From assembly GCA_041649475.1 (NCBI GenBank), contig JBAZNA010000001.1, positions 197,022 through 261,021 on the forward strand: DNA of 64,000 nt, in the 5' to 3' direction. Of the stretch, positions 1 through 64,000 are shown piece by piece. The position numbers were made by a program, and so were the translations under genes. A model generated the notes under the pieces. It had not been told where the DNA came from. It searched no databases and saw nothing but the letters and a program-made list of their open reading frames with translations. The first letter of the stretch is position 1, and each line of letters starts with the position of its first letter. Origin of the DNA: Patescibacteria group bacterium (GTDB lineage: Bacteria > Patescibacteriota > Patescibacteriia > Magasanikbacterales > GWA2-37-8).

Positions 1-1270
1 GTTGGTCATATATTTATCGGCCAGTTTGGCCGCCGCTTCAATGGCTTCGCCCGTAATTTTCAAGTGGTGATAATTTTCGTAATTGGTTTTTATGCCGTTT
101 AAAATTTTTATGGTGTCGCCAACGCTTGATTCTTTGATATAAATTGGTTGAAACCGACGCTCCAGGGCGGCATCGCTTTCAATGTACTTTTTAAATTCCG
201 CGGGGGTGGTGGCGCCAATGCATCGCAGTTGTCCGCGTGCCAAAACCGGTTTTAAAATATTTGACGCGTCCAGTGTGCCTTGGTTGGAGCCGGCTCCGAC
301 AATATTATGCAGTTCATCAATAAACAGTATGATGTCAGGATTGTTGGCCACGTCTTCAATTATTTGCCGCAGTCGCGCTTCAAATTCACCGCGATAGGTC
401 GTGCCGGCAATTAGCAGTCCCATATCCAGGGCGTATATCTTTTTGCCCCGCAAAATATCCGGTACGTCGCCGGAGACGATTTTTTTAGCCAAACCTTCCA
501 CAATGGCGGTCTTGCCAACGCCCGGATCGCCTAAAAGCACCGGATTGTTTTTAGTGCGTCGGCAGATTATTTGAATCATTCTTTCAATTTCGGTCTCGCG
601 ACCGATAACCGGGTCAATGTTTGTTTGAATTTCCGGACTGGTCAGGTTGGCGGCAAAAAAATCCAGGGCTGATTCCTTTTTTTTGCCTTTTTTTGATAAT
701 TGGGAAAGATTGTTAAGTCCAAGCGGTTCTTCGCCCAAACTCAAACTGTCTTGCAACTTATCAATCATTTCCGGTACGTCATTTATCTGCGGAAACCCCG
801 CAACATTATTCATGACCGTTTCCAACTGGCTTTGCAGATCTTCTGTTTTTAAACTGTGATGCTGGAAAAATTTATCCAGCCACTCATCTTGCGTGGCCAA
901 AAGGGCGGATAATAGATGTTCGGTGCCAATATAGTTGTGGCCATTTTCCTGGGCGATCAGCATGGCTTTCTCTAAAGCCATTTTTGAAGACAAAGAAAAA
1001 GGAGATAAGCTGATTTGGTCTGTTTCCGGACTGTTTGTGGTTGGGTCTTGCGGTACGCTCTCGTCATAACTTAACATGGCCCGTTCAATTTTTTTGGAAT
1101 CAACCTTATATTTGACGAGCAGTTCATTGGCCACTGAGCCCTTTTGCAAAGAAATCGCAAAAAACAGATGCATCGGCTCAACTGATGTGTTTTTGAGTTC
1201 GGTGGCGAGACGAATGCTTCTGATTAAGACCTCGCGCAAATGGGTGGAAAATCTATCTATGATATTCATA
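1..1270 (-). CDS. AAA+ Clp-family unfoldase (ClpC/ClpB-like), N-terminal part; continues past the left window edge
   Basis: My own translation of the minus strand from the ATG at 1270 gives [39 protein letters not shown] (Clp_N-like). Further in it gives [15 protein letters not shown] (Walker A). It is absent from the ORF track because no stop lies inside the window. Confidence 0.85.
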
Positions 1271-1336
1271 ATAGTTGCTTTCATTTATATTGTATAATAT
1301 AATGATTTTAGCTTAATTTGTCAAAAAAATAACGCT

Positions 1337-2704
1337 ATGATAACAATATCTCCAGGAATTTTTAAAGCATACGATATCAGGGGGGTTTATGAAGTGGAAT
1401 TGGATGAGGATTTGGCTTACCGGGTGGGCAAGGCGTTTGCGGAATTTATTAAGAAAGATGCCGGTAAAAACGACTTAACAGTCGCGGTCGGGCAAGATAT
1501 GAGAATTTCTTCGCCGACCTTGTTTGAAGCGGTGGTAAAAGGCATAACCGAACAGGGTGTTAATGTGGTGGATATTGGTTTGGTTTCCACGCCGACTTTT
1601 TATTTTGGCGTCAGCTTCTACGGTTATGACGGCGGTTTGCAGGTTTCGGCTTCGCACAATCCGGCAAAGTATAATGGTTTTAAAATGGTGCGGGCCAGGG
1701 CGGTGCCCATCAGCGGGGAAACCGGAATAATGGAAATCCGGGATATGGCGATTAAAAATGAGTTTGTCGCGGCGCCGGAAAAGGGAAATGTGACAAAGCG
1801 CGAAGGTGTTTTGGAGGAGCAAATAAAATTTGCTTTGCAGTATGTTGATCTCCAAAAAATAAAACCGTTTAAAATTGTCATTGACACGGCCAACGGCATG
1901 GGTGGGCCGATGATGGAAGAATTATTTAAACATTTGCCGTGTAAATTGGAAAAATTATATTTTGAATTGGATGGAACCTTCCCCAATCACGAGGCCGATC
2001 CGTTAAAAGAAGAAAACATGAAGGACTTGCAGAAGCGAGTACTTGAAACCAAAGCGGATTTGGGAATTTCTTTAGATGGCGACGCGGACAGATTATTTTT
2101 TGTTGATGATAAGGGCGTAACCATTGAGCCGGCCATGGTGCGCGGAATTTTGGCCAAGATATTTTTGCGGGATAATCCGGGCGCGAAGATTTGCTATGAC
2201 ATCCGACCGGGAAAAATTACCATTGATATGATTGAAGAGGGCGGGGGCGTGCCGATTGTCACCCGCGTCGGTCATTCTTTGATCAAAGAAAAAATGGCCG
2301 AGGTCGGTTCGGTATTCGCCGGGGAGTCATCCGGGCATTTCTTTTTGAAAATGCCGCACGGAATTTTTGAAGCGCCGGAAATTATGATTTTAAAGATTTT
2401 ACAGGAGTTGTCGGAGAGTGGCCAGAGTTTTAGCGAGTACACCGCGCCCCTGTATAAGTATTTTCATTCCGGTGAAATTAATTTTGAAGTGAAAGACAAA
2501 CAAGCGGTGTTTGATAAGTTGCGGGAAAAATACGGAGCGAATTTGCAGTATGATTTTGACGGTTTGTCATTCCAGTGGCCGGAGTGGTGGTTTAATGTTC
2601 GGGCAAGTAACACAGAGAATAAAATGCGTTTGAATTTGGAAGCGACTAGTGAAGAGATTATGAAAGAGAAAGTTATGGAAGTAAGTGGACTTATTAAATT
2701 TTAA
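1337..2704 (+). CDS. alpha-D-phosphohexomutase (phosphomannomutase/phosphoglucomutase family)
   Basis: 455-aa ORF with the catalytic loop SASHNP and the Mg-binding motif DGDADR. Confidence 0.85.
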   Translation: MITISPGIFKAYDIRGVYEVELDEDLAYRVGKAFAEFIKKDAGKNDLTVAVGQDMRISSPTLFEAVVKGITEQGVNVVDIGLVSTPTFYFGVSFYGYDGGLQVSASHNPAKYNGFKMVRARAVPISGETGIMEIRDMAIKNEFVAAPEKGNVTKREGVLEEQIKFALQYVDLQKIKPFKIVIDTANGMGGPMMEELFKHLPCKLEKLYFELDGTFPNHEADPLKEENMKDLQKRVLETKADLGISLDGDADRLFFVDDKGVTIEPAMVRGILAKIFLRDNPGAKICYDIRPGKITIDMIEEGGGVPIVTRVGHSLIKEKMAEVGSVFAGESSGHFFLKMPHGIFEAPEIMILKILQELSESGQSFSEYTAPLYKYFHSGEINFEVKDKQAVFDKLREKYGANLQYDFDGLSFQWPEWWFNVRASNTENKMRLNLEATSEEIMKEKVMEVSGLIKF

Positions 2705-2729
2705 TTTATTTATATTTAATTTTTAGAAT

Positions 2730-3035
2730 ATGGCGTATGCAGAAAAAAATTTAATAGATAAATTACAAGATGAGATTAGGAATAAGAAGGATAAACAAAT
2801 GGAGGGGTTACGCAGGGCTTTTGAAATTTCTTTTTGGAAATATTGGGATGATCATAGTGAATATCCTAATCTTAATAATGACCAGGATGTTAATCTTTAT
2901 CTTGAGGGCCGTCCAGATTTAAAAGCTGCTGTTTTTAAACTGGATTTGGTTTTGCCTAGAGTGAAAGAAATTGCTTTTGAAATTCTTGAGAATTTAAGGA
3001 AAACAGGGGTAAGAAAAGGTGCGAAGAAGAAATAA
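2730..3035 (+). CDS. hypothetical protein
   Basis: 101-aa ORF in an AT-rich stretch with no recognisable motif. Its 3' end overlaps the convergent ORF 2956..3156. Confidence 0.4.
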   Translation: MAYAEKNLIDKLQDEIRNKKDKQMEGLRRAFEISFWKYWDDHSEYPNLNNDQDVNLYLEGRPDLKAAVFKLDLVLPRVKEIAFEILENLRKTGVRKGAKKK

Positions 3036-3156
3036 GAGTTAAACAATTTCTAAAAATATTTTTAGTGGCCATACCCACTGTTTCACTGTGGTGGGCAACT
3101 CCAACAACTTCGTAAAGTTTGCCTTTGTAGCGCTCGTATTTGCCTAATTTTAGCAT
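2956..3156 (-). pseudogene. possible DUF1653-family remnant
   Basis: The N-terminus MLKLGKYERYKGKLYEVVGVAHHSET resembles the DUF1653 core (YRHYKG..YEV.GVA.HSET). After about 28 aa the similarity is lost, and the frame runs 80 nt into the opposite gene. Confidence 0.3.
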
Positions 3157-3162
3157 AAATAT

Positions 3163-4047
3163 TTACGCCATCCCTCTTAATTTTTTGATTCTGTCTTCAA
3201 TCGGCGGATGAGTGGAGAAAAGATTGGAAACTTTTTTACCGCTAAACGGGCTTGCCAGAAATAAATGGGCAGTGGCCTGATTGGCGTGTGCCAATGGTTG
3301 ATTTTCAGCCGCAATTTTTTCCAAAGCCCGAGCCAAACCTTCGGGATAGCGGGTGAGCAATGATCCGGAAGCATCAGCCAAATACTCTCGCCGGCGGGAA
3401 ATAGCCAATTTTATCAGTTCGGCAATAATTGGAGATAAGATCGCCAAGATAATTCCCACCACCATAAAGATAATGCCGAGATCTCCGCCTTCGCGGTTGT
3501 TGTTTCTTCTCGGCAGCCAACGGCTTCGTAAAAAAATATTTGATAAAATCGCAATTGCTCCCACCATCACCGCCACCAAAGTCATGAAGCGAATGTCATA
3601 GTTCTTAACGTGGGAAAGTTCATGAGCGATTACGCCTTCCAATTCTACGCTTTCTAATTTTTCAATCGCGCCGCGGGTGATGGCAATGGTGGCCATGTCC
3701 GGTTTGCGGCCCGTGGCAAAAGCGTTGATGGCAGGATCTTCCATTATGTATACCTTTGGCACCGGCAAACCGGCAGTGATGCATAAATTTTCAACCAGAT
3801 GATACACATATGGATTTTCATCATGTTCAATCGGGTGGGCGCCGTTTGTCCAAAGCGCAATTTTGTCGCCCTGGAAATATGAAATCGCCGTCATGCCCAG
3901 AGAAAAAATAATCGCAAAGAAAACACCGCCATAACTTCCGGAACCGGAGGCCTGATCAAACACAAACCCCAAAGCAATGATGACCACAATAAAAATCATC
4001 ATCAAAATTATGGATTTTCGTTTGTTGGAATCTATCTCGTTATACAT
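3163..4047 (-). CDS. htpX: M48 zinc metalloprotease HtpX
   Basis: 294-aa membrane protein with the HELSHVKNYD (HExxH) motif and typical HtpX topology. Confidence 0.85.
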   Translation of the reverse strand: MYNEIDSNKRKSIILMMIFIVVIIALGFVFDQASGSGSYGGVFFAIIFSLGMTAISYFQGDKIALWTNGAHPIEHDENPYVYHLVENLCITAGLPVPKVYIMEDPAINAFATGRKPDMATIAITRGAIEKLESVELEGVIAHELSHVKNYDIRFMTLVAVMVGAIAILSNIFLRSRWLPRRNNNREGGDLGIIFMVVGIILAILSPIIAELIKLAISRRREYLADASGSLLTRYPEGLARALEKIAAENQPLAHANQATAHLFLASPFSGKKVSNLFSTHPPIEDRIKKLRGMA

Positions 4048-4062
4048 TTTATGTGTGGCCAG

Positions 4063-4614
4063 CTAGAATTTCACTTGCACGTTTTCCTTTTCCGCCGCAT
4101 CCGCCTGGAAGAAATCGTATTTTTTGAAATTCATCATGCCGGCAAAAATATTTGTCGGGAAGACCTGAATTTGGGTGTTGAAGTCGCGCACGTTGCCGTT
4201 GTAGAAGCGGCGGGAGGCCTGAATTTTATTTTCCGTATCGCTAATTTCACCTTGTAATTGCAAGAAATTCTGATTGGCTTTTAAGTCCGGGTAATTTTCA
4301 CTGACGGCAAACAAGGTTTTTAAGGTGCCTGATAATTGATTTTCCGCTTGTTCGCGTTCAGCCATTGAACCGCCTTTGGCCGACATAGCCGCGGTTCTGG
4401 CTTCAGTTAATTGAACCAAAGTGTCGTGTTCATGGGTCATGTAGCCCTTTACCGTTTCCACTAAATTCGGAATCAAGTCATAGCGGCGTTTCAATTGGAC
4501 GTCAATATCGCTAAAGGCCTCATCCACGCGGTTTTTTGACTTAATTAAACCGTTGTATATGGCTATAATCCAAAAAACGATCACGGCCACTATTGCCAAA
4601 ATTACCCAAAGCAT
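4063..4614 (-). CDS. lemA: LemA family protein
   Basis: 183 aa with an N-terminal TM helix followed by the LemA-like sequence YNGLIKSKNRVDEAFSDIDVQLKRRYDLIPNLVETVKGY. Confidence 0.85.
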   Translation of the reverse strand: MLWVILAIVAVIVFWIIAIYNGLIKSKNRVDEAFSDIDVQLKRRYDLIPNLVETVKGYMTHEHDTLVQLTEARTAAMSAKGGSMAEREQAENQLSGTLKTLFAVSENYPDLKANQNFLQLQGEISDTENKIQASRRFYNGNVRDFNTQIQVFPTNIFAGMMNFKKYDFFQADAAEKENVQVKF

Positions 4615-4727
4615 ATGATTAAGATTAAAATTAAGTTATATTTTCTGCCCGCAGGGCAGCTATTGGCTTTTTCGTGAGTTTATTATATGATATAGCAATA
4701 AAATAAGCAAGATTTTCTCTTTATTGT

Positions 4728-6026
4728 ATGATTACCCTATTAATCTTTTTGGCCATCTTGGCAATTTTGGTTTTATCCCATGAATTTGGGCATTTTGTTG
4801 CCGCGCGCCGAAGCGGGATGAAGGTTTATGAGTTTGGTTTTGGCTTTCCGCCAAGGTTATTTGGCATCCAACTGCTCAAAAGCAGAAAACCGGCTAAAAT
4901 TGGTGAAATTCAAGAAACAGATATAAAAATTGAAGATATAAAAACAGCGGACGGCCAGGAGGTTGTGACCGAAACAGTGACGACAGACACTAAGACAATA
5001 GTTCAAACCACGAAAAAGTGGCGTTTTATTTGGTGGAATAAGGATGTTGTACCTGAAGAAGGAGACAGCACGCTGGAACATGGCACGGTTTATTCTTTTA
5101 ATCTGATTCCCCTGGGCGGTTTTGTGCGTATCAAAGGTGAAGAAGGCGACGAAACAGGTCCGGATAGTTTTAATACGCAAAAAACTTGGAAAAAGGCCAT
5201 CACGCTGGTTGCCGGCGTGGCCATGAATGTGGTTTTAGCCGCGATTTTGCTTTCAATCGGGTTTATGACCGGCATACCGCAAGCGGTTGATGATTCTACG
5301 GTTGGAGTGAGAAACAGGCACGTGGAAATCGTCCAGGTTTTGCCGGGCAAGCCGGCCGAGCTGGCTGGTTTAAAAGCCGGCGATGAATTTTTAAAAATTG
5401 ATAATATAAATTCTCCCAGTTCAAAACAATTGCAGGATTATTTAAATGCCAATAAAGATAAAAATATTAATGTCGTTGTAAACCGGAATGGCCAGCTTAT
5501 TACAAAAGATATTCATCCAATTATTTATCCGGATACGGGCAAGGCGGGTTTGGGTGTGTCCATAGTTGATGTCGGCGTGGTTGGTTATCCGTGGTATAAA
5601 GCCATATATTATGGAATAATAACCACCGGATTTTATTTGAAAGAAATCGTGTTGGCGTTTTACGGTTTGATTAAAGGGCTCTTTGTCGGCGCGCCGGTGG
5701 GTGATGCTGTTTCCGGGCCGGTGGGCATTGCGGTTATGACCGGGCAAGTGGCTAAACTTGGTTTTGCTTATTTGTTAAATTTTACCGCCTTATTATCATT
5801 GAATTTGGCAATCATAAATATTTTGCCGATCCCGGCTTTAGATGGCGGTCGGTTGTTATTTCTGGTAATCAATAAATTTAAACGCAAGCAAATTAATCCC
5901 AAGCATGAACAGTTGGCGCATACCATCGGTTTTGCCCTGTTGATGCTTCTGGTGGTGGTGGTGACGGTAAAAGACATCGGCGCGTTTAGCGGTTCAATCG
6001 TGAACTTCTTTAAAAATTTATTTTAA
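4728..6026 (+). CDS. rseP: M50 site-2 protease (RseP-like) with PDZ domain
   Basis: HEFGHF is near the N-terminus, a PDZ-like region follows (LPGKPAELAGLKAGDEF), and the C-terminus has LNLAIINILPIPALDGG. Confidence 0.85.
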   Translation: MITLLIFLAILAILVLSHEFGHFVAARRSGMKVYEFGFGFPPRLFGIQLLKSRKPAKIGEIQETDIKIEDIKTADGQEVVTETVTTDTKTIVQTTKKWRFIWWNKDVVPEEGDSTLEHGTVYSFNLIPLGGFVRIKGEEGDETGPDSFNTQKTWKKAITLVAGVAMNVVLAAILLSIGFMTGIPQAVDDSTVGVRNRHVEIVQVLPGKPAELAGLKAGDEFLKIDNINSPSSKQLQDYLNANKDKNINVVVNRNGQLITKDIHPIIYPDTGKAGLGVSIVDVGVVGYPWYKAIYYGIITTGFYLKEIVLAFYGLIKGLFVGAPVGDAVSGPVGIAVMTGQVAKLGFAYLLNFTALLSLNLAIINILPIPALDGGRLLFLVINKFKRKQINPKHEQLAHTIGFALLMLLVVVVTVKDIGAFSGSIVNFFKNLF

Positions 6027-6034
6027 TTTTAAAT

Positions 6035-7066
6035 ATGCAATCTAAACTGCAGAAATTAAAAACCGAAGCCCTGCTGGCGATAAAATCCGCAAAAGATAAA
6101 TTGGAAGTTGAGGCCTTGGAACAGAAATTATTCGGCCGCAAGGGCGGAGAGATGACGGATATCTTGAAAGGCATAAAAGATTTGAGCGAAGATGCAAAAA
6201 AAGAAATCGGGCAATTGGCCAATGAAGTGAAAAAAGAAATTGAAAACGCGCTGGCCGCAAAAAAACAAGAGGTTTTGTCAAAAAGTTTTGCCGGCGCCTT
6301 GGAAAAAGAGCGAGTGGATTTAACCCAGCCGGCTTTGCCGCATCAAGAACGCGGGCATCTTCATCCGGTGTCAGTAATTCAAAATCAGTTGGAGGATTTA
6401 TTTGCGTCAATGGGTTTTATGGTTTTAGACGGTTCGGAATTGGAAAGCGATTATTATAATTTTTCAGCGGTAAATATTCCGGAAGATCATCCGGCGCGCG
6501 ACATGCAGGATACTTTTTATATTAAAAACCATCCGGATTGGGTGATGCGAACCCACACTTCTTCAATGCAGGTGCGGGGAATGCAAAAATACGGCGCGCC
6601 GCTTCGGGCGATTATTCCGGGCAAGTGTTACCGGAATGAAGCCACCGATGTCAGGCATGAACACACCTTTTATCAAATGGAGGGGTATGTTGTTGATAAA
6701 AATATCAACTTCGGGCACATGAAAGCGGTTTTGGAAACCGTGGCCAAAAATTTGTACGGCGCGGAAACCCAGGTTCGGCTGCGGCCGAAGTTTTATCCGT
6801 TTGTGGAGCCGGGCGTCAACGGCGAAGTGACTTGTTTTTTGTGTCATGGCAACGGTTGCCGGTTGTGTAAAAACAGCGGCTGGCTGGAGATTTTTGGCGC
6901 CGGTATGATTCACCCCAATGTTTTAAAAGAAGCCAATATTGATTCGAAAATTTATTCCGGTTTTGCTTTTGGCTTTGGTCTCACCCGTTTGGTGATGCTT
7001 AAATACGGCATTGAAGACATCCGCCTGCTCCAAAGCGGGGAGATGAAATTTTTAGAACAATTTTAA
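6035..7066 (+). CDS. pheS: phenylalanine--tRNA ligase alpha subunit
   Basis: 343 aa with class II aaRS motifs (HPARDMQDTFY, FRNE-like CYRNEATDVRHEHTFYQMEG, GFAFGFGLTRL). Confidence 0.95.
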   Translation: MQSKLQKLKTEALLAIKSAKDKLEVEALEQKLFGRKGGEMTDILKGIKDLSEDAKKEIGQLANEVKKEIENALAAKKQEVLSKSFAGALEKERVDLTQPALPHQERGHLHPVSVIQNQLEDLFASMGFMVLDGSELESDYYNFSAVNIPEDHPARDMQDTFYIKNHPDWVMRTHTSSMQVRGMQKYGAPLRAIIPGKCYRNEATDVRHEHTFYQMEGYVVDKNINFGHMKAVLETVAKNLYGAETQVRLRPKFYPFVEPGVNGEVTCFLCHGNGCRLCKNSGWLEIFGAGMIHPNVLKEANIDSKIYSGFAFGFGLTRLVMLKYGIEDIRLLQSGEMKFLEQF

Positions 7067-7084
7067 CTTTCTTTCACACAGAAT

Positions 7085-9532
7085 ATGCTTATCTCTTTTA
7101 ACTGGTTAAAAAAATACGTCAAGTTACCTGATTCGGTTAGTGCCGAGGATGTAGCTGAAAAATTAAAGCAAAGCACGGTGGAAATTGAAAAAGTGGCCAG
7201 TCGCGCCAAGGATTTGGAAAATATTGTAGTTGGAAAAGTTGTGTCTTGCGATAAACATCCGAATGCCGATAAATTACAGGTTTGCAAAGTCAGCGTCGGC
7301 AATGAAGAAGTGGAAGTTGTTTGCGGAGGCAGTAATGTGAAAGAAGGAATGCTGGTGGCGCTGGCAAAAGTTGGCGCCAAAGTGCGCTGGCATGGAGCCG
7401 GGGAGTTGGTTGAGCTTGCGCCAACAGAGATTCGCGGCGTGAAATCATTCGGGATGATTTGCGCGTCAACTGAAATCGGTCTGGCTGACATGTTTCCTTT
7501 AAAAAGCGAAAAAGAAATTTTGGATTTGAGCGGCGTGAAAGCAAAGCCGGGCGCGCCTTTAAACAAAGCGTTGGGTTTGGATGATGCGGTTTTAGAAATT
7601 GATAATAAATCTTTGAGCAACCGGCCCGATCTGTGGGGGCATTACGGCCTGGCGCGTGAAGTGGCCGCGTTATATAAAAAGGATTTAAAAGCATACGAGG
7701 TCAAGAAAATAAAATCGGGCAAGGGCCTGAAAGTGAAAGTAGAAATTGAAGATAAAAAGTTGTGTCCGCGGTATATGGCCGTGGCCGTCTCGGGAATTAA
7801 GGTGAAAGAGTCCCCGGAGTGGCTAAAGAAAAGTTTGTTAGCAGTGGGCCTGCGACCAATAAACAACATCGTTGATATCACCAATTATGTGATGATGGAT
7901 TTGGGTCAGCCCATGCATGCGTTTGATGCCAAGGTTTTATCTGGCGATAAGAAACAGGCCGCGATTGTGGTGCGGCGTGCGAAAGACGGCGAAGAATTCG
8001 TTACTTTGGATGAACAGAAAAGAAAATTGGATTCGTCAATGCTTATGATTGCCAATCCGGAAAAATCGTTGGCCATTGCCGGCGTAATGGGCGGGATGGA
8101 AAGCGGAATTAATGCCGGTACTGATACTATAATTTTTGAATCCGCCAATTTTGATGCTTCATCAATAAGAAAAACGTCTACTAAATTGGGTTTGCGCACT
8201 GATTCATCGGCTCGTTTTGAAAAAAGTTTGGATCCGAATTTGTGCGTGTCGGCTTTAAGCAAAGCCGTCCAATTGGCGCTGGAATTAAATCCCGGCGCCG
8301 GTGTAGGCGGTAATATTGCCGATGAAGCAAATTTTCATCTTAGCACGGGTCCAATAGGATTTGGCCTGGAATATTTGAAGAAAATTGCCGGAGTGGAAAT
8401 TTCCAAAAAAGAAGCGGTAAGCATTTTAGAACGATTGGGTTTTGCGGTCACCGGTAAAGGCGATGAAATGAAAGTAAAAATTCCCAGCTGGCGCGCCACC
8501 AAAGACATCTCTCTTCCCGAGGACTTGGTTGAAGAAATTGTGCGTATTTATGGCTATGAAAATATATTGTCTGCGATGCCGACGTTTCCGATAAACCCGC
8601 CGGAAGAAAACAAAGTGCGTAAACTGGAAAGACAAATTAGGGATTTGCTGGTAAAAGAAATGTCATATACGGATATGTATAATTATTCTTTTGTCAGTCC
8701 GCAGATGATTGCCAAAATGAATGATGATGTTAAAAAATATATTGAACTTGATAATCCAATTTCGCAGGAACGGCCGTATGTGCGCCGGCATTTAATCACT
8801 AACCTGTTGGAAAATATTTTAAAAAATATTGATAATCATCCCACTTTGCGTTTATTTGAAATCGGTAAAACCTTTATAAGTGAAAAGCCGGGGCAAAGAA
8901 CAATGGCCAACAATGACGATCTGCTTCCGCGCCAGGACACCTGGCTGACAAGTGTGTTTGTGGAAAAGAAAAATGCGGCGCCGTTTTGGCAGGCACGCCG
9001 GGTAGTGGAAAATATTCTGGGCGATTTGGGGCAAAATTTTGAAGTGAAGGTGCCGAAAGAAATTTATCCGTGGCAGCATAAAGCGCGCGTGGCCAGAGTA
9101 ATGGTTGCCGGAGAAGATGTGGGTTCGGTTTATGAACTTAATCCGGCCGCGGGAGCCAACTTAGGTTTAGAGTGGAGCGTGGGCGTGGCGGCGTTAAACA
9201 TTGATAAGCTGGCAATGCTGCCTGTGTCTGACAAAAAATATAAACCACTGTCAGAATATCCGGCCATAGAACGGGATTTGGCGATTTTGGTGAAAAAAGA
9301 AGTTTCACACGGTGAAATTATTTCAGCCCTGGCGCACACTGATCCGATTTTAGCATCTGTGGATCTGTTTGACGTCTATGAAGGAGAGAACATCGGCGCC
9401 GGTTACAAAAGCATGGCTTATCATTTTGTCTATCGCGACCTTAAGCGAACCCTTACGGCCGGAGAGGTTGAAAAAGTGCACAGTAAAATTTTAAAAATTC
9501 TTCAGGAAAAATTTAAAGCGAGCGTGAGATAG
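7085..9532 (+). CDS. pheT: phenylalanine--tRNA ligase beta subunit
   Basis: 815 aa, directly after pheS. It has the N-terminal tRNA-binding OB domain (HPNADKLQVCKV), B3/4 and B5 regions, and a FDX-ACB C-terminus. Confidence 0.95.
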   Translation: MLISFNWLKKYVKLPDSVSAEDVAEKLKQSTVEIEKVASRAKDLENIVVGKVVSCDKHPNADKLQVCKVSVGNEEVEVVCGGSNVKEGMLVALAKVGAKVRWHGAGELVELAPTEIRGVKSFGMICASTEIGLADMFPLKSEKEILDLSGVKAKPGAPLNKALGLDDAVLEIDNKSLSNRPDLWGHYGLAREVAALYKKDLKAYEVKKIKSGKGLKVKVEIEDKKLCPRYMAVAVSGIKVKESPEWLKKSLLAVGLRPINNIVDITNYVMMDLGQPMHAFDAKVLSGDKKQAAIVVRRAKDGEEFVTLDEQKRKLDSSMLMIANPEKSLAIAGVMGGMESGINAGTDTIIFESANFDASSIRKTSTKLGLRTDSSARFEKSLDPNLCVSALSKAVQLALELNPGAGVGGNIADEANFHLSTGPIGFGLEYLKKIAGVEISKKEAVSILERLGFAVTGKGDEMKVKIPSWRATKDISLPEDLVEEIVRIYGYENILSAMPTFPINPPEENKVRKLERQIRDLLVKEMSYTDMYNYSFVSPQMIAKMNDDVKKYIELDNPISQERPYVRRHLITNLLENILKNIDNHPTLRLFEIGKTFISEKPGQRTMANNDDLLPRQDTWLTSVFVEKKNAAPFWQARRVVENILGDLGQNFEVKVPKEIYPWQHKARVARVMVAGEDVGSVYELNPAAGANLGLEWSVGVAALNIDKLAMLPVSDKKYKPLSEYPAIERDLAILVKKEVSHGEIISALAHTDPILASVDLFDVYEGENIGAGYKSMAYHFVYRDLKRTLTAGEVEKVHSKILKILQEKFKASVR

Positions 9533-9540
9533 TAAAAAAT

Positions 9541-9569
9541 TTGTTGCATCTTTAAATTTGTGCTATAAT
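9541..9569 (+). promoter_or_regulatory. sigma70-type promoter (TTGTTG-N17-TATAAT with extended TGc)
   Basis: The sequence reads ttgttg catctttaaatttgtgc tataat. It lies 39 nt upstream of the 9608 start. Confidence 0.5.
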
Positions 9570-9607
9570 ATCTTCAGATTATTTTTATTTTTAATTTAAG
9601 GAGCGGT

Positions 9608-9994
9608 ATGATAGAAACTTCCAAAGATATTTTATACCTGGTCATCGCGTTTTGTGTTTTGTGGCTGACGGTTTTTCTCTGCTGGACGTTTTTCTACGTG
9701 GTGAAAATTTTAAAGAACACCAACCGGGTGGTTGAAGAATTTCGCTCGCGCCTGCAACTGCTAACTGAAACCATAAATTATGTGCGCGGCAAGGTGGAAA
9801 GCATTCATGCTTTGATTGGTTTAGCCGGCGGCAATGTAGCCAATGCCGTAAAAAATATCGTGAGCAAGAAAGCCAAAGAATGGGTTGATAGCGGTTCTAA
9901 AAAAATGAATACTTCAGCTAAAGACGCGGTGGACTTTGCGGTAAAAGCGACTGCAAAGGGCATGAGCAAGGTAGCAAAGAAGATTAGAAGATAA
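9608..9994 (+). CDS. small membrane-anchored protein (DUF948/YtxH-like, tentative)
   Basis: 128 aa with one N-terminal TM helix and then a Lys/Ala-rich helical region. AAGGAG lies 4 nt before the ATG. Confidence 0.6.
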   Translation: MIETSKDILYLVIAFCVLWLTVFLCWTFFYVVKILKNTNRVVEEFRSRLQLLTETINYVRGKVESIHALIGLAGGNVANAVKNIVSKKAKEWVDSGSKKMNTSAKDAVDFAVKATAKGMSKVAKKIRR

Positions 9995-10010
9995 AATAAA
10001 TTTAAACAAG

Positions 10011-10032
10011 AGAGCCCACCCGGGCTCTTTTA
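10011..10032 (+). terminator. intrinsic terminator
   Basis: Hairpin agagccc-accc-gggctct followed by tttt. Confidence 0.7.
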
Positions 10033-10046
10033 AGTTGCCTCCTATC

Positions 10047-10075
10047 TTGACAAAAAAATATTTTTAGTGTATTCT
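10047..10075 (+). promoter_or_regulatory. candidate promoter of GC-rich gene 1 (TTGACA-N17-TATTCT)
   Basis: The -35 hexamer is perfect and the -10 is moderate. The 5' UTR is about 70 nt and contains small hairpins. Confidence 0.4.
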
Positions 10076-10149
10076 TGGTGATTATTCCTTAGGTAAGGAA
10101 GCCCGGACCATTCCGGTTCGGGTATGATGATAGAGGAAGGAGAAAAAAG

Positions 10150-10497
10150 ATGGGAATGCGCGCGAAGGACTGGGAGGCGGCCCAGGCCGTTTTCTTGAAA
10201 GAGGCCGGTGCCGACCCTGACCCCGACGATTCGTGGACCGTAGTTCGGTCGCCGAGTTTGCAGGAGCTTCTGCTGGCAAAGGAGCAGGAGTTCCCGGTTG
10301 AGCTCGAGCTCTCCGACGGCCGCAAGATGACCGTGTTCGTCGAGGATATCAAGGACCCCGACGCGCACGGCGAAGTGGAGGTGTACGTAATGTACGTCGC
10401 CAACGGCAACCGGCGCCGGCGGTACCTGCACTTCACCCCCGACGTCTACGAGCCCAGGGTCAACGTCTACCCCGAGCCCAAGGAATCCGTGGGCTGA
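10150..10497 (+). CDS. GC-rich orphan protein 1 (115 aa, acidic, no recognised domain)
   Basis: AGGAG lies 7 nt before the ATG. Hand count gives 38/60 G+C in the first 60 nt. Third codon positions in this frame are overwhelmingly G/C. The gene has its own promoter and terminator. Confidence 0.65.
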   Translation: MGMRAKDWEAAQAVFLKEAGADPDPDDSWTVVRSPSLQELLLAKEQEFPVELELSDGRKMTVFVEDIKDPDAHGEVEVYVMYVANGNRRRRYLHFTPDVYEPRVNVYPEPKESVG

Positions 10498-10520
10498 CCC
10501 CACTTCCTCCCTCGTCTCAC

Positions 10521-10548
10521 GCCCAAGCATCTGCTTGGGCCTTTTTTT
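10521..10548 (+). terminator. intrinsic terminator
   Basis: Hairpin gcccaagc-atct-gcttgggc followed by cttttttt. Confidence 0.8.
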
Positions 10549-10549
10549 G

Positions 10550-10578
10550 TTGATTTTGTTATGGCTTTCGGGTAAGAT
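10550..10578 (+). promoter_or_regulatory. candidate dnaE promoter (TTGATT-N17-TAAGAT)
   Basis: The -10 ends only 9 nt before the dnaE ATG, which implies a very short leader or none. Confidence 0.4.
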
Positions 10579-10587
10579 ACGAGCACT

Positions 10588-13500
10588 ATGCCCGACTTTG
10601 TTCACCTCCATGTCCACAGCCATTATTCGCTTTTAGATGGCCTGCCAAAAATTGACGAGCTAGTTAAGCATGCCAAAAGTTTGGGCATGACTGCCCTTGC
10701 CCTCACCGATCATGGTAATATGTATGGCGCCATTGAGTTTTATGAGCGGTGTCAGAAAGAGGGAATAAAACCGATCATCGGCATGGAGGCATACTTGGCT
10801 CCGGGCAGTCGTTTTGATAAAAATCAAAATGACAAGTATTATCATCTGGTGTTGTTGGCTTTGGATTATACCGGTTATAGAAATTTGATGAAGCTGGCTT
10901 CGCTGGCTCATCTGGAGGGGTTCTATTACAAACCCCGTGTTGATAAAGAACTTCTAAAACAATATCATGAAGGTTTGGTTGCTTCATCTGCCTGTTTTGG
11001 CGGCGAGATTCCTTGGATTTTGCGCAAAGAAGATAATTTTGAGAAAGCCAAAAAAGTGGCGTTGGAATACGAAGAAATTTTTGGCAAAGGAAATTTTTAT
11101 CTGGAACTGCAGGACTTGCCGGGTTTGGAAGGTCAGATGGAGATGAATACAAAATTAATTAAGCTTTCCCAAGATACTGGCGTCCCGCTTATTGTCACCC
11201 GTGACGTGCATTATTTGAAACCGGAGGACGCCGAAGCCCAGGATATTTTAACCTGCATCCGCGACGGCCGGACTTTGGATGAACCCAATCGCCAGACCAT
11301 GAATGCGGTTGATTGTTCAATGGCTAGCGTCAAAGAAATCGCCGGCCGCTTTAAACATATTCCTGAAGCATTGGAGAACACGGTTAAGATTGCCGAAAGA
11401 GCGAATCTGGTTTTAGAACTTAATAAATGGCATTTTCCGCCTCTTGAGCTTCCGGTCGGGCAGACCGCCGACAGTTATTTGCGCGAGCAGGTTTATGAAA
11501 GATTGCCGAAGCTGTTGCAGATAACCGAGGAGGTGAAAAAAAGAGTTGACTATGAGTTGGAAATTATCGCCAAAAAAGGTTATTCTCCGTATTTTTTAAC
11601 AGTTGCCGATTATGTGCAGTATGCGCGCGACCACGGCATTGCCGAAACGACCAGGGGCTCGGCTGCTGGTTCAATCGTTTCTTACGCTATAGGAATCGTC
11701 ACTGTTAATCCGCTGTATTTCAAATTGCCGTTTGAAAGATTTTTAAATCCATTCCGTCCCAGCCCGCCGGATATTGACGCGGACTTCGCCGACGACCGCC
11801 GCGACGACATGATTGCTTATGTCACGCAAAAATATGGTGCGGACAAAGTGGCGCAGATTATTACCTTCGGAACGATGATGGCGCGCGGAGCGGTGCGCGA
11901 TGTGGGCCGAGCGCTGGGCTATACCTATTCTTTTTGCGATCAGATTTCAAAAATGATTCCTTTTGGCGCGCAGGGTTTTCACATGAATATTGCCAAAGCC
12001 ATGGAGCTGGAGCCGGATTTAAAAAAATTATACGATCAAAATCCGCAAGCCCACCGTTTATTGGATTTGGCGCAAAAAGTGGAGGGCTGCGCCCGACACA
12101 CTTCCATACACGCGGCCGGAGTGGTGATTTCACCGACGCCGCTTACGGATTTTACTCCGGTTCAGCGCGAAACCGGCGGTGAGAGAATTACCACTCAATA
12201 TGAAATGCACGCGGTGGAGGCGGCTGGAGTTTTGAAAATGGACTTTTTGGGGATCCGCAATTTATCTATTTTGGGTCATGCCGTGGAAATTATAGAAAAA
12301 ACAACCGGCCAGAAAATTGATATCTACAAATTGCCCTGGGATGACAAAAAAACCTATGAAATGCTGGCGCGCGGTGAAACTATCGGTGTGTTCCAGCTTT
12401 CCGGATCTGGCATGACCAGATATTTGAAAGAATTAAAGCCGGCCAGCATCTTTGATATTATGGCCATGGTGGCACTGTTTCGCCCCGGGCCAATGGAATC
12501 AATTCCCGAATATATAAAAAGAAAAAATCATCCGGAACTGATTGAATATCTTGATCCGCGCATGGAAAATTATCTTGATCAGTCCCTGGGCTTGATTGTT
12601 TATCAGGACGACGTTTTGCTTACGGCTATAAATTTGGCCGGATACAATTGGGAGGAAGCGGATAAATTCAGAAAAGCGATGGGCAAGAAAATTCCGGAAG
12701 AAATGGCCAAGCAGAAAGAGAAATTTTTTAAGGGCTGCCGTGAATTCGGGCATTTGTCCGAAGCAAAAATCAACACCCTGTGGGAACGCATTGAGCCGTT
12801 TGCCGCTTATGGTTTTAACAAGGCCCATGCCTGCAGTTATGGAGTTGTGGCCTATCAGACCGCCTATCTGAAAGCTAATTTTCCGGTGCAGTATATGACC
12901 GCGATTTTGATTGCGGAAAGCGGCGACATTGATAAAGTGCCGGAAATTATTCATGAGTGCGAGAGAATCGGCATAAAGGTCTTACCGCCCGATGTTAATG
13001 AAAGTTTTAAAAATTTCGCCATGATTTCGCCGGAAGACGGATCCGAGCCGCACATTAGGTTCGGTTTAAACGGCATAAAAAATCTGGGCGAGCATATTGC
13101 CGAAGTGATTTACCGCGAACGCAAAGAACATGGCACGTATAAAGACCTGCAGGATTTGCTCACGCGTGTAAATGATAAGGATTTAAACAAAAAGTCCCTG
13201 GAAAGTTTGGCTAAATGTGGCGCGCTTGATTGTTTTGGCCATGACCGGGGATTGCTTTTGGCCAACACGGACAACCTTTTGGGTTTTGTCAGGCAGATGC
13301 ATGAGAAAACCCAATCAAACCAGAATTCGCTTTTTTCAGGCACAACGATTGATTTGTCCGCCAAAGTTCAGCTTAATCCGGCGCCCCTGGCCGATGAAGC
13401 CGACAAGCTGATTTGGGAAAAAGAATTGCTGGGACTCTTCGTCACTTCCCATCCATTTAAGTATTTTGAAAAAATTATGAACGGCGTGCTGACACCGATT

Positions 13501-14055
13501 AAGGACTTGCCCAATCAGCCGCGCAACAGCCGGGTGGTGGTGGGCGGATTTATTGATTCCACCAAGAAAAAAATTACCAGAAGCGGCAAGGCGATGATGT
13601 TCGCCAAAATTCAGGATCTAAGCGGTGGGTTGGAACTTTTGATTTTCCCGCGCACCTTTGAAACCACCAAAGATGTTTGGCAAGAAGGAAAACCGGTTTG
13701 CGTGGTGGGCAAGACATCAGAAGAAGAAGGGGATGACAAACTGTTTGTGGACCGGGCGTATATTTTAACCAAAGAAAACGCGGCTACGCTGGCCATGCAA
13801 ATGAATATCAATCAGGGTGCGCCGTCTTTGCGCCAGTATGCGCCGAATTTTGTCAGTCCGGAAGAAGAGGGCTTTGAAGTTGTGGTCAGCCCGGCCAAGA
13901 TAAAAACCGAATCAGATAATATTAAAAAAATTCTAGGGAGGTATCCGGGCGATAAGGTGGTGTATATAAAAGTGGGGAATAAAAAAATAAAAAGCGGCTA
14001 CCGGGTGGACGGCTGCACAGAGTTGAAAGAAGAACTTAAACAATTTTCCAATTAG
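10588..14055 (+). CDS. dnaE: DNA polymerase III alpha subunit
   Basis: 1155 aa with an N-terminal PHP domain (HLHVHSHYSLLDG), a polymerase core and a C-terminal OB fold. Confidence 0.95.
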   Translation: MPDFVHLHVHSHYSLLDGLPKIDELVKHAKSLGMTALALTDHGNMYGAIEFYERCQKEGIKPIIGMEAYLAPGSRFDKNQNDKYYHLVLLALDYTGYRNLMKLASLAHLEGFYYKPRVDKELLKQYHEGLVASSACFGGEIPWILRKEDNFEKAKKVALEYEEIFGKGNFYLELQDLPGLEGQMEMNTKLIKLSQDTGVPLIVTRDVHYLKPEDAEAQDILTCIRDGRTLDEPNRQTMNAVDCSMASVKEIAGRFKHIPEALENTVKIAERANLVLELNKWHFPPLELPVGQTADSYLREQVYERLPKLLQITEEVKKRVDYELEIIAKKGYSPYFLTVADYVQYARDHGIAETTRGSAAGSIVSYAIGIVTVNPLYFKLPFERFLNPFRPSPPDIDADFADDRRDDMIAYVTQKYGADKVAQIITFGTMMARGAVRDVGRALGYTYSFCDQISKMIPFGAQGFHMNIAKAMELEPDLKKLYDQNPQAHRLLDLAQKVEGCARHTSIHAAGVVISPTPLTDFTPVQRETGGERITTQYEMHAVEAAGVLKMDFLGIRNLSILGHAVEIIEKTTGQKIDIYKLPWDDKKTYEMLARGETIGVFQLSGSGMTRYLKELKPASIFDIMAMVALFRPGPMESIPEYIKRKNHPELIEYLDPRMENYLDQSLGLIVYQDDVLLTAINLAGYNWEEADKFRKAMGKKIPEEMAKQKEKFFKGCREFGHLSEAKINTLWERIEPFAAYGFNKAHACSYGVVAYQTAYLKANFPVQYMTAILIAESGDIDKVPEIIHECERIGIKVLPPDVNESFKNFAMISPEDGSEPHIRFGLNGIKNLGEHIAEVIYRERKEHGTYKDLQDLLTRVNDKDLNKKSLESLAKCGALDCFGHDRGLLLANTDNLLGFVRQMHEKTQSNQNSLFSGTTIDLSAKVQLNPAPLADEADKLIWEKELLGLFVTSHPFKYFEKIMNGVLTPIKDLPNQPRNSRVVVGGFIDSTKKKITRSGKAMMFAKIQDLSGGLELLIFPRTFETTKDVWQEGKPVCVVGKTSEEEGDDKLFVDRAYILTKENAATLAMQMNINQGAPSLRQYAPNFVSPEEEGFEVVVSPAKIKTESDNIKKILGRYPGDKVVYIKVGNKKIKSGYRVDGCTELKEELKQFSN

Positions 14056-15034
14056 GGTCGGCCTTAAGGTTCCGCCAATTTGTAAAATCTTCTTTAAGGG
14101 TATGATAATATCCGGCCACGGCAATCATGGCCGCGTTGTCCATGCAGTATTTTAAGTCCGGATATTTTATGTTGCTGCCGGAAAGTGCATCGGCGAAGGT
14201 TTCCCGCAGTTTTAAATTTGCGCTCACGCCGCCGCCAACCACGATTGTCTTCGGCCGGAATTCTTGCACCGCTTTGACGGTTTTAGAAACCAAAACATCA
14301 ACAATGGCCTGTTCCAAACTGGCGCAAAAATCTTCCAGTGTAATTTTTTTATTGATTTTATGATCTCTTAACCAATAAAGAGCCGAGGTTTTCAGTCCGG
14401 CAAAACTAAAATTATAATTATCATCATTTATCATCGGCCGCGGAAATTTTATCGCCTGCGGATTTCCGTTTTTTCCCAGTTTAGAAATTTGCGGACCGCC
14501 CGGATAGGGGAGATCAACCAGCTTGGCCACCTTATCAAAACATTCTCCGGCTGCGTCGTCACGGGTCGCGCCCAGTAGTTTATATTGCCTGGGTTTTTTT
14601 ATTAAAATTAATTCGGTATGGCCGCCGCTCACCACCAAACACAAAGCTGGAAATTCTATCTTGGAGTCGGCCGCGATCTCCGTAGAATAAATATGGCCTT
14701 CAATATGATTTACTGCCACCACCGGAATTTTTAAAGCGTACGATAAAGTTCTGGCCGCTTCCACGCCTACCAATAATCCGGTAATCAGCCCGGGTCCGGC
14801 CGTGACCGCAATCGCATCCGGCTGGGGCTGGTTTTCCAAAATGAGTTCAATCAGCGGCGTAATTTTTTCCGCATGCGCCCGGCCGGCGATTTCCGGCACC
14901 ACCCCGCCGTATTTTTTGTGAATGTCAATTTGCGAAGCGGTTTTTTCCGATACCACAACGCAACCTTGGCTTGAACAATTGAGCAAGGCCACCGAAGTAT
15001 CGTCACAGGAACTTTCTATACCAAGAATAAGCAT
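14036..15034 (-). CDS. tsaD: tRNA N6-adenosine threonylcarbamoyltransferase
   Basis: MLILGIESSCDDTSVALL..., the HIEGH motif and GGVSAN. I moved the start to the ATG at 15034. The 39 extra codons in the track ORF run into the neighbouring GC-rich region. Confidence 0.9.
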   Translation of the reverse strand: MLILGIESSCDDTSVALLNCSSQGCVVVSEKTASQIDIHKKYGGVVPEIAGRAHAEKITPLIELILENQPQPDAIAVTAGPGLITGLLVGVEAARTLSYALKIPVVAVNHIEGHIYSTEIAADSKIEFPALCLVVSGGHTELILIKKPRQYKLLGATRDDAAGECFDKVAKLVDLPYPGGPQISKLGKNGNPQAIKFPRPMINDDNYNFSFAGLKTSALYWLRDHKINKKITLEDFCASLEQAIVDVLVSKTVKAVQEFRPKTIVVGGGVSANLKLRETFADALSGSNIKYPDLKYCMDNAAMIAVAGYYHTLKEDFTNWRNLKADPNWKIV

Positions 15035-15079
15035 ATTTTTCGCAATACCGAATTTCCTATTTAGAAACTCGGTATTACG

Positions 15080-15101
15080 GAGGAAGACGTGTGTCTTCCT
15101 C
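15080..15101 (-). terminator. 9-bp GC-rich hairpin downstream of GC-rich gene 2 (no clear U-tract)
   Basis: gaggaagac-gtgt-gtcttcctc, 17 nt after the stop codon. No T-run follows it. Confidence 0.35.
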
Positions 15102-15117
15102 GACTCCTTATGTCTCC

Positions 15118-15564
15118 TTATGGCCAGTTGAGTTCCGCCGGCATAGGCCAATCACTGGCGTCGAAACTCACGAATCCCGGCGTCCATTTGAACTTGGACG
15201 CTTCTCCCGGACCAGAAGTGCCCGTGAGCTCGTGAATTTTTTTAGAACTGAGCACCTTGAGCGGCGACATCTCTTTCGGCTCCGGGCTATCGATAGTGGC
15301 CTGGAGAGAATAACCAATCCCTTTCGTGGGATTGTAGAGGAGAAGTTGCGTGGCGACTTTTGCCCGTTTGTGCTCAAGGCAGTCCCACACCATCTTCAAG
15401 AGCGGCTTCTCCACTACGACCACAGGTTCATTATCCTCTGCAGTCAGAGCTGGGAATACACCCATCAGTCCGTGTTCGATCAGCAGTAGGTAACCGTACC
15501 GAAGCTGCCATCCGCTCAGATCCTTTTCGAAGATGCTTCCCAGCGCCGGTCCTTGTTTGCTCAT
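15118..15564 (-). CDS. GC-rich orphan protein 2 (148 aa, no recognised domain)
   Basis: GGAGG lies 5 nt before the ATG at 15564 (MSKQGPALG...). The track start at 15576 is a TTG that overlaps the SD. The gene begins 33 nt after the tRNA-Met 3' end. Confidence 0.6.
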   Translation of the reverse strand: MSKQGPALGSIFEKDLSGWQLRYGYLLLIEHGLMGVFPALTAEDNEPVVVVEKPLLKMVWDCLEHKRAKVATQLLLYNPTKGIGYSLQATIDSPEPKEMSPLKVLSSKKIHELTGTSGPGEASKFKWTPGFVSFDASDWPMPAELNWP

Positions 15565-15597
15565 GGTTTCCTCCAAGATCGAGATCGTTTTCCCGAG

Positions 15598-15671
15598 TGT
15601 CAGGGGAGGGAGTCGGACCCTCGACCTTAGGGTTATGAATCCTACGCTCTTACCAACTGAGCTACCCTGAC
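15598..15671 (-). tRNA. tRNA with CAU anticodon (elongator Met or lysidine-Ile2)
   Basis: Hand-folded cloverleaf with acceptor GTCAGGG/CCCTGAC, anticodon loop TTCATAA and T arm GAGGG-TCCGACT-CCCTC. CCA is not encoded. Confidence 0.9.
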
Positions 15672-15680
15672 ATTACCGAA

Positions 15681-15709
15681 AGTATACAAAAAAAAATGGC
15701 TTTAGTCAA
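15681..15709 (-). promoter_or_regulatory. promoter of tRNA-CAU (TTGACT-N17-TATACT)
   Basis: The -10 ends 9 nt before the first tRNA nucleotide. Confidence 0.55.
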
Positions 15710-15755
15710 TGTTGATTTTGGCTCTGTTCTGTGATAGTGTAAATTCAATAATTTT

Positions 15756-16796
15756 GTGATTATGTTGGAAAAAAGGCCTTATGAAAACTCAATACCGCTT
15801 GTCGGCCAGAATCGGCCGTCTTTTGCTGTGGAAAAAGTTGTTTTGGGGCAGAAAAGAGAAGCCAGGGAGTGTTTGAGACGCTGTTATGAATATCGCGACA
15901 GCAAGGGTGAATTTATCGCCCAGGGGTTGGTTGATGTAAATGCCAAACCGTTTCCTATTGAATCGCCGGATCCAAAGCTTGGATTTTACAACGGCTGGAA
16001 GCTGGAGTCCTTTATTATTATATCCAAAGAAGGAAAAAAGCGTGACGTATTAAAAAATTTAAACAAAGACGGCCAGCCGCTGCCGGATATAGTCATAGAC
16101 GATTTGGTGGAGCAATGTGGGTATATCAATGAACCAAAAAAGATGATAGTCGTGCCGCCGCTTAAGTCCGCCAAAGAAATTGAAGAGTTGGTGCATGAAA
16201 ATATGCACGCACAACAGGATAATAACAGCCATTTTAAACCACTTTTGGATTTGTATGAATGGTCGGAGATGGATGCCGGTGCGCTTGGCGAGGCGGAAGT
16301 GGAAAAACGGTTGCGTGAAATTTTGCGGGCGGTTTCCCATTTTGGCGAAGCAAAAAAGTTTGCCAAGCAATTGAAGGATGATGTTACTTTTTTTGAAGGC
16401 GCACTGCGGTCTGGCAAAGTGCCGGCCTCTGAAGTGCCAAAGATGATGGAAGAGCGGGTCAAACGGATACAAAAAATGTTTTCTTTACCAATGCAGATAT
16501 GTGAGATAGACGCCGAAGACGGGGGATTAAAAGGGTTGGAAGAAATTAAAGAAACCATAGGCGCTGATTTTTTGGCGCCGTTTATCTGGACACCGTCAGT
16601 GATTGCCGACACCCCGCACTCCAGAGCGCTGGACGCGGAAGAAGAAAACCGCTTTGAGGTGTTGGGAACATCTGATTTATACGAGCAAAAGAAAAAATTT
16701 GAGCACGGCAAGCCGTCAGTCACCAGTGTGCCGGCGATTGTCAAAATGTATCTTGAATCCGTGGGCGCTTTGCCGGCGCCATGGGAAAAAGGTTGA
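15756..16796 (+). CDS. hypothetical protein with an HExxH motif (HENMH)
   Basis: 346-aa ORF. Only the putative metallopeptidase-like motif ELVHENMHAQ is recognisable. The start could be the ATG at 15762. Confidence 0.55.
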   Translation: MIMLEKRPYENSIPLVGQNRPSFAVEKVVLGQKREARECLRRCYEYRDSKGEFIAQGLVDVNAKPFPIESPDPKLGFYNGWKLESFIIISKEGKKRDVLKNLNKDGQPLPDIVIDDLVEQCGYINEPKKMIVVPPLKSAKEIEELVHENMHAQQDNNSHFKPLLDLYEWSEMDAGALGEAEVEKRLREILRAVSHFGEAKKFAKQLKDDVTFFEGALRSGKVPASEVPKMMEERVKRIQKMFSLPMQICEIDAEDGGLKGLEEIKETIGADFLAPFIWTPSVIADTPHSRALDAEEENRFEVLGTSDLYEQKKKFEHGKPSVTSVPAIVKMYLESVGALPAPWEKG

Positions 16797-16834
16797 CTTT
16801 CACCGAATTTTCTGGTATCATAATGCCGCACTAT

Positions 16835-16909
16835 GGCCCCATCGTCTAGTGGTTAGGACATCTCGCTTTCAATGAGAAAACACGGGTCCGATTCCCGTTG
16901 GGGCTACCA
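16835..16909 (+). tRNA. tRNA-Glu (UUC), CCA encoded
   Basis: GGCCCCATCGTCTAGTGGTTAGGAC..., anticodon loop CTTTCAA, T arm ACGGG-TCCGATT-CCCGT and a 3' ACCA. Confidence 0.9.
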
Positions 16910-16914
16910 ATACA

Positions 16915-16944
16915 AAAGATTCCGGAGAACCGGAATCTTTTGTT
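16915..16944. terminator. bidirectional intrinsic terminator
   Basis: Perfect 11-bp stem aaagattccgg-agaa-ccggaatcttt flanked by A/T runs. It sits between tRNA-Glu (+) and the convergent lipoprotein gene (-). Confidence 0.75.
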
Positions 16945-16955
16945 ACGGGCGATGG

Positions 16956-17666
16956 CTAGAGGCCGAGCTTTGTTTTACAAGTTTTCGTAATAGCTTCTTT
17001 TGTCACACCGTATTTTGCCGCAAGCATATACCAATAATTATACAATCTTTGGGCATTTAACATGGCTACAAAAATATTATGGGAACGAACGTCGGCCGAT
17101 TGGGCCAGCTCCAGCATTTTTTGACACTCTCCGGTTGTCACTGTCCCGCCCAGATTAAACGGTTCATCAATTCTCATCATGACAAGTGCCTGACATTCCG
17201 CTCCTTCCACCAAGTTAATGCTAAGGGCCAGTTTGTCCTTTGTAACTACCATGATATTACCCGACAACGCTATCTTGTAACCGTGTTTTTTAAAGGCGTT
17301 TTCCAGTTTCGCTGTTGTCGGTTTGATTTTGACAACATACATTAGGGCATCTCCGACCTGATCGCCTTGTCCGATATTGGCGGAAAAAATTATTTCACCG
17401 CCGGCTTCGCTGTAAATTGATTTTAATTCTTTGGCCAACCCATTGGGAACCTCTGCTTCTGTGGCTGAATTGCACATATCCCCGGAATCTTTGTTATCAT
17501 CCGGCGGTTCCGTCGCAGTGCTGTTCGGAGACTGTTGGTTGACAGCCGGCGGGTAAATGTTCTCCTGCTTTGAATTTTGAGCGGGACTTTTATTAATACA
17601 TCCGGCGCCGGTTAAAATCAAAATACTGCCTAAAACAAACGCAATACCAAGAATTTTTTTGTTCAT
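16956..17666 (-). CDS. putative lipoprotein
   Basis: Signal peptide with a lipobox (ILILTGAGC), followed by a Pro/Asn/Gln-rich linker. Confidence 0.65.
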   Translation of the reverse strand: MNKKILGIAFVLGSILILTGAGCINKSPAQNSKQENIYPPAVNQQSPNSTATEPPDDNKDSGDMCNSATEAEVPNGLAKELKSIYSEAGGEIIFSANIGQGDQVGDALMYVVKIKPTTAKLENAFKKHGYKIALSGNIMVVTKDKLALSINLVEGAECQALVMMRIDEPFNLGGTVTTGECQKMLELAQSADVRSHNIFVAMLNAQRLYNYWYMLAAKYGVTKEAITKTCKTKLGL

Positions 17667-17840
17667 ATTTGAAATTAGTGCATTAATAAATTTAGCAAGG
17701 AAAATTTTTGGCTGATATAATTATATCATTTTATGTTAAGAATAACAAAAATCGTCTACAAACCAAACTCCACCCATAAGGTGGAGTTTGTGATATAATA
17801 CAAATATCAATAATTTAATTTTTTATTCTTAACAAACACT

Positions 17841-18014
17841 ATGACCAAACATCAAGGCGTCTCAAGCGGAATCTACGGCCTGGCATTCATCGGCGCTCTT
17901 ATTTATTATATCCAACACGCCACCACATTCTGGATGGGCGTGCTGGGATTTTTGAAGGCCCTGGTTTGGCCGGCATTTTTGATTTATAAATTGTTGGAAT
18001 TTTTACACATGTAA
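17841..18014 (+). CDS. small (57 aa) two-TM membrane protein
   Basis: My own translation: MTKHQGVSSGIYGLAFIGALIYYIQHATTFWMGVLGFLKALVWPAFLIYKLLEFLHM. It is below the 60-aa track cutoff. An extended -10 TGATATAAT lies at 17791..17799. Confidence 0.6.
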   Translation: MTKHQGVSSGIYGLAFIGALIYYIQHATTFWMGVLGFLKALVWPAFLIYKLLEFLHM

Positions 18015-18020
18015 ATATAA

Positions 18021-18055
18021 AGATCCTGTTGCTTCGCAAGCAGGATCTCTTTTTC
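18021..18055. terminator. bidirectional intrinsic terminator
   Basis: agatcctg..caggatct stem with an inner ttgc/gcaa extension, followed by a T-run. It sits between convergent genes. Confidence 0.75.
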
Positions 18056-18073
18056 TCCTTTCACATTATCCTT

Positions 18074-18400
18074 TCACAGGACCACTTCTTCGTAGTAGTC
18101 GGCCCGCTCGTGGCTAGCGTAGGGGCTTGATTTGGCATCCTTGAGCGCAGCTGCGGCGAACGGTTCGTCTATGGTGACCTCGGCAACGTTCTCGCACTTG
18201 GCGATCAACAGCTGACAACCATCACAGCCGAATCCGGTCACGGTTGCCAGAACCAGCGCCTCCTTGATCTTCGGTACCCGGCCCTCTTTGCGGATGGCTT
18301 CGGCCACATCGGCCGCGTTTTCTCCACCGCAGTCGGTCCAGAACTTGAAAACAACCTCATCACCCTTGCGCACACTAACGAGTCCGGTTTTTCCGTGCAT
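18074..18400 (-). CDS. GC-rich orphan protein 3 (108 aa; contains a CDGC CxxC motif)
   Basis: AAGGAGG lies 6 nt before the ATG, and the SD starts on the stop codon of the upstream low-GC oxidase gene (cctAAGGAGGggtgatATG). G+C rises abruptly at this junction. Confidence 0.6.
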   Translation of the reverse strand: MHGKTGLVSVRKGDEVVFKFWTDCGGENAADVAEAIRKEGRVPKIKEALVLATVTGFGCDGCQLLIAKCENVAEVTIDEPFAAAALKDAKSSPYASHERADYYEEVVL

Positions 18401-18411
18401 ATCACCCCTCC

Positions 18412-19713
18412 TTAGGTAACTTTACATGTTTTTTCATAAAGATCAAGAAAAATATCCTCCGGGTCAGTTTTCTTTTTAACCGCGTAATAATTATCTTTGT
18501 TCCAGGTTTTCCAAAAGTCATCTTCCGAATAATAGTTGGTGGAAATCAAGGTTTTGATGCCGCCAATAGCCATCAATTCTTCCTCAAACATTTTGTAATA
18601 GTTTTTGTCCGGCCGTTTTGGCAGTCCGTAGATGGCCAGATCTAAAAACAACTCGTCTTTCATTTTTTCAAAAAATTCTCCGGAAATCCATTCATAATGC
18701 CGGGCAATTTTATAAGGCACGCACCATAAAGGGAAAAAATTTATCTCTTTTTCATACCATTTCATAAAATTTTCACCTTCAGAAAACGGGATGAAGGTGT
18801 CAACCGTTACTGGTATCTTATCAGCCGGGATAACTTTGCGAAATTTTTGCACCAGTTTTAATAAGCTTGAAGAATTAATAAATTTACCAAAAAACAAACG
18901 TCCCAGAAATGATTTTGGGGTGACATTGGTCACACCTTTGTCATAGCGGAAAAAATAATCAATGGTTTTAAGATAATCTTCTTTTCGTATTTTTGTGCTT
19001 TTATAATATACCCTCATCCAGTCATAACTGTGGGTGTAGGGCGCCGTGTCAACAAAATTTCCTGTACTTAATACTAACTCGGTGGGGGAATGGATTATAC
19101 CATCCATAAAATCAACATCTTTTTTGGTGTAGTGATCCCAGATGGTAGCTTTATACTCCTTAATATCCACACATTTTTGATAAGTGACTTTAACAAACGG
19201 CTTGGCCGGAACCAATCTGAATTTGAGTTTAGCCAGAAGGCCCAAAGTGCCAAAGGTGCCGTGTATCATTTGAAATAATAAACTGTTGTCATTATCCGGA
19301 GAGCAGGTCAGAACCTCGCCTTGCGCGGTAATAATCTCATATTCCAGACAAGTGTCGTGGAAACCCCCATATTTGTATGACATTGATTCTAATGAACAGC
19401 CGGAAACCGCGCCACCGATGGTAATTGTTTTCAGTTCCGGTACAACAATCGGCACCAGGCCATATTTCAGAGTGGCTGTTGCCAAATCTACAAAAGTTAC
19501 GCCTGATTCGGCAACACAAGTCCGCGCATCAGGGTCAATACTGATAATTTCATTTAAATCACTGATGTCAATTTCTTCATTCCAGTATTTCTGTTCTTCA
19601 GGTTTGGGCACTACATGAGAAACCGCTTTCTTTTTAAATAATACCGGCTTGCCGTTTTTGTGCGCTTTCAGCTGTCCGGCAATTCTTTCAATTTTTTGTG
19701 CATGAGTTATCAT
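18412..19713 (-). CDS. FAD-binding (PCMH-type) oxidoreductase, DHCR24/DWARF1-like
   Basis: 433 aa. ITIGGAVSGCSLESMSYKYGGFHDT and GTFGTLGLLAKLKFRLVP resemble FAD_binding_4 family proteins. Confidence 0.75.
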   Translation of the reverse strand: MITHAQKIERIAGQLKAHKNGKPVLFKKKAVSHVVPKPEEQKYWNEEIDISDLNEIISIDPDARTCVAESGVTFVDLATATLKYGLVPIVVPELKTITIGGAVSGCSLESMSYKYGGFHDTCLEYEIITAQGEVLTCSPDNDNSLLFQMIHGTFGTLGLLAKLKFRLVPAKPFVKVTYQKCVDIKEYKATIWDHYTKKDVDFMDGIIHSPTELVLSTGNFVDTAPYTHSYDWMRVYYKSTKIRKEDYLKTIDYFFRYDKGVTNVTPKSFLGRLFFGKFINSSSLLKLVQKFRKVIPADKIPVTVDTFIPFSEGENFMKWYEKEINFFPLWCVPYKIARHYEWISGEFFEKMKDELFLDLAIYGLPKRPDKNYYKMFEEELMAIGGIKTLISTNYYSEDDFWKTWNKDNYYAVKKKTDPEDIFLDLYEKTCKVT

Positions 19714-19878
19714 ATTTTTGATAACTTATCTTAGCAAAATTTTTCATTCTTAGCAAACTATAGGGAAGTTATCCACATCTCCTCAAAAAAAGTACGAAAT
19801 GTGCTATAATATACATAATTAATTAATTGCCGGGGTACTTGATTTTTTTAAGTATCCGCTGGCTATAGCAAGATACAT

Positions 19879-21693
19879 ATGAAAACATTTAAAATGTTTT
19901 CTGGAGTTGTAGGAATTTTTTTATTTATTCTTCTCGGTCTGGCCGGACCAAACACCGCGTATGCGGCAATAGCAACGTCTCCCAATCTTGGAGATGCAGC
20001 TAGTTTTTCAGTTTTGGCCGGTTTATCAATGAGCGCCGCCGGCGCCGGCACTACAATTTCCGGTGATTTGGGCCTAAGCCCAGGTCTTGAGACCTCAAAA
20101 ACCGGGCCTTGGACAGTGGGGGGATCACAATATTTTGGTACAACTGGTTTGTCCGCGACTGCTCAAGGGGCTGCTTTAATTGCTTATGGTAACCTGGCAG
20201 GTCAAACAACCAGCGGGGTGTGGGGTACAACCCCATGGACTCCGGTGCCGGGTGTGTGGACTTCAGCCAGTGATAAAACGTTTACCGGAACGATCTATCT
20301 TAACGGCACTTACGATGATGTTTGGGTTTTTCAGGTTGGGGGTGACTTTACGTTCAGTGGTTCAATTGTTTTGCAAGGCAATGCCCAGGCCTGTCATGTG
20401 TTTTGGCAGGTTGGCAGCAGTGCGACCATCGGTTCAGACAGTACTTTTGTCGGAACACTCATTGCGCAAACTTCTGTCACGCTGGTCTCTGGTGCAACTG
20501 TTAATGGCAGAATTATAGCTCTCAATGGTTCTTTAACAACAGACGGAAATAATATTTCCGGACCAACATGTGCGACTGCGCCTGTAGTTGCAACACCCGT
20601 ATCCGGTGGCCAGCGTTATGGAACGATTAGTGTTGTTAAAACAGTCATCAACGACAATGGCGGAACCAAGACCGTTGCTGATTTTCCACTGTTCGTTAAT
20701 GGCACAGCCGTTGTTTCTGGTCAGACCAACGTTTTCCCCGCGCCTGCCGGTGTGTATTCTATTACCGAAACCTCTGATCCTAATTACACCCAGACATTTT
20801 CCGGTGATTGCAACTCCACCGGGCATCTGGATCTTAATGTTGGCAATACCGCGGTCTGTATAATTACAAATGATGACATTGGCGCGCCGGTAGTTGTTCC
20901 GCCCGTACCACCACTCATTGATGTGATAAAAGTACCGGATCCTTTGGCTTTGCCGGCTGGTCCAGGTCCGGTGGCATACACCTACACGCTCCGTAATATT
21001 GGAACGGTTCCAGTAACCGACCTAACGATGGTTGGCGATACTTGTAGTCCAATAAATCTTATTTCCGGCGACACAAATGGCGATTCAAAGCTTGATATGG
21101 ATGAAACTTGGGTATACCGCTGTTCAACAACGCTTTCAGAAACTCACACCAACACCGTTGTCGCGACCGGATGGGCCAATGGCATCAGTGCGGTTGATAT
21201 CGCGCATGCTACGGTCGTTGTCGGCGCACCAATAATTCCACCTTTGATTCACATTACAAAAATTCCTAATCCGTTAACACTCTTGGCCGGAGGGGGAATG
21301 GTTACCTATACTAAACAAGTAACCAACCCGGGAACGGTTGCGTTAAGCAACGTCCGTGTTACTGATGATAAATGCAGTTCGGTGGTATATATTTCCGGCG
21401 ACACAAATAGCGATTCAAAGCTTGATCCAACCGAGACATGGACATATACCTGTCGGACCAGAATAACCAAAACTACGACTAACACCGCCGTGGTAACCGG
21501 TGAAGCCAATGGTCTGACTGTGAGAGATTTTGCAGTCGCCACTGTCGTTGTGACCGCGGTTGCTCCGAAATTACCAAATACCGGGGTTGCTTCCAGTGAA
21601 AATCATATTCCCTGGAATAGTATCATACTGGTTGGTGTCCTTATATTAATTTCAACTTCAACAATTGTCGTTCTAAAGAAACGCAGAATTTAA
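19879..21693 (+). CDS. LPXTG-anchored surface protein with an N-terminal ice-binding-like (DUF3494) domain
   Basis: It has a signal peptide and then LGDAASFSVLAGLSMSAAGAGTTISGDLGLSPG, which is the DUF3494 signature. A prealbumin-like middle domain and two roughly 110-aa repeats follow. The C-terminus has LPNTG, a TM helix and KKRRI. Confidence 0.8.
   Translation: MKTFKMFSGVVGIFLFILLGLAGPNTAYAAIATSPNLGDAASFSVLAGLSMSAAGAGTTISGDLGLSPGLETSKTGPWTVGGSQYFGTTGLSATAQGAALIAYGNLAGQTTSGVWGTTPWTPVPGVWTSASDKTFTGTIYLNGTYDDVWVFQVGGDFTFSGSIVLQGNAQACHVFWQVGSSATIGSDSTFVGTLIAQTSVTLVSGATVNGRIIALNGSLTTDGNNISGPTCATAPVVATPVSGGQRYGTISVVKTVINDNGGTKTVADFPLFVNGTAVVSGQTNVFPAPAGVYSITETSDPNYTQTFSGDCNSTGHLDLNVGNTAVCIITNDDIGAPVVVPPVPPLIDVIKVPDPLALPAGPGPVAYTYTLRNIGTVPVTDLTMVGDTCSPINLISGDTNGDSKLDMDETWVYRCSTTLSETHTNTVVATGWANGISAVDIAHATVVVGAPIIPPLIHITKIPNPLTLLAGGGMVTYTKQVTNPGTVALSNVRVTDDKCSSVVYISGDTNSDSKLDPTETWTYTCRTRITKTTTNTAVVTGEANGLTVRDFAVATVVVTAVAPKLPNTGVASSENHIPWNSIILVGVLILISTSTIVVLKKRRI
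20908..21557 (+). repeat. intragenic tandem duplication (2 x about 330 nt domain repeat)
   Basis: PPLIDVIKVPDPL...GDTNGDSKLDMDETWVYRC... matches PPLIHITKIPNPL...GDTNSDSKLDPTETWTYTC.... The 36-nt core at 21061..21096 and 21391..21426 differs at a single base. Confidence 0.8.
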
Positions 21694-21696
21694 GTT

Positions 21697-22359
21697 ATGC
21701 GTTCCGTAAGAAAATCTAGGCGATCCAAAAGTAAAAGTCCGTCAAAACGGTCCTTGTTTATCGTCAGTATTGTGGGGGTTGCATTTTTTCCGGCAACCAT
21801 TCTTTTTCCGACCCTACTTCCCGTTAGTCAAATTTCACAAATTAATCAAATCCCGCTAGGTGTAGTTGGAAATAAGTTAGCCGACGCCATCGTTTTACCG
21901 GAACAAATAAGTCCGGGAATTCCGATTCATCTCAAAATTCCGAAAATCCAGGTTGATACTGTTCTTGAACAAGTGGGCCTCCTGCCCAACGGAACAGTGG
22001 GTGTGCCGAAAGGCCCTGCTGCCGCCGGGTGGTTCAATCTTGGACCGCATCCCGGAGATATTGGCAGCGCAGTTATTGCCGGCCATTATGGTCGCTGGCA
22101 AAATGGTGCAAATTCAGTATTTAATAATTTAAATAAGTTGAGGAAAGGTGATAATTTATTCGTTGTTGATGAAAATGGAGCGACCACTACTTTTGTGGTA
22201 CGTGAAAGCCGAAAGTATGACCCGAACGCTGATGCTTCAGCTGTGTTTAGCTCCAATGACGACAAGTCACATCTTAACCTCATTACTTGTGAAGGAAGTT
22301 GGAATAAAGCTGCCAAAAGTTATTCCGGCCGGTTAGTAGTATTTGCAGATAGGCAGTAG
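21697..22359 (+). CDS. sortase family transpeptidase
   Basis: N-terminal TM helix, VIAGHYG (catalytic His), LNLITCEG (TLxTC-type Cys) and a C-terminal Arg. It lies directly after its likely LPNTG substrate. Confidence 0.85.
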   Translation: MRSVRKSRRSKSKSPSKRSLFIVSIVGVAFFPATILFPTLLPVSQISQINQIPLGVVGNKLADAIVLPEQISPGIPIHLKIPKIQVDTVLEQVGLLPNGTVGVPKGPAAAGWFNLGPHPGDIGSAVIAGHYGRWQNGANSVFNNLNKLRKGDNLFVVDENGATTTFVVRESRKYDPNADASAVFSSNDDKSHLNLITCEGSWNKAAKSYSGRLVVFADRQ

Positions 22360-22368
22360 AGCTAAAGT

Positions 22369-23586
22369 ATGATTAAAAAAATTATCATTGGTTTGCTATC
22401 ATTAGCTGCGATTGGGGTTTTTGTATTCGCCGCGGTTTTTTATTATCAAAATCTGCAGGGAAACAGCGCCCCGGAGAGCAATACTATCAGTAGTGCAGCC
22501 GCAGTCGCTACCATTACCACATCGGATCCACCAAACAATCTGGGTCTTTCCCTGCCTGCCGGCATGTCGGTTAAAGTATTCGCGGAAAAGTTAAATAATC
22601 CCCGCGTCTTAAAATTAGACCCCAAAGGCAATTTAGTAGTCAGCGAATTTGCCGGCGGCCGCATAACCGTTTTAATTGATAAAAATGGTGATGGCAAAGT
22701 TGATAGCCAAAAAGTAATTTTGAAAAATTTGAACCAGCCGCATGGTTTTGAATTTTATTGTCTTAAGGGAAAATGTAAATTATACGTAGCCGAAAATGAC
22801 GCGGTTTCTGTGTATGATTACAATTCCAGCACCTTAACCGCCTCCAACCGCAAAAAAATCATTGATTTGCCTGCCGGCGGCGTACATGTGACGCGGACAT
22901 TATTAATTAAAGACAATAAATTATATATAGCCATTGGTTCCAGCTGTAATGTTTGTCATGAAAGCGATAACCACCGTGCCAAGGTTTTGGTCTCTAATTT
23001 GGATGGTTCGGGTTTAAAGGATTTCGCAACCGGCCTGCGCAATTCGGTGTTTATGGTCACCAATCCTCAAACCGGAGAAATCTGGGCCACGGAAAATGGA
23101 CGCGATTTGTTGGGTGATAATATTCCGCCTGATGAAATTAATATCTTGAAGCAAGGAAAAAATTACGGCTGGCCGATTTGTTATGGAAAAAATATTCATG
23201 ATACCGAGTTTGATAAAAATACTTATATCCGTAATCCCTGCATGGAGCCGTTTGAAACCCCAAGTTATATAAACATCCAGGCCCACAGCGCGCCTTTGGG
23301 GTTGGCTTTTGTGCCTAAAGACGGCTGGCCGCAAGCGTGGCAGGGGAGTTTGTTTGTGGCTTTTCACGGTTCCTGGAACCGTACTGTGCCCACGGGTTAT
23401 AAAATTGTCCGGTTTGATTTTAAAAGTAATGGCACGGCCGTGCAGACCGATTTTATTACTGGTTGGCTGAAGGGGGGCACTGCCTGGGGCCGGCCAGTTG
23501 ATATTTTGACCTTACCCGGTGGCATCATGTATGTGTCCGATGATACATCCAATGTGGTTTACCGGTTTACATATAAAATGTTATAA
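22369..23586 (+). CDS. glucose/sorbosone dehydrogenase-like beta-propeller protein
   Basis: N-terminal TM helix or signal. GRDLLGDNIPPDEINILKQGKNYGWP is typical of the GSDH family. Confidence 0.6.
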   Translation: MIKKIIIGLLSLAAIGVFVFAAVFYYQNLQGNSAPESNTISSAAAVATITTSDPPNNLGLSLPAGMSVKVFAEKLNNPRVLKLDPKGNLVVSEFAGGRITVLIDKNGDGKVDSQKVILKNLNQPHGFEFYCLKGKCKLYVAENDAVSVYDYNSSTLTASNRKKIIDLPAGGVHVTRTLLIKDNKLYIAIGSSCNVCHESDNHRAKVLVSNLDGSGLKDFATGLRNSVFMVTNPQTGEIWATENGRDLLGDNIPPDEINILKQGKNYGWPICYGKNIHDTEFDKNTYIRNPCMEPFETPSYINIQAHSAPLGLAFVPKDGWPQAWQGSLFVAFHGSWNRTVPTGYKIVRFDFKSNGTAVQTDFITGWLKGGTAWGRPVDILTLPGGIMYVSDDTSNVVYRFTYKML

Positions 23587-23613
23587 TCTAACTAATAAAC
23601 GCCTGCAGAAGTT

Positions 23614-24366
23614 ATGAAGAAATACATAGCAATCGTATCGGTTTTGGTAGTAGCCTGTTTGGGCCTGTATCTTAATCGGGCCTATCGTCATATTTCTGTG
23701 TCTATTGGTGAAAAAAATTTAGCGAATCCGACTGTTCATCAAACCATCGTTTTACCGCCGGCCACAACCACATCAACCGCCAAAATAGTTTATGCGGCGC
23801 TGGGAGACAGCTTAACCGTCGGCGTTGGCGCGACTGCAGAGCAAAAAACATACCCATATCTTGTAGCCAAACTTTTGGCACAGGAAAAAAATATTCAAGT
23901 GACAGTTGCCAATTTAGGCATACCCGGAGCCACCAGCGCCGATGTTTTAAATCAGCAGGTGCCGCAAGCAGCAAAGCTTCACCCGGATATGGTTATATTG
24001 GCCGTTGGTATTAATGATATGTTAAACAGAGTGCCGACAGATGTGTTTGAAAAAAATATGGTTTCCATTGTTAACGGCTTGGCCGGCGCCGCTACACATA
24101 TAACTGTTATCAATATCCCGTATCTCGGGGGTAGCCAGGCATATTGGCCGCCATACAGATGCTATTTTGATTGGCAAACTAGACGTTATAATAATTTTTT
24201 AAACAAGGCGCTCGCCAATAAAAATGTTGCAGTTATTGATTTATATACCCTGACGCACGAGCAAGCGTTTAATGATAAAAATTACTATTCAGTTGACGGT
24301 TTTCATCCGTCAGATGAAGGATATCAATTTTGGAGCAATATAATTTATGGCAATCTTAATTACTGA
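23614..24366 (+). CDS. SGNH/GDSL hydrolase
   Basis: ALGDSLTVG (block I), GINDM (block III) and DGFHPSDEGY (block V DxxH). Confidence 0.8.
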   Translation: MKKYIAIVSVLVVACLGLYLNRAYRHISVSIGEKNLANPTVHQTIVLPPATTTSTAKIVYAALGDSLTVGVGATAEQKTYPYLVAKLLAQEKNIQVTVANLGIPGATSADVLNQQVPQAAKLHPDMVILAVGINDMLNRVPTDVFEKNMVSIVNGLAGAATHITVINIPYLGGSQAYWPPYRCYFDWQTRRYNNFLNKALANKNVAVIDLYTLTHEQAFNDKNYYSVDGFHPSDEGYQFWSNIIYGNLNY

Positions 24367-25447
24367 TGCTTTAAGACAAAATTGGGTGGTGATAACGGGG
24401 CTACTATTGGCGCTAGTGGTATCAATACGCCGCACTAAAGACGACTCTTTTTTTCCACCGCAAACCACCACCGAACTCAAAGGTTTGGCGATTTTAATGG
24501 TGGTTTTTTCTCATATTGGTTATTTTTTAGTCAGCGATCGCCAGTTTTTAGTGCCGCTCTCCAATTATGCCGGCGTGGGGGTGGATTTATTTTTGGTATT
24601 GTCCGGTTATGGTTTGGTGGTTTCGGCCTTGAAAAAACCATTATCAATCGGTCAATTCTACTCTAAACGTTTGCGCCGTATTTATATACCCGTGGCCGTG
24701 ACCGTGGCGCTTTTTGTTCTGCTTGATTTCTTTTTTCTGCACCTAACCTATCCTTTAAAAACCGTTATAGAAAATTTATTGGGATTTTTTCCGCGCGCGG
24801 ATTTATATCAGGATATTAATTCGCCTTTGTGGTATATCACACCGCTTCTGGCGTATTACCTTCTTTTTCCGCTGATTTTTTGGAAGCGCTTTCCGGCGGT
24901 GTCTGCCATTGGTATGGCTTTAGTCGGGTGGCTGTTTATAAAATACTCTCCCCAATTTCATATTGTTTCCGTGGATATGATAAAGCTGTATAAACTTCAC
25001 TTTCTGTCATTTCCACTGGGCGTAGCTTTGGGGGCGTTAAGTCCGATGTTAAGCCGTCTGCGTCTGTCGGCCGTTTGGCGCTGGCTGATAATTATTTTAT
25101 CTTTGGGCGTGTTTGCCTATACCTATTCTCATTCGTTTGTGACTGATAGTGTGTTAAGAGATGCAGTCGCCAGTTTGATGACGGTGATGGCTGTCATAGC
25201 CCTGTTTGTTTATAAAAAGATCAATTTTAAAATCCTCGCCCTGTTAGGCGTGTTTTCTTTTGAAATATATTTATTGCACTGGCCGCTTCTCTATCGCTAT
25301 AATTTTTTATACGGCAAAATTCCGGCCGGCTTGGCCACGCTTATTTATCTCGCCTTGTTTTTGGGACTGGGATTTTTATACCAAAAATTACTCTCCTTGT
25401 TCTATCCCGTTAGGCGTCAGCCGGATGTTTCCGGTAAGTCCGTTTGA
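24347..25447 (+). CDS. acyltransferase family 3 (membrane O-acyltransferase)
   Basis: 366-aa polytopic membrane protein with an N-terminal LKGLAILMVVFSHIGYF motif. It overlaps the SGNH gene by 20 nt. Confidence 0.8.
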   Translation: MAILITDALRQNWVVITGLLLALVVSIRRTKDDSFFPPQTTTELKGLAILMVVFSHIGYFLVSDRQFLVPLSNYAGVGVDLFLVLSGYGLVVSALKKPLSIGQFYSKRLRRIYIPVAVTVALFVLLDFFFLHLTYPLKTVIENLLGFFPRADLYQDINSPLWYITPLLAYYLLFPLIFWKRFPAVSAIGMALVGWLFIKYSPQFHIVSVDMIKLYKLHFLSFPLGVALGALSPMLSRLRLSAVWRWLIIILSLGVFAYTYSHSFVTDSVLRDAVASLMTVMAVIALFVYKKINFKILALLGVFSFEIYLLHWPLLYRYNFLYGKIPAGLATLIYLALFLGLGFLYQKLLSLFYPVRRQPDVSGKSV

Positions 25448-25822
25448 AGTGCCTTCTAAAGTGGCGGTAATGGTGTAATAATTTGTGCCGCTGGTTGAAC
25501 TGTAAATATAATTTCCGGACTGCGGATCTTTCGGAACTTTTCCCATATAAGCGCCGACACAGCCGGTGGCTTGCCAGCCGTCGGAGTTGAGGCAGGCCGT
25601 ATCAGTGTTTCCTAAAGCTACGTCATCGCCAATCGGGTAATGGTTTTCGTCGTTATTATAAAGTTCCAGGGCCGTGCCAATTTGTCTAAGATCGGCCAGC
25701 CGCTTGGTGTCTCGCGACGCGGATTTGGCCGTGCCGTAGACCACAATCACAATTGTTGCCAGTAGTCCGATAATAGCGATCACAATCAGTAATTCTATTA
25801 AAGTGAAACCTTTTTTGGACAT
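25388..25822 (-). CDS. type IV pilin / pseudopilin
   Basis: MSKKGFTLIELLIVIAIIGLLATIV is a prepilin N-methylation motif. I moved the start to 25822 (the alternative ATG is at 25858). The upstream extension in the track ORF is antisense GC-rich sequence. Confidence 0.8.
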   Translation of the reverse strand: MSKKGFTLIELLIVIAIIGLLATIVIVVYGTAKSASRDTKRLADLRQIGTALELYNNDENHYPIGDDVALGNTDTACLNSDGWQATGCVGAYMGKVPKDPQSGNYIYSSTSGTNYYTITATLEGTSNGLTGNIRLTPNGIEQGE

Positions 25823-25865
25823 AAATGATTTTAGTTTTTTAAATTCGGTTGAATACATTATAACA

Positions 25866-25903
25866 TAAAAAAAGAGGCAATTCCACCGGCGGCAGAACTG
25901 CCT
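25866..25903 (-). terminator. intrinsic terminator of GC-rich gene 4
   Basis: On the minus strand: aggcagttc-11 nt loop-gaattgcct followed by cttttttt. Confidence 0.65.
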
Positions 25904-25928
25904 TGAAACCTTCTTCTGGTCTTCCTCC

Positions 25929-26282
25929 TTAGGTGTCAACCGTCTCCACCGGAGGGTTGGGCACTGTTGGCCCCCAGAGAGGGACGAATTCCGTGCTCTG
26001 GAAGTTCTTGCGACACAACTCTTCAAGACCAGGGGTATCGCCATCGTAGATGACCCGGGAGGCCGTAATCACGGCCCGATCCTGCTTGGACCCGAACCCC
26101 ATCTGGGCGGCCAAGTTGTAGGCGTTCCTAGCCGAAGGGGCTTCACCGTTTTTTTGCACTTCCGCGCGAATTGCGTCAGCAAAACGCTTGGTGAGATTGC
26201 CGCCGCGGCCAACCACAACTTTCATCAAAACCACGTCGCCTCGGAAAACGATGACCATTCCCGGAACAGCAGTCGTGGACAT
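25929..26282 (-). CDS. GC-rich orphan protein 4 (117 aa; N-terminal block similar to orphan 3)
   Basis: AAGGAGG lies 7 nt before the ATG. The gene has its own promoter and terminator. It shares 13 of 33 ungapped identities with the 18074..18400 product. Confidence 0.65.
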   Translation of the reverse strand: MSTTAVPGMVIVFRGDVVLMKVVVGRGGNLTKRFADAIRAEVQKNGEAPSARNAYNLAAQMGFGSKQDRAVITASRVIYDGDTPGLEELCRKNFQSTEFVPLWGPTVPNPPVETVDT

Positions 26283-26318
26283 GGAGAATCCTCCTTATCG
26301 CAAACAAAGCGATGTTCA

Positions 26319-26347
26319 ATTTTAACATGGGAATTTGCCAGTGTCAA
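26319..26347 (-). promoter_or_regulatory. promoter of GC-rich gene 4 (TTGACA-N17-TAAAAT)
   Basis: rc reads ttgaca ctggcaaattcccatgt taaaat. Confidence 0.6.
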
Positions 26348-26361
26348 GATTCGTAAATAAC

Positions 26362-26395
26362 AAAAAATCCCCTTCGCAGGGGACTTTTGTTTTTG
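26362..26395. terminator. terminator after HU gene (bidirectional)
   Basis: tcccct-tcgc-agggga flanked by an A6 run on one side and a T-rich run on the other. Confidence 0.75.
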
Positions 26396-26407
26396 AAATG
26401 TTAGCTA

Positions 26408-26683
26408 TTATTTCAAAGCATCCTTTAAGGCCTTACCAGCTTTGAATTTTGGTACGGTCACGGCTGGGATTTGGATCTTTTGAGAAGGATTTTGTGGGTT
26501 CACACCCTGGCGGGCAGCGCGCTTTTTAGCGCTGAAAGCGCCAAAACCTGTCAAAACAACCTCTTCGCCTTTCTTTAACATGTCAGTAATTACCTCTACC
26601 ATTGAGTTTAGAGTATCTTCTGTCTGTCTCTTTGGTAAATTTAATTTTTCGGCTATAGCTTGAGCTAAATCTGCTTTATTCAT
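26408..26683 (-). CDS. hup: HU/IHF-family DNA-binding protein
   Basis: MNKADLAQAIAEKL...GFGAFSAKKRAARQGVNPQNPSQKIQIPAVTVPKFKAGKALKDA. Confidence 0.9.
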   Translation of the reverse strand: MNKADLAQAIAEKLNLPKRQTEDTLNSMVEVITDMLKKGEEVVLTGFGAFSAKKRAARQGVNPQNPSQKIQIPAVTVPKFKAGKALKDALK

Positions 26684-26804
26684 AGTGTCACCCCCTTTCT
26701 TTGGGAGATAAATAACATTAGTTTACGACAAGGTGTATTCTATCACATCTACACTATTTTGCCTATATTAAGCAAAACTAGTTGTCCACAGGTCAAAGAA
26801 CGCC

Positions 26805-28337
26805 TTATTTTGCGTATTCCACCACTCTGGTTTCACGAATTATGGTTACTCTGATTTCTCCAGGATACTGTAATTCTTGCTCAATTTTACGGGCAATGTC
26901 CTTGGCTAATTGGAAGGCAGAGTAATCATCAATTTCGTTTGGTTTAACGAAGATCCGTATTTCTCGTCCGGCTTGGATGGCATACACCTTTTCAATTCCC
27001 GGGAAGGAGGTGGCTGTTTTCTCCAGTTCTTCCAAGCGAGCGATGAATTGTTCATAACTGTCTTTGCGGGCGCCGATTCTGGCGCCGGAAATTGCATCCG
27101 CGGCTTTGGCAATGCTGGCAAAGATATTGAATGTTTTATCCAGGTGATGAGTCAAAGCTGTTTGGGCAATGTCTTCATCCATATTGAATTTTTTGAGGAT
27201 CATGTTGCCGATTTCCGGGTGAGAGCCCTGGGTTTCCTGATCAACTGATTTGCCGATATCATGAAAGAAGCCGCATTTTTTTGCTCTGGCGGCGTCCAGT
27301 CCAAGTTCGCTCGCAATCAAGGATGACAAATATCCCACTTCCATTGAATGGTTCAAGATGTTTTGTCCGTAACTGGTTCTGTATTTTAAGCGTCCGACAA
27401 TGCCGACCAGTTTTGGATCAATGCCGGTGATACCCATTTTATATAGGGCTTCTTCACCGGCTTTCTTTATATCAATGGCCAAATCCTGTTTGGCTTTTTC
27501 AATAAATTCTTCAATGCGGGCCGGCTGGATTCTGCCGTCGGCCATTAATTTTTCCAAAGCCAGTTTGGCAATTTGGCGTCTGATCGGGGAGAAGCCGGAA
27601 ACCATGATCGCGTCCGGAGTGTCGTCAATGATAAGTTCACAGCCGGTTAGTTTTTCAATGGTTTTAATGTTGCGGCCTTCTTTGCCGATGATGCGCCCCT
27701 TCATTTCCTCGCTGGGCAAGGACACGGTGGTTGAAGTGATTTCAGCCGCGTGCGAAGAGGCACAGCGCTGAATGGCTTCACCGATAATAGTGCGCGCCTT
27801 TTCTTCAAAGACCTCGCCGGATTCTTTTTCCAGTTTCATGATGCGGGCGGCCAAATCATTTTTACTTTCCTCTTCCACCCTAACTAAGAGTTCGGTCTTG
27901 GCTTCGTCTCTGGTCAGTCCGGCAATGCCCTGCAGTTTTTCAATTTCCTGATCGCGCATTTTTTCCAAATCCTGCTTGATTTGCTGGACTTTTTCCACTT
28001 TTTCCTGGAGTTTTTGCTGTTTGTCCTGGAATTCTAAAAGTTTCTGGTCAAACATATTTTCACGTTTTTCCAGACGCTGTTGCACGCTGTGCAATTCCTG
28101 GCGCAATTGTTTTTCTTCCCGTTTGGCTTCATCAATTATCTGCGCGCCTTTTTCTTTGGCTTGCAGGATGAATTCCTGCTGTTTGGTCTTGGCTTCGTTT
28201 AAAAGCTTTTCGGCTTTGGCTTCAATAGAGTTGGCCTGGGCCTGGGCTATTTTTTTACGTAAAATATACCCCAGCAAGAAGGCTATACCGACGCCGACCA
28301 GGGTGATGATCGCCCAGGTAAAATTAGTTAAATGCAT
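26805..28337 (-). CDS. rny: ribonuclease Y
   Basis: N-terminal TM helix, a long coiled coil, a KH domain (GRIIGKEGRNIK) and an HD domain (GFFHDIGK). Confidence 0.9.
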   Translation of the reverse strand: MHLTNFTWAIITLVGVGIAFLLGYILRKKIAQAQANSIEAKAEKLLNEAKTKQQEFILQAKEKGAQIIDEAKREEKQLRQELHSVQQRLEKRENMFDQKLLEFQDKQQKLQEKVEKVQQIKQDLEKMRDQEIEKLQGIAGLTRDEAKTELLVRVEEESKNDLAARIMKLEKESGEVFEEKARTIIGEAIQRCASSHAAEITSTTVSLPSEEMKGRIIGKEGRNIKTIEKLTGCELIIDDTPDAIMVSGFSPIRRQIAKLALEKLMADGRIQPARIEEFIEKAKQDLAIDIKKAGEEALYKMGITGIDPKLVGIVGRLKYRTSYGQNILNHSMEVGYLSSLIASELGLDAARAKKCGFFHDIGKSVDQETQGSHPEIGNMILKKFNMDEDIAQTALTHHLDKTFNIFASIAKAADAISGARIGARKDSYEQFIARLEELEKTATSFPGIEKVYAIQAGREIRIFVKPNEIDDYSAFQLAKDIARKIEQELQYPGEIRVTIIRETRVVEYAK

Positions 28338-28556
28338 AAAAACCTCAAGATTTTGAGGGCGTTATTCAATTGAAGAAGAGTAGCTTTAGATAAGCACAAA
28401 AACACCGGTCAAATCCATCTGATTTGCCCCGGAAAAGTGTTTGTTTAGGTGTTTATTTAGCATAAAGTTGACAATTCGGTTCGGTCTTAACTCTGCGAGT
28501 CAGCTTTCTTCTTAACTATTTAGAATAACGACTCAAAAATCAATTAATTATTTAGT
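28338..28556 (-). promoter_or_regulatory. about 215-nt structured leader or sRNA between a strong promoter and a terminator hairpin abutting the rny ATG
   Basis: On the minus strand the hairpin cctcaa-aatc-ttgagg plus UUUUU ends directly at the ATG. Its 3' arm contains the only SD-like GAGG. The 5' segment tttttgagtcgttattc can pair alternatively with gaataacgccctcaaaa. Confidence 0.45.
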
Positions 28557-28562
28557 GACTCT

Positions 28563-28591
28563 ACTATAGCACTAAAGAGGTGTTTTGTCAA
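28563..28591 (-). promoter_or_regulatory. strong promoter TTGACA-N17-TATAGT (extended TGc)
   Basis: rc reads ttgacaaaacacctctttagtgctatagt. This is identical to the rnpB promoter at 26 of 29 positions. Confidence 0.65.
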
Positions 28592-28797
28592 TTGTTTCTG
28601 CCTTTGCCCCAGATTTTCCATTCCCAGACCCCTCTGTTTTCTTTTGGTTCTTCCGGCGAATTTTCACGTCTTTCTTCCTCAATGATAGGCATTTCCTCAT
28701 CATATATTCTTGGCCTCTCTTTTTCTCTCTCTTGCTCTTCGCGTCTCCTTATCTCTTCAATAATTAAATCATCCAGCGGACTAAGTTTTTTAGCCAT
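28588..28797 (-). CDS. small highly charged hypothetical protein (69 aa)
   Basis: E/R/K-rich ORF starting 4 nt after the truB stop. No known motif. Confidence 0.4.
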   Translation of the reverse strand: MAKKLSPLDDLIIEEIRRREEQEREKERPRIYDEEMPIIEEERRENSPEEPKENRGVWEWKIWGKGRNN

Positions 28798-28801
28798 AAA
28801 A

Positions 28802-29440
28802 TTATGTTAAATTTATTGCGTTTTTTAAATAGTTTTCACCAATAGCCGTCCGTTCCAGTTCCTCGCAGTAAGCGCCAATGCCGAGTTTTTCGCCAATATC
28901 ATTGGCCAGGGAACGGATGTAGGTGCCTGTAGAGCATTTTACCTCAATTTTTAGAATTGGCCAAGAGTAGTCAAGCAGGTTGATTTCGTAAATTTCAATT
29001 TCGTTGGGCTGACGTTCAATTGTTTTGCCCTGTCTGGCCAGTTTATACAAACGCTGGCCGTTGATTTTTTTGGCTGAAAACATCGGCGGGGTTTGCAATT
29101 GTTTGCCGATAAAAGATTTTAAAATTGATGAGATGGTTTTTTTATCTGGAATTTTGGTTGGGTCTTTGGTTGGGTTTTGGTATTCGGAAATTTTGCCGGT
29201 CTTGTCATAAGTGTCAGAGGTTGCACCGAGTTTAATGGTGGCAATATATGTTTTCGGCAATTGTTTGAATTCATCCAATTTTTTAGTGCAGTCGCGGCCG
29301 ACGCCGACAATCAAAAGACCGGTCGCGAACGGATCAAGGGTGCCGGCATGACCAACTTTGATTTTTTTGTCGGTCCGGATATGCGCCACTACATCATGAC
29401 TGGTCCAGCCGGCGGGTTTGTTGATAAATAGAAATGGCAT
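28802..29440 (-). CDS. truB: tRNA pseudouridine(55) synthase
   Basis: NKPAGWTSHDVV and GHAGTLDPFATGLL (catalytic Asp motif). Confidence 0.9.
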   Translation of the reverse strand: MPFLFINKPAGWTSHDVVAHIRTDKKIKVGHAGTLDPFATGLLIVGVGRDCTKKLDEFKQLPKTYIATIKLGATSDTYDKTGKISEYQNPTKDPTKIPDKKTISSILKSFIGKQLQTPPMFSAKKINGQRLYKLARQGKTIERQPNEIEIYEINLLDYSWPILKIEVKCSTGTYIRSLANDIGEKLGIGAYCEELERTAIGENYLKNAINLT

Positions 29441-29473
29441 ACTATCCCTGCATTATAAACATAATTTTAAAAT

Positions 29474-29504
29474 AAAAAAAGAGCTTCCCTGGGGAGGGAA
29501 GTTC
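29474..29504 (-). terminator. intrinsic terminator of GC-rich gene 5
   Basis: On the minus strand: gaacttccct-cccc-agggaagctc followed by ttttttt. Confidence 0.75.
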
Positions 29505-29580
29505 AGTGGGGGTTGGCTCCGGTGTGATCGCCTGATGGCGAATTGGAGCACGGTAGGAAAGAGCAGGGCGGGGCGGCTGG

Positions 29581-29922
29581 CTAGCCGGCGGCGGAAGCGG
29601 CGATGGGGGCGATCTTGGGCTGGATGTCGATCACGGGGATCGGCTCGGGCAGACCGTCGAAGCGCTGGCGGAGCCAGTCGATCTCGGGCTCCGAGGCCTC
29701 GCCCATGAAGATCTCGATGTAGAACGTCCCCCTGATGAGGCCCTCGTACTTCAGCTTGAAGCCGGGGATCTCGTCGTCGAAGTCGGCCTTGTGCGGCCTG
29801 TTGACGTACCTGTTGAAGTCGTTGAGCGAGCAGTACCTGACGCTGCCGTCCACGAACTGGATCCGTACGGCCCTTGTCTGCAAGGTCGTGTCCGGGAACG
29901 TCATCAGCTTCTGGATCGGCAT
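29581..29922 (-). CDS. GC-rich orphan protein 5 (113 aa, no recognised domain)
   Basis: AAGGAG lies 6 nt before the ATG at 29922 (MPIQKLMTFPD...). The longer track ORF start has no SD. Confidence 0.6.
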   Translation of the reverse strand: MPIQKLMTFPDTTLQTRAVRIQFVDGSVRYCSLNDFNRYVNRPHKADFDDEIPGFKLKYEGLIRGTFYIEIFMGEASEPEIDWLRQRFDGLPEPIPVIDIQPKIAPIAASAAG

Positions 29923-30037
29923 CTCCCTCTCCTTGGGACTACGAGCTCGTGTGACCATCTTGTTATGCCTCCCTTGTTTCCGTGTTGGGCCCAATGCCCC
30001 TAAACTTGTTGGCCTTGTCCAGGCCGTGATGGGCTAA

Positions 30038-30066
30038 ATGGTATCACAATAATACGATTATGTCAA
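30038..30066 (-). promoter_or_regulatory. candidate promoter of GC-rich gene 5 (TTGACA-N17-TACCAT)
   Basis: It lies back-to-back with the infB promoter and implies a GC-rich 5' UTR of about 108 nt. Confidence 0.45.
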
Positions 30067-30082
30067 GAAGAATGGCCAAAAA

Positions 30083-30111
30083 TTGACTAAATGCCAAGAT
30101 AAAGATATAAT
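30083..30111 (+). promoter_or_regulatory. infB promoter (TTGACT-N17-TATAAT)
   Basis: ttgact aaatgccaagataaaga tataat, 20 nt before the ATG. Confidence 0.55.
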
Positions 30112-30131
30112 ATAGTGTAATTAAATTAGGT

Positions 30132-32156
30132 ATGAATGTCAGTGAATTAGCCAGACAATTACGCGTACATCCGCAGAAACTCCTGCAAATTTTGCCCGAG
30201 TTCGGTTTTGATATTGGTGCGAAAGCAGTGAAGATTGACGACCGTGTAGCCCAACAGATTCAGCGCGATTGGCGAAAAATCAAATATATTATTGATGAAA
30301 GAGAACGCAAGGAGAAAGAAAAGCAGAAGGAACTGGAGAAAGAAGCCAGAAAAAGCACAGGCACTTCTGTGGCCATACCGCAAAAATTGACTGTCCGCGA
30401 ACTGGCTGATGCTTTGCAAATGCCGCCGACAAAACTGATAATGGAACTGATGAAAAATGGCATTCTGGCCACGCAAAATGAAAACATTGATCATGACACA
30501 GCCATGCTTATTGCCCAGGAATTTGGTTTTACCGTGACGGAAAAAACCGAAGACAACCACAAAGAAGACACCCATGTTCAGAATTTGGAAAATATTTTAA
30601 CCAGCGATGCGAGCGGTGAGAACAAAATTGCGCGTCCGCCGGTGGTGGTGGTTATGGGTCATGTTGATCATGGAAAAACAAAATTATTGGACGCGATCAG
30701 AAGCACGAACGTAGTTGATTCCGAGGCCGGAGGCATCACCCAGCATATTGGCGCCTATCAGGTTGTCTGGACCAATCCAAAAACCAAAGAAAAAACTCCG
30801 CTGACATTTATTGACACCCCGGGTCATGAGGCCTTTACGGTCATGCGCAGCCGCGGCGCCAAAGTGGCGGACATTGCCATATTGGTGGTGGCCGCCGATG
30901 ACAGCGTGAAGCCACAAACCATTGAAGCGATAAATATAATGAAGGCGGCCAAACTGTCAATCGTGGTGGCCATTAATAAAATAGATAAAGAAGGCGCTGA
31001 TCCGCAAAAAGTGCGGGTTGATTTGTCTCAACATAATATTATCTCCGAAGAATGGGGCGGCGATGTGCCGATGGTTGAGATTTCCGCCAAGCAGAAATTA
31101 AATATTGATAAATTATTGGATGTTTTACTCTTGGTTGCGGATTTGCATGCCGATGAAATAAAAGCTAACCCGGACAGATCGGCGGCCGGAACCGTGATTG
31201 AGGCCCACGTTGATAAGGGCGAGGGGCCGGTGGCCACAATCTTGGTGCAAACCGGAACTTTAAAAATCAATGATCCGTTGGTGGTAAACGGTGAAATTTA
31301 CGGAAAAGTTAAGGCCATGAGAAATTATAAAGGCGATATTTTGGAAACCGCCGGACCAAGCAACCCGGTTCGTATCCTAGGATTTAAAGTGGCCCCGCAA
31401 GTCGGAGATGTTTTGGATGTCGGCAGTTTTGAAACCGCCACTAACATAAACATAAAAGAAAAAAGATCAAAACAATCCGGAGCCGAACAAGGTTCCGCGT
31501 CCACAGTAGAGGTCACTGCCGAAGGCGAAGAGAAAAAGTTTTTGAATTTGGTGATTAAGGCGGATACTTTGGGGTCGCTTGAAGCCATCATTGGATCACT
31601 GGAAAAAATTAAGAATGACGAAGTGGGCGTGAAGGTAGTGGGGAAGGGTTTGGGCAATATTACCGCCGATGATGTGGCCAAAGCCGAAGCCGCGGGCGGA
31701 ATTATTTGCGGTTTTAATGTCGTGGCTATGCCTAACGCGCAAACCATGATTGCCGACAAAAACATCAGCTTCATGCAATACAAAATTATTTATGATTTGC
31801 TGGATTATATTAAAGAGGAGCTGCAAAAAATGTTAAATCCTGAAAAAATAATAACGGAGCTGGGCGCGGTAAAAATCATAGCTGTTTTTAGAACCGAGAA
31901 AAATTACATGATTGTTGGCGGTCGCGTAACATCCGGCAAACTTCGTAAAGATTGTTTGGTCAAGGTGATACGAAAAGGCGAAGCGGTTGGCGAGGGTAAA
32001 TTATCTCAATTACAAATTGCCAAACAGACGGTAAATGAGGTTGCTGAAGGCAATGAATGCGGAATGCAGTTTGACGGCAAATTACGACTGGAAGCTGGGG
32101 ATGTTTTGGAGGCCTATAAAGAAGAAATCAAAGAGAAAAAATTAATTTTAAATTAA
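30132..32156 (+). CDS. infB: translation initiation factor IF-2
   Basis: G domain GHVDHGKTKLLD, DTPGHEAF and NKIDK, plus the C-terminal IF-2 domains. Confidence 0.95.
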   Translation: MNVSELARQLRVHPQKLLQILPEFGFDIGAKAVKIDDRVAQQIQRDWRKIKYIIDERERKEKEKQKELEKEARKSTGTSVAIPQKLTVRELADALQMPPTKLIMELMKNGILATQNENIDHDTAMLIAQEFGFTVTEKTEDNHKEDTHVQNLENILTSDASGENKIARPPVVVVMGHVDHGKTKLLDAIRSTNVVDSEAGGITQHIGAYQVVWTNPKTKEKTPLTFIDTPGHEAFTVMRSRGAKVADIAILVVAADDSVKPQTIEAINIMKAAKLSIVVAINKIDKEGADPQKVRVDLSQHNIISEEWGGDVPMVEISAKQKLNIDKLLDVLLLVADLHADEIKANPDRSAAGTVIEAHVDKGEGPVATILVQTGTLKINDPLVVNGEIYGKVKAMRNYKGDILETAGPSNPVRILGFKVAPQVGDVLDVGSFETATNINIKEKRSKQSGAEQGSASTVEVTAEGEEKKFLNLVIKADTLGSLEAIIGSLEKIKNDEVGVKVVGKGLGNITADDVAKAEAAGGIICGFNVVAMPNAQTMIADKNISFMQYKIIYDLLDYIKEELQKMLNPEKIITELGAVKIIAVFRTEKNYMIVGGRVTSGKLRKDCLVKVIRKGEAVGEGKLSQLQIAKQTVNEVAEGNECGMQFDGKLRLEAGDVLEAYKEEIKEKKLILN

Positions 32157-32163
32157 TCTTCAT

Positions 32164-32487
32164 ATGGAGTACGTTTTTAATCAGGCAAATTTTAATGAGG
32201 AGGTTTTACGGTCAAAGGAGCCGGTGTTCGTGGATTTCTGGGCGCCCTGGTGCGGACCTTGCCAGACCATGGGACCGATGGTGGAAGAATTGGCCAAAGA
32301 ATTTGACGGAAAAAATATAAAAATCGGCAAATGCAATGTTGATGAAAACGGCGATATCGCCATGCAGTATAATATAATGAGCATCCCTTCATTTATTGTT
32401 TTTAAAGACGGACAGGTGGTTGATCAGATTGTCGGGGGAGTACAAAAAGAGAAGTTGAAGGAAATGATAGAAAAACAGGTGGGCTAA
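32164..32487 (+). CDS. trxA: thioredoxin
   Basis: 107 aa with the WCGPC active site. Confidence 0.9.
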   Translation: MEYVFNQANFNEEVLRSKEPVFVDFWAPWCGPCQTMGPMVEELAKEFDGKNIKIGKCNVDENGDIAMQYNIMSIPSFIVFKDGQVVDQIVGGVQKEKLKEMIEKQVG

Positions 32488-32502
32488 AACTTTTACTAAA
32501 AC

Positions 32503-32602
32503 AAAAGAGGGGCATCAGTTGTCTTTGAGCGGGTTTGAGCGCCGCAGCGCTCACCCTGAGCCTCGCGGCGAGGAAAGCGAAAAGATAACTGATGCCCCTT
32601 TT
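32503..32602 (+). terminator. unusually large GC-rich multi-hairpin element with a T-run (probable trxA terminator or small structured RNA)
   Basis: The 13-bp outer stem aggggcatcagtt/aactgatgcccct encloses about 66 nt. That interior contains the hairpins tgagcgc-cgca-gcgctca and cctcg-cgg-cgagg. The element is followed by tttt. Confidence 0.5.
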
Positions 32603-32610
32603 GTTATAGT

Positions 32611-32639
32611 TTGATTTTTTCCATAGGATTAGGTAAAAT
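32611..32639 (+). promoter_or_regulatory. candidate leuS promoter (TTGATT-N17-TAAAAT)
   Basis: ttgatt ttttccataggattagg taaaat. Confidence 0.5.
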
Positions 32640-32660
32640 GAATATTGGCTCTACAGTATT

Positions 32661-34979
32661 ATGCAAAAATATAATCCTAAGAAAATTGAGAAAAAATGGC
32701 AGAAGTTTTGGGAAGAAAACAAGACCTTTGAGGTTGCTGAAGAAAAAGCCAAGAATAAATTTTATGCCTTGATTGAGTTTCCGTATCCGAGCGGAGAGGG
32801 TTTGCATGTCGGCCATCCGCGGCCATTTACGGCCATGGATGTGATTGCGCGCAAAAAGAGAATGGAAGGTTTTAATGTTTTGTATCCGATCGGTTTTGAT
32901 TCATTTGGTTTGCCGACGGAAAATTATGCCATAAAGACCGGGAAAGCGCCGCAGGAGGTAACTGAAAAAAATATTGCCAATTTTACGCGCCAGTTAAAAA
33001 TGCTGGGCTACAGTTTTGATTGGTCGCGCGTGATTAATACCTCTGATCCAGAATATTATAAATGGACGCAGTGGCAATTTTTACAATTTTTTAAACACGG
33101 CTTGGCTTATAAAAAGAAAATAGCTATCAATTGGTGTCCGAAAGACAAAATCGGTCTGGCTAATGAAGAAGTGGTTGACGGCAAGTGCGAGCGGTGCGGT
33201 ACGCCGGTTGAAAAAAGGGATAAAGAGCAGTGGATGCTGGCCATCAGAAAATACGCGGATAAATTGTTGGCCGGTTTGAAGGATGTTGATTATATTGAAC
33301 GCGCAAAAATTCAACAGGAAAATTGGATTGGCCGGAGCGAAGGCGCGGAAGTGGATTTCAGTTTAAAAAAACATAAAGAAAAGATAAAAGTTTTTACCAC
33401 CCGGCCGGACACTTTGTTTGGCGCGACCTATATGGTTTTGTCGCCGGAGCATGAGTTGGTGCAGAAACTGAAACCGGAAATAAAAAATTGGAATAAAGTG
33501 GAAAAATATCTTGAAGAGGCCAAAAGAAAATCCGATCTGGAACGTACTGAATTGCAAAAAGAGAAAACTGGGGTTGAACTGCAGGGCATAAAGGCGATTA
33601 ACCCTGTTAATAATGAAGAGATTCCGGTTTGGGTGGCTGATTATGTTTTGACCAGCTATGGTACCGGCGCCATTATGGCCGTGCCGGCGCACGATGAAAG
33701 AGATAGAGAATTTGCGGAAAAGTTTAAGTTGGAAATCAGAGAGATGGTTCCCGAAAATATGGAAAAAATAATGAAATGGCTTGAAGAGAAAGGTGTTGGC
33801 AAGGCCGTTGTTAATTATAAACTTCGCGACTGGGTTTTTTCCCGACAAAGGTATTGGGGCGAGCCGATCCCATTGGTTTATTGTGAACATTGCGGCGGTT
33901 GGATTCCACTTCCCGAAGATCAGCTCCCACTAGAGCTTCCTAAAGTAAAAAAATACGAACCCACTGACACGGGCGAGTCGCCGCTCGCGGCCATGGAAAA
34001 ATGGGTGAACACCAAATGCCCAAAGTGCGGCGGTCCGGCGCGCCGGGAAACCGACACCATGCCCAATTGGGCCGGTTCCAGTTGGTATTTTTTAAGATAT
34101 TGCGATCCGCACAACGACCAAACATTTGCGGCGGCAGATAAATTGAGATATTGGATGCCGGTTGATTGGTATAACGGGGGCATGGAACACGTGGTTTTGC
34201 ATTTATTGTATTCAAGGTTTTGGAATCAGTTTTTATACGATATCGGCGAAGTACCCGCCAGCGAGCCGTATAAGAAACGCACTTCGCACGGTTTGATTTT
34301 AGCCAAAGGCGGCGAAAAAATGTCCAAATCAAAAGGCAATGTGATTAACCCGGATGAGATGGTTGAACAGTTCAGCGCCGACACCTTGCGCGCGTACATA
34401 ATGTTTATGGGTCCTTTTGATCAGGCGGTTGAGTGGGACACCAACGGCCTGGTGGGTGTGCAAAGATTTTTGGAAAAGGTTTGGCAGATGCAGGAAAAAT
34501 TAAGCGCCGAGTCATCGCCCAAACTGGTGGCTTTGCTTCATCAAACCATTGCCAAAGTTTCCGAAGACATTGACGGCATGAGATTTAACACGGCCATCGC
34601 CAAGATGATGGAACTGGTAAATGAAATGGTTGATCGTCAGGCGGTGTCAAAATCGGATTATGAAATTTTAATAAAATTATTATCACCGTTTGCTCCGCAT
34701 CTGGCCAATGAGATTTGGGAACTTTTGGGAAATAAATCCGATTTGGCTTTTGAACCATGGCCAAAATTCAATGCGGCACTGGCCAAAGACAGTGAATTTA
34801 CTTTGGCCGTGCAGGTGAACGGAAAATTGCGGGATGCAATTTTAGTTGATGCCGGAATCTCCGAAGCGGAGGCAAAACAAACCGCCTTAGCCAGCGAGAA
34901 AGTGCAAAAATGGCTGGAAGGAAAGAAACCTAAAAAAGTTATTTACGTCAAAGGCAAGTTAATTAGTATAGTTGTGTAA
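32661..34979 (+). CDS. leuS: leucine--tRNA ligase
   Basis: HVGHPR (HIGH), KMSKSKGN (KMSKS) and the CP1 editing motifs TTRPDTLFGATY and GTGAIMAVPAHDERD. Confidence 0.95.
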   Translation: MQKYNPKKIEKKWQKFWEENKTFEVAEEKAKNKFYALIEFPYPSGEGLHVGHPRPFTAMDVIARKKRMEGFNVLYPIGFDSFGLPTENYAIKTGKAPQEVTEKNIANFTRQLKMLGYSFDWSRVINTSDPEYYKWTQWQFLQFFKHGLAYKKKIAINWCPKDKIGLANEEVVDGKCERCGTPVEKRDKEQWMLAIRKYADKLLAGLKDVDYIERAKIQQENWIGRSEGAEVDFSLKKHKEKIKVFTTRPDTLFGATYMVLSPEHELVQKLKPEIKNWNKVEKYLEEAKRKSDLERTELQKEKTGVELQGIKAINPVNNEEIPVWVADYVLTSYGTGAIMAVPAHDERDREFAEKFKLEIREMVPENMEKIMKWLEEKGVGKAVVNYKLRDWVFSRQRYWGEPIPLVYCEHCGGWIPLPEDQLPLELPKVKKYEPTDTGESPLAAMEKWVNTKCPKCGGPARRETDTMPNWAGSSWYFLRYCDPHNDQTFAAADKLRYWMPVDWYNGGMEHVVLHLLYSRFWNQFLYDIGEVPASEPYKKRTSHGLILAKGGEKMSKSKGNVINPDEMVEQFSADTLRAYIMFMGPFDQAVEWDTNGLVGVQRFLEKVWQMQEKLSAESSPKLVALLHQTIAKVSEDIDGMRFNTAIAKMMELVNEMVDRQAVSKSDYEILIKLLSPFAPHLANEIWELLGNKSDLAFEPWPKFNAALAKDSEFTLAVQVNGKLRDAILVDAGISEAEAKQTALASEKVQKWLEGKKPKKVIYVKGKLISIVV

Positions 34980-34984
34980 TTATT

Positions 34985-35389
34985 ATGAATACAGAAATGG
35001 GTTCAGTAGAATCTATTCCAGGTGAAAATAGAAAAGATTTATCCTTAGGGATATCCGACCAGGCAGAAGCTAAGGACTACATTAATAAATTACTGGCGGG
35101 CGGGGTTAAGCCAAAAATTTCAGTGCCAAAGAGATTTTTGGAAAATGTTTTAAAGGAAGGTTCGCTTTCCGCAAAGAAATCATGGATACCAAAATTTTCA
35201 ATTTTAGTGGGGACCTTGAATATTGATCCATATTCATATAGCACAGATAAGGAAAGAGTGATATTTGAAGTGACTAATCCGGAAGTGCCGGTTGAACCGC
35301 GATTTACCGGCAAAGATAAAAAATTTCACGGAATAATATATTTTCCGGAAGGACACATTGATCTAAAAGATTTAAAGAGAGTTAATTAA
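34985..35389 (+). CDS. hypothetical protein
   Basis: 134-aa ORF tightly packed between leuS and the ComEC gene. No motif recognised. Confidence 0.45.
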   Translation: MNTEMGSVESIPGENRKDLSLGISDQAEAKDYINKLLAGGVKPKISVPKRFLENVLKEGSLSAKKSWIPKFSILVGTLNIDPYSYSTDKERVIFEVTNPEVPVEPRFTGKDKKFHGIIYFPEGHIDLKDLKRVN

Positions 35390-35392
35390 TTT

Positions 35393-36712
35393 ATGTTACA
35401 GGAGGGGTTAAAGAAAATTGCTGATTCCAAAAGCAAAATGTTTTTTATATTTTGCCTTTGTTTTATTATTGGGGTTGGTATTTTTACTTTTGACGTAAAG
35501 CCGCCCGACTCGCCCAAAAATATAAATTATTATAACGGCAGTCAAATGGAACTCACTGGCTATGTTTCCAGTGAACCGAATATTGGCCTAAGTAATACGC
35601 AATATATTTTAAAGACAAAAACAGGAAAAGTTCTGTTATCCGCGCCTCTTTACCCGCAGTATAATTACGGGGATGAATTGCAAGTAAAATGTATTTTGCA
35701 AGACACCAAAACATATTTGATCGCGCAAGGGGTGTGGTCAATATGCAATAGGCCAAAAATTTTATCAGTTTCAACCGGCACCGGCGGTTCAATTTTAATG
35801 AAAAAGATATTATGGTTTAAAGCAAAAATAAATAAGCAGTTAAATCAGTTGTGGCCCGAACCAGACAGCAGTTTTATGGCCGGATTATTATATGGCAGTA
35901 AAAGCGGCCTGCCTAAAGAACTTTCCGATAATTTTAGCCGCACCGGTGTGACTCACATTATCGCCGTGTCAGGGTTTAATATCAGTATTATTGTCAGTTT
36001 CCTGATGTCTATTTTGATTTTGATTGGATTATACAGACAGCAGGCCTTTTGGGTGGCCGTTTTTGGAATAATTTTATTTGTGATTTTTACCGGCGCCTCG
36101 GCTTCGGTGGTGCGGGCGGCAATTATGGGGATAATTGTTTTATTGAGCCAATATTTGGGCCGGCCGGCGCAGATAGGTAACACGTTGGTATTTACCGCCG
36201 CGCTCATGTCCGCCTTAAACCCTTATGTTTTGATTTGGGATGCCGGTTTTCAGTTGTCATTTTTAGCCACATTGGGTTTGATCTACTTATCGCCGATAGT
36301 TAATTCATATCTGACAAGATTAAAAATTCCTGAATTTATTCTGGAGAATCTCTCCACCACTTTGGCGGCCATTATTGCTACCCTGCCTTTGATTTTGTTT
36401 CAGTTCGGCCGGTTATCCATAGTGGCTCCGCTGGTAAATATCTTAATTTTATGGATAATACCCTGGCTGATGCTTTTTGGGTTTGTTTCTTTGGTCATAA
36501 GTTTTGTGGTTTTTCCTTTAGGACAGGTGGCGGCGTGGATAGCCGGATTGGGGTTGAATTATGTTATAATGGTAGTTAATTGGTTTGGCAATCAATCGTG
36601 GTCGGCCATTGATATACAAATTCCGTTTTGGGCCATGGTTTTGCTCTACATTTTAATTATTTATATTTATGTCAAAAAAAATAAAAGTGCTGTCGTCCGC
36701 AGAGGGGTATAA
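35393..36712 (+). CDS. comEC: ComEC/Rec2 DNA-uptake channel (OB/DUF4131 plus competence domain only)
   Basis: Polytopic membrane protein with GVTHIIAVSGFNISII and ASASVVRAAIMG, the competence-domain signatures. It has no MBL domain. Confidence 0.8.
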   Translation: MLQEGLKKIADSKSKMFFIFCLCFIIGVGIFTFDVKPPDSPKNINYYNGSQMELTGYVSSEPNIGLSNTQYILKTKTGKVLLSAPLYPQYNYGDELQVKCILQDTKTYLIAQGVWSICNRPKILSVSTGTGGSILMKKILWFKAKINKQLNQLWPEPDSSFMAGLLYGSKSGLPKELSDNFSRTGVTHIIAVSGFNISIIVSFLMSILILIGLYRQQAFWVAVFGIILFVIFTGASASVVRAAIMGIIVLLSQYLGRPAQIGNTLVFTAALMSALNPYVLIWDAGFQLSFLATLGLIYLSPIVNSYLTRLKIPEFILENLSTTLAAIIATLPLILFQFGRLSIVAPLVNILILWIIPWLMLFGFVSLVISFVVFPLGQVAAWIAGLGLNYVIMVVNWFGNQSWSAIDIQIPFWAMVLLYILIIYIYVKKNKSAVVRRGV

Positions 36713-37280
36713 TTTAGCAGCCGATTATTACGATGAAAAGGAAAAATATTTAAACAGTTTTGAACAAGGCAAAATTTTGCCGATGCTTGGCGATGTGACC
36801 AATAAAAAGGTCTTGGATGTCGGCGCCGGCACCGGCCGCTTGGCGGTTTACCTGGCCAATAGGGGAGCCGAGGTCACGGCTTTAGATATTTCCGGAAAGA
36901 TGCTGGAAATGATTAAACGCAAACATAAAAAAATAGTCACCAAAATCGGGGATGCGGAAAATTTGCCGTTTAAAGATAGTTCCTTTGATATCGCGGTGGC
37001 GGCCTTTTTAATTGTGCATTTAAAAGATCCGAGGAGATTTTTTGATGAGGTCTATCGGGTTTTAAAAGATGACGGTATTTTTGTTGTCACCAATATCAAC
37101 CAGACAGACCCGCCCCTGGTTAAGACCAAGCAGGGAGAAATTATAATAGAATCCTTTTATCACCGGCCGGAAAAAATCAGGGAAATTCTGGAATCGCTGG
37201 CATTTAAGATAGAAAAGGAAACTTTTATAACACAAGGGGATGATGTTTGGATAAACCAAATTATAGTAGCAAGGAAATAG
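36669..37280 (+). CDS. class I SAM-dependent methyltransferase
   Basis: VLDVGAGTGRLAVYLA (motif I) and a methyltransferase-11-like layout. It overlaps the ComEC 3' end by 44 nt. Confidence 0.8.
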   Translation: MSKKIKVLSSAEGYNLAADYYDEKEKYLNSFEQGKILPMLGDVTNKKVLDVGAGTGRLAVYLANRGAEVTALDISGKMLEMIKRKHKKIVTKIGDAENLPFKDSSFDIAVAAFLIVHLKDPRRFFDEVYRVLKDDGIFVVTNINQTDPPLVKTKQGEIIIESFYHRPEKIREILESLAFKIEKETFITQGDDVWINQIIVARK

Positions 37281-37296
37281 TTTACTTCATTGGCTT

Positions 37297-38148
37297 ATGA
37301 CAAAAAGGAGGGTTATTTTGTTTTTGTTTGTTATCCTGATAATGATTTTGGTCTTGTTTTTTTATATAAAACTTTCCCGATCCAATCCAAAATTCAGCGT
37401 CACTTTTTTCAACATCGGCCAAGGCGACGCGGCTTTGATTAAATTTAATAACGGTCAAAAAATGTTGGTTGATTGCGGTCCGGACAGAAAAATTTTAGCC
37501 AAACTCGGTGCGGTTCTGCCGTTTTATGACAAAACCATAGATTTTTTATTAATTTCTCATCCGGATGCCGACCATTACGGGGGTTGTGCTGATGTTTTGG
37601 ACAGATATGATGTTAAAAAAATTATTACCAATAGCACAAAAAAAGAAACGGACCCTTATTGGCGATATTTTGACCAAAAAGAAAAACAGGAGGGAGCAAA
37701 GATAAAAATTATGACCGGGCCGGAAGAATGGGTGATTGGTAGTTCAACTTTGGGGTTTTTAAATCCGGACAGCTCGCTCGCTTTGTCTGCCAAGGATGCA
37801 GAAGGGAACAATGCTTCAATTGTTTTTCGCCTGATTAATGACAATGAAAAATTTTTATTTACCGGCGATATGGAGGTTCCGCTTGAAGACGCGCTTGAAC
37901 AAAAGTATTGTTCATCAACCCCGCGTGATTGTCCAGCGCTTAAAGCCGATATTTTAAAAGTCGGCCATCATGGCAGTGATAGTTCTACCGGCCAGAAACT
38001 GCTAAGCGCCACAAATCCCAGAGAAACTATTGTGTCGGTTGGTCAGAACACCTTTGGCCATCCGTCTTTTCGGGTATTAAAAAAGCTGGAACGGGCCAAA
38101 ATAAAGGTGTTGCGCACTGACGAGATTGGTGATATATTTAAGTACTAG
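37297..38148 (+). CDS. membrane-anchored MBL-fold hydrolase (ComEC C-terminal-domain-like)
   Basis: N-terminal TM helix, GQGDAALIKF, HPDADHYGG and GHHGS. Confidence 0.75.
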   Translation: MTKRRVILFLFVILIMILVLFFYIKLSRSNPKFSVTFFNIGQGDAALIKFNNGQKMLVDCGPDRKILAKLGAVLPFYDKTIDFLLISHPDADHYGGCADVLDRYDVKKIITNSTKKETDPYWRYFDQKEKQEGAKIKIMTGPEEWVIGSSTLGFLNPDSSLALSAKDAEGNNASIVFRLINDNEKFLFTGDMEVPLEDALEQKYCSSTPRDCPALKADILKVGHHGSDSSTGQKLLSATNPRETIVSVGQNTFGHPSFRVLKKLERAKIKVLRTDEIGDIFKY

Positions 38149-38154
38149 AGGTAT

Positions 38155-38796
38155 ATGAAAATTAAAAATGTCATTTGTATAATTTTTGTATCCACGTTGG
38201 TTTTTTTACCCAGTCGGCTTGTTTTTGCCGCCAGCACCTCAACTACACCGGTAACGGTTGATTTTGACAATGATGGTTTGGCAGATACCTTGGAGGTTGC
38301 CTTAGGTACTGATCTGCAAAATCCTGATACCGACAGTGATGGCTTTAAAGATGGTAATGAGGTATATAACGGGTTTAATCCTTTGGTGGGTAATAAAGAC
38401 CGGAGCATGCCGCGCAAAGTTGAAGTTGATTTGTCAAAACAGCAGTTGTATTATTATTTGAATGACGTCAAAATTGGTTCAATGCCGGTTTCTACGGGCT
38501 TGCCAAGAATGCCCACGCCAGTCGGAGATTTTAAGGTAATGCGCAAAGTAATGATTATAGATTATATTGGTCCGGGTTATAATCTGCCCAATACCAAGTG
38601 GAATATGGAATTTAAGAGGCATTTTTTCTTGCATGGCGCTTATTGGCATAATCAGTTTGGCATCAGGCCGATGAGCCATGGCTGTGTGAATATTGCCTAT
38701 AAAAATGCCCAAAAACTTTATGCTTTTGTAGATGCTGGCGATGCAGTTAAGATATATGGAAAAACACCCTTAGCAAGCGTTGCTTTAGCAAAATAG
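38155..38796 (+). CDS. L,D-transpeptidase (YkuD) with thrombospondin-type-3-like Asp repeats
   Basis: Signal peptide, DFDNDGLADTLE...NPDTDSDGFKDGNE, and the catalytic SHGCVNI. Confidence 0.85.
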   Translation: MKIKNVICIIFVSTLVFLPSRLVFAASTSTTPVTVDFDNDGLADTLEVALGTDLQNPDTDSDGFKDGNEVYNGFNPLVGNKDRSMPRKVEVDLSKQQLYYYLNDVKIGSMPVSTGLPRMPTPVGDFKVMRKVMIIDYIGPGYNLPNTKWNMEFKRHFFLHGAYWHNQFGIRPMSHGCVNIAYKNAQKLYAFVDAGDAVKIYGKTPLASVALAK

Positions 38797-38842
38797 TTCC
38801 TTTTATGGTATAATATAGACGTTCTAAAATCGCATTTTCTCT

Positions 38843-39991
38843 ATGATCACTCACAGAGTAACAACTAAAGTGGCGCCGGAGCCGCCGGTACGTTTTTATC
38901 GCACCATTGCCATTTCTTTTTTAGTTATCACCCTCGCTCTTTTAGGAATTATTATTTTTTTTACCTCTAAAAGCGCCACGGTGGTGATTGTGGCTAAAAA
39001 TGACAACAAGAATATCAGTTTAAATGTTGATATCGGTTCAGATAATAGCAGCTTGTCTATTCCCGGTATTGTCACAACTACGGTTTTTTCCTGGAGTGAA
39101 AAATATTTTCCAACCGGCAGTGACGTGTCAGATGGCGTGGCCACGGGTAAAGCCATAATATACAATGAATCAAATATTTCTCAAACACTGGTAAAGACCA
39201 CCCGCCTCTTGACTTCTGCCGGCGTATTATTTAGATTATCAGAACGCGTTCTGGTTCCCGCGGGCGGCTCCGTGACAGCTGATGTTTATGCTGATCAAGC
39301 CGGCGCCAGCGGCGATATCGGGCCGAGCACCTTTACCGTTCCGGGTTTATCCGCGGACAGGCAGAAGTCAATTTATGCCAAGAGTACTTCAGCCATGAGC
39401 GGCGGAGTGAAGAAAGTTGGGATTCTAACCGATAATGATTTAAAAACAGCTGCCAAGGATTATGATGATAAAGTTGCCAAGGCGGTTAGCGAAGCCCTGG
39501 GGAACAGTCCGTATAATGCTTATGACGCAAAATTGGTCTCGGTAATTGATAAAAATGTTAAAGCCGATCATAAGGCCGGCGACGAAGTAAGTGAATTTAC
39601 TTTGTCCGGCACCAGTAGTGTGGCAGTGGTTTATTACAACAGAACATCTTTGCAAACGCTGGTGGAAAAATCCATCAAGGATAAAATTGATGTCACGACC
39701 GAGAGAATCCTGTCGGCCAGCAAAGATCCACAGGTCTCATTGGTTGATTACGACGTCAAAAAGAATGTCGCCCGGTTTTCCGTGTATCAGGATGTTTTAG
39801 TCACTTTGGATGCCAATGCCGATCGTCTGTCAGTCAGTAATTTTTTTGGAAAAAATAAAGATGATATTGAGAGATATGTTTTGAGTTTACCGCACGTGGT
39901 AGGGGTGGACGCGCAATTTTCACCGTCTTGGATGGGCAGCGCGCCGAGCGTGTCGGATAAGATAAAGGTGGTTGTAAAGAGCGTACAGTAG
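38843..39991 (+). CDS. membrane-anchored hypothetical protein
   Basis: 382 aa with one TM helix near the N-terminus and then a beta-rich extracytoplasmic region. No secure family call. Confidence 0.5.
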   Translation: MITHRVTTKVAPEPPVRFYRTIAISFLVITLALLGIIIFFTSKSATVVIVAKNDNKNISLNVDIGSDNSSLSIPGIVTTTVFSWSEKYFPTGSDVSDGVATGKAIIYNESNISQTLVKTTRLLTSAGVLFRLSERVLVPAGGSVTADVYADQAGASGDIGPSTFTVPGLSADRQKSIYAKSTSAMSGGVKKVGILTDNDLKTAAKDYDDKVAKAVSEALGNSPYNAYDAKLVSVIDKNVKADHKAGDEVSEFTLSGTSSVAVVYYNRTSLQTLVEKSIKDKIDVTTERILSASKDPQVSLVDYDVKKNVARFSVYQDVLVTLDANADRLSVSNFFGKNKDDIERYVLSLPHVVGVDAQFSPSWMGSAPSVSDKIKVVVKSVQ

Positions 39992-40004
39992 TTTGATTAA
40001 TTAT

Positions 40005-41795
40005 ATGAATAATGAAAAATTGGAAATCATGAGGCATAGCTGCGCTCATTTGGTGGCGGCGGCTGTTTATGAGCTTTATCCGGACGCAAAGTTCGGCGTC
40101 GGGCCGGTGGTGGAAAACGGCTTTTATTATGATATAGATTTTAAGAAGCCAATCGGTGAAGCTGATTTGGAAAAGATTGAAGCCAAAGCCGGGGAATTGG
40201 CCAAAAAAGATCTAAAATTTGAACGCCAGGAGATGTCTCTTGATGAAGCGATTAAATTTTTCAAAAAAGAAAAACAGGATTATAAGGTTGAGCTTTTGCA
40301 GGATTTAAAAAAGCACGGCACCACCAACCTGAAAGACGTTGAAGAAATGAAAGATATGGATGTAAAAAATGTTTCTTTGTATAAAACTGGGGAGTTTGTT
40401 GATTTGTGCCGCGGACCGCACATCAAGTCCAGCAAGGAAATCGGCGCATTTAAAATCACCAAATTGGCCGGGGCTTATTGGCGCGGTAAAAATGAAAATC
40501 CGCAACTACAAAGAATTTACGGCGTTTGTTTTGCCAAAACATCCGAGCTTGAAGAGTATTTACACATGATGGAGGAGGCGGAGAAAAGAGATCACAGAAA
40601 GATTGGTCAGGAACAGAAATTATTTTTTATTGATGATTTAGTCGGCAAGGGCTTGATCATGTGGCAGCCGAATGGAACAATTATTAGAAATGAAATTGAA
40701 AAATTGGCGGTGGAAGAGGAAAACAAAGGCGGATACGTGCGCGTGGTGACTCCGCACATGGCCAAAGAGGAATTGTATTTAACTTCCAAACACTTGCCAT
40801 ATTACAAAGACAGCATGTATCCGGCCATGACAATGGATGACGGTGTGTATTATTTAAGAGGTATGAATTGTCCGCATCACCATTTGATTTACCGGCACGA
40901 AATGCGCAGCTATAGGGACTTGCCAATCAGAATTGCCGAGTATGGTACTGTTTATAGGAATGAATTGTCCGGAACTCTGGCTGGACTGCTTCGGGTGCGC
41001 GGATTGGCCATGAACGATGCTCATATTTATTGCCGCAAGGATCAAATCAAATCCGAATTTAAAGCCGTGATGGAGCTGACAATGAAATATTTTGACATTT
41101 TTGGGATGAATGACTATTGGTTCAGATTATCAAAATGGAGTCCAAAACATTTGGAAAAATATATCAATGAGCCGGCCAATTGGGAATATGCTCAAAATAT
41201 AATCAGGGAGGTCTTGGATGAAATGAAAGTTAAGTATGTTGAAATAGACGACGAAGCGGCATTTTATGGCCCGAAGGTGGATGTTCAATTAAAATCGGTA
41301 ATTGGCAGGGAAGAAACCATGTCAACCATTCAGCTGGATTTTGTTGCTAAGCAGAGATTTGGCTTGGCCTATACGGACGAGACCGGTAAAGAGAATAATG
41401 AGGTCTTTGTGATTCATCGCGCTCCACTTTCCACTCATGAAAGATTCATGGCGTTTTTAATAGAGCACTATGCCGGCAGTTGGCCGGTTTGGCTGTCTCC
41501 GGTTCAGGTTTTGCTGGCGCCGGTTTCAGAAAAACATGTTGACGGTGCAAAAAAGTTGGCCAAAGAATTGTTTGAAGTCGGAATTCGCGTAGAAATTGAT
41601 GATGCCAATGAAACGATTGGCAATAAAGTGCGCAAGGCCGTGGAACGGAAGATCCCATATATTGTGGTGGTGGGTGATAAAGAGTTGGGCGGGGAGGATT
41701 GGATGATTAGAGTGAGAGGACAGAAGGAGCAAGTGAAGATGTCAAAGGATGAATTTGTTAAAAAAGTAGCTGATGAAATAAGTAAAAGAAAGTAG
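40005..41795 (+). CDS. thrS: threonine--tRNA ligase (no TGS domain)
   Basis: It starts MNNEKLEIMRHSCAHL (N2 editing domain HxxxH). Class II motifs and the anticodon-binding domain are present. The track ORF begins 12 nt earlier at a TTG. Confidence 0.93.
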   Translation: MNNEKLEIMRHSCAHLVAAAVYELYPDAKFGVGPVVENGFYYDIDFKKPIGEADLEKIEAKAGELAKKDLKFERQEMSLDEAIKFFKKEKQDYKVELLQDLKKHGTTNLKDVEEMKDMDVKNVSLYKTGEFVDLCRGPHIKSSKEIGAFKITKLAGAYWRGKNENPQLQRIYGVCFAKTSELEEYLHMMEEAEKRDHRKIGQEQKLFFIDDLVGKGLIMWQPNGTIIRNEIEKLAVEEENKGGYVRVVTPHMAKEELYLTSKHLPYYKDSMYPAMTMDDGVYYLRGMNCPHHHLIYRHEMRSYRDLPIRIAEYGTVYRNELSGTLAGLLRVRGLAMNDAHIYCRKDQIKSEFKAVMELTMKYFDIFGMNDYWFRLSKWSPKHLEKYINEPANWEYAQNIIREVLDEMKVKYVEIDDEAAFYGPKVDVQLKSVIGREETMSTIQLDFVAKQRFGLAYTDETGKENNEVFVIHRAPLSTHERFMAFLIEHYAGSWPVWLSPVQVLLAPVSEKHVDGAKKLAKELFEVGIRVEIDDANETIGNKVRKAVERKIPYIVVVGDKELGGEDWMIRVRGQKEQVKMSKDEFVKKVADEISKRK

Positions 41796-41815
41796 CTTTT
41801 AATAAAAAGAAAAAA

Positions 41816-41839
41816 GCACCCATTACCGGGTGTTTTTTT
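41816..41839 (+). terminator. intrinsic terminator after thrS
   Basis: gcaccc-attacc-gggtgt followed by ttttttt. Confidence 0.65.
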
Positions 41840-41855
41840 ATCCCCAGGTTTACCC

Positions 41856-41884
41856 TTGACCAATTGTCTTTTTTATGCTAAAGT
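41856..41884 (+). promoter_or_regulatory. promoter of GC-rich gene 6 (TTGACC-N17-TAAAGT)
   Basis: ttgacc aattgtcttttttatgc taaagt. The 5' UTR contains the hairpin cctgcc-agagaaa-ggcagg. Confidence 0.55.
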
Positions 41885-41931
41885 ATGTGGTTCCTGCCAG
41901 AGAAAGGCAGGTCAGAAAGGAGGCCTCTCGG

Positions 41932-42312
41932 ATGACACGGGTCATGAGTTTGATGGCTTTCTACGCGACTTATCGTCTCTTAAAGGTCGCGTACCGTGCG
42001 ACCGAGAGACAGCTTAGGCTATTCTTCGTCCCCAAGCCGGGGTGCGAGGGGGCCTACGAGGTGGATGAGCAAATCTTCGCCAAGGTTCGGACGCTCATCG
42101 TCAATTCCAGGTCGTTTCAGACCGAAATCTACCCGCTGAACGCCAGTGACGTGGGGGAAGATTTCCGCCTTGGCGACCAGGATTTCACCGGCTCGGTGAT
42201 GGTCTGGCTGAAGGAAGTAGATCCTTTAGACGCACTGTTTACCGACAGAATCAAGGAGGTTGTGTTCGGAGAGGAGAAAGAGTATCGCTTTCAGTGCGGT
42301 TCCCGCAACTAG
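41932..42312 (+). CDS. GC-rich orphan protein 6 (126 aa, no recognised domain)
   Basis: AAGGAGG lies 8 nt before the ATG at 41932 (MTRVMSLMAFY...). The earlier track start lies inside the promoter. Confidence 0.6.
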   Translation: MTRVMSLMAFYATYRLLKVAYRATERQLRLFFVPKPGCEGAYEVDEQIFAKVRTLIVNSRSFQTEIYPLNASDVGEDFRLGDQDFTGSVMVWLKEVDPLDALFTDRIKEVVFGEEKEYRFQCGSRN

Positions 42313-42406
42313 CATCTGGGCGCTCATCTTCACTCCTCTCCGGGCGCCTTTACTACTTGGACTCGGATTGGTATAATATATTTACTAAAATTTAATTTTA
42401 TATCAT

Positions 42407-42973
42407 ATGTTAAGCGAAGCATCAGCAAGAGCGGCAAAAGCCAGACAATTTCGCGCTAAAAATGCTGAAGTAACCGTACCTCATAGAGAGGCCGCCAGAA
42501 AACTTAAAGCCCAGATGAAGGAAGAAAAACAGGCAACAGCAAGAAATATGGTTCGTGAGGAAATTGAAACTTTGGCTGACAAATTGGAGGCGGAAGGAGA
42601 TAAAGCAATAAATGGAGTTTTAGGCACCATAATTGAAAATGGCGATGTTGATGATTTGGATGTTTTAAAAATGTTAGACGGTTTCTGTTATCTGAAAAGA
42701 ACAGAATTAGAACATGACAAAGTTGATAGAAGTATTTTGATGAGAGATGATACCTTGAGGGCGCAGGTGAAAAAAGCTTTAGAAAATTATAGCACCGGTG
42801 TTAAAAACCAAAAGAAAATTTTTGACGCCAGTGCGGGATTTGAAACCGGAAAGGAATACGCGCTTAAAGAAGGTGAAGACGCCATCAATGAACTTATGAG
42901 CCGGGCCCGTCAAAATATTGACGGTTTGATAACCGACAGAATCAACGAGATGGCTAACGAAGGAAAAAATTAA
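42407..42973 (+). CDS. hypothetical helical protein
   Basis: 188 aa, charged and helical. The extended -10 TGgTATAAT is at 42369..42377. The stop overlaps the miaB start (TAATG). Confidence 0.5.
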   Translation: MLSEASARAAKARQFRAKNAEVTVPHREAARKLKAQMKEEKQATARNMVREEIETLADKLEAEGDKAINGVLGTIIENGDVDDLDVLKMLDGFCYLKRTELEHDKVDRSILMRDDTLRAQVKKALENYSTGVKNQKKIFDASAGFETGKEYALKEGEDAINELMSRARQNIDGLITDRINEMANEGKN

Positions 42974-44259
42974 TGTCCGGTTTTTATCACATCACAACCT
43001 TCGGCTGTCAGATGAATAAAAATGACTCCGAGCGTCTTTCGGCTCTGTTAAATTCCCTTGGTTTACAAAACACAATTCGGCCGGAACAGGCCGATTTGTT
43101 GTTTATAAATACCTGCAGTGTCCGCCAGCATGCGGAAGACAGGGTGTTTGGCTTGGTGAGGGAATGGCAAAAATTACGGTCGGCCAAACCGAATTTGATT
43201 ATCGGCGTTACCGGCTGTATGCCGGGCAGAGACAAGGACGGAAAGCTGAAAGAAAAAATTCCGGGAGCGGATTTATTTTTTGGCATTGAAGAAATGGTGA
43301 TGTTGCCGAAATGGATCAGGGGATTAAATCCGGATTTGATTGCGCCAGCCAAGGGTTTAAGCGACTATCTTTTGATTAATCCGGTGAGAGAAAATAAAGC
43401 CAAGGCGTTTATTACGATTGCTACCGGCTGTAATAATTTTTGTACCTATTGCGTAGTGCCTTATGCGCGTGGCCGGGAAAAGAACAGGCCGGCTAAAGAT
43501 ATTTTAAATGAGATTAAGACCGCGGCTGTGGATGGCTGTAAAGAGGTAACTCTGCTGGGTCAGACCGTAAATAATTATAAAGATGGAGATTATGACTTTG
43601 TTGATTTGCTGGAGGATGTGAATAAAATTAGCGGGATTGAACGAATAAATTGGACGGCTCCGGATCCGCAGTATTTTAACGATCGTCAGATTGAGGCCTT
43701 AAAATTGCCCAAGCAAATGAATTATTTGCATTTACCAGCGCAAAGCGGGGATAATGAGATTTTAAGAAAAATGAATCGCAAATATACGCGTGAAGATTAT
43801 ATTAATTTGGTGAAAAAAATTCGCGCCGCTCGGCCGGAAATCGCTTTGGGCACTGATTTGATCGTTGGCTTTTGCGGAGAAACCGAAGAACAATTCCAAA
43901 ACACTTTGGATTTATATAAACAATGCGATTTTGATATTTCCTATCACGCCATGTATAGTTCAAGAAGCGGAACAGCCGCGGCCAAGGCGTTTAAAGATGA
44001 TGTGCTCCAGGAAGAAAAAAAGCGCCGTTGGCGCGCGGTTCAGGATTTGATGGAAGAAATTGTTTATCGGAAAAATCAAAAATATTTAAATCAGACAGTT
44101 TCGGTTTTGGTTGATTCGTGCGAAGAGGGGGTATGTAGCGGAAATTCCAGCGAGATGAAACTGGTTCAGTTTCCGGGCAATGAAGATTTAATTGGCCAGA
44201 TTATTGATGTTAAAATCACCAGGCCGGAGATGTGGGTGTTGAGAGGAGTGCTAGTTTAA
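42973..44259 (+). CDS. miaB: tRNA (i6A37) methylthiotransferase, radical SAM
   Basis: UPF0004 N-domain Cys residues, the radical-SAM motif CNNFCTYCVVP and a TRAM C-terminus. Confidence 0.9.
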   Translation: MSGFYHITTFGCQMNKNDSERLSALLNSLGLQNTIRPEQADLLFINTCSVRQHAEDRVFGLVREWQKLRSAKPNLIIGVTGCMPGRDKDGKLKEKIPGADLFFGIEEMVMLPKWIRGLNPDLIAPAKGLSDYLLINPVRENKAKAFITIATGCNNFCTYCVVPYARGREKNRPAKDILNEIKTAAVDGCKEVTLLGQTVNNYKDGDYDFVDLLEDVNKISGIERINWTAPDPQYFNDRQIEALKLPKQMNYLHLPAQSGDNEILRKMNRKYTREDYINLVKKIRAARPEIALGTDLIVGFCGETEEQFQNTLDLYKQCDFDISYHAMYSSRSGTAAAKAFKDDVLQEEKKRRWRAVQDLMEEIVYRKNQKYLNQTVSVLVDSCEEGVCSGNSSEMKLVQFPGNEDLIGQIIDVKITRPEMWVLRGVLV

Positions 44260-44286
44260 TTAGAATATTATTTGGTAGAGGGTACA

Positions 44287-45174
44287 CTAAAGTTTGATAC
44301 TTTTGAGAGATATTTTTAAATATAAATTTGAAGTCTTGTTTATTAAGAATTTTAATGTTTTGGGCAATACCCTGTCTAATAATGCAAGAAACGAGATAGT
44401 ATATATTAAGGTTAAAAAATTATTTTTAAGTATCGTGATTATAAAATTTGGTTTATAATCCATCTTCCAGAATATTATATAAAGAATAAAATGTAATATG
44501 CAGAAGAATGCTATTGGCCAGAATGGAGCTTTAAAACCAAGTAGATCCCATTTTTCTGGCTCACCGAATTGGTTATTACTTTCGGGCGAGTTATAAATTT
44601 TATCATTCTTCATAATCCTTGACCAAATATCAGTGAATTTGGTTCCAGATATTATAAGTAGTAACCATTGAAAGCAGTCAGATATAAATTTTATAATATC
44701 GGTTATAATTACCCTCCAAAATAATAATTTTAACCTAAGTTTAAAACCCTTTAGTGGCATGGTTGGTTTTGTATGAAGCAAGTATAGCTCGTCGAGTAAC
44801 ATATTTGCTGTTATTTCTTTATTTTTTTTATAAAATTTGTTCAAGATAACATCATAAAAATACTCATCATTTGAAGTAAAATCTATCGGGCCAGTAACTT
44901 TTTTTATTTTATCTTGGTTACTCAATGATATGTAAGATCCTTTGTCATCTTCTTTAAGTTTTCCATAGCTAACCCTTATGGATAGGGGTTTAATGTTGCC
45001 ATCCTTCAGTACATTTTCATTACTGATGTAAATATAGAATATTGATCCCCAATCGTCTGAACCCATTTTTCTAATTATACTAAAGCCAAATTTGCAATCT
45101 TTTAAAGGAGTGAGATTCAAAAATAATCCATTAGTTCCTATATTAAAATCTTTTATGAAATCTTGATTTTCCAT
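44287..45174 (-). CDS. very AT-rich orphan membrane protein (295 aa)
   Basis: Hand count gives 12/60 G+C in the first 60 nt. It has a soluble N-terminal half and then 3-4 predicted TM helices. No motif recognised. Confidence 0.55.
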   Translation of the reverse strand: MENQDFIKDFNIGTNGLFLNLTPLKDCKFGFSIIRKMGSDDWGSIFYIYISNENVLKDGNIKPLSIRVSYGKLKEDDKGSYISLSNQDKIKKVTGPIDFTSNDEYFYDVILNKFYKKNKEITANMLLDELYLLHTKPTMPLKGFKLRLKLLFWRVIITDIIKFISDCFQWLLLIISGTKFTDIWSRIMKNDKIYNSPESNNQFGEPEKWDLLGFKAPFWPIAFFCILHFILYIIFWKMDYKPNFIITILKNNFLTLIYTISFLALLDRVLPKTLKFLINKTSNLYLKISLKSIKL

Positions 45175-45209
45175 ATATAAATTTTATGTTAATAAATTGT
45201 AATCAATTT

Positions 45210-45238
45210 TTGCTTATTTCCATTAAAACTGCTAGAAT
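45210..45238 (+). promoter_or_regulatory. candidate miaA promoter (TTGCTT-N17-TAGAAT, extended TGc)
   Basis: ttgctt atttccattaaaactgc tagaat. Confidence 0.5.
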
Positions 45239-45291
45239 GTTTAAAGTTATTCAGATTATATAGTAATTGTGTAGTTAAGTCAAAAATTCAC

Positions 45292-46188
45292 ATGGACCGA
45301 ACCCTGCCAAAATTAATCGTCATCCTCGGTCCCACCGGCTCCGGGAAAACGGATCTGGGGATTGCGGTTGCCAAAAAGTATAATGGCGAAATTATTTCGG
45401 CTGATTCAAGACAGATTTACAAACAAATGAACATCGGCACGGCCAAGCCCAAGGGGGAGTGGCAGGACGGCGCTTATACTGTAAACGGCGTTCCGCACTA
45501 TCTAATGGATATAATCAATCCGGATGAAAATTTCACGGTGGCGGATTTTAAAGAGCAGGCCACTTTCCATATCAATGACATTTTAAAACGTAAAAAATTA
45601 CCTATTATTGTCGGCGGCACCGGATTGTATATTCAATCAATTGTAGATAATTTGGATATTCCTAAAGTGGCGCCCAGCACCGAGCTAAGATCAGAATTAG
45701 AAAAGAAAACCCAGCCGGAACTTATAGAAATATTAAAACAACTTGATCCGGAATCTGCCGAAAAAATAGATTTAAAAAATCCGCGCCGGGTTTTGCGGGC
45801 GCTGGAAGTGGCAATGATAACCGGTGAATCATTTTTTAATCAAAGAAAGAAGCAAGTGCCACTTTATGACGCCAAAGAATTTGGTATCAACATTTCCAAA
45901 GAGGAATTATATAGACGACTGGACGCCAGAGTGGACCAACAAATCAAAGACGGGCTGGTTGAAGAAGTAAAAAATTTATCTCAAAAATACAGTTGGGATT
46001 TGCCCAGCATGAGCGGAATTGGTTATAAACAGATCGGCTGCTTCCTGCGTGGCGAAATGACTTTGGAACAGGCAATTGAAGTTTTAAAGAGAGATACCAG
46101 AAGATATGCCAAGCGCCAAATGACCTGGTTTAAAAAGGATCAGAGAATAAATTGGATTACTGATTTAGAAGAATTTCATCTCCCATGA
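45292..46188 (+). CDS. miaA: tRNA dimethylallyltransferase
   Basis: P-loop GPTGSGKT, ISADSRQIYKQMNIGTAKP and YAKRQMTWFK. Confidence 0.9.
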   Translation: MDRTLPKLIVILGPTGSGKTDLGIAVAKKYNGEIISADSRQIYKQMNIGTAKPKGEWQDGAYTVNGVPHYLMDIINPDENFTVADFKEQATFHINDILKRKKLPIIVGGTGLYIQSIVDNLDIPKVAPSTELRSELEKKTQPELIEILKQLDPESAEKIDLKNPRRVLRALEVAMITGESFFNQRKKQVPLYDAKEFGINISKEELYRRLDARVDQQIKDGLVEEVKNLSQKYSWDLPSMSGIGYKQIGCFLRGEMTLEQAIEVLKRDTRRYAKRQMTWFKKDQRINWITDLEEFHLP

Positions 46189-47971
46189 AATCAAGACGCT
46201 GACCTGTCACAGTGTCATCGGCCTGAACATGAACCTTGGAAACAAGCGTATTTTGGGTAGGATTGAGTTTGCTTAAGATCAAGGTAAATGGCATAGCCAG
46301 GGTATCGGCGTTTTCCGGCATTTCCGGAATCGTCCAGGTAATTTTTTTAGCCGCGCTGTCAAAATTGAAAGTTCCGGCCGGAGCGGATGGCTGACCTTGC
46401 AAACTAACATCGCCGTAAACATCAGCCGTTAAAGTCACATTCTTCAAAGCATGAAAGTGGTTGGTCAGCACCCAGTTGATTTGATGGGTTTTGTTGTCGC
46501 CGGAAGCGCTGTCGCGCGGATCAAATTTTAAATCGGAATTTAAAGTGATCACAATCAGATTGCTGGAAATGGTGTGGCTGGCGCCGGTGGAATCAGTATA
46601 AGAGACCTCGGCGGCGGCATTTATTTGAAAGGCGGATAAATTGGAAAGATCAAAATTTTCTGAAGTTTTTATCGGAATCTTTGTATCAATGGTAATTTCA
46701 TCTCCTTTGTTAACCGCTCCCAAACCGGCAATCTGTGTTTTGCTAAAGGTCATCTCTCCGCGTCTTATAGTGTCGCTGATTTGTACGCCTTTGATGTCCG
46801 CGTTATATTTATCAACTTCCTGCGACCAATCCAAAACACTCTGCCGGTTTAAAGATGGCGCGTCCAAATTCAATTTAACAATCGCGTTTTTTAGATTACT
46901 GTTGCTGGTGTTTTTAAGATCAATCGTGATGTTAAGCATGTCCCCGGGCTGGGCATTGAAGTTAGCCATTGTTCCGTTCATGGTTAAACTGAATCCCAAA
47001 TCACTTTGCAAAAGTTCTGTGTTAAAGTCGGTTTTGGCCAATTGGAAAACTTTATCATTGGCCGAAGAACTCAAGATACCCGAAATTGTGTTCGCGGACG
47101 AAGAGCTGGAGAATTTGCCGAATAATTTAAAAGTGTAACCGGTGTTGGCTGTGGTTGAAGGGCCTGCGGCCAAATCAATTGACCATTTTTTATTTTTGTT
47201 TAAAACCGGTGTGGCTGAAGCGATGTGAAAATTAGCAGGCACTGAAGGAATTAAATCTAGTTTGCTGACTCGGGACGGGTTTTCTTGCTTGACGGTAAAG
47301 TCATACTCAACCAGATTGCCGATGGCCGCTTTGTCCGGGCCGGCTATAGTCAGAGAGAACGGAGAATTGGTGGTTTTAACTTCTAAAATCGCGGTTTTCT
47401 GAAATTCAGAATTAAAATTTTCCGGTTGATAGGTTAAGAAAGCCCGCCAGGATTGGCTCTGGTCGGTTGAGCCATAAGTGATGCCGGTGATGGTGATGGT
47501 TCCAACTTGGAAAGGGGACAGCTTGCCCAGATCCCATTGGGTATGGCCGGTGTTTTGCGCGTCCGGATTGCTGGAAATGAAGATAAAACCAGCCGGATAT
47601 TCAACATTTAAGACCGCGCTTTCAAGCGACAAGTTTTGGTTGTTTTTATAATCAATTTGGTAGGTGGTGGTTACTCCGGCCATGATGTTATCTGGACCGT
47701 TTACACTAAGATTGACTTTGTCGGCGGAGAATTTTCCGTTTCCGGGCATTAGGAAAAAGCCGATCCAGGCAATGGCGGCGAGTACCGCGCAAAAAATAAT
47801 AAAAATAACCAGAGTTTTTAAAAAAGAACGGCCTTTTTTAATTTTAATTTTTTTCATATCAGGCAAATTACCATGGTCATCTTCATAAATTGAAACCAGT
47901 TGTTTTTCAATCTGTGAGTTTTTAACACTGGCTAATTTTTTTGTCGTCATCCTTTTGCGCGGCGTAGGCAT
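46157..47971 (-). CDS. large membrane-anchored extracytoplasmic protein (hypothetical)
   Basis: 604 aa with a Lys-rich cytoplasmic N-terminus, one TM helix and then repeated beta-rich modules. Its 3' end overlaps miaA by 32 nt. Confidence 0.6.
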   Translation of the reverse strand: MPTPRKRMTTKKLASVKNSQIEKQLVSIYEDDHGNLPDMKKIKIKKGRSFLKTLVIFIIFCAVLAAIAWIGFFLMPGNGKFSADKVNLSVNGPDNIMAGVTTTYQIDYKNNQNLSLESAVLNVEYPAGFIFISSNPDAQNTGHTQWDLGKLSPFQVGTITITGITYGSTDQSQSWRAFLTYQPENFNSEFQKTAILEVKTTNSPFSLTIAGPDKAAIGNLVEYDFTVKQENPSRVSKLDLIPSVPANFHIASATPVLNKNKKWSIDLAAGPSTTANTGYTFKLFGKFSSSSSANTISGILSSSANDKVFQLAKTDFNTELLQSDLGFSLTMNGTMANFNAQPGDMLNITIDLKNTSNSNLKNAIVKLNLDAPSLNRQSVLDWSQEVDKYNADIKGVQISDTIRRGEMTFSKTQIAGLGAVNKGDEITIDTKIPIKTSENFDLSNLSAFQINAAAEVSYTDSTGASHTISSNLIVITLNSDLKFDPRDSASGDNKTHQINWVLTNHFHALKNVTLTADVYGDVSLQGQPSAPAGTFNFDSAAKKITWTIPEMPENADTLAMPFTLILSKLNPTQNTLVSKVHVQADDTVTGQRLDFMGDEILLNQ

Positions 47972-47979
47972 ATAGGTAA

Positions 47980-50382
47980 TTAATTTATTTTATTATCTTG
48001 ATTTAAAATCATGCTCCAAATCATGTCTTGATTTAGAAGCTGATTGTTGATTGTGGCTCCGTTGGAAGCGAGGGTTATGTTGGTTCCATCTTTCCAAACC
48101 GGATGCCAGAGGTCGGGGTAGATTATTTGATTGTCAAAGTTGCTGTCAATGCCGGATTGATTCTGGACTACCAGCTGGTATTTTGAACTCGGCACTGAAG
48201 ATTGGAAAATCCCGGCCCATTTGTTTGCCGGTTTATTTTGTTCCAGGTTAAATGCTTTAAACGGCAATTTGTAAACAAACTGCACTTCACTGGTTTGGCC
48301 CGGCAGAGTGGCAATCCAATTTCCAAAAGCGGTTTTACTGAATTCATTGGTTACCCTGGTGCCTGAAACCGGGTCAATGTTGATTTCTTTTTCAAATTCA
48401 TTAAGCATTTTATCCTCTGTAGTCCACTTATCGGGAACTTTTAAGTGCTGTTCATCGGGCCAGGAAAAGCCGCTGGCGCTAACGAGTTCACTGCCTTGCG
48501 GAACATAGACCCTGATATAATCAATATTCGTCTGACCGTATAATTGTTCTCCGGATACTCCGGTGTGTTCTCTTTTTACCACCACGCTGTCTAAAATTGT
48601 TCCGTCCGGCTGAACCACTGCCTGGTGGCTGATTGTCTGTTTAATTTTAGCATCGCTTTTTTGACCCTGGATGTTGGTATTTACCACCATCAGGTAATCT
48701 TGTCCGGCCGAGGTCTTGAGTATCTTTCCGCCCCAGCCGAAATTATTTATTGTCTCTTCGGTGTTGTTGTTGGTGAAATAGGCCTGGACCTCTTTTTGTT
48801 GTAAGGCCTCATGCAAATTTGTGAGAATCGGCAGAATATCCTGCGGTTTTATGTTTTTTAAATAATCCACAAACATCGGCGCCAGATCCGATAAAATTTG
48901 TTTTGGTTTGTTGTTGGCTTTGTCTGGTCCGTATTCAACGATATTTTGAATGGCCGGCAGGGCATTAGCCGCGGTTAAAGTGAGGTTGTATTTTTGGGCG
49001 GTAACCGGCCCGATAATAGAAAGAATGCGGTTTAAAACTGTGGCATTAATGGCAATGACGCCATCGGCCGTGATGTTGCGGCTGTGTCTGTAAAACCAGA
49101 GCATGTTTTGCGCGCTGGCAGGAAAATCCGGGAACCAATTTGAATCCTGAAATTCCCAGCGCTTATTGATAAATAACAGGGGGGTGGGCGGTTCTACCGA
49201 TTCAGAAAGCTGGCCTTGCAAATCATAAGATCCGCCGGCCGGAACATCCATGTTCGTAATTTTACCATCCACCACGTCCAGCAAAGCGAAACTGCCGGCA
49301 AAGCCCCCGGTCGCCCTTAGTTCTGCCGGATTTTGGAAAACCAGCAAATATCTGCGTAAACCCTTGCCGCCGAAAATTTCCTGCAAGGATTGATTTAAAT
49401 TTGATAAATTTTCCAGATCGCCGGAGAAAGCCGTGAAAATGGTTTTTAATTGGTTGAAAGAATTTTGATACTCAAAAGGCAGAACCTTCGGGTCAACCTG
49501 ACCTAAATTTTTTAGGGCCTCATTGTAGGTGGGAATGGCATACTGCAGATATGCGTTTAAGATGTTCATGCTCTCGGTGAGGGTGGAACTGGGAGAGTTT
49601 TTAATTTCCGCCAATCCTTTGACCATATAAGTGTTGCCGAGAGCAATACTTTGTCCGGCCAGAATTAGTTTTTGTCGGCTTTGAATTTCATTACCAATTA
49701 TTGGTAAAGTTGAAGCGATAGTTTGCACAAGCTGGTGGTTGCTGTTTAGAGTCGCAAGCGCGGCATCAAAGTTTTTCAAAGCATCGCCCAGTGATTTTTG
49801 GGCGTCATCAAGATTGCCGGCCATAATATCGGTGGTGGAATCCTGCAAGGCGATAAAACCTTGGGTGCTGTTTCCAGCCACTTTGTTTACGGTTGATTGC
49901 AGGTCGGTGTAATAGGACTGCGCGCTTGAGGGGAGAATGAATACCAGAGCAATAAGCGTGGCCAAGGCCACGGCGCGGCGGAGGGTGACGTGTTTAAAAT
50001 AATTCTTTTTGATTTTTGGTTTGTGAATTTTAGGAATTTTGGGGGAAAATGAAGGAATCTTAATTGGGGCCTGGTTTTTTATTTTAGGGGCTTCTTCCGG
50101 TTTATGGTGAAAATAATATTCCTGATTTGTGAGTTCTTCTTCCGGAGCGGCAGTGTCAACATTTTTCCAAATGTCATGATGCTGTTCTTTTAAATTGACA
50201 ACATGCGGTGAATCAGGGGAGTTGTAATTGACATGGTGGACAAAAAATTTAAACGGCTGGTTATCCCGTTTTTTTTCCTGGAGTTGTTCCGGACAGGTGG
50301 ATTTGTTGTGCCCAACTCTTTGGCAAATTGCACAGCGCCTAAGCTGGGGTTTTTTGGTTGTTTTTGGCATTTTTTCAAGCAC
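47980..50382 (-). CDS. DUF4012-family membrane protein with an N-terminal CCHC zinc knuckle
   Basis: RYLLVFQNPAELRATGGFAGSFALLDV matches the DUF4012 core. The N-terminus has CAICQRVGHNKSTC (C-X2-C-X4-H-X4-C). One TM helix lies at about aa 135-155. Confidence 0.7.
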   Translation of the reverse strand: MLEKMPKTTKKPQLRRCAICQRVGHNKSTCPEQLQEKKRDNQPFKFFVHHVNYNSPDSPHVVNLKEQHHDIWKNVDTAAPEEELTNQEYYFHHKPEEAPKIKNQAPIKIPSFSPKIPKIHKPKIKKNYFKHVTLRRAVALATLIALVFILPSSAQSYYTDLQSTVNKVAGNSTQGFIALQDSTTDIMAGNLDDAQKSLGDALKNFDAALATLNSNHQLVQTIASTLPIIGNEIQSRQKLILAGQSIALGNTYMVKGLAEIKNSPSSTLTESMNILNAYLQYAIPTYNEALKNLGQVDPKVLPFEYQNSFNQLKTIFTAFSGDLENLSNLNQSLQEIFGGKGLRRYLLVFQNPAELRATGGFAGSFALLDVVDGKITNMDVPAGGSYDLQGQLSESVEPPTPLLFINKRWEFQDSNWFPDFPASAQNMLWFYRHSRNITADGVIAINATVLNRILSIIGPVTAQKYNLTLTAANALPAIQNIVEYGPDKANNKPKQILSDLAPMFVDYLKNIKPQDILPILTNLHEALQQKEVQAYFTNNNTEETINNFGWGGKILKTSAGQDYLMVVNTNIQGQKSDAKIKQTISHQAVVQPDGTILDSVVVKREHTGVSGEQLYGQTNIDYIRVYVPQGSELVSASGFSWPDEQHLKVPDKWTTEDKMLNEFEKEINIDPVSGTRVTNEFSKTAFGNWIATLPGQTSEVQFVYKLPFKAFNLEQNKPANKWAGIFQSSVPSSKYQLVVQNQSGIDSNFDNQIIYPDLWHPVWKDGTNITLASNGATINNQLLNQDMIWSMILNQDNKIN

Positions 50383-50447
50383 TAAAAATTGCCGATAAAT
50401 ATTATGGTATTATACACCATTTTTACGTTCGGCGCACCCGGCAACTG

Positions 50448-51572
50448 TTAATAAGTTTTGTAGATTTGAAGCGTTCTTTTGGCGGTTTCCAGCCAGGAGT
50501 ATTTTTTGAGGATTTGTTGCGATTGTTGGATCAGATTAAGGCGCAAATTTTGGTTAGTAAAGCCGTTATAAAGGGCTTGAGTAATTTCTTCGGGGTTTTT
50601 GGGATCAAAATATAGCGCGGCGCTGCCGAGAATTTCCGGTAAGCAGGCGCTGTTTGCGGAAATTACCGGCACATGGTGGGTCATAGCTTCCAGTGGCGGC
50701 AGGCCAAACCCTTCATACAAGCTTGGGAACACATATAACATGGCTCCGGAGTAGATAGTGTTGAGTTCATCGTCATTTAGATAGTCAGTGAAGATTATAT
50801 TCTTGCATTGTTTAAATTTTTTGCTGTTAATCAAGCGATCATAAAAATAATTTTTCTTGCCAACCAAAATCAGCTGAAAATTGTCGCCGTATTTTTTTTC
50901 AAAATCATGCCAGGCGTCAACCAAGCCCTCCAGATTTTTGTGCGGATAGGCCACGCCGACATATAAGGCGTAGGGTTTGTTAATGTTGAATTTTTTAAAC
51001 AGTTCTTTGTGTGAGATATTATTTTGTTTTTGTTCCTGGGGCTGGGGGGACAGAAGGGTCACGAATATTTTTTGGAGCGGGATTTTAAGGGTTTTATGAA
51101 TGTCTTGTTTGGTAAATTCGGAAGGGGTAATTATTTTTTTGGCTTTTTTTGATATTTTTTTTATTAAAATTTTATGGGCCTGATGTTTAAGCCAATAAAC
51201 AATCACACTTCGCGTGCTGGCGCGGCGCGTCGGATAATGAAAAAGAATTAAATCGTGAATGGTTACCATAAACGGCCCGTTGTAAAAATAGGGGACATTC
51301 CAATGCGGAAAATGCATCAGATCAACTTTTTGCTGTTTTATTATTTTAGGTATCTTCGTTTGTTCGGCCAATCCGTACCAATAAACATCGGCTAAAACTT
51401 TTTTAAAGTTTGAATTGGCGGGCTGAAACTCTTCAAAATTTTCTTTGCGCAAAAAAATAATATATTCATTGGCTGAATCAATTTTTTCCAGATTTTTAAT
51501 CAATTGTTCAATGTATCGTCCCAAGCCGCCTTGTTTTGGGCCATACATTCTGGCGTCTATGCCGATGCGCAT
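50448..51572 (-). CDS. glycosyltransferase family 4 (GT-B)
   Basis: C-terminal EGFGLPPLEAM motif and the typical GT4 layout. Confidence 0.85.
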   Translation of the reverse strand: MRIGIDARMYGPKQGGLGRYIEQLIKNLEKIDSANEYIIFLRKENFEEFQPANSNFKKVLADVYWYGLAEQTKIPKIIKQQKVDLMHFPHWNVPYFYNGPFMVTIHDLILFHYPTRRASTRSVIVYWLKHQAHKILIKKISKKAKKIITPSEFTKQDIHKTLKIPLQKIFVTLLSPQPQEQKQNNISHKELFKKFNINKPYALYVGVAYPHKNLEGLVDAWHDFEKKYGDNFQLILVGKKNYFYDRLINSKKFKQCKNIIFTDYLNDDELNTIYSGAMLYVFPSLYEGFGLPPLEAMTHHVPVISANSACLPEILGSAALYFDPKNPEEITQALYNGFTNQNLRLNLIQQSQQILKKYSWLETAKRTLQIYKTY

Positions 51573-51574
51573 AA

Positions 51575-52720
51575 TTATAAGTTAGTCACTATATTTAACC
51601 AGTTTTTGGCTGTAATTGTCCAGTTGAACTTGGTTGCCTGGGTCAGGCCTTTATTTTTAAAATACATTTTTAGATCGGTGCTGTTTAAGATTTTAATCAT
51701 GGCTTCGGCAAGAGAGCTGGTATCGGTTGGGTTGGTTAGCAGAGCTGCACCCTCGGTGATTTCCGGCAGTGAAGATCGGTTTGAGGTAATAACCGGCGTG
51801 CCCTCGGCCATAGCTTCTATTACCGGAAAGCCAAAACCTTCATAAAAACTGGGAAAGACAAATAATTCCGCCGCTTTATAAAGGGCGGGTTTGTCGGCCG
51901 AGTCAACGTAATCAATAAATTTTATCTGATCTTTAATTGGCGATGATTTTATTCTTTGAAAAATATGTTTATAGCGCCAACCCCTGGCGCCGGCAATCAC
52001 TAAAGAGCAGGGGAAAGCCAATTTTGGGAAAGCTTTCTCATAGGCCTCAATCAAGCCGATAATGTTTTTACGCGGTTCAAGAGTGCCTAAAAATAGGATA
52101 AATTTTTCCGGGAGATTATATTTTTGTTGGATATTTTGCGTGCCATTTGTGGAGGTATTAAAATTAGAATCCAAGCCCGGATATAAAGTTTTAATCTTTT
52201 CTCCGGCTATGGCGTATTTTTCCACTATGTCTTTTTTGGTATTTTCCGATGGCGTCAGAATTACATTTGCTTGTTCGCATTGTTTTTTAGCGTTGACTAT
52301 TTTATGCCAGAGGCGTTGTTTTAAAGAATAAAAATCAGGAAAAAATTCAAAAGACAAGTCGTGAATGGTAAGAATTATTTTTGTTTTATTGGCGAGCGAG
52401 GTGAAGTTAATGTTGGGCGAATAAAAAATATCAATGTTTTGCCTGGAAATCTTGGTTATCAGTTTATCCAGTCGCGGCCGTTTAAATACTTGTAAAGAAA
52501 AGTTAAATAATTTATTGGGCCATCTGGTGGTCACAAAATGCACGTTGTTTTGCTCCCACTTCGGGATAAATTTTGAAACATCAGCATGCGAATTATAAAA
52601 AAGAAAATATTGATTATTTTTATCAATTTCAAAAATAGCGTTGAGGAGTCCGTAGGTATACTCGCCAACGCCGGTGCGAACTAGTGACATTAACGGGCGG
52701 ATGTCTATGCCGATATTCAT
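51575..52720 (-). CDS. glycosyltransferase family 4 (GT-B)
   Basis: EGFGFPVIEAMAEGTPVI motif. Confidence 0.85.
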   Translation of the reverse strand: MNIGIDIRPLMSLVRTGVGEYTYGLLNAIFEIDKNNQYFLFYNSHADVSKFIPKWEQNNVHFVTTRWPNKLFNFSLQVFKRPRLDKLITKISRQNIDIFYSPNINFTSLANKTKIILTIHDLSFEFFPDFYSLKQRLWHKIVNAKKQCEQANVILTPSENTKKDIVEKYAIAGEKIKTLYPGLDSNFNTSTNGTQNIQQKYNLPEKFILFLGTLEPRKNIIGLIEAYEKAFPKLAFPCSLVIAGARGWRYKHIFQRIKSSPIKDQIKFIDYVDSADKPALYKAAELFVFPSFYEGFGFPVIEAMAEGTPVITSNRSSLPEITEGAALLTNPTDTSSLAEAMIKILNSTDLKMYFKNKGLTQATKFNWTITAKNWLNIVTNL

Positions 52721-52785
52721 AAGCGAAATGAGTGAGAGAAATGAAATTATTTATAATTTCATTTCCGAACGAATGAGCTTATATC

Positions 52786-53130
52786 TTAATATAACTTTTT
52801 GTAACTTTCAAAATGTATCTTATCGTCTGTAAAAATTTCTATAACTTTATACTTTCCCTTAGTATAGCTTTCATTATCTTGTTTAAAATGTGTTGCCTCA
52901 ATTATGATTATGCCGGCCTTTGGTTTGGAGAGGTTTTCATTACCGGTTGTTTCAAGGAGCGGCAGTTCGCCATCCAGCCAATACAAACGTTGTCCCTTTT
53001 TTAAAAATGGATAGATCTCTCCGGTAATCAATTTTTCCGGAATGCACTCTTCAATTTTACGATTTCCAGCACGATATTCAGAAATATTTCGCAGGGCCAG
53101 ATCAGGATTAAATTCAAATTTAATACCCAT
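52786..53130 (-). CDS. hypothetical protein (AT-rich) inside the glycosyltransferase cluster
   Basis: 114-aa ORF with no motif. A perfect 12-bp palindrome (gaaatgaaatta/taatttcatttc) lies just downstream at about 52739..52766. Confidence 0.45.
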   Translation of the reverse strand: MGIKFEFNPDLALRNISEYRAGNRKIEECIPEKLITGEIYPFLKKGQRLYWLDGELPLLETTGNENLSKPKAGIIIIEATHFKQDNESYTKGKYKVIEIFTDDKIHFESYKKLY

Positions 53131-53134
53131 ATAA

Positions 53135-54256
53135 TTATTTTATTAAAACTTCCTGGTTCATGCCTTTTTTAAATTCCTCATGTCTGTCATTAATCTTTTT
53201 TTTGAAATTATTTTTAAAATTATTTACGTCAAATTTCAGAGCATGTTCGCGGATTTTGGCGCTGTCCCAATTTTCAAAATTAAAATTTAATAGGGCATCT
53301 AAAAGCGATTCCCAGCTTTGGCTGTGGAAAAATTTACCGGTTTCATTGGAGATAACCGTTTCCGTGGCTCCGCCTTGGCAGTAGGCGATTACCGGTCGGC
53401 CGCTGGCCATTGATTCAATGGCAGTGATGCCAAAATCCTCCAGTTGAGGATGAATATATGCTTTGGCACGGCTAAGCAGATCGGCTTTGGCCGTTTCCGA
53501 GATTTGTTCCAAAAATTCAATATTCGGTTTGGCTATTTTTTTTAAGGTTGATAATTCCGGACCGGTGCCAAAAATTTTAAGCGGCCAGCGCAGACGATTA
53601 AAAGCTTTAACAATTAAATCCGTGCGTTTATAAGGCACAAGTCGTCCGCCGGCTACAAAATAATCGCCGATGTTGGGTTGAATTTTGAAGTTTTGGGTGT
53701 CAACCGGCGGATAAATAACTTCGCTTTCGCGGCGGTAGTATTTATGGATTCTTTGTTGGACTGTTTTTGAGTTGGCTATAAAATAATCAACTCGGTCAAC
53801 ACTCATTTTATCCCAGATGCGCAAGTTATGGACCATGCCCGGTAAGAACAGTTTTATTAATCCATTTTGCCGCAGGTCGGAAATATATTCGCGATGATCG
53901 GCCCATAAAAATCTGGGCGGAGTGTGGCAGTATGAAATATGGAGAGTGCCGGGCGGGGTAATTACGCCTTTGGCAAACACGCTTGAGGTTGAAATAACCA
54001 CATCAAATCCATTCAGGTCTTGGCTTTCCGTGGCCACCGGCATCCAGGGTAAGTACCATTGGTAGCTGGTTCGGCCAAAAGGCAAACGGGCCAAAAAGGT
54101 CTCTTTGATATTTTTATCAGGAAAAGAAGTGATTTTTTTCTTGTTATGAAATAAAACAAAAATCGGCGCTTCCGGCCAGATTTCATGCATGGCTTTTAGC
54201 ACTCTTTCGGCCCCTCCATCTTGTGCCAGATAATCGTGAACAAGCGCGATTTTCAT
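53135..54256 (-). CDS. glycosyltransferase family 4 (GT-B)
   Basis: EDFGITAIESMASGRPVI motif. Confidence 0.85.
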   Translation of the reverse strand: MKIALVHDYLAQDGGAERVLKAMHEIWPEAPIFVLFHNKKKITSFPDKNIKETFLARLPFGRTSYQWYLPWMPVATESQDLNGFDVVISTSSVFAKGVITPPGTLHISYCHTPPRFLWADHREYISDLRQNGLIKLFLPGMVHNLRIWDKMSVDRVDYFIANSKTVQQRIHKYYRRESEVIYPPVDTQNFKIQPNIGDYFVAGGRLVPYKRTDLIVKAFNRLRWPLKIFGTGPELSTLKKIAKPNIEFLEQISETAKADLLSRAKAYIHPQLEDFGITAIESMASGRPVIAYCQGGATETVISNETGKFFHSQSWESLLDALLNFNFENWDSAKIREHALKFDVNNFKNNFKKKINDRHEEFKKGMNQEVLIK

Positions 54257-54261
54257 ATTTT

Positions 54262-55680
54262 TTATAGGGAGCCGGTTTTTCTGATGACAACAAAAGGTGT
54301 TTTAATTAGAATTATGAGATCTAAAAATAAACTCCAGTTTTCTATATAAAATGTGTCCAGCTTTATTTCTTCTTCATAGCTTAAATTGCTGCGTCCGGAA
54401 ATTTGCGCCAAGCCGGTGATACCGGGTTTGATTTCTAAAACTATTTTATGCTTTCTTTCGTAATTTTCAACCTCCCGGGGCTGGTGCGGACGCGGGCCGA
54501 CCAAACTCATTTCACCTTTGAACACATTAAAGAATTGTGGCAATTCGTCTATGCTCCAGCGGCGGATAAACCGGCCAAACGGAGTGACACGCGGGTCATT
54601 TTTGATTTTGTAAATCGGACCGTTTTTTATGCTTTGTTTTTTGATCAGTTCCTGTTCTTTGGCCAAAGCCACGGTGGAAGCTTTTTTGCCAAACTGAATG
54701 CCGTTTGAATCTTTTTGATACATTGATCGAAATTTTAGCGTGAAGAATTTTTTATCGGCTTTGCCGACTCTTTCATTTTTGTAAATCACCGGCCGGCCGG
54801 TTTCAATTAAAATTATTAAAGAGATAATTAAATAAATTGGAGAGAGGATAATTATAAAAAATATACTGCCGATAATATCTATTAGTCGTTTGAAAATTCT
54901 GCCCCAACCCGTCAGCCGCGTTAAGCGCAGTTCAATAATCGGAATGCCGGTGATGGTGGAAACGGCCATGTTGGTGGAAATGGTTGAAAACAAATCAGCT
55001 GAATATTTGAAAGCGATGTGATGTTCGTTGGCAAAATCAATTGCTTCCAACGCCTCTTTTTCATTAGCTTTCGGATCCGTAAAAATTATTTCGTCCGGTT
55101 TTAGTTTTAAAATTGTTGGTTCGCTGGCGACATCAAAACCATCGTAGGTGGCCACCACTTTATAGCCAAATGACTTGTTGAGTAGTGATTGCTTGATTTC
55201 CTGGCCGATAATTTCTTTGCCGATAATAATTGTGCGGCGTAGTCCTACGCCGGCTTTGTGTAGCCAGATTTTTAAACCGGCGGTGAGGATGCGCCCCAGT
55301 GACACAAAGATAATGGCTAAAATCCAACCGACCAAAACCAAAAATCTGGAATCAAATTTTTGCAAGGTGAAAAAAACATAAATGGTGATGCCGGCAAAAC
55401 CGGTGGCGGTGGCCATGACCACTCGGGTGAGATCGCGGGCGAGCTTGCGGTTGGGGTTGGTGCTATATAACCCGGATAAAGCAAAAATAATAATCCAGGC
55501 CGCGGCTGTAAGCAAGACCAATGGCCAGTATCTTTGCCAGGAAAGATTAAACAAAACCGGCCGGATGGCTTTGGCAAAATCAGCAAAGCGAAGCGTGTAG
55601 GCAGTAAAGCCGGCCAGTATCAGCAGGGCAAAGTCAAGAGGAAGTTGGAGTAAGGTAAAAAAGAGTTCAAATTTTTTCAT
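54262..55680 (-). CDS. polyprenyl-phosphate glycosyl-phosphotransferase (bacterial sugar transferase, WbaP-like)
   Basis: Multi-TM N-terminus and a C-terminal sugar-transferase domain (DELPQFFNVFKGEMSLVGPRP). I moved the start to MKKFELFF at 55680. The 115-codon extension in the track is antisense to the GC-rich island. Confidence 0.85.
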   Translation of the reverse strand: MKKFELFFTLLQLPLDFALLILAGFTAYTLRFADFAKAIRPVLFNLSWQRYWPLVLLTAAAWIIIFALSGLYSTNPNRKLARDLTRVVMATATGFAGITIYVFFTLQKFDSRFLVLVGWILAIIFVSLGRILTAGLKIWLHKAGVGLRRTIIIGKEIIGQEIKQSLLNKSFGYKVVATYDGFDVASEPTILKLKPDEIIFTDPKANEKEALEAIDFANEHHIAFKYSADLFSTISTNMAVSTITGIPIIELRLTRLTGWGRIFKRLIDIIGSIFFIIILSPIYLIISLIILIETGRPVIYKNERVGKADKKFFTLKFRSMYQKDSNGIQFGKKASTVALAKEQELIKKQSIKNGPIYKIKNDPRVTPFGRFIRRWSIDELPQFFNVFKGEMSLVGPRPHQPREVENYERKHKIVLEIKPGITGLAQISGRSNLSYEEEIKLDTFYIENWSLFLDLIILIKTPFVVIRKTGSL

Positions 55681-55734
55681 AGTTGTGGGCGCGGTGCGCT
55701 TAGGTTGAGTATATTTTACGCCAACTGCCCAACA

Positions 55735-55763
55735 TTGACAAGAGAGCTGTTTTAGTGTTAATT
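55735..55763 (+). promoter_or_regulatory. candidate promoter of GC-rich gene 7 (TTGACA-N17-TTAATT, with TG upstream)
   Basis: Its -35 hexamer overlaps, on the opposite strand, the -35 of a TTGTCA-N17-TAAAAT promoter (55713..55741) that faces the sugar-transferase gene. Confidence 0.45.
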
Positions 55764-55838
55764 TAACGTGCTGTGGCGAAACCATTCTGGCCAAGCCCGA
55801 CAGCGTCTGTAAACACGGTCGTATAAAGGAGACAAAAC

Positions 55839-56504
55839 ATGGCGACCGCAAAACAGATTCCGTTTTTGATGGGAAGGTTGGTGGAGCATCAGTTTTACTT
55901 CTGTGCTTTGTCCACCGCAAGCGCCACGTGGGCGAGCCAAAACCCGAAAGACGCCATTGCCTTGTGCGTGGCGGCGATCGAGAATCGCCAAAAGGAGCGT
56001 CAGTCCGACCCGGCGCCTTCGCCACTCCTCACCTTGGTCGGTGCCGTCGTGATCTGGCTGGCCGTGAGGTTCGTTGCCAGTGAACACCTGGTGAAGAATA
56101 CCGAGAAGAACGCGCCGGTGAAGATTTCCTACATCTTCGATAAGGTCACCGTGTGGTTCCAGGGCAAGATCGAGGAGCGGGTCGAGGGCGAGATGGCTCT
56201 GTGCTGCCATACCCTGAACTCCGACTCGGACGATAACCTCATCATCAACCAGCTCGGCGGCGAGACCAAGGCCGAGACCGCCCTTGCCGAGGTCTTTGCC
56301 TGCTTGGAGAAGCAACCCAACGGCGAGGATGGTGCGCTACTCACTAACGGCCACGCGAACATCTTCTATGTTCGCAACACCGAAGGTGTGTTGTGCGTGA
56401 TCCAAGTGATCTGGCGCGGTGACGGTTGGACCTTCTACACCCGTTCGGTCGGTTCTCTGGACACATGTACCGAGGGCCGCCGGGTGTTCTCCCGCGCCGC
56501 ATAG
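55839..56504 (+). CDS. GC-rich orphan protein 7 (221 aa; one hydrophobic segment LLTLVGAVVIWLAVRFVA)
   Basis: AAGGAG lies 7 nt before the ATG. A strong terminator follows the gene. No recognisable domain. Confidence 0.6.
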   Translation: MATAKQIPFLMGRLVEHQFYFCALSTASATWASQNPKDAIALCVAAIENRQKERQSDPAPSPLLTLVGAVVIWLAVRFVASEHLVKNTEKNAPVKISYIFDKVTVWFQGKIEERVEGEMALCCHTLNSDSDDNLIINQLGGETKAETALAEVFACLEKQPNGEDGALLTNGHANIFYVRNTEGVLCVIQVIWRGDGWTFYTRSVGSLDTCTEGRRVFSRAA

Positions 56505-56524
56505 TTTGTTCCTTCCTTCCAAGC

Positions 56525-56556
56525 GCCCCGCCTGTCAGATGGTGGGGCATTTTTTT
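56525..56556 (+). terminator. intrinsic terminator
   Basis: gccccgcc-tgtcagat-ggtggggc followed by attttttt. Confidence 0.8.
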
Positions 56557-56565
56557 ATCCAAATC

Positions 56566-56594
56566 TTGACAAAACCCCTCATTTGTGCTATAGT
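56566..56594 (+). promoter_or_regulatory. rnpB promoter (TTGACA-N17-TATAGT, extended TGc)
   Basis: ttgaca aaacccctcatttgtgc tatagt. The -10 ends 7 nt before the P1 stem. Confidence 0.65.
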
Positions 56595-56600
56595 TAACCC

Positions 56601-56994
56601 ATTCATAGCGGATGATCGAGCCGACTTAGTCGGCTAGGAAAGTCCGAACACCCAAGATGGCAGTGGGTAACGCCCACCGCTACGGTGGCAACGCCGTGGT
56701 TGGGAAAGTGGCACAGAGACAATTCTAACCCCGACAAGCTCGGGGTAAAAGGTGAAAAGTGTATGGGGGATTTGGTTCTCGAGACCAAAGCTACTATACT
56801 CGGCTGATAGCAATATCAGTTCGTGCTAAACCCTGCCTGGTGCAAGAGCAGCGTTTCGCGGCGCAAAACCGCGGTTCGAAAAGTTCGCTCGCTAGAACGC
56901 GTTAGCAATAACGCGTCCAGATAAATGATCGTCACCTCGCCCCATTTTTAAACAAAATGGTGCGGAGCACAAAATTCGGCTTATAGCTATGAAT
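56601..56994 (+). ncRNA. rnpB: RNase P RNA (bacterial type A)
   Basis: P1 pairing attcatagc/gctatgaat. P4 strands GGAAAGTCCGAACAC and ACAAAATTCGGCTTAT. Also GGGTAACGCCCAC, GGGAAAGTGGCACAGAGA and AGATAAATGATCG. Confidence 0.9.
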
Positions 56995-57024
56995 AAAAAA
57001 GACGACCCGCAAGGGCCGTCTTTT
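56995..57024. terminator. bidirectional intrinsic terminator
   Basis: aaaaaa gacgaccc-gcaa-gggccgtc tttt, between rnpB (+) and the convergent 57040..58578 gene (-). Confidence 0.75.
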
Positions 57025-57039
57025 AATATATCCGCGGAT

Positions 57040-58578
57040 TTATGATGTTCCCGGCGCCATCGTTGGTTGCTGTTGCATCATCGGCTGTTGTGGTTGTTGT
57101 GGCATGTATTGTTGCATTCCCTGCGGCATTTGTACTTGTTTAAATTGTTGCGGCCCTTGTTCCCAAGGCATTATTTCTCCTTCTTGTCCGGTCAGTTCAT
57201 TAACCTTATTGCCAAAATCCTGTCTTAAATTTTCTAAGTCATCCAGGGCTGATGTAATCGTATCAACATCATAATTTTTACTCGCAATCAAATCTTTTAT
57301 TTCCTGTCCTTTTACTTTTATTTCATCCAGAATTGGTACAAGTTCGGATGTGTCTATCTTCTTTTTCTTTAATTGATTGATTGTTTGTTGCGCTTGATTG
57401 ACACTTTGTTTAAAGGTGGAATTGAAACTGCCCAGGTTACCCATCATCATTATAATCTGGTCATTCTGCATTATGTCATCCATTTGGCCGAAGAAATCAT
57501 TTTCCACGGTATCAAACGCGCCCTGTGAATCATCGGTGGCCATTTTGCTTACCGCGTCCGCTTTAACCGCTTTGAGTTTATTAACCGCCTCTTCAAATGC
57601 GTTGTAAACACTTTGGATGTCTATGCCCTTCTTAACTAATTTATCAGTGATTTGTTTGGCGCGTTTGAGCTCACGGGTAAGCATGGTGAGCTGTTTGTCC
57701 ATCTGTTTTAAGGTTTGCGGCCAGCGAGCCAGCATCTCCAGTGTCTGACGGTCTTGGTTTAAATTTTCCATTGCTTCAGACATTGAATTGAAATCAATAT
57801 CATTCAACTGATCGGCGGTGGTCGCGTTTTTTATACTGTTAATAATATTCCTTAGGTTAAGAATATTTTCTTGGGTGTTGGTCGGAATGGATATTTTTTG
57901 TTTTTGGAATTTGGCCACTTGTTTTTCAAACATATTAAGCTGCGATTCCATGCCTTTGATATTTCGTTTCATGTCCTGCAATCTTTGGTTTGCCTGAAAA
58001 ACATCCTGCCTATATTGGTCTAAGGATTGTGACAGATCCTGCATCTCGCCCATATCAACATTTTGCATTTCTTCCATGGTGCTCACATTGGAAGCGGCCG
58101 CGACCAAATCTTTTAATTTAACCAAATTTTGTTTGATATCATCCGGTACGGTGATTCCGCTTTTCTCCGATTGGGCTATCATCCGGTCGTATTCTTTAAT
58201 GGATCGTTGCAGTTGTTTTATACTATTTTTTATTTGTTTAAGCTGTTGTTCCGGACTTGGACCATAATTCGGTTGTTGCGGCGGCTGTTGTGGGGGTTGT
58301 GGTTGTGGCTGTGGTTGTGGCTGTGGTTCAGGACCCGGCTGTTGCGGGCCAGGGTTGGGCTCCGGAGATGGTTGAGGTGGAGTCGGGGGAGTTGGTTCGG
58401 GGGGAGCCGGAGCAATGACTTGTTGCTCTTCCGCTGAAGTATTGTTGGTGCCTAGCGTGCTTAAAAAGTTTTTTAATATTTGCGGAAGTTCTATATAAAA
58501 AGCTTTGGCTGGCATGGCAAATGAAAAAGTCACGGCCATGGCCACGGTTAGAATAGAAATGTTTATTATTTTTTTCAT
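57040..58578 (-). CDS. secreted coiled-coil protein with Pro/Gln-rich low-complexity regions
   Basis: Signal peptide MKKIINISILTVAMAVTFSFAMPAKA, then PEPTPPTPPQPSPEPNPGPQQPGPEPQPQPQPQPQPPQQPPQQP, a long Q/N/K-rich helical region and a Q/M/P-rich C-terminus. Confidence 0.6.
   Translation of the reverse strand: MKKIINISILTVAMAVTFSFAMPAKAFYIELPQILKNFLSTLGTNNTSAEEQQVIAPAPPEPTPPTPPQPSPEPNPGPQQPGPEPQPQPQPQPQPPQQPPQQPNYGPSPEQQLKQIKNSIKQLQRSIKEYDRMIAQSEKSGITVPDDIKQNLVKLKDLVAAASNVSTMEEMQNVDMGEMQDLSQSLDQYRQDVFQANQRLQDMKRNIKGMESQLNMFEKQVAKFQKQKISIPTNTQENILNLRNIINSIKNATTADQLNDIDFNSMSEAMENLNQDRQTLEMLARWPQTLKQMDKQLTMLTRELKRAKQITDKLVKKGIDIQSVYNAFEEAVNKLKAVKADAVSKMATDDSQGAFDTVENDFFGQMDDIMQNDQIIMMMGNLGSFNSTFKQSVNQAQQTINQLKKKKIDTSELVPILDEIKVKGQEIKDLIASKNYDVDTITSALDDLENLRQDFGNKVNELTGQEGEIMPWEQGPQQFKQVQMPQGMQQYMPQQPQQPMMQQQPTMAPGTS
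58296..58328. repeat. hexanucleotide tandem repeat (TGGTTG/TGGCTG x about 5) encoding (PQ)n
   Basis: gttgtggttgtggctgtggttgtggctgtggtt inside the 57040..58578 CDS. Confidence 0.7.
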
Positions 58579-58591
58579 AAGGTTTAGTTTT

Positions 58592-59539
58592 TTATTTGAC
58601 CCCGGATTGGTCCAGGGCAGTACGGATAATTTGAGCCGACCTTTTAAATTTTTTTAATTCTTCATTGTTTAATTTTATATCCAGCACTTTTTTTATGCCG
58701 GTGCGGCCAACTGTGCTGGGCAAAGAGATACAGACATCTTTTACGCCATATTGTCCGCTCATTAGGGAAGAAACCGAGTAAGCATGATCTTCGTCATTTA
58801 TAATTGATTTAACAATGCGGGCAACAGCGGCGGCGATTCCATAGTAGGTGGCGCCTTTTTTACGGATAATTTCCTGGGCTGAGTCCCTGGTTCGGGTATA
58901 AGCGGCGGCAACTGTTTTTTTATCGTATTTAGGCAGGGAAGCAATATTTTCTCCCATAACATTGGCATGGGAATAAACCGGCACTTCGCTGTCGCCATGT
59001 TCGCCGATTAAATACGCGCCCATGCTATGCGGGTCAACATTGAATTTTTTTGCCAATAAATAGCGGAAACGGGAAGAATCCAAAGTTGTGCCGGTGCCAA
59101 AGACCTGGTTTTTTGGGAATTTTGAAACTTTTAACGCGGTATAGGTCAAAACGTCCAAGGGATTTGTGACCATCAGAATAATGGCGTCTTTAGTATATTT
59201 GCAGACATTCTTTACTACTTCGGTAATAATTTTGACATTTGTTTTTGCCAATTCCAGTCGGGTTTGGCCCGGTTTTTGGTTTATACCGGCGGCAATCACC
59301 ACCACATCGGCGTCTTTACAATCTTTATAGTCGCCGGCCCAAACGTGGGAGTCCGGCGCAAAGGAAATGGCATGTTCTATGTCCAGCGCCTCGCCTTCAC
59401 ATTTCTTTTTGTTTACGTCAATCAAGACAATTTCCGAAGCTACGCCTTCAATCATCATAGTGTAGGCGGCGGTTGAGCCGACAAAACCCGTGCCGATTAC
59501 CACCACGCGGGTTGACTCCATTTTTTTTGGTTTGGGCAT
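58592..59539 (-). CDS. ldh: L-lactate dehydrogenase
   Basis: VVVIGTGFVGST (NAD binding) and LIGEHGDSEVP (LDH signature). Confidence 0.88.
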   Translation of the reverse strand: MPKPKKMESTRVVVIGTGFVGSTAAYTMMIEGVASEIVLIDVNKKKCEGEALDIEHAISFAPDSHVWAGDYKDCKDADVVVIAAGINQKPGQTRLELAKTNVKIITEVVKNVCKYTKDAIILMVTNPLDVLTYTALKVSKFPKNQVFGTGTTLDSSRFRYLLAKKFNVDPHSMGAYLIGEHGDSEVPVYSHANVMGENIASLPKYDKKTVAAAYTRTRDSAQEIIRKKGATYYGIAAAVARIVKSIINDEDHAYSVSSLMSGQYGVKDVCISLPSTVGRTGIKKVLDIKLNNEELKKFKRSAQIIRTALDQSGVK

Positions 59540-59588
59540 AAAAAAAGCATTATATTATTATAATGCCTTTATTATACAGGATTTATTC

Positions 59589-61373
59589 CTATACCTCAAT
59601 AACTACCGGCAGCACCATCGGACGTTTCTCGGTCTTGCTGAATAGGAACTGACCGACGTAATCGCGGATTTTGTTCCGGATATAATTGGTGTCTGCCCAA
59701 GACAGGGGATCAGAATCAATCACCAGCTTTTTTACGCGGTGGCGCAGATCCTCAATTAGTTCTTTATTCTCTTTTAAGAACACGAACCCGCGCGAGATGA
59801 TGTCAGGGTTTTGAATCAGTTTGCCGGTTTTGCTGTCAACGGTTGCAATAATTACAATCATTCCGTCTTCAGCCAATACCTGCCGGTCGCGCAAGACAAT
59901 GTTGGTTTCATCGCTTACGCCGAGCCCGTCAACGAACACATAATCAGCCGGCAGTTTTGTGGAAGTCATTTTACCGCTGCCATGCGAGAATTCAATCACT
60001 TGTCCGTTATCGGCAATGAAAATGTTTTCTTTGGGGAAACCCATCGACTGGGCGACTTTTGCATTGTAATGCAGTAAGAAGTGATTGCCTTCAATTGGAA
60101 TGAAGTATTTCGGATTTATCAACCTGATCATCAGTTTTACGTCATCAGATTTGGCATGGCCGCCGGCATGGACGTCCATCATTTGATAATGGATAACTTC
60201 CGCGCCTTTTCTAAACAGCGTGTCTTTCAAACGTTGGACAGTTCTTTCATTTCCCGGAATAACTGACGAAGAGAAAACAACCGTGTCGCCCGGGGTCAGA
60301 CGGATAAACCGGTGTTCGCCGCTCGCAATACGCATTAGCGATGCATTTTTTTCTCCCTGCGCGCCGGTGCAGATTATCACCACTTTGTTATCCGGATAAT
60401 CGCTGACTTTGTTTAGGTCAATTAAGGTTTTGGGAGAAAACTGCATGTAGCCGAGCTCTTTGGCTATGCCGACATTGCTTTTCATGCTGAAGCCGTCAAG
60501 CGCAACTATTTTACCCAGCTTTTCCGATATTTCAATAATCTGTTTGATACGGGAAAGCAGGGAAGAGAAAGTACCGATGATTAATCGTCCCGGCGCCTTG
60601 GAGATGATTTCATCCAGGTTGGTGCCGATTTCCATTTCGGAAATCTGGTGTCCGGGCTGGGAGGCATTGGTGCTGTCGCTTAAGAGTGCGAGCACACCTT
60701 GAGAGCCGATGCGGGCAATTTTCTGTAAGTCCGCCGGCTGTTCGCCTGATGGCTGATAATCAAATTTCCAATCGCCGGTGTGAACAATGACGCCCTCCGG
60801 AGTGTGGATCACCACACCCATTGAATCGGGAATATTGTGGTTTAAGTGGAAAAATTCCAACTCAAAACTTCCCAGCGTCAGTTTGTCATCAACGTTTAAA
60901 TTATTAATGTTGAGCGGGCGCAGGCCTTTGTAATCCTCTTGTCGCTTTTTGATAATCGCGTTGGTGAGCGGCAAGGCGTAAATCGGCGGGTATCCCAGTT
61001 GCGGAATCAAATGGGGGATGCCGCCGATATGGTCATAGTGGGCGTGCGTGATGATAACGCCGCGAATATGTTTTTCTTTGCCTTTGAGATAGCTCATGTT
61101 TGGAATGATGTAATCAATCCCGGGCATGTCTTCTTCGGGGAACTGCAAGCCCATGTCAATGATGATAATATCGCCATTGTATTCCAAAAGCGTGCAGTTG
61201 CGTCCGACTTCTTCCAGGCCGCCCAGCACGGCGATTTTTAATTTTGTTTCATCGCCGCGAAAGCGCGCGAAAGACGGGCCTCTTGGGGCCGGAACCGGTT
61301 GTCTGGGTCTTGCGTCCGTGTGATACGTCCGCTTGCCCCTACTGGATTTTTGTGTTTGTGTGTATCTGATCAT
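59589..61373 (-). CDS. rnj: ribonuclease J
   Basis: MBL plus beta-CASP architecture with ITHAHYDHIGG. It has a basic N-terminal extension. Confidence 0.9.
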   Translation of the reverse strand: MIRYTQTQKSSRGKRTYHTDARPRQPVPAPRGPSFARFRGDETKLKIAVLGGLEEVGRNCTLLEYNGDIIIIDMGLQFPEEDMPGIDYIIPNMSYLKGKEKHIRGVIITHAHYDHIGGIPHLIPQLGYPPIYALPLTNAIIKKRQEDYKGLRPLNINNLNVDDKLTLGSFELEFFHLNHNIPDSMGVVIHTPEGVIVHTGDWKFDYQPSGEQPADLQKIARIGSQGVLALLSDSTNASQPGHQISEMEIGTNLDEIISKAPGRLIIGTFSSLLSRIKQIIEISEKLGKIVALDGFSMKSNVGIAKELGYMQFSPKTLIDLNKVSDYPDNKVVIICTGAQGEKNASLMRIASGEHRFIRLTPGDTVVFSSSVIPGNERTVQRLKDTLFRKGAEVIHYQMMDVHAGGHAKSDDVKLMIRLINPKYFIPIEGNHFLLHYNAKVAQSMGFPKENIFIADNGQVIEFSHGSGKMTSTKLPADYVFVDGLGVSDETNIVLRDRQVLAEDGMIVIIATVDSKTGKLIQNPDIISRGFVFLKENKELIEDLRHRVKKLVIDSDPLSWADTNYIRNKIRDYVGQFLFSKTEKRPMVLPVVIEV

Positions 61374-61426
61374 ATATATTAATGAATTAAGAAGCCAAAA
61401 TATAATTTTGGAGTTTATTTAAATTG

Positions 61427-61508
61427 TGGGCGAGGAGGGATTTGAACCCTCATGACCGAAGTCATACGCTTCTGAGACGTACGCGTATACCAATTCCGCC
61501 ACTCGCCC
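61427..61508 (-). tRNA. tRNA-Leu (CAG), class II with long variable arm
   Basis: rc reads GGGCGAGTGGCGGAATTGGTA...CTCAGAA...TGACTTCGGTCAT GAGGG-TTCAAAT-CCCTC CTCGCCCA. Confidence 0.9.
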
Positions 61509-61513
61509 TGAAG

Positions 61514-63415
61514 TTAGTTAAATTTCCAATGCCTGGTGGTTTTGATGTACCAGTTATTTAGATCATTATATCTGTCTGACGGTGAAACGATTTTATCTAA
61601 ATTTATTCCCCGCACTTCTTTGCTCACCGTGAAAGTGTAACTGGGTGTATACAAGAAGACAGCCGGAACGTCTTTGTTTAATGTGTTTTGAAAATCAGTA
61701 TACAAACTGGCGCGCTTACTGTCGTCTGTGGTTGATCTGGCCTCTTCAAGTATCTTATCAGCGCTCCTGTTGGAATACAAGGCCAAATTAAGACCCGGAT
61801 AATCAACTTGTGAGGAGTGCCAAAATGGATACGGATCCGGATCACCGCCAACTATTTCTCCATAGAGAATAACTTGATAATTGCGGTCTTTAATATTTGT
61901 TTTGGCAATTTCATGGCTGTCAACGTATTCTATTTTGGTTTGCACGCCAATGGCCTGCCACATTTTGGCTATGGACTCCGCGGCCTGATGATATTCCGGA
62001 GTGTCGGCTGTGGTAATCGTCAGTGTTAAAATATTGTTATTTTTATCTTCCCGGTAAAACGCCTGGCCGCTGTCCATTTCCTGGCGCGCCGCGTCGCCGA
62101 CTTCCTTTTGAATCTGTTCTATAGAAGAAGTGGCGTCCAGAGTTGTGGTTGAGGCGCGAATGTCATCTATTTCTGTCTGTCTGGTTTTAAGCAGGGCGTT
62201 ATATTTTAATTTGTAATAATCCTCCGGTTGGATGCGCTTCCATTTTTTATCCAGCAGGGTATTGGCCTTATCTATATCAAAAGCAATTGATTGTATTTTG
62301 TTGGAGAAGCCGACTTGACCGCGCAAAATCGGTGAATTTATTACTTCGCCATTGCCGCCCGTGGCGTCACTGGCAACTTTGTCTTTATTTATAGCCAGAG
62401 CCAAAGCATTTCGCAGGTCGCTATCCTGCAGATCAGCAGCAAAATTTTGGTTGAAAAATAAAGCGGTATATTGGGGCAATTGCAGTTTATGAAGTTCAAA
62501 ATTTTTATTGCCGATTTTATCGGCCAAATCCTGCGGAATGAAACTCAAAGCCATTATGTCCTGGCCCTTTAGAGCGCTGGCCGCTTGCGTGTAATCGGTA
62601 TAAAATTTAAAAGTGATTGTCTTCAGGTATGGCTGTTTTTGGTAATAATATTTGTTATGGACCAAAACATAATCTTGCAGATTGCCGTTTGAATCTTTTA
62701 TTAATTTATCAAACATCCACGGTCCGGTGCCTACCGGCTGTAGATTTTGTTGAGCCAGCTTAATGCTTGCCGGAGGGACATCCGACCAGGTGTGCTGGGG
62801 CAAAATGCCGACAGTCAAACTGCTTAAGAATGGCGCGTAAGGATTTTTTAAAATAAAGCGTATGGAATAATCGCCGGTTTTTTCAATCTGCACTCCCTGA
62901 AAAGCAGGATAGAGCGGGCTGTTTACTTCCGGATTTTCAATTGTTTCAAAAGTAAACAATACGTCATCGGCCGTAAAATTTTCACCGTCAGACCAGTGAA
63001 TATTTTGTTTTAAATTTATATCGTAAATTTTTCCGTCGGCGCTGATTTTATAATCAGTGGCCAGATCAGCGACCAGATTTTGGTTGTTGTCGTATTTGAA
63101 AAGTCCGGAGTAGATCAAATAGGTGATATCGGCGTCTACGTCATCGGTTGAGGAAAAGACCGGATTTATAAATTGCGGCTGGCCGATCAGACCCTCGCTG
63201 TAATCTCCGCCGGAGGCGGGGACGATGGTGTTGTTGTTGATAAAGAGTAGAACCACAAACGCGGCGAGGGCGCAAACCATCATCAGGGACATCAGTAAGA
63301 TAATTTTTTTCTCAAATTTTGTTAAAAACCGCGGCAAGTATTTTAGTTGCGCGAAGTTGGGAAAAAAATGATGCCTAACCCGCTTGAGTAACTTTTTGTC
63401 AAGATCCGAGTTCAT
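61514..63415 (-). CDS. ABC transporter substrate-binding protein, family 5 (peptide/nickel type)
   Basis: 633 aa with an N-terminal TM anchor and SBP_bac_5-like sequence (WSDGENFTADDVLFTFE). Confidence 0.75.
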   Translation of the reverse strand: MNSDLDKKLLKRVRHHFFPNFAQLKYLPRFLTKFEKKIILLMSLMMVCALAAFVVLLFINNNTIVPASGGDYSEGLIGQPQFINPVFSSTDDVDADITYLIYSGLFKYDNNQNLVADLATDYKISADGKIYDINLKQNIHWSDGENFTADDVLFTFETIENPEVNSPLYPAFQGVQIEKTGDYSIRFILKNPYAPFLSSLTVGILPQHTWSDVPPASIKLAQQNLQPVGTGPWMFDKLIKDSNGNLQDYVLVHNKYYYQKQPYLKTITFKFYTDYTQAASALKGQDIMALSFIPQDLADKIGNKNFELHKLQLPQYTALFFNQNFAADLQDSDLRNALALAINKDKVASDATGGNGEVINSPILRGQVGFSNKIQSIAFDIDKANTLLDKKWKRIQPEDYYKLKYNALLKTRQTEIDDIRASTTTLDATSSIEQIQKEVGDAARQEMDSGQAFYREDKNNNILTLTITTADTPEYHQAAESIAKMWQAIGVQTKIEYVDSHEIAKTNIKDRNYQVILYGEIVGGDPDPYPFWHSSQVDYPGLNLALYSNRSADKILEEARSTTDDSKRASLYTDFQNTLNKDVPAVFLYTPSYTFTVSKEVRGINLDKIVSPSDRYNDLNNWYIKTTRHWKFN

Positions 63416-63438
63416 TGAAGAAGATTTAAAATTGAGTT

Positions 63439-63654
63439 TTATAAGGCGAGGCGCAGTAAGGAAACGCCAAAGAAAATTATGGAAATAACAATCGTGCCGG
63501 TATGAAGAATTTTATCAACCCCCCGTTTGGTGCTGTAGATGTTGCTTGAACCGCCGAACACCCCGCCCAGTCCGGTGCCTTTTTGCTGGATAAGAATAAC
63601 CGCCACTAAGAAAGCCGCTAGAATGATTTGAATGATGTTAAAAAAAGTGTCCAT
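63439..63654 (-). CDS. secG: preprotein translocase subunit SecG
   Basis: MDTFFNIIQIILAAFLVAVILIQQKGTGLGGVFGGSS... I chose the start at the ATG at 63654. Confidence 0.8.
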   Translation of the reverse strand: MDTFFNIIQIILAAFLVAVILIQQKGTGLGGVFGGSSNIYSTKRGVDKILHTGTIVISIIFFGVSLLRLAL

Positions 63655-63782
63655 AGAAGTATTAAATGATGTATACAGTATATCACTAATTTGGAAATTT
63701 GTCAATGTTACGGTGGAGATCTTGTATTTTTACTCATTTGTATGTATAATACCGCAAATGCAAACATAACCTCTTCTTTAAT

Positions 63783-64000
63783 ATGGCAGACACCAACGGC
63801 ATAAATTTAAAATGGTATCAAAAGTGGTGGGGAGTATCGCTTATAGGTTTGATTGGTTTGGTGTCTGTAGCTTTAATTGTTTTCTTGGCTTTAACCGGTA
63901 AATATTGGTGGGATATCAAGCATGGCAAAGCAGAATTTTTAGCTCAAACCTTCTATTCTGGTTTTGCCAAGTCAACCTCAATTGCGGGTAACTCTAAAAT
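63783..64000 (+). CDS. membrane-anchored hypothetical protein, 5' part (runs off the right edge)
   Basis: My own translation from the ATG at 63783: MADTNGINLKWYQKWWGVSLIGLIGLVSVALIVFLALTGKYWWDIKHGK... It has one TM helix. Confidence 0.5.
   Translation, partial: MADTNGINLKWYQKWWGVSLIGLIGLVSVALIVFLALTGKYWWDIKHGKAEFLAQTFYSGFAKSTSIAGNSK

Follow-up and report, generated by a model that had tools for sequence, protein, structure and literature searches.

A foreign gene inside a tRNA-tsaD transcription unit of a Patescibacteria genome, probably expressed from the promoter of the tRNA

How can a gene be expressed that has no recognisable promoter of its own and lies just behind a tRNA gene, and how did it come to be there? 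These questions are raised by a 148-aa ORF in a 64,000-nt stretch of a Magasanikbacterales contig (the window, meaning the whole stretch analysed here). On the minus strand we find, in order, a promoter-like site, a tRNA gene with anticodon CAU, a GGAGG motif, the 148-aa ORF and tsaD. The promoter-like site (TTGACT-N17-TATACT, 15681-15709) is of the sigma-70 type, matches the consensus at 10/12 positions and ends 9 nt ahead of the tRNA (15597/15598-15671; ARAGORN; Rfam RF00005, 67 bits). A spacer of 32-33 nt (15565-15597), with which the inserted DNA described below starts, separates the tRNA from the ORF (15118-15564). This spacer contains the Shine-Dalgarno motif GGAGG (15574-15570), which begins at the 23rd nt past the tRNA end called by ARAGORN and stands 5 nt ahead of the ATG; the ATG itself, at 15564, lies 32 nt past that end. 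The ORF is GC-rich, belongs to an uncharacterised family and encodes a protein with the N-terminus MSKQGPALGSIFEKDLSGWQ. Two adjacent stable hairpins (15041-15101) lie in the spacer between the ORF and tsaD and form the 3′ part of the inserted DNA, and they are followed by tsaD (14036-15034), whose match to PF00814 (309.9 bits, above the gathering score; E = 2.2e-92) identifies its product as the tRNA t6A37 threonylcarbamoyltransferase. Every coordinate that the initial annotation had given for the promoter, the tRNA, the GGAGG and the ORF was reproduced.

Judged by its G1-C72 pair and A37, the tRNA(CAU) is of the elongator type. Met and Ile2 are both possible as its identity; it is called tRNA-Met below. 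Its T-loop reads TCCGACT. CCA is not encoded, and CTCGGG comes after the discriminator A.

We searched the unit for signals that could start or stop transcription. The initial annotation had held that the ORF has no promoter of its own, the only one being TTGACT-N17-TATACT 9 nt before the tRNA, and this view stands: from 15680 down to the first base of tsaD at 15034 no second promoter-like site was found on the minus strand by a scan for sigma-70 consensus sites with at least 9/12 matches, a scan that atypical promoters within the tRNA or the spacer would escape. TANNNT hexamers in the tRNA and the spacer were read by eye, and none has a −35 element to match. The 32-nt spacer between tRNA and ORF contains neither a hairpin with a T-run nor, on the scan, a promoter-like site, and the sole terminator-like site on the minus strand down to tsaD is a weak hairpin within the ORF (15334-15315). 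The tRNA and the ORF thus share what marks a co-transcription unit, namely the same strand, no terminator between them and one consensus promoter upstream. Promoter-like matches are frequent in this A/T-rich region (10 found against 3.8 expected), so that the call of 15709-15681 as the predicted promoter of the tRNA-Met/ORF/tsaD unit, with transcription predicted to start at about 15674, draws most of its weight from the way the site keeps its place in relatives.

These relatives comprise 42 distinct Magasanikbacteria-like loci with a tRNA-Met upstream of tsaD. Comparison of the junction between the two genes, which had been suggested at the outset, gave a clear contrast: the distance from the tRNA to the tsaD ATG is 0-18 nt in 25/42 distinct loci, whereas the window has an insert. 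The abutment spans the whole clade, at 53-70% TsaD identity. The spacer is 1 nt in L011, L013 and L021, and spacing as short as that of the 25 loci leaves no room for a tsaD promoter or ribosome-binding site. Moreover, in 30/41 related loci the homologous tRNA is preceded, at no more than 70 nt, by a site of the form TTGACN-N16-18-TANNNT, and locus L092, whose gene order is most like that of the window, has TTGACT-N17-TATACT ahead of its tRNA. Taken together, the abutment and the shared promoter type imply that the ancestral locus was already transcribed from the tRNA promoter through into the gene downstream, and on this comparison tRNA-Met/tsaD is an old, obligate co-transcription unit. The TsaD of the window fits this pattern at its N-terminus, MLILGIESSC, which aligns to residue 1 of all relatives, whose tsaD directly follows the tRNA. 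The tsaD start of the window is not preceded by a Shine-Dalgarno site (gcgaaaaatATG). The ORF therefore does lie beside a tRNA, as had been noted, but not merely next to one, since it sits inside a conserved tRNA-tsaD operon. In the papers searched, neither an abutting tRNA/tsaD pair nor leaderless bacterial mRNAs generated by a tRNA were described, and PMC3848588 proved to have no bearing on the matter.

Joint transcription of the ORF with the tRNA is thereby supported indirectly. The proposal that the ORF borrows the tRNA promoter gains from the comparison, because the insert has neither promoter nor terminator and the same type of promoter precedes the tRNA in the 30 loci above. It would be unlikely, in our estimate, that the ORF, tsaD or both are instead transcribed separately from unrecognised promoters of their own, within the tRNA or the hairpin region. 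Patescibacteria promoters have not been experimentally characterised and our scan covers consensus sigma-70 sites only; in addition, part of a promoter-like site falls within the 3′ end of the tRNA in locus L014, so internal promoters do occur at this junction. Against separate transcripts, however, the coding strand from 15680 to 15034 holds no site with at least 9/12 matches and no −35 element to accompany its TANNNT hexamers, the lineage does use consensus TTGACN/TANNNT promoters, and tsaD has no room for a promoter in 25 relatives. The unrelated inserts that L012, L014 and L017 have between tRNA and tsaD carry terminators or new promoters, so the scan picks up such signals in this lineage where they are present.

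We next consider the origin of the DNA between the tRNA and tsaD. The initial annotation had described a GC-rich cassette, and the composition agrees: the GC content of the ORF is 0.537, while windows of 447 nt average 0.435 (sd 0.049) and only 2.8% of them attain the value of the ORF, and its GC3 is 0.62, against about 0.47 in neighbouring genes. A Shine-Dalgarno-like motif precedes only 40/345 long ORFs of the related loci and 8/47 in the window. By its composition and its strong GGAGG in a host poor in such sites, the ORF is foreign-looking. The ORF is also no universal companion of this tRNA, an outcome that had been named beforehand as contrary to the proposal of a gene fused to a tRNA unit: in about 160 related tsaD loci we found no member of the 148-aa family at or near the site. 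At least 9 lineages have unrelated inserts at the same tRNA/tsaD junction. The lack of family members at these loci, together with unrelated genes elsewhere, points to an insertion and not to an ancestral gene; on these grounds the window carries an insertion of about 550 bp inside the tRNA-Met/tsaD unit, at about 15045-15596. The opposite history, in which the ORF was ancestral at this junction and relatives lost it several times, strikes us as highly improbable. Relatives above 75% TsaD identity, which could display an empty site, were lacking (among GTDB representatives and JGI metagenomes none was closer than about 70-75%), but abutment is the rule throughout the clade, the inserts of other lineages are mutually unrelated, and neither the composition nor the Shine-Dalgarno site of the ORF resembles those of host genes.

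How the DNA arrived is a separate matter. The insert starts right behind the discriminator base of the tRNA, and in two relatives the junction carries clear repeats of the tRNA 3′ end: 29/32 nt about 117 nt downstream in L092, accompanied by a repeated hairpin, and 22/23 nt 108 nt downstream in L114. Together with the recurrent use of the junction, these observations would fit a decayed mobile element, site-specific for the tRNA 3′ end, that has lost its integrase and att repeat. In the window, however, we see the tRNA 3′-end location and the deviating composition of a tRNA-targeted element and neither an att repeat nor an integrase. The initial annotation had found no repeat of the tRNA 3′ end, and a local alignment across the 562-nt gap agrees (best score 20, reached by 9% of shuffles). 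It had likewise seen no integrase; no integrase family occurs among the Pfam matches of the called genes within 10 kb either side, several of these genes being without any match, and none was present among the relatives' junction inserts that we saw. Moreover, survival of inserts solely at a permissive, transcribed site would yield the same pattern with no site-specific mechanism. We regard a mobile-element remnant as rather unlikely. It bears on the arrival of the DNA and could hold together with co-transcription. No kinship was seen among the five or six GC-rich ORFs of the window, and an Rfam search of the relatives' short GC-rich spacers returned tRNAs only.

The 3′ part of the insert consists of a first hairpin with a 9-bp stem (15080-15101) and a second with a 16-17-bp stem (15041-15079), which stops 6 nt short of the tsaD ATG. 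The region folds with an MFE of −44.9 kcal/mol (z = −7.3; 0/200 shuffles equally stable). No T-run follows the hairpins, and the terminator scan does not flag them. Within the window their arms are found only here, and no inverted repeats are common to the other cassettes. A role in processing, stability or insulation is possible; such stable structures ahead of tsaD could weaken read-through or be a place where the RNA is processed. The second hairpin, taken as a stem of 13-17 bp with a loop of 5-7 nt, was also considered as a tRNA-like minihelix open to cutting by nucleases, and nothing spoke for or against this idea.

Is the ORF a working gene? A word-indexed search of 5.8 billion protein clusters matched only the 148-aa protein itself and so, misleadingly, gave the ORF the look of an orphan. 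An exhaustive HMMER search corrected this picture: phmmer recovered a family of 180 representatives at E ≤ 1e-3, of which 48 reach ≤ 1e-10, with alignments that cover residues about 5-140. The family occurs in Patescibacteria and in one 195-kb viral contig (IMG/VR), in which a homologue lies 38 nt behind a pair of tRNAs. When the ORF and P0021 were compared by tblastn with 50,697 deposited phage genomes, no match was found. Its motifs are DLxGWQ, HGLMGxFPA and PFxWAPGL, with G35 and W127 invariant and H31, G32, L33, M34, F37, P38, A39, F125 and G130 nearly so. Neither the 148-aa protein nor the other GC-rich ORFs had a match above threshold in Pfam, PHROG, NCBIfam or PADLOC. The AF2 model of the 148-aa protein is confident (pLDDT 86, pTM 0.78), though the predicted fold matches no known fold. 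A strong Shine-Dalgarno site precedes every homologue examined. We conclude that the 148-aa ORF is, by all these signs, a real gene, given the 180 representatives, the retained invariant residues, the confident AF2 model and the Shine-Dalgarno-led homologues.

The alternative is a silent or decaying passenger, untranslated or useless, with the tRNA and tsaD as the only working parts. The protein has no assigned function or fold, the three available assemblies are 100% identical and so offer no polymorphism for a test of selection, and a Shine-Dalgarno-led gene may be poorly translated in a host where such sites are rare. Yet the frame is intact and full length, the protein keeps the family residue at every invariant or nearly invariant position although identity within the family is only 25-43%, and the 5-nt spacing of its Shine-Dalgarno site is ideal. 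A mere passenger is thus quite improbable.

The only tie of the family to a known one is, as far as the alignments go, a short motif, HG[LR]xGxFP, that resembles Csx15. Csx15 is a CARF-superfamily cA4 sponge and ring nuclease, in which H82 of the HG[RL]xGxFP loop of PfCsx15 sits at the cA4 interface (PMC13148439). In both families this beta-hairpin loop is the best-conserved motif; it reads LHGLLGHFP in PfCsx15 and EHGLMGVFP here, and H31-G32-L-M-G35-V-F37-P38 of the window protein agrees with the Csx15 His-Gly pattern. Against a Csx15 alignment rebuilt from the supplement of the same study, hhalign gave a probability of 74% (E = 2.9e-5) over 28 columns. Weak matches to the NCBIfam Csx15 model NF040560 (E ≤ 1) were obtained for 20/61 family members, the best reaching 21.4 bits (E = 2.3e-4) against a cut-off of 35 bits, and the window protein itself did not match. 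The NFS(G)H motif (S9/H11) and the arginine cluster (R116/R120/R123) of Csx15 are absent from the family consensus, and the 148-aa protein does not show a CARF or Rossmann-like fold. Membership of Csx15 as a family assignment was rejected, since the alignment spans 28 columns and leaves a shared motif only.

Returning to expression, we consider it probable (roughly 0.72) that a foreign insert sits in a tRNA-tsaD operon and that one precursor from 15709-15681 spans the tRNA, the ORF, the hairpins and tsaD. Some 550 bp of foreign DNA would have entered directly behind the tRNA(CAU) and split the ancestral tRNA-Met/tsaD operon, bringing the two hairpins and one Shine-Dalgarno-led gene, whose product has 148 aa. 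Transcription from the predicted promoter would then yield a single precursor in which a short leader precedes the tRNA, followed in turn by the ORF, the hairpins and tsaD. As the insert has neither promoter nor terminator, tsaD could be expressed only by read-through across the ORF. RNase P would trim the 5′ end of the tRNA, and a 3′ endonuclease would cut after the discriminator and free an ORF-tsaD mRNA; as the gene lacks an encoded CCA, RNase Z is the likeliest candidate for this cut. The initial annotation had left the separation to RNase P or RNase Z; we amend this, in that the 5′ end of the mRNA would be made by RNase Z and not by RNase P. The ORF would be translated via its GGAGG, and tsaD without a Shine-Dalgarno site, in the host's usual way, from the A-rich stretch past the second hairpin. 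The gene for the RNase P RNA also lies in this window (56600-56999), which we list in favour of a tRNA-mRNA precursor.

None of this changes current concepts, since tRNA-mRNA operons and insertion hotspots next to tRNAs are both well known; the locus is an instructive case of a known arrangement and not a new mechanism. What is new, as far as a comparison of genomes can tell, is that the relatives place the insertion within an ancestral tRNA-tsaD unit. The thrU-tyrU-glyT-thrT-tufB operon of E. coli is a bacterial tRNA-mRNA operon. As in such operons, a tRNA and a protein gene would here share one upstream promoter, and tRNA-processing nucleases would have to release the mRNA. They differ in that the ancestral spacer of 0-18 nt would leave the downstream mRNA leaderless or nearly so, and in that the partner is tsaD, with a foreign gene inserted between. 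In mitochondria, the excision of punctuating tRNAs releases mRNAs, many of which are leaderless (PMC3790967). The tRNA-tsaD spacing of relatives, with 0-8 nt ahead of the tsaD ATG, is alike in that 3′ processing of the tRNA would define the 5′ end of the mRNA; unlike the mitochondrial case, this would concern a free-standing bacterial lineage and one locus in place of a system spanning the genome, and in the window the insertion broke the punctuation. The locus resembles tRNA-targeted islands in its DNA of deviating composition exactly at the tRNA 3′ end, in the reuse of the junction and in the repeats of two relatives, but the insert of the window has no integrase or att repeat and consists of about 550 bp with one gene and no expression signals of its own. 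Classical phage morons bring their own promoter and terminator. The insert is like them a single small gene of odd GC content between conserved neighbours, and its family is also found in a viral contig; it differs from them in that, without promoter or terminator, it would depend on the tRNA promoter. Cassettes 1 and 4 of the window do have their own promoter and terminator, as morons do.

A more far-reaching reading, which we hold to be rather less than probable, can be offered tentatively: in Magasanikbacteria the elongator-type tRNA(CAU) and tsaD would form a punctuated operon, in the manner of mitochondria, that serves as a recurrent landing pad and has here captured a gene of a family of new fold, shared with a huge phage, with a Csx15-like nucleotide-binding loop. 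Excision of the tRNA would then make a leaderless or near-leaderless mRNA for the t6A37 enzyme of ANN-decoding tRNAs, this tRNA(CAU) included, and if so would link synthesis of the enzyme with the flux of its own substrate. The junction would let foreign genes gain expression without signals of their own, and the captured protein might serve as a signalling-nucleotide sponge or in anti-defence. If confirmed, a bacterial lineage would define an mRNA 5′ end by tRNA excision, as mitochondria do, in the case of tsaD. A transcribed tRNA junction would moreover be a permissive site at which promoterless foreign genes become expressed, which would be relevant to the gain of accessory genes in the very small genomes of Patescibacteria. 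It would also add one more confidently folded, unannotated family whose key loop is shared with the cA4-binding Csx15.

Lastly, we note the divergent side of the locus. The tRNA-Glu(UUC) gene on the plus strand (16835-16909), which has its own promoter-like site at 16793-16821, is a conserved divergent neighbour of the tRNA-Met/tsaD unit. In the window the spacer between tRNA-Met and tRNA-Glu is filled by a divergent 346-aa ORF (15756-16796, plus strand) with a weak DUF6782-like match; the same spacer is about 105 nt in several relatives (L006, L007 and L012 were compared). Among the related loci, a homologue of this ORF (75% identical) occurs in L092 only.

Reading along the minus strand, the first element is a promoter-like site of the sigma-70 type (TTGACT-N17-TATACT, 15709-15681; promoter scan), and 9 nt later comes a tRNA with anticodon CAU (15671-15598; ARAGORN; Rfam, 67 bits). 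Next come a 32-nt spacer in which GGAGG can be read at 15574-15570, the 148-aa ORF (gene call; ATG 15564, end 15118), a second spacer of 83 nt and tsaD (ATG 15034 to 14036; PF00814, E = 2e-92), which converges on dnaE. Promoter, tRNA, Shine-Dalgarno (SD) site and ORF all lie where the initial annotation had placed them. Gene callers start TsaD at TTG 15151 (371 aa), overlapping the end of the ORF; we rejected this start in favour of ATG 15034 (332 aa) from an alignment of all relatives, in every one of which the N-terminus M-x-I-L-G-I-E-S-S-C begins at query residue 1, which leaves no doubt about the start codon. The tRNA does not encode CCA. Because it has a G1-C72 pair and A37, we take it, by identity rules, to be elongator-type (Met or lysidine-Ile2) and not an initiator. 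Its T-loop, TCCGACT, has C at position 55, where to our knowledge U is nearly universal; most relatives have TTCGAnT, and one related locus, L109, shares the C55 type (TCCGATT). An A31-C39 mismatch is kept in the anticodon stem of this tRNA(CAU) lineage.

Relatives were recovered as Magasanikbacteria-like loci by a TsaD search of species-representative genomes and JGI metagenomes (loci are given L numbers). None of them exceeds 70% TsaD identity over the full length, with one partial match at 75%. The relatives carry the same tRNA(CAU) immediately before tsaD, in the same orientation. Over 42 distinct loci with tRNA(CAU)-tsaD, the distance from the ARAGORN tRNA end to the tsaD ATG is 0-18 nt in 25 (many 1-3 nt), 19-200 nt in 8 and >200 nt in 9. 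TTGACN-N16-18-TANNNT occurs <=70 nt upstream of the tRNA in 30/41 loci, and in L092, whose gene order comes closest to that of the window, the site is identical to the window's (TTGACT-N17-TATACT). Other tRNAs can take the same position: tRNA-Glu(+) lies 4 nt ahead of the tsaD ATG in L051 (4924-5001) and L134, and L096 (2846-3001) reads tRNA-Met, 5 nt, tRNA-Trp, 3 nt, tsaD. Where the ATG stands 0-8 nt past the tRNA there is no space for a promoter or ribosome-binding site, so that the tRNA promoter must drive tsaD. This lack of room argues that tRNA-Met/tsaD is an old, obligate co-transcription unit of the clade, and tRNA 3′ processing would leave the tsaD mRNA of abutting loci leaderless or almost so. 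TsaD installs t6A37 on tRNAs that decode ANN codons, among them the elongator Met and Ile2 tRNAs, and thus the operon joins the enzyme to one of its own substrates. Two loci (L022:4903-5000 and L113:674-802) share a conserved GC-rich element of ~95 nt between tRNA-Met and tsaD (local alignment z = 17.6). Some of its changes look compensatory, e.g. CTTCGGAC...TTTCCGACG vs CTTAAGAA...TTTCTTACG, and no Rfam family matches it at gathering score; it may be an unknown structured leader or processing RNA.

The ORF departs from its surroundings in composition. Its GC content is 0.537 against a mean of 0.435 (sd 0.049) over 447-nt windows, 2.8% of which reach that value, and its GC3 is 0.62. Moreover, it has a strong GGAGG at ideal spacing to the ATG, whilst the lineage is largely without SD sites and has A/T-rich sequence before start codons instead: an SD-like motif precedes only 40/345 long ORFs of related loci (L003-L053) and 8/47 in the window, about half of these 8 being small GC-rich ORFs. 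Nor is the ORF generally found beside this tRNA. In about 160 related tsaD loci, neither a family HMM run over the ORFs nor tblastn with the 148-aa protein detected a member. The long tRNA-tsaD gaps of other lineages are filled by unrelated genes, namely an SD-led 195-aa ORF (L012/L101), a GC-rich 132-aa ORF (L014/L102), two small ORFs on the opposite strand (L015), a 297-aa ORF (L017), a 149-aa ORF on the opposite strand (L114), a 166-170-aa ORF (L115 and L129) and an 89-aa ORF (L120). Absence of the family from relatives, unrelated genes in the other gaps, deviant composition and the strong SD site together argue that the ORF is an insertion and not ancestral, with about 550 bp (roughly 15045-15596) added in the window to the abutting arrangement. 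The earlier view of a promoterless gene next to a tRNA was correct, and this foreign gene sits within the tRNA-Met/tsaD unit.

Further small GC-rich ORFs lie at 10150-10497 (+), 18074-18400 (-), 29581-29958 (-), 55839-56504 (+) and 41875-42312 (+), with GC3 of 0.68-0.93. No Pfam, PHROG or PADLOC family was found for these five, which share no relationship with one another or with the 148-aa ORF (cassette 2). All except 41875-42312 (+) are preceded by GGAGG or AGGAG, motifs almost never seen before host genes. Cassettes 1 (10047-10540) and 4 (29484-30066) are self-contained, each carrying its own promoter-like TTGACA-N17 together with a terminator-like hairpin and T-run; neither signal is present in cassette 2. 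The orf128-dnaE spacer measures 594 nt in the window versus about 85-150 nt in L005, L006 and L007, where it does not contain cassette 1. Directly after the terminator of cassette 5 lies an RNase P RNA region (56525-56999, +; class A, 175 bits) with an extended -10 promoter, close to consensus, at 56566-56594.

The inserts of L012, L014 and L017 contain terminator-like hairpins, new promoter-like sites before tsaD, or both, showing that our scan detects such signals in this lineage when present. In the window the same scan gave no further promoter-like site on the coding strand from 15680 to 15034 and no hairpin with a T-run beyond one weak site within the ORF (15334-15315), which implies that tsaD would be expressed only by transcription from the tRNA promoter across the ORF. 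The best reading of this DNA-level evidence, from which we infer the mechanism, is that tRNA, ORF and tsaD are co-transcribed: RNA starting at the tRNA promoter would run over the ORF into tsaD. L012 gives a second case of the pattern, with a foreign ORF 44 nt past the tRNA, a GGAGG and no promoter between. The ORF-tsaD spacer holds two adjacent predicted hairpins (9 bp and 16-17 bp; z = -7.3 vs shuffles), both unique in the window and without a T-run after them. The second ends 6 nt ahead of the A-rich tsaD start gcgaaaaatATG, which resembles the SD-less starts of other host genes. A role in processing, stabilisation or insulation is possible for these hairpins. Both tRNA-mRNA operons, such as E. 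coli tufB, and insertion hotspots beside tRNA genes are established, as is tRNA punctuation in mitochondria (PMC3790967). In the literature searched, both the clade-wide tRNA-tsaD abutment and the repeated use of the junction as a landing site seem to be unreported.

L092 (584-765) has a downstream copy of the tRNA 3′ end (29/32 nt), which runs into a repeated hairpin, GAGGAGTyCCGCGAAAGCGGGAC; the repeats flank a strongly folding 67%-GC segment (z = -6.2). L114 (2203-3000) has a similar downstream repeat (22/23 nt). Both resemble an att-like footprint or a pseudo-element derived from a tRNA. These strong repeats make site-specific integration followed by decay plausible for this junction. In the window, as the initial annotation had reported, we found neither a repeat of the tRNA 3′ end nor an integrase within 10 kb. 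Alternatively, the junction may be a permissive site, transcribed in any case, and insertions may persist there for that reason. A 346-aa ORF (15756-16796, +) fills the divergent tRNA-Met/tRNA-Glu spacer, which is just 102-119 nt in L006, L007, L012 and L093. Its match to a DUF6782-like metallopeptidase is weak (E = 4e-4, below cut-off), and a homologue (75% identical) was found in L092 only. This ORF appears to be another insertion, again specific to the lineage, at this tRNA pair.

The 148-aa protein is on record from a Patescibacteria MAG, in a contig of 963 kb, and two other assemblies hold it with DNA 100% identical to the window. A word-indexed search returned only the ORF itself, an orphan status overturned when phmmer was run exhaustively over 1.84 billion representatives (180 proteins at E <= 1e-3, 48 at <= 1e-10). 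Most matches have 125-160 aa and share 25-43% identity with the ORF protein; the family motifs are DLxGWQ, HGLMGxFPA, LLxxVW..L..R.AK and PFxWAPGL; a subset of ~255 aa has a Cys-rich N-terminal extension. None contains a Pfam domain, and all those bearing a source name are from Patescibacteria. Members occur singly between housekeeping genes in contexts that vary by genome, and 4/4 homologues whose upstream sequence was read have a strong SD site. An AlphaFold2 model from 61 sequences is confident (pLDDT 86, pTM 0.78); Foldseek against PDB and BFVD gave no match at E <= 0.001, and the predicted fold is without a credible structural neighbour.

The NCBIfam CAS_Csx15 model gave weak matches from 20/61 family members (best 21.4 bits, cut-off 35). 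Csx15 was recently shown to act as a cA4 sponge of the CARF superfamily and as a slow ring nuclease, with a conserved H82 at the ligand interface (PMC13148439). Using hhalign, we compared the family with a profile of 16 sequences rebuilt from the supplementary alignment of that paper. Just 28 columns aligned (probability 74%, E = 2.9e-5), covering a strand and the loop HG[LR]xGxFP, the most conserved motif in both families. Neither the NFS(G)H motif of the Csx15 N-terminus nor the arginine cluster at its C-terminus occurs in the ORF family, and no CARF fold was detected; therefore we do not assign the ORF to Csx15. The common loop hints that the protein might bind a nucleotide ligand.

The family also has a member in a 195-kb viral contig from IMG/VR, where it follows a tRNA-Ile/tRNA-Asn pair by 38 nt within a tRNA/tmRNA gene cluster. 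The contig (L173, the same as L085/L086; 504-6186) carries a suppressor-like tRNA (4-base anticodon call ttca), a tmRNA and tRNA-Met, -Ile, -Asn and -Arg, and neighbouring genes include YopX-like, ARPP-1 and RecA.

What the first reader, a model, noticed from the sequence alone, without database searches (positions are those of the whole stretch)
25866..26347. GC-rich cassette 4 is a probable paralogue of cassette 3
Ungapped by-eye alignment of LVSVRKGDEVVFKFWTDCGGENAADVAEAIRKE (gene 3, from aa 7) with MVIVFRGDVVLMKVVVGRGGNLTKRFADAIRAE (gene 4, from aa 9) gives 13 of 33 identities: V.V..GD.V..K.....GG......A.AIR.E. A shared (A)xxxGFG follows about 20 aa later. So at least two of the seven cassettes belong to one family despite lying 8 kb apart in different contexts. 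Cassette 4 has the best promoter of the set (TTGACA-N17-TAAAAT), a 5' hairpin (atcgc-tttgttt-gcgat), AAGGAGG and a 9-bp terminator with a T7 run. It sits between HU and a type IV pilin gene.
Basis: seen in the sequence. Interest (0 to 1): 0.6.

Follow-up and report, generated by a model that had tools for sequence, protein, structure and literature searches.

The report
Two copies of an uncatalogued small-protein family
The two GC-rich small genes really are distant relatives: both belong to a previously uncatalogued family of about 110-residue proteins shared by ultra-small (CPR) bacteria and phages, whose biochemical function is still unknown.

Summary
Gene 4 (25929-26282, minus strand, 117 aa) and gene 3 (18074-18400, minus strand, 108 aa) are homologous. 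BLASTP gives E=1e-7. The Smith-Waterman score is 77 against 25±4 for shuffles (z=11.9). No other GC-rich ORF in the window is related to them.

A profile search places both in a family of at least 312 clusters at 50% identity, mostly stand-alone proteins of 105-125 aa. Members occur in Patescibacteria, a few other bacterial MAGs, and tailed phages including the isolated jumbo phage Tunturi_5. The family has no Pfam, NCBIfam, PHROG, PADLOC or PDB-sequence match.

The family carries an optional BFD-like cysteine motif. Gene 3 has three of the four cysteines and gene 4 has none. Both window copies have lost the near-invariant FNPRW/GTAD signature.

The two copies are not sister lineages (bootstrap 0.04), so they are old paralogues or separate acquisitions.

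Gene 4 is a self-contained expression unit whose signals are conserved. It is under purifying selection (dN/dS 0.35) and is absent beside HU in 58 related contigs.

Function is unknown. My best guess is a horizontally acquired small ligand-binding accessory protein.

The parts
25929..26282 (-). Gene 4 coding sequence. 117 aa, NCBI WC526_01135 'hypothetical protein'. A divergent, cysteine-free member of the family.
   Evidence: ORF. Exact match P0001. Family HMM E=2e-28. dN/dS of 0.35 against its orthologue. AlphaFold pLDDT 92.3.
26319..26347 (-). Sigma-70-type promoter: -35 TTGACA, 17-nt spacer, TG-extended -10 TAAAAT.
   Evidence: 11 of 12 matches. Both hexamers are identical in orthologue locus L001, and homology breaks just upstream of the -35.
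26297..26313 (-). Hairpin in the 5' untranslated region (ATCGC-TTTGTTT-GCGAT). From the -10 position it should lie at or near the 5' end of the mRNA. I infer that it stabilises the mRNA.
   Evidence: Sequence. It is 17 of 17 identical in L001 although the coding sequence is only 82% identical. The stabiliser role is an inference.
26290..26296 (-). Ribosome-binding site AAGGAGG, 7 nt upstream of the ATG.
   Evidence: conserved in L001.
25866..25903 (-). Intrinsic terminator: stem-loop 25903..25875 followed by a T7 run.
   Evidence: The stem is retained in L001 with base changes.
18074..18400 (-). Gene 3 coding sequence. 108 aa, WC526_01095. A divergent family member with three of the four BFD-like cysteines. 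It follows the FAD_binding_4 oxidoreductase gene (18412..19713) at an 11-nt spacing, consistent with co-transcription.
   Evidence: (E=7e-29). The same arrangement is seen in L007.
18021..18048 (.). Hairpin between gene 3 and the convergent 57-aa ORF, possibly a bidirectional terminator.
   Evidence: where it was scored on the + strand. Use on the minus strand is inferred from the sequence.

Best explanation
**Shown**
- Gene 4 is a real protein-coding gene under purifying selection in a Patescibacteria chromosome.
- It is homologous over its full length to gene 3.
- Both are the most divergent branches of one uncatalogued family of about 105-125-aa cytoplasmic proteins.
- The family consensus is MATQG-VTV..G.VVMKIVAGCDGYNA..LA..LR...AY.LA...GFGC..CLVV....YR.TF..P.FNPRW..GTADY.
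- The family occurs in CPR bacteria, a few other bacteria, and tailed phages.
- The predicted fold is a compact β-hairpin / two-helix / β-hairpin / helix / β-strand unit with no close solved relative.
- The ends of the helical hairpin carry a BFD-like C-x-C...C-x2-C motif. It is complete in 9% of members, has three cysteines in 41% (gene 3 included), and is absent in 20% (gene 4 included).

**Inferred**
- Gene 4 is a horizontally acquired accessory gene, comparable to a phage 'moron'. It carries its own strong promoter, 5' hairpin, ribosome-binding site and terminator. It arrived separately from gene 3 and has been kept by selection since.
- Canonical family members are small stand-alone ligand-binding proteins, or possibly enzymes. 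Their pocket would be formed by the near-invariant K, FG, YRxTF, FNPRW and GTAD residues. They act in nucleotide or DNA metabolism or in phage-host conflict.
- The cysteine motif is an optional metal or [2Fe-2S] site.
- Gene 4 has lost the cysteines and most pocket residues. It therefore most likely acts by binding a partner rather than by catalysis.

**Confidence.** About 0.9 for the descriptive part. About 0.25 for the nucleotide-related ligand-binding function.
For: **Homology and family**
- Pairwise homology.
- Family size: 312 representatives at E≤1e-3 from an exhaustive HMM search. A second profile search gave 220 proteins, all unnamed or 'hypothetical'.
- Only genes 3 and 4 match the family in the window.

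**Real and selected gene**
- dN/dS is 0.35 for gene 4 and 0.27 for gene 3, with dS similar to the neighbouring genes.
- The promoter, hairpin and ribosome-binding site are conserved while the coding sequence is 82% identical.

**Fold**
- pLDDT 92.3 and pTM 0.86.
- Foldseek found nothing significant in PDB or BFVD.

**Cysteine motif**
- The cysteines are gained and lost together: CCC in 43 and none in 28 of 93 sequences. Among 259 members the pattern is xCCC in 106, CCCC in 23 and none in 52.
- Sub-threshold Fer2_BFD hits recur on residues ~19-62 in several members.

**Presence in phages**
- Seven IMG/VR contigs carry the family, with terminases, DnaB or DNA ligase nearby.
- Tunturiibacter phage Tunturi_5 gp18 lies in a replication module.

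**Nucleotide link**
- Fusions to Ppnp nucleoside phosphorylase.
- Phage neighbours include MazG, HD_4, YspA-SLOG, Pyr_excise, DNA ligase and nucleases.

**Acquisition**
- The gene is absent from 80 related RNase Y loci, 58 of which contain HU. The closest relative has HU, an unidentified 194-aa ORF, a 205-aa ORF, then the pilin.
- GC3 is 0.67 against a median of 0.47.
- The two window copies are not sister lineages.
Against: - No biochemical evidence exists for any member.
- The Ppnp fusions (P0007, P0076) look like one evolutionary event.
- Phage replication modules are rich in nucleotide-metabolism genes anyway, so that association is weak.
- No conserved neighbour exists in cellular genomes.
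- Gene 4 is not inside a recognisable prophage and has no flanking repeats.
- Orthologue pairs have dS of 0.4-0.7, so the acquisition is not recent, yet the GC excess persists and is unexplained.
- Gene 3 and gene 4 lack the motifs on which the pocket inference rests.
Confidence: 0.6

Rival explanations
1. The family is a small iron-sulfur (BFD-like [2Fe-2S]) electron-transfer protein. Gene 3 would serve as redox partner of the FAD-dependent oxidoreductase encoded immediately upstream. Gene 4 would be a cysteine-free derivative, perhaps a metal-independent alternate, like the C+/C- ribosomal protein pairs.
For: - The cysteine spacing C-x34-35-C-x2-C matches the BFD pattern, and 23 of 259 members carry the full CxC...CxxC.
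- Fer2_BFD hits recur at E=7e-5 to 7e-3 on the same residues.
- hhalign places the motifs in the expected register.
- Gene 3 is 11 nt downstream of an FAD_binding_4 gene, and the same arrangement is seen in L007.
- The cysteines are gained and lost as a unit.
Against: - All Pfam hits are below the gathering score. Gene 3 scores 14.1 bits against a cut-off of 26, and gene 4 has no hit.
- hhalign probability is 2.6%.
- 20% of members, including gene 4, have no cysteines yet keep the other invariant residues, so a cluster cannot be the core function.
- The link to the FAD oxidase is not kept in L004 or in any other locus.
Confidence: 0.2
2. The family is a phage-host conflict protein, for example an anti-defence protein or a sponge that sequesters a nucleotide signal. 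It would be carried by phages and left in, or co-opted by, CPR chromosomes.
For: - Members are small, stand-alone and patchily distributed, with several copies in some genomes.
- The family is present in diverse phages, including jumbo phages, in early or replication regions.
- Amino-acid change is 2-3 times faster than in the neighbouring genes.
- Lineage-specific loss of otherwise invariant motifs.
- Tandem duplications and varied C-terminal extensions.
- Composition is foreign in CPR chromosomes but not in phages.
Against: - No PADLOC hit and no similarity to any solved anti-defence protein.
- The cellular copies sit among housekeeping genes, not in prophages or defence islands.
- They have been inherited vertically under purifying selection for a long time.
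Confidence: 0.15
3. The GC-rich segment is a structured non-coding RNA or a spurious ORF, and the protein similarity is a by-product of shared composition.
For: GC-rich islands in AT-rich genomes often mark structured RNAs. RNase P RNA is one such island in this window.
Against: - Shuffles that keep composition never reach the observed score.
- The reading frame, start and length are kept in all homologues.
- dN/dS is about 0.3.
- Hundreds of homologues share conserved amino-acid motifs.
- The AlphaFold model is confident.
- There is no Rfam hit at these coordinates.
Confidence: 0.01
4. Gene 4 arose by a recent duplication of gene 3 within this genome.
For: Both lie within 8 kb, both are similarly GC-rich (0.58), and both lack the FNPRW motif.
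Against: - They share only 28% identity over the global alignment, with dS saturated.
- They are not sisters in the family tree (bootstrap 0.04), and gene 3 ranks 80th of 93 among gene 4's neighbours.
- Gene 4 shares an insertion (xxxKNG) and the FGSxxDRxVITA motif with P0025 and P0024, not with gene 3.
Confidence: 0.04

Closest known systems
BFD-like [2Fe-2S]-binding domain (Pfam PF04324; Bfd, and the central domains of NifU and NirB)
   Same: A helical hairpin has cysteines at both ends with spacing C-x-C...(about 32-35)...C-x2-C. Several family members give Fer2_BFD hits over profile positions 1-42. hhalign puts the motifs in the same register.
   Different: All hits are below the Pfam threshold. 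Most members have three cysteines or none. The motif is embedded in a larger α/β fold with extra invariant residues (K, FNPRW, GTAD) that BFD domains lack. Gene 4 has none of the cysteines.
T-fold (tunnelling-fold) enzymes: QueF-like, FolX, FolB, GTP cyclohydrolase I
N-terminal half of Ntn hydrolases (proteasome subunits, HslV)
   Different: The protein is half the size of an Ntn fold. The Thr is not consistently N-terminal (MATQG or MTQG), and it is also conserved in internal repeats. Gene 4 lacks it.
Phage 'morons' and other accessory genes acquired by horizontal transfer
   Same: Gene 4 has its own promoter and terminator, a composition that departs from the host, homologues in phages, and a variable insertion site between housekeeping genes.
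   Different: It is not inside a prophage. Gene 3 has no promoter of its own. The copies have been inherited vertically for a long time.

Membership tests
Uncatalogued MATQG...FNPRW family (defined here) | Full-length match to the family profile | tested here: met
   hmmsearch with the A2 profile gives gene 4 E=2.1e-28 and gene 3 E=7.3e-29. No other window ORF matches.
Uncatalogued MATQG...FNPRW family | Near-invariant core residues K21, G28, F63 and G64 (gene 4 numbering) | tested here: met
   All four are present in both genes. K occurs in 258 of 259 members, G28 in 255 and G64 in 254.
Uncatalogued MATQG...FNPRW family | C-terminal signature YRxTFxxPxFNPRWxxGTAD | tested here: not met
   Gene 4 has CRKNFQSTEFVPLWGPTVPNP, which keeps F94, F99, P101 and W103 only. 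Gene 3 has AAAALKDAKSSPYASHERADY, which keeps P101, A108, D109 and Y110 only. Both are members by homology but are degenerate at this motif.
Uncatalogued MATQG...FNPRW family | N-terminal TQG motif | tested here: not met
   Gene 4 has VPG. Gene 3 has KTG, which keeps G8 and has the Thr displaced by one position.
BFD-like [2Fe-2S] domain (PF04324) | Score at or above the Pfam gathering threshold of 26 bits | tested here: not met
   Gene 3 scores 14.1 bits (E=0.062). Gene 4 has no hit. The best family members reach 23.5 bits.
BFD-like [2Fe-2S] domain (PF04324) | Four cysteine ligands, C-x-C...C-x2-C | tested here: not met
   Gene 4 has 0 of 4 (V, R, S, D at those positions). Gene 3 has 3 of 4.
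BFD-like [2Fe-2S] domain (PF04324) | A bound [2Fe-2S] cluster | not testable with these tools
   This needs UV-visible and EPR spectroscopy on purified protein.
T-fold superfamily | ββααββ core topology | tested here: met
   Elements in the model: E8-14, E17-24, H28-45, H51-61, E69-73, E77-79, then H86-92 and E112-116.
T-fold superfamily | Significant structural similarity to solved T-fold proteins | tested here: inconclusive
T-fold superfamily | Oligomeric barrel with the substrate site at subunit interfaces | not testable with these tools
   No multimer prediction was available.
Ntn hydrolases | N-terminal Thr, Ser or Cys nucleophile and a four-layer αββα fold of about 180-230 residues | tested here: not met
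Phage moron-like autonomous accessory cassette | Own promoter and terminator flanking a single ORF | tested here: met
   This holds for gene 4 but not for gene 3.
Phage moron-like autonomous accessory cassette | Location inside a prophage or phage genome | tested here: not met
   The flanks are HU, RNase Y, a pilin and an acyltransferase. There are no flanking repeats. Other family members do lie in phage genomes.

The most novel reading that the evidence does not exclude
The family is a new class of small proteins exchanged between phages and CPR bacteria. Oligomers would bind a nucleotide-like ligand, either a nucleotide-pool modulator or an immune-signal sponge, and the site would be tuned by an optional Fe-S or metal centre. 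On this reading the window genome keeps a cysteine-containing copy (gene 3) and a cysteine-free copy (gene 4) as metal-dependent and metal-independent alternates. The persistent GC-richness of CPR-hosted copies would reflect repeated import from a pool of about 60% GC, or GC-biased gene conversion.
Probability: 0.1. Interest if true: 0.7.

Novelty: new variant of a known kind. Interest (0 to 1): 0.45.

Why it matters
The finding turns two orphan ORFs into members of a sizeable family of at least 312 clusters at 50% identity. The family is well conserved, has a confident predicted structure, and is missing from Pfam, NCBIfam, PHROGs and PADLOC. It is shared by CPR bacteria and phages, including one cultured jumbo phage, so it can be studied experimentally. 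It also provides a concrete case of gene flow into streamlined CPR genomes. CPR-hosted copies are on average 10 percentage points richer in GC than their surroundings, while phage copies are not. That pattern is unexplained and bears on how foreign genes persist in these genomes. It does not solve a long-standing question, and the biochemical role remains unknown.

Tried and rejected
- **Known families.** Pfam, PHROGs, NCBIfam and PADLOC scans gave nothing above threshold. I scanned both genes, 93 family members, and the phage members separately.
- **Solved structures by sequence.** PDB searches with a single protein and with the family profile gave only chance-level hits.
- **Relatedness to other GC-rich ORFs.** Rejected by pairwise shuffles and by the family HMM. 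Four of them also have no match in isolated phages.
- **Mobile-element boundaries.** There are no meaningful direct or inverted repeats around gene 4.
- **Plasmids.** No match in PLSDB.
- **Conserved neighbours.** None was found across 15 genome loci and 4 long contigs.
- **Highly expressed codon usage as the cause of high GC3.** Rejected because HU, used as a proxy for high expression, has GC3 of 0.37.
- **DNA-mimic idea.** The family pI is mixed (median 5.6), and gene 4 has pI 7.9.
- **Failed or uninformative calls.** The first loci search with the 93-sequence alignment failed because it had no conserved stretch. One tree script timed out, and one had invalid distances. A literature search for the FNPRW motif returned nothing.

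Full report
**1. The observation**

- The stretch 25866-26347 holds one ORF on the minus strand, 25929..26282. It encodes 117 aa starting MSTTAVPGMVIVFRGD.
- The second gene is 18074..18400 on the minus strand, 108 aa.
- BLASTP gives 38% identity over 58 residues, E=1e-7.
- The Smith-Waterman score is 77, against 25.4±4.3 in 1000 composition-preserving shuffles. That is z=11.9, and no shuffle reached the score.
- The other pairs among six GC-rich ORFs give z of 3.5 or less.
  - TTGACA-17-TAAAAT with a TG extension (26347..26319, 11 of 12 matches);
  - a 5' hairpin (26313..26297);
  - AAGGAGG 7 nt before the ATG;
  - a terminator stem (25903..25875) followed by T7.
- The neighbours are HU, RNase Y and a type IV pilin with N_methyl and T2SSG domains.

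**2. It is a gene for a protein, and it is under selection**

- Both products exist in public databases as 'hypothetical protein' of a Patescibacteria MAG. The locus tags are WC526_01135 and WC526_01095, on a 963-kb contig.
- Close homologues are rare:
  - P0002 is 76% identical to gene 4 and is also followed by the pilin gene;
  - P0004 is 72% identical to gene 3 and is also preceded by the oxidoreductase gene;
  - P0005 and P0006 are about 54% identical to gene 3.
- The five sequences align from the start codon to the C-terminus.
- Against its orthologue, gene 4 has dN/dS of 0.35 with dS of 0.41. Gene 3 has dN/dS of 0.27 with dS of 0.67.
- The adjacent pilin and oxidoreductase genes have similar dS (0.58 and 0.69) but dN/dS of 0.14 and 0.09.
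- So both genes were inherited together with their neighbours. They are constrained, but they change amino acids 2-3 times faster than those neighbours.
- Between the window and L001 the -35 box, the -10 box, the 17-nt hairpin and the ribosome-binding site are identical, while the coding sequence is 82% identical. Homology stops just upstream of the -35 box.
- A non-coding RNA or a spurious ORF is excluded. There is also no Rfam hit at these coordinates.

**3. The family is much larger than two genes**

- An exhaustive HMM search with the five-sequence alignment found 312 representatives at E≤1e-3 and 56 at E≤1e-10. Nearly all are stand-alone proteins of 105-125 aa.
- A second profile search found 220 proteins. 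All are unnamed or 'hypothetical', apart from one automatic 'nitrite reductase large subunit' label.
- The core consensus is MATQGLVTV..G.VVMKIVAGCDGYNA..LA..LR...AY.LA...GFGC..CLVVMT....YR.TF.QP.FNPRWE.GTAD..VV.
- Among 259 members, many residues are near-invariant (gene 4 numbering). These are T6, Q7, G8, K21 (258 of 259), G28, F63, G64, Y90, R91, T93, F94, P97, F99, N100, P101, R102, W103, G106, A108 and D109.
- Gene 4 keeps only G8, K21, G28, F63, G64, F94, F99, P101 and W103.
- Gene 3 keeps G8, K21, G28, F63, G64, P101, A108, D109 and Y110.
- Both are therefore degenerate members that have lost the FNPRW/GTAD signature.
- None of the libraries knows the family: Pfam, NCBIfam, PHROGs, PADLOC or PDB sequences.

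**4. Where the family lives**

- In species-representative genomes it occurs in several CPR groups: Parcubacteria, Saccharibacteria, Uhrbacteria, Doudnabacteria, Gracilibacteria and Campbellbacteria.
- It also occurs in MAGs labelled Gammaproteobacteria, Bdellovibrionales and Anaerolineae.
- It is also in bona fide phages:
  - Seven IMG/VR contigs carry it. These contigs also hold terminase large subunits, DnaB, DNA ligase, HNH and PD-(D/E)XK nucleases, an SMC-like ATPase, MazG, HD_4 and YspA-SLOG genes.
  - A jumbo-phage-like contig has it next to Pyr_excise.
  - In the isolated 309-kb Tunturiibacter phage Tunturi_5 it is gp18, which lies between a DNA methyltransferase/ATPase and the primase.
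- No plasmid match was found.
- In cellular genomes there is no conserved neighbour. The gene sits alone among housekeeping genes or among other unannotated small ORFs.
- One copy lies inside the rpsP-khpA-trmD cluster.
- One other MAG also has two copies.

**5. Structure**

- With the 93-sequence alignment, AlphaFold2 gives pLDDT 92.3 and pTM 0.86 for gene 4.
- The elements are β8-14, β17-24, α28-45, α51-61, β69-73, β77-79, α86-92 and β112-116.
- Foldseek finds nothing significant in PDB or BFVD. The AlphaFold database could not be searched.
- The ββααββ core has T-fold-like topology, but membership of any known superfamily is not established.
Gene 3 does, however, match the same profile end to end.

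**6. The cysteine motif**

- Three positions are cysteine together or not at all. They are 26, 65 and 68 in gene 4 numbering.
- In 93 sequences the pattern is CCC in 43 and none in 28.
- Counting position 24 as well, 259 members give xCCC in 106, CCCC in 23 and none in 52.
- The four-cysteine form is C-x-C...C-x2-C with the spacing of BFD-like [2Fe-2S] domains.
- Several such members give Fer2_BFD hits on residues ~19-62 at E=7e-5 to 7e-3. All are below the gathering score.
This is a lead, not proof.
- Gene 3 has three of the cysteines and gene 4 has none (R, S, D in their place).
- One fifth of the family lacks the cysteines yet keeps the other invariant residues. The putative metal site is therefore optional rather than the core function.

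**7. Relationship of the two window copies**

- In a neighbour-joining tree of 93 members, the gene 4 type and the gene 3 type are each monophyletic (bootstrap 1.0 and 0.99).
- Together they form a clade in only 4% of replicates, and gene 3 ranks 80th of 93 among gene 4's neighbours.
- Gene 4 groups with P0025 and P0024. It shares with P0025 a four-residue insertion (xxxKNG) and the FGSxxDRxVITA motif.
- Long-branch attraction would pull the two types together, yet they stay apart.
- They are therefore ancient paralogues or separate acquisitions, not a recent duplication.

**8. Acquisition and composition**

- Of 80 metagenome loci that encode RNase Y relatives (38-87% identity), 58 also encode HU. 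None holds a family member.
- The slot downstream of HU differs in almost every relative.
- In the closest relative (87% identity) the order is HU, an unidentified 194-aa ORF, a 205-aa ORF, then the pilin.
- There are no flanking repeats around gene 4.
- Gene 4 has GC3 of 0.67 and gene 3 has 0.68, against a window median of 0.466. HU has 0.37, so codon use linked to high expression is not the cause.
- Across loci, CPR-hosted copies exceed their flanks by +0.105 GC on average, and 14 of 17 exceed them by +0.075 or more.
- Copies in other bacterial MAGs average +0.008 and phage copies average -0.004. The Mann-Whitney test for CPR greater than phage gives p=1.5e-4, although the copies are not all independent.
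- CPR-hosted copies cluster at about 0.57-0.63 GC, close to the copies carried by phages of 0.56-0.60 GC.
- This fits import from a pool richer in GC. It does not explain why the excess persists across dS of 0.4-0.7.

**9. What it most likely does**

Shown:
- It is an expressed-looking, selected, single-domain cytoplasmic protein of a new family shared by phages and CPR bacteria.

Inferred:
- The invariant polar and aromatic residues (K, R, N, W, D, Y/H) form a ligand site.
- The only functional links point towards nucleotide or DNA metabolism, and each is weak:
  - fusions to Ppnp nucleoside phosphorylase (37.9 and 28 bits, both above the threshold, but probably one evolutionary event);
  - phage neighbours from replication, repair and nucleotide-hydrolase modules;
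  - the T-fold-like topology.
- Gene 4 lacks most of the putative site, so I expect a binding role rather than a catalytic one.
- I give the functional guess about 0.25.
- The Fe-S redox-partner reading (0.2) and the phage-host conflict reading (0.15) remain open.

**10. Verdict**

- What is new is the family itself. It has a confident predicted fold, is in no catalogue, and is shared between phages and CPR bacteria.
- Its function is unknown.

Noticed in passing
window 10150-10497(+), 15118-15576(-), 29581-29994(-), 41875-42312(+), 55839-56504(+): Five further ORFs are GC3 outliers, with GC3 of 0.62-0.90 against a window median of 0.47. They are unrelated to genes 3 and 4 and to each other by pairwise shuffles and by the family HMM. 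They have no Pfam or PHROG hit, and the four tested have no match in isolated phages. Whether all of them are real genes was not established.
   Followed up: partly
window 56600-56999 (+): A bacterial RNase P RNA, class A (175 bits), starts immediately after GC-rich island 7. That island is GC-rich from 55851 to 56600.
   Followed up: no
L004 3119-3838; L057 3837-4118; L066 7108-7491; L067 7111-7434; L068 7048-7374; L071 4680-5135; L092 1527-2144: In relatives of the window organism, the slot just downstream of HU is hypervariable. It often holds a different small GC-rich ORF, with GC3 of 0.62-0.83. These include a second, GC-rich HU paralogue (L057) and two cysteine/histidine-rich basic proteins of 107-108 aa (L067, L068). 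None belongs to the family.
   Followed up: partly
CPR-hosted family loci (L010, L016, L017, L032, L034, L035, L041-L043, window) versus phage loci L025-L031, L037, L039: Family genes in CPR chromosomes are on average 0.105 richer in GC than their flanks, with high GC3. Phage copies match their genomes. The cause is unexplained.
   Followed up: partly
window 18412-19713 (-) and 18074-18400 (-): Gene 3 starts 11 nt after the stop of an FAD_binding_4 oxidoreductase gene, and its ribosome-binding site overlaps that stop codon. The same arrangement is seen in L007, but not in L004.
   Followed up: partly
window 19879-21693 (+): A 604-aa secreted-looking protein carries an Ice_binding-like domain (E=2.9e-32) and DUF7507.
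   Followed up: no
window 44287-45174 (-): This is a strongly AT-rich island. The 295-aa ORF has GC of 0.28 and GC3 of 0.28, and the local window GC is 0.26-0.29. It deviates in the opposite direction from the GC-rich ORFs.
   Followed up: no
window 25826-25880 versus L001 1385-1437: The roughly 55 nt between the gene 4 terminator and the pilin start codon are 100% identical between the window and L001, although the flanking coding sequences have diverged by 16-18%. This suggests a strongly constrained pilin promoter or leader.
   Followed up: no
L042 3317-3655: One family member is inserted on the opposite strand within the otherwise conserved rpsP - KH-domain (khpA) - trmD ribosome-maturation gene cluster.
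   Followed up: no
P0007, P0076, P0043 (L027 6001-7026), P0071: The family has multidomain forms. These are a tandem double domain plus Ppnp (P0007), a single domain plus Ppnp (P0076), a phage double domain plus an unknown C-terminal region (P0043), and a form whose C-terminal region looks by eye like an HD/small-alarmone-hydrolase motif but gave no Pfam hit (P0071).
   Followed up: partly

Follow-up and report, generated by a model that had tools for sequence, protein, structure and literature searches.

To our knowledge, control over the level of a nuclease that initiates mRNA decay has been described in only a few model organisms, namely through the RNase E leader of Escherichia coli and the self-cleavage of rny mRNA in Bacillus subtilis. 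The leader of rne (Rfam rne5 and rne-II) and the autoregulatory leaders of rnc and pnp are structured RNAs that set the levels of decay nucleases. They carry hairpins recognized by proteins or RNases and act on mRNA stability or translation, and neither a terminator switch nor an upstream open reading frame (uORF) is known in them.

The B. subtilis rny leader is the closest system with respect to the gene it precedes. In the published account of this system, RNase Y regulates its own message: it cuts a 164-nt 5′ UTR, chiefly within the A/U-rich 5′-terminal 50 nt, and thereby creates entry sites for RNase J1 (PMC10303841). [quoted passage not shown] The preferred sites of RNase Y are given as UA-rich single strands flanked by structure; the word “terminator” does not occur in the text, and the leader is not known to contain a uORF (PMC10303841).

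With respect to architecture, the closest systems are the leaders of trp, his, pheA, and especially enterobacterial pyrBI. These combine (i) a strong promoter, (ii) a short leader ORF, (iii) a terminator directly before the gene, (iv) a mutually exclusive antiterminator, and (v) a hairpin with a U-run inside the leader that may act as a synchronizing pause.

The rny leader of the Patescibacteria genome discussed here, found in a 64-kb stretch of DNA (the window), shares features with both groups. Like its B. subtilis counterpart, it is long and A/U-rich and precedes the same gene, but it carries a terminator/antiterminator switch and a uORF and has no SD sequence. All five features of the trp, his, pheA, and pyrBI leaders recur in it, with six differences. 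Those leaders regulate biosynthetic operons, whereas this one precedes a ribonuclease gene; its ORF has no runs of regulatory codons; its antiterminator pairs the extreme 5′ end with a terminator arm ~165 nt downstream rather than with an adjacent segment; a helix that pairs the start of the ORF with its stop encloses the entire uORF; the host lacks SD-led initiation; and there is no kinship in sequence or in Rfam. The leader shares a purpose, and not a mechanism, with the rny leader of B. subtilis and the rne leader of E. coli.

Promoter and 5′ end of the leader

The leader is preceded by a sigma-70-type promoter, TTGACAAAACACCTCTTTAGTGCTATAGT, on the minus strand at 28563..28591. It consists of a −35 hexamer TTGACA (28591..28586), a 17-nt spacer, and an extended −10 element TGCTATAGT (28571..28563). 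The initial annotation of this locus, made from the sequence of the window, described the promoter as a near-copy of the rnpB promoter, and the likeness stands. The two are identical at 26 of 29 positions, the second lying on the plus strand at 56566..56594, directly 5′ of the RNase P RNA that Rfam matches at 56600..56999. These are the only two matches to the promoter string in the window, while none are expected on the basis of 100 shuffles. In L081, L094, and L096, the nearest relatives, the leader promoters again contain the motif AAAAC.CC... in their spacers, so the likeness of the twin promoters may stem from membership in one class of strong promoters rather than from recent copying.

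The predicted transcription start site (TSS), taken to lie 7 nt past the −10 element, is at ~28556. The resulting RNA would measure ~219 nt (28556..28338, minus strand), in good agreement with the promoter-to-terminator structured RNA of ~215 nt that the initial annotation had placed directly before rny. It would open with a single-stranded 5′ segment, ACUAAAUAAUUAAUU (28542..28556, minus strand), for which two alignments of relatives give a family consensus of roughly UUAAnUAAUUAAnnG. These first ~15 nt are A/U-rich and conserved, and the last of them, which adjoins the first helix of the leader (P1), is a G that hardly ever varies.

Distribution of the element

A query with the RNase Y protein yielded 80 loci from genomes, taken as one genome per species, and 80 more from metagenome contigs. 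Elements were found at 69 of the former and 48 of the latter, giving 117 in total and 98 after removal of redundancy. All 69 genome loci and all 48 metagenome loci that yield the element have a promoter of the form TTGACA-N16-18-(TG)nTAnnnT located 165–390 nt 5′ of rny. Every Magasanikbacteria-type rny locus with upstream sequence, in which RNase Y is ~58–87% identical to that of the window, carries the promoter and terminator module, and the hairpin with its U-run sits at the rny-proximal end of the interval between promoter and rny. Genome loci of other lineages, with RNase Y proteins of 38–48% identity, mostly lack the promoter; L079 has the promoter and no terminator. The carriers are Patescibacteria of the Magasanikbacteria type, a group of ultra-small bacteria, and the many records titled “uncultured Gammaproteobacteria” among them are probably mislabelled.

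A blastn comparison of the window leader with the 80 related loci returned almost no match. The leader DNA has diverged past the reach of blastn, and the family is therefore recognizable only by position, motifs, and structure. Even the nearest relative, with an RNase Y that is 87% identical, has a leader of only 65% identity, and the interior of the element is highly variable in both length and sequence. A profile HMM detects exactly one copy of the element per locus and no second copy elsewhere in the 64 kb.

The element had been called uncharacterised in the initial annotation, and the database comparisons are consistent with this description. No family of Rfam 15 matches it at gathering thresholds, at E ≤ 10 on the region, or at E ≤ 1 on nine whole relatives. 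Accordingly, 6S RNA, T-box, known riboswitch, and ribosomal-protein leader classes were rejected as assignments for lack of an Rfam match, and leaders of the rne5/rne-II type gave no match in the scans of the window, the region, and the nine relatives. In the literature searched, no rny leader is described as containing a uORF, and RNA elements of Magasanikbacteria are not treated at all.

Terminator T2 and the apparent dependence of rny on the leader promoter

The regulated gene, rny, occupies 26805..28337 on the minus strand, with its ATG at 28337, and encodes an RNase Y of 510 amino acids (TIGR03319, 600 bits; cutoff 454), the main mRNA-decay nuclease of the cell. Directly upstream lies the terminator T2 (28338..28358, minus strand), composed of the hairpin CCUCAA-AAUC-UUGAGG (28358..28343) and the run UUUUU (28342..28338), the final U of which adjoins the rny AUG, just as the initial annotation had it.

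The U-run of T2 lies at most 12 nt from the rny start in 52/67 loci. In 14/67, a small insert of 30–190 nt, often palindromic, separates the two, and the hairpin with its U-run is still kept. A promoter search between T2 and rny in these 14 loci gave best scores of at most 11, as compared to 12–15 for the leader promoters. Since the hairpin and U-run persist despite the inserts, and the inserts offer no good promoter, T2 appears to behave as a terminator and not just as a fold that surrounds the start codon. The hairpin is weak in some members of the family (−2.5 to −4 kcal/mol).

It thus appears that rny is transcribed by polymerases that start at the leader promoter and read through T2. The initial annotation had offered a cis-regulatory leader and an independent sRNA as two options; no other promoter for rny was found, which favors the cis-regulatory reading over a free-standing sRNA.

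Alternative folds of the leader

The minimum-free-energy (MFE) fold of the window leader is a rod in which the 5′ segment is paired to the segment containing the 5′ arm of T2 (−46 kcal/mol, z = −2.3). Within it, GATTTTTGAGTCGTTATTC (28541..28523) pairs with GAATAACGCCCTCAAAATC (28367..28349), which is the complementarity noted in the initial annotation. A z of −2.3 for a single-sequence fold is weak evidence, hence the comparison with relatives.

The rod is built from three helices, all on the minus strand. P1 joins the antiterminator strand GAUUUUUGAGUCGUUAUUC (28523..28541) to the region of the T2 5′ arm; on the basis of folding and duplex energy tests, its 3′ strand, GAAUAACGCCCUCAAAAUC (28349..28367), includes both the 5′ arm and the loop of T2. 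P2 joins a purine-rich strand (28503..28515), with the core AAGAAGA at 28513..28507, to UCUUCUU (28373..28379), whose first base lies 9 nt downstream of that of the uORF stop codon; the helix corresponds to helix 3 of the clade alignment, with 90% of cells paired. P3 (helices 4–5 of the same alignment) joins an A-rich strand spanning uORF codons 4–9 (28437..28454) to the U-run UGUUUUUGUGCUUA (28391..28404), which directly follows an internal hairpin and lies just before the uORF stop codon. This internal hairpin, CCGGGGCAAAUC-AGAUG-GAUUUGACCGG (28405..28432, −11.7 kcal/mol), is located inside the uORF and is followed in the window by UGUUUUUGUG; hairpin and U-run together look like a pause site or a terminator within the uORF. 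The internal stem-loop that had been proposed for the leader is also present, at 28454..28391.

For the clade of the window (11 sequences), RNAalifold selects P1, P2 (AAGAAGA/UCUUCUU), and P3 around the internal hairpin. In the clade alignment, 84% of cells are paired, as compared to 47–60% when the 3′ partners are slid, and ten pairs are altered on both sides, a count reached in 4 of 500 shuffles. On family-wide MAFFT alignments RNAalifold returns no structure, which is attributed to misalignment of the interior; MAFFT leaves even the T2 pairs out of register. Family-wide covariation was therefore assessed by energy tests in place of a curated alignment or covariance model, and the covariation seen by RNAalifold pertains to the clade of the window only.

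These tests point to a conserved antiterminator. When the first 75 nt are paired against the 3′ region, the most stable duplex includes positions of the T2 5′ arm in 65 of 67 non-redundant elements, with a median energy of −25 kcal/mol. Cognate P1 strands pair with −16.8 kcal/mol versus −9.9 kcal/mol for non-cognate ones (Mann-Whitney p = 2e-24), and the cognate partner ranks within the top 10% among distant members in 49/67. The antiterminator/terminator arrangement suggested in the initial annotation is thus conserved and covaries in the homologous rny leaders. Full-length MFE folds contain the antiterminator in 60/67 elements, and the penalty for imposing the terminator has a median of 3.4 kcal/mol across the family and amounts to 0.6 kcal/mol in the window. 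Such near-isoenergetic folds are, as modeled, the signature of a switch and not of a fixed structure.

P3 pairs the region that starts at the uORF AUG with a segment across the stop codon (median −10 to +13 relative to the stop), and its pairing is lineage-specific (−11.8 vs −8.9 kcal/mol, p = 7e-9). Two further helices were considered and rejected. A candidate “P2b” would pair the 25 nt preceding the AUG with sequence beyond the stop; it is convincing in several close relatives, yet family-wide its energies are −9.0 vs −8.6 kcal/mol (p = 0.26). A local 5′ hairpin, “P0”, that would sequester the 5′ strand of P1 occurs in many prefix folds and is too inconsistent to be claimed.

A conserved short open reading frame inside the leader

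The interior of the leader contains a conserved open frame (28386..28463, minus strand) that starts at an AUG at 28463..28461 in the context UUUAUG, comprises 25 codons (MLNKHLNKHFSGANQMDLTGVFVLI), and ends with UAA at 28388..28386. Neither the AUG nor the frame formed part of the initial annotation. In the family, the AUG lies ~100 nt after the −10 element in the context (A/U)(A/U)UUAUG, and TATG is invariant within the clade of the window.

The frame was evaluated by selecting a start codon irrespective of the sequence that follows it. In 69 of the 98 non-redundant elements, (A/U)UAUG occurs at 55–145 nt, and the occurrence nearest to position 100 was taken. The chosen AUG opens at least 17 codons in 65/69 elements (median 24, 10th–90th percentile 19–30), as compared to 31% for other ATGs in other frames of the same elements, although these lengths are inflated by the P3 strands, which are first A/C-rich and then U/G-rich and disfavor stop codons in all frames. 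Across the family, the uORF is 17–34 codons long.

The coding signature of the frame appears modest. Among close relatives, synonymous changes account for 34% in the uORF frame and 16–22% in the other frames (independent pairs, p = 0.02), with much of this signal coming from one clade. The codon-level test is sensitive to the choice of pairs, in that p = 5e-5 for nine hand-picked pairs and p = 0.02–0.04 for greedily chosen independent pairs from more loci. The peptides are poorly conserved between clades, and exact look-up of eight of them in a protein collection found none. They show no single-codon runs and are unremarkable in composition, which leaves no amino-acid-specific signal. Nor are they hydrophobic: one of 78 has a 15-amino-acid window with a mean Kyte-Doolittle hydropathy of at least 1.8, and the mean GRAVY is 0.03.

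Small ORFs locked into an mRNA with paired 5′ and 3′ ends and a sequestered start region are characteristic of hok-type type I toxin mRNAs. The rny leader differs from these in its non-hydrophobic peptides, its fixed synteny with a housekeeping gene, and its lack of any sign of mobility. A type I toxin mRNA was rejected on the basis of the single peptide in 78 with a transmembrane-like window.

The absence of an SD sequence before the uORF is no objection to its translation because the genome barely uses such sites. Only 5/43 long ORFs of the window have an SD-like motif, and genuine gene starts share the A/U-rich start context of the uORF. The host genome thus appears essentially SD-less, and an absent anti-SD has been reported for part of the Parcubacteria (PMC9297842). 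The same count bears on the GAGG in the 3′ arm of T2, which the initial annotation had singled out as the only SD-like string. It is indeed the only one, but it does not hold up as a ribosome-binding site for rny, and sequestration of an SD by the T2 hairpin is not supported as a mode of regulation.

The uORF stop codon lies upstream of the 3′ strand of P2/P1 by a median of 20 nt and upstream of the T2 arm by 53 nt. In about half of the elements, a ribosome terminating there would be too far away to cover the P2/P1 3′ strand directly.

Proposed mechanism

With the conserved AUG and uORF taken into account, a leader-peptide attenuator becomes the likeliest mechanism, in place of a plain RNA or an autoregulatory leader. 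Four features of attenuators can be read from the sequence: a leader promoter with no further promoter between leader and rny, a terminator before rny, a mutually exclusive antiterminator kept in relatives, and a conserved, suitably placed short ORF. The clustered regulatory codons for one amino acid that distinguish the trp/his/leu subclass are absent. If the leader is an attenuator, it is of the general, coupling-sensing type exemplified by pyrBI and not an amino acid sensor.

The rny leader is therefore proposed to be a bistable, ribosome-dependent transcription attenuator that controls RNase Y, with a probability of roughly 0.5. Parts of this proposal differ in strength. It is very probable that the switch exists and acts in cis on rny. 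That translation of the uORF is the signal has a chance slightly short of even, and the polarity of the response to translation is more tentative than that. Sequence analysis predicts the TSS, termination at T2, and uORF translation.

According to the proposal, the strong promoter would start a ~220-nt RNA with two alternative folds. In one, T2 would form as a local hairpin with its U-run and halt RNA polymerase one base before the rny AUG. In the other, a long rod would form in which P1, assisted by P2 and P3, takes up the 5′ arm and loop of T2, and in the absence of T2 rny would be transcribed. The uORF AUG would be free only until the 3′ strand of P3 is made, ~75 nt later. A ribosome that loads before that strand is transcribed would keep P3 open and would finish next to or on the 3′ strand of P2 while the polymerase makes T2. 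Positioned there, it would block the inside-out zipping from P3 through P2 to P1, such that T2 forms and transcription stops. With no ribosome, P3, P2, and P1 would zip in the order of their transcription, and the polymerase would read into rny. Synthesis of RNase Y would then rise at low translation initiation capacity. A tentative and rather doubtful extension of this scheme is that the leader serves as a sensor of free translation-initiation capacity, with the race between ribosome loading and P3 closure deciding transcription of rny. Once released, the ~220-nt rod RNA may also act in trans, as may its peptide.

Alternative explanations

The main rival is an autoregulatory leader, on which RNase Y, another RNase, or an RNA-binding protein would act and in which the uORF would be only a secondary or stability modulator. 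We consider it rather unlikely, and an autoregulatory layer is compatible with attenuation and may coexist with it. The self-cleavage described for the rny leader of B. subtilis provides a precedent, and the A/U-rich 5′ tail ending in G at the foot of P1 fits the preference of RNase Y given there (PMC10303841). One conceivable route is a cut in the A/U-rich 5′ segment near P1, upon which the 5′ strand of P1 would be lost, T2 would re-form by the rny AUG, and the mRNA would be open to a 5′ exonuclease; because the switch is near-isoenergetic, the loss of one strand would flip it. However, autoregulation leaves unexplained why the AUG is invariant and followed by a conserved open frame of narrow length range, and why a terminator with a U-run is kept even 30–190 nt from the rny AUG.

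Alternatively, the unit may be a stand-alone gene for a dual-function RNA, that is, an sRNA encoding a peptide of ~25 amino acids and ending in a constitutive terminator, with the rod conferring stability and rny expressed by passive leakage. The near-consensus promoter resembles that of the stable RNA rnpB, the unit spans exactly from promoter to terminator, the rod with its paired ends resembles stable RNAs, the uORF has a weak coding signature, and released attenuator RNAs and leader peptides are reported to act in trans in other bacteria (rnTrpL and peTrpL). This explanation is nonetheless improbable. It does not account for the strict synteny with rny across very divergent sequences with no copy elsewhere, and it would leave an essential-type gene, rny, without a separate promoter. 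A constitutive terminator would not be expected to face a stronger, covarying, competing helix in 60/67 elements, and the peptides are poorly conserved between clades and absent from protein collections.

The terminator/antiterminator pair could also be the expression platform of a riboswitch, or of a leader that senses a ligand, tRNA, or protein, with an effector stabilizing the rod or an alternative 5′ fold and the ORF being incidental. Many riboswitches use such a platform, and the blocks GAUCUUUGAG, AAGAAGA, and UCUUCUU are conserved. The conserved nucleotides, however, fall in helix strands and the AUG and not in junctions or loops, while length and sequence of the interior vary widely. 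The gene for RNase Y has no metabolic function that would point to a ligand, and even when E values of up to 10 are admitted, Rfam 15 yields no match among riboswitch, T-box, and leader families; we regard a sensor of this kind as highly improbable. Least probable is a 6S-like RNA, a binder of RNA polymerase that shares its transcript with the following gene, as proteobacterial ssrS does with ygfA: the ~200-nt rod with paired ends, a large irregular interior, and a strong promoter would suit it, whereas the conserved AUG and ORF and a terminator that competes with the closing stem are not 6S features, its position is locked to rny, and no Rfam 6S match is found in the region (E up to 10) or in nine relatives (E up to 1).

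Implications

The rny leaders of the Magasanikbacteria type constitute a well-supported element family suitable for deposit in Rfam. Outside the Firmicutes, they would be the first candidate for an element that regulates RNase Y, and they would be among the very few cis-regulatory RNAs defined for bacteria of the Candidate Phyla Radiation (CPR). The leader is compact and bistable and exists in ~100 natural variants, which makes it experimentally tractable.

On the proposed reading, uORF-type attenuation would extend beyond biosynthetic operons. The leader looks like an undescribed sensor that ties production of RNase Y to translation; if this is true, it would be an attenuator linking the capacity for mRNA decay to translation in hosts whose initiation does without SD pairing, and it would close a homeostatic loop through which SD-less CPR bacteria with reduced genomes adjust mRNA turnover to the supply of available ribosomes.

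Promoter and 5′ End of the Leader

The leader promoter (28563..28591, minus strand) has the spacer pattern AAAAC.CC...TTTnGTG, which recurs in front of the leader in the nearest relatives (rny loci L081, L094, and L096). The promoter of the window's RNase P RNA gene, rnpB (56566..56594, plus strand), shares this pattern, a hint that these promoters form a subclass whose spacer is constrained. The −35 hexamer of the leader promoter also contains the TGA stop codon of a small ORF that lies between this promoter and truB (28588..28797, minus strand). Its highly acidic, 69-aa product is an exact match to MFA5061735.1 at NCBI, which is listed as a hypothetical protein of a Patescibacteria MAG, and has no NCBIfam match. 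Comparable small acidic ORFs seem to end just upstream of the leader promoter in relatives.

The extreme 5′ end of the predicted transcript, directly before P1 (the helix that pairs the 5′ segment with the terminator 5′ arm), is occupied by the near-palindromic, A/U-rich motif UUAAUUAAUU (28542..28556, minus strand). The motif is conserved at equivalent positions in relatives, and in both the window and the relatives it is directly followed by a nearly invariant G. Its role could lie in RNase entry or in protein recognition, or it could act as an operator at the DNA level.

Related Loci and the Region Around rny

In 14 of the 67 loci compared, a small insert of 30–190 nt with inverted-repeat ends (for example, TATAATCGAAGTGAGTG...CGAGCGAACGAGATTATA) separates the leader terminator from the rny start codon; these loci include L003, L016, L063, and L030 as well as L047, L039, L012, L013, and L020. 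The inserts resemble miniature repeats or hairpin elements, and none was found to contain a strong promoter. A Magasanikbacteria-type rny (75–83% identical) accompanied by the leader also occurs in many MAG records that bear the title “uncultured Gammaproteobacteria” (the sources of L006, L007, L011–L014, L016, L017, and others); these assemblies are probably mislabelled taxonomically. Within the rny coding sequence itself, a truncated, weak Rfam match to DUF805b RNA (28200..28223, minus strand; E = 0.0047) scores 19.8 bits, where the gathering score is 35.6, and is most likely due to chance.

Translation Initiation and the uORF Hairpin

Across the whole window, an SD-like motif lies within 18 nt of the start in only 5 of the 43 long ORFs (150 aa or more), whose start contexts are A/U-rich. 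Initiation in this genome appears to proceed without Shine–Dalgarno pairing, in agreement with a report that some of the Parcubacteria have lost the anti-SD (PMC9297842).

The uORF, a 25-codon frame in the leader, contains an internal hairpin (−11.7 kcal/mol) with UGUUUUUGUG directly 3′ of it (together 28395..28432, minus strand). Roughly a quarter of the relatives have a similar pair of hairpin and U-run. In the window, the arrangement resembles a pause site or weak terminator, and a transcript that ended at this point would not include the stop codon of the uORF.
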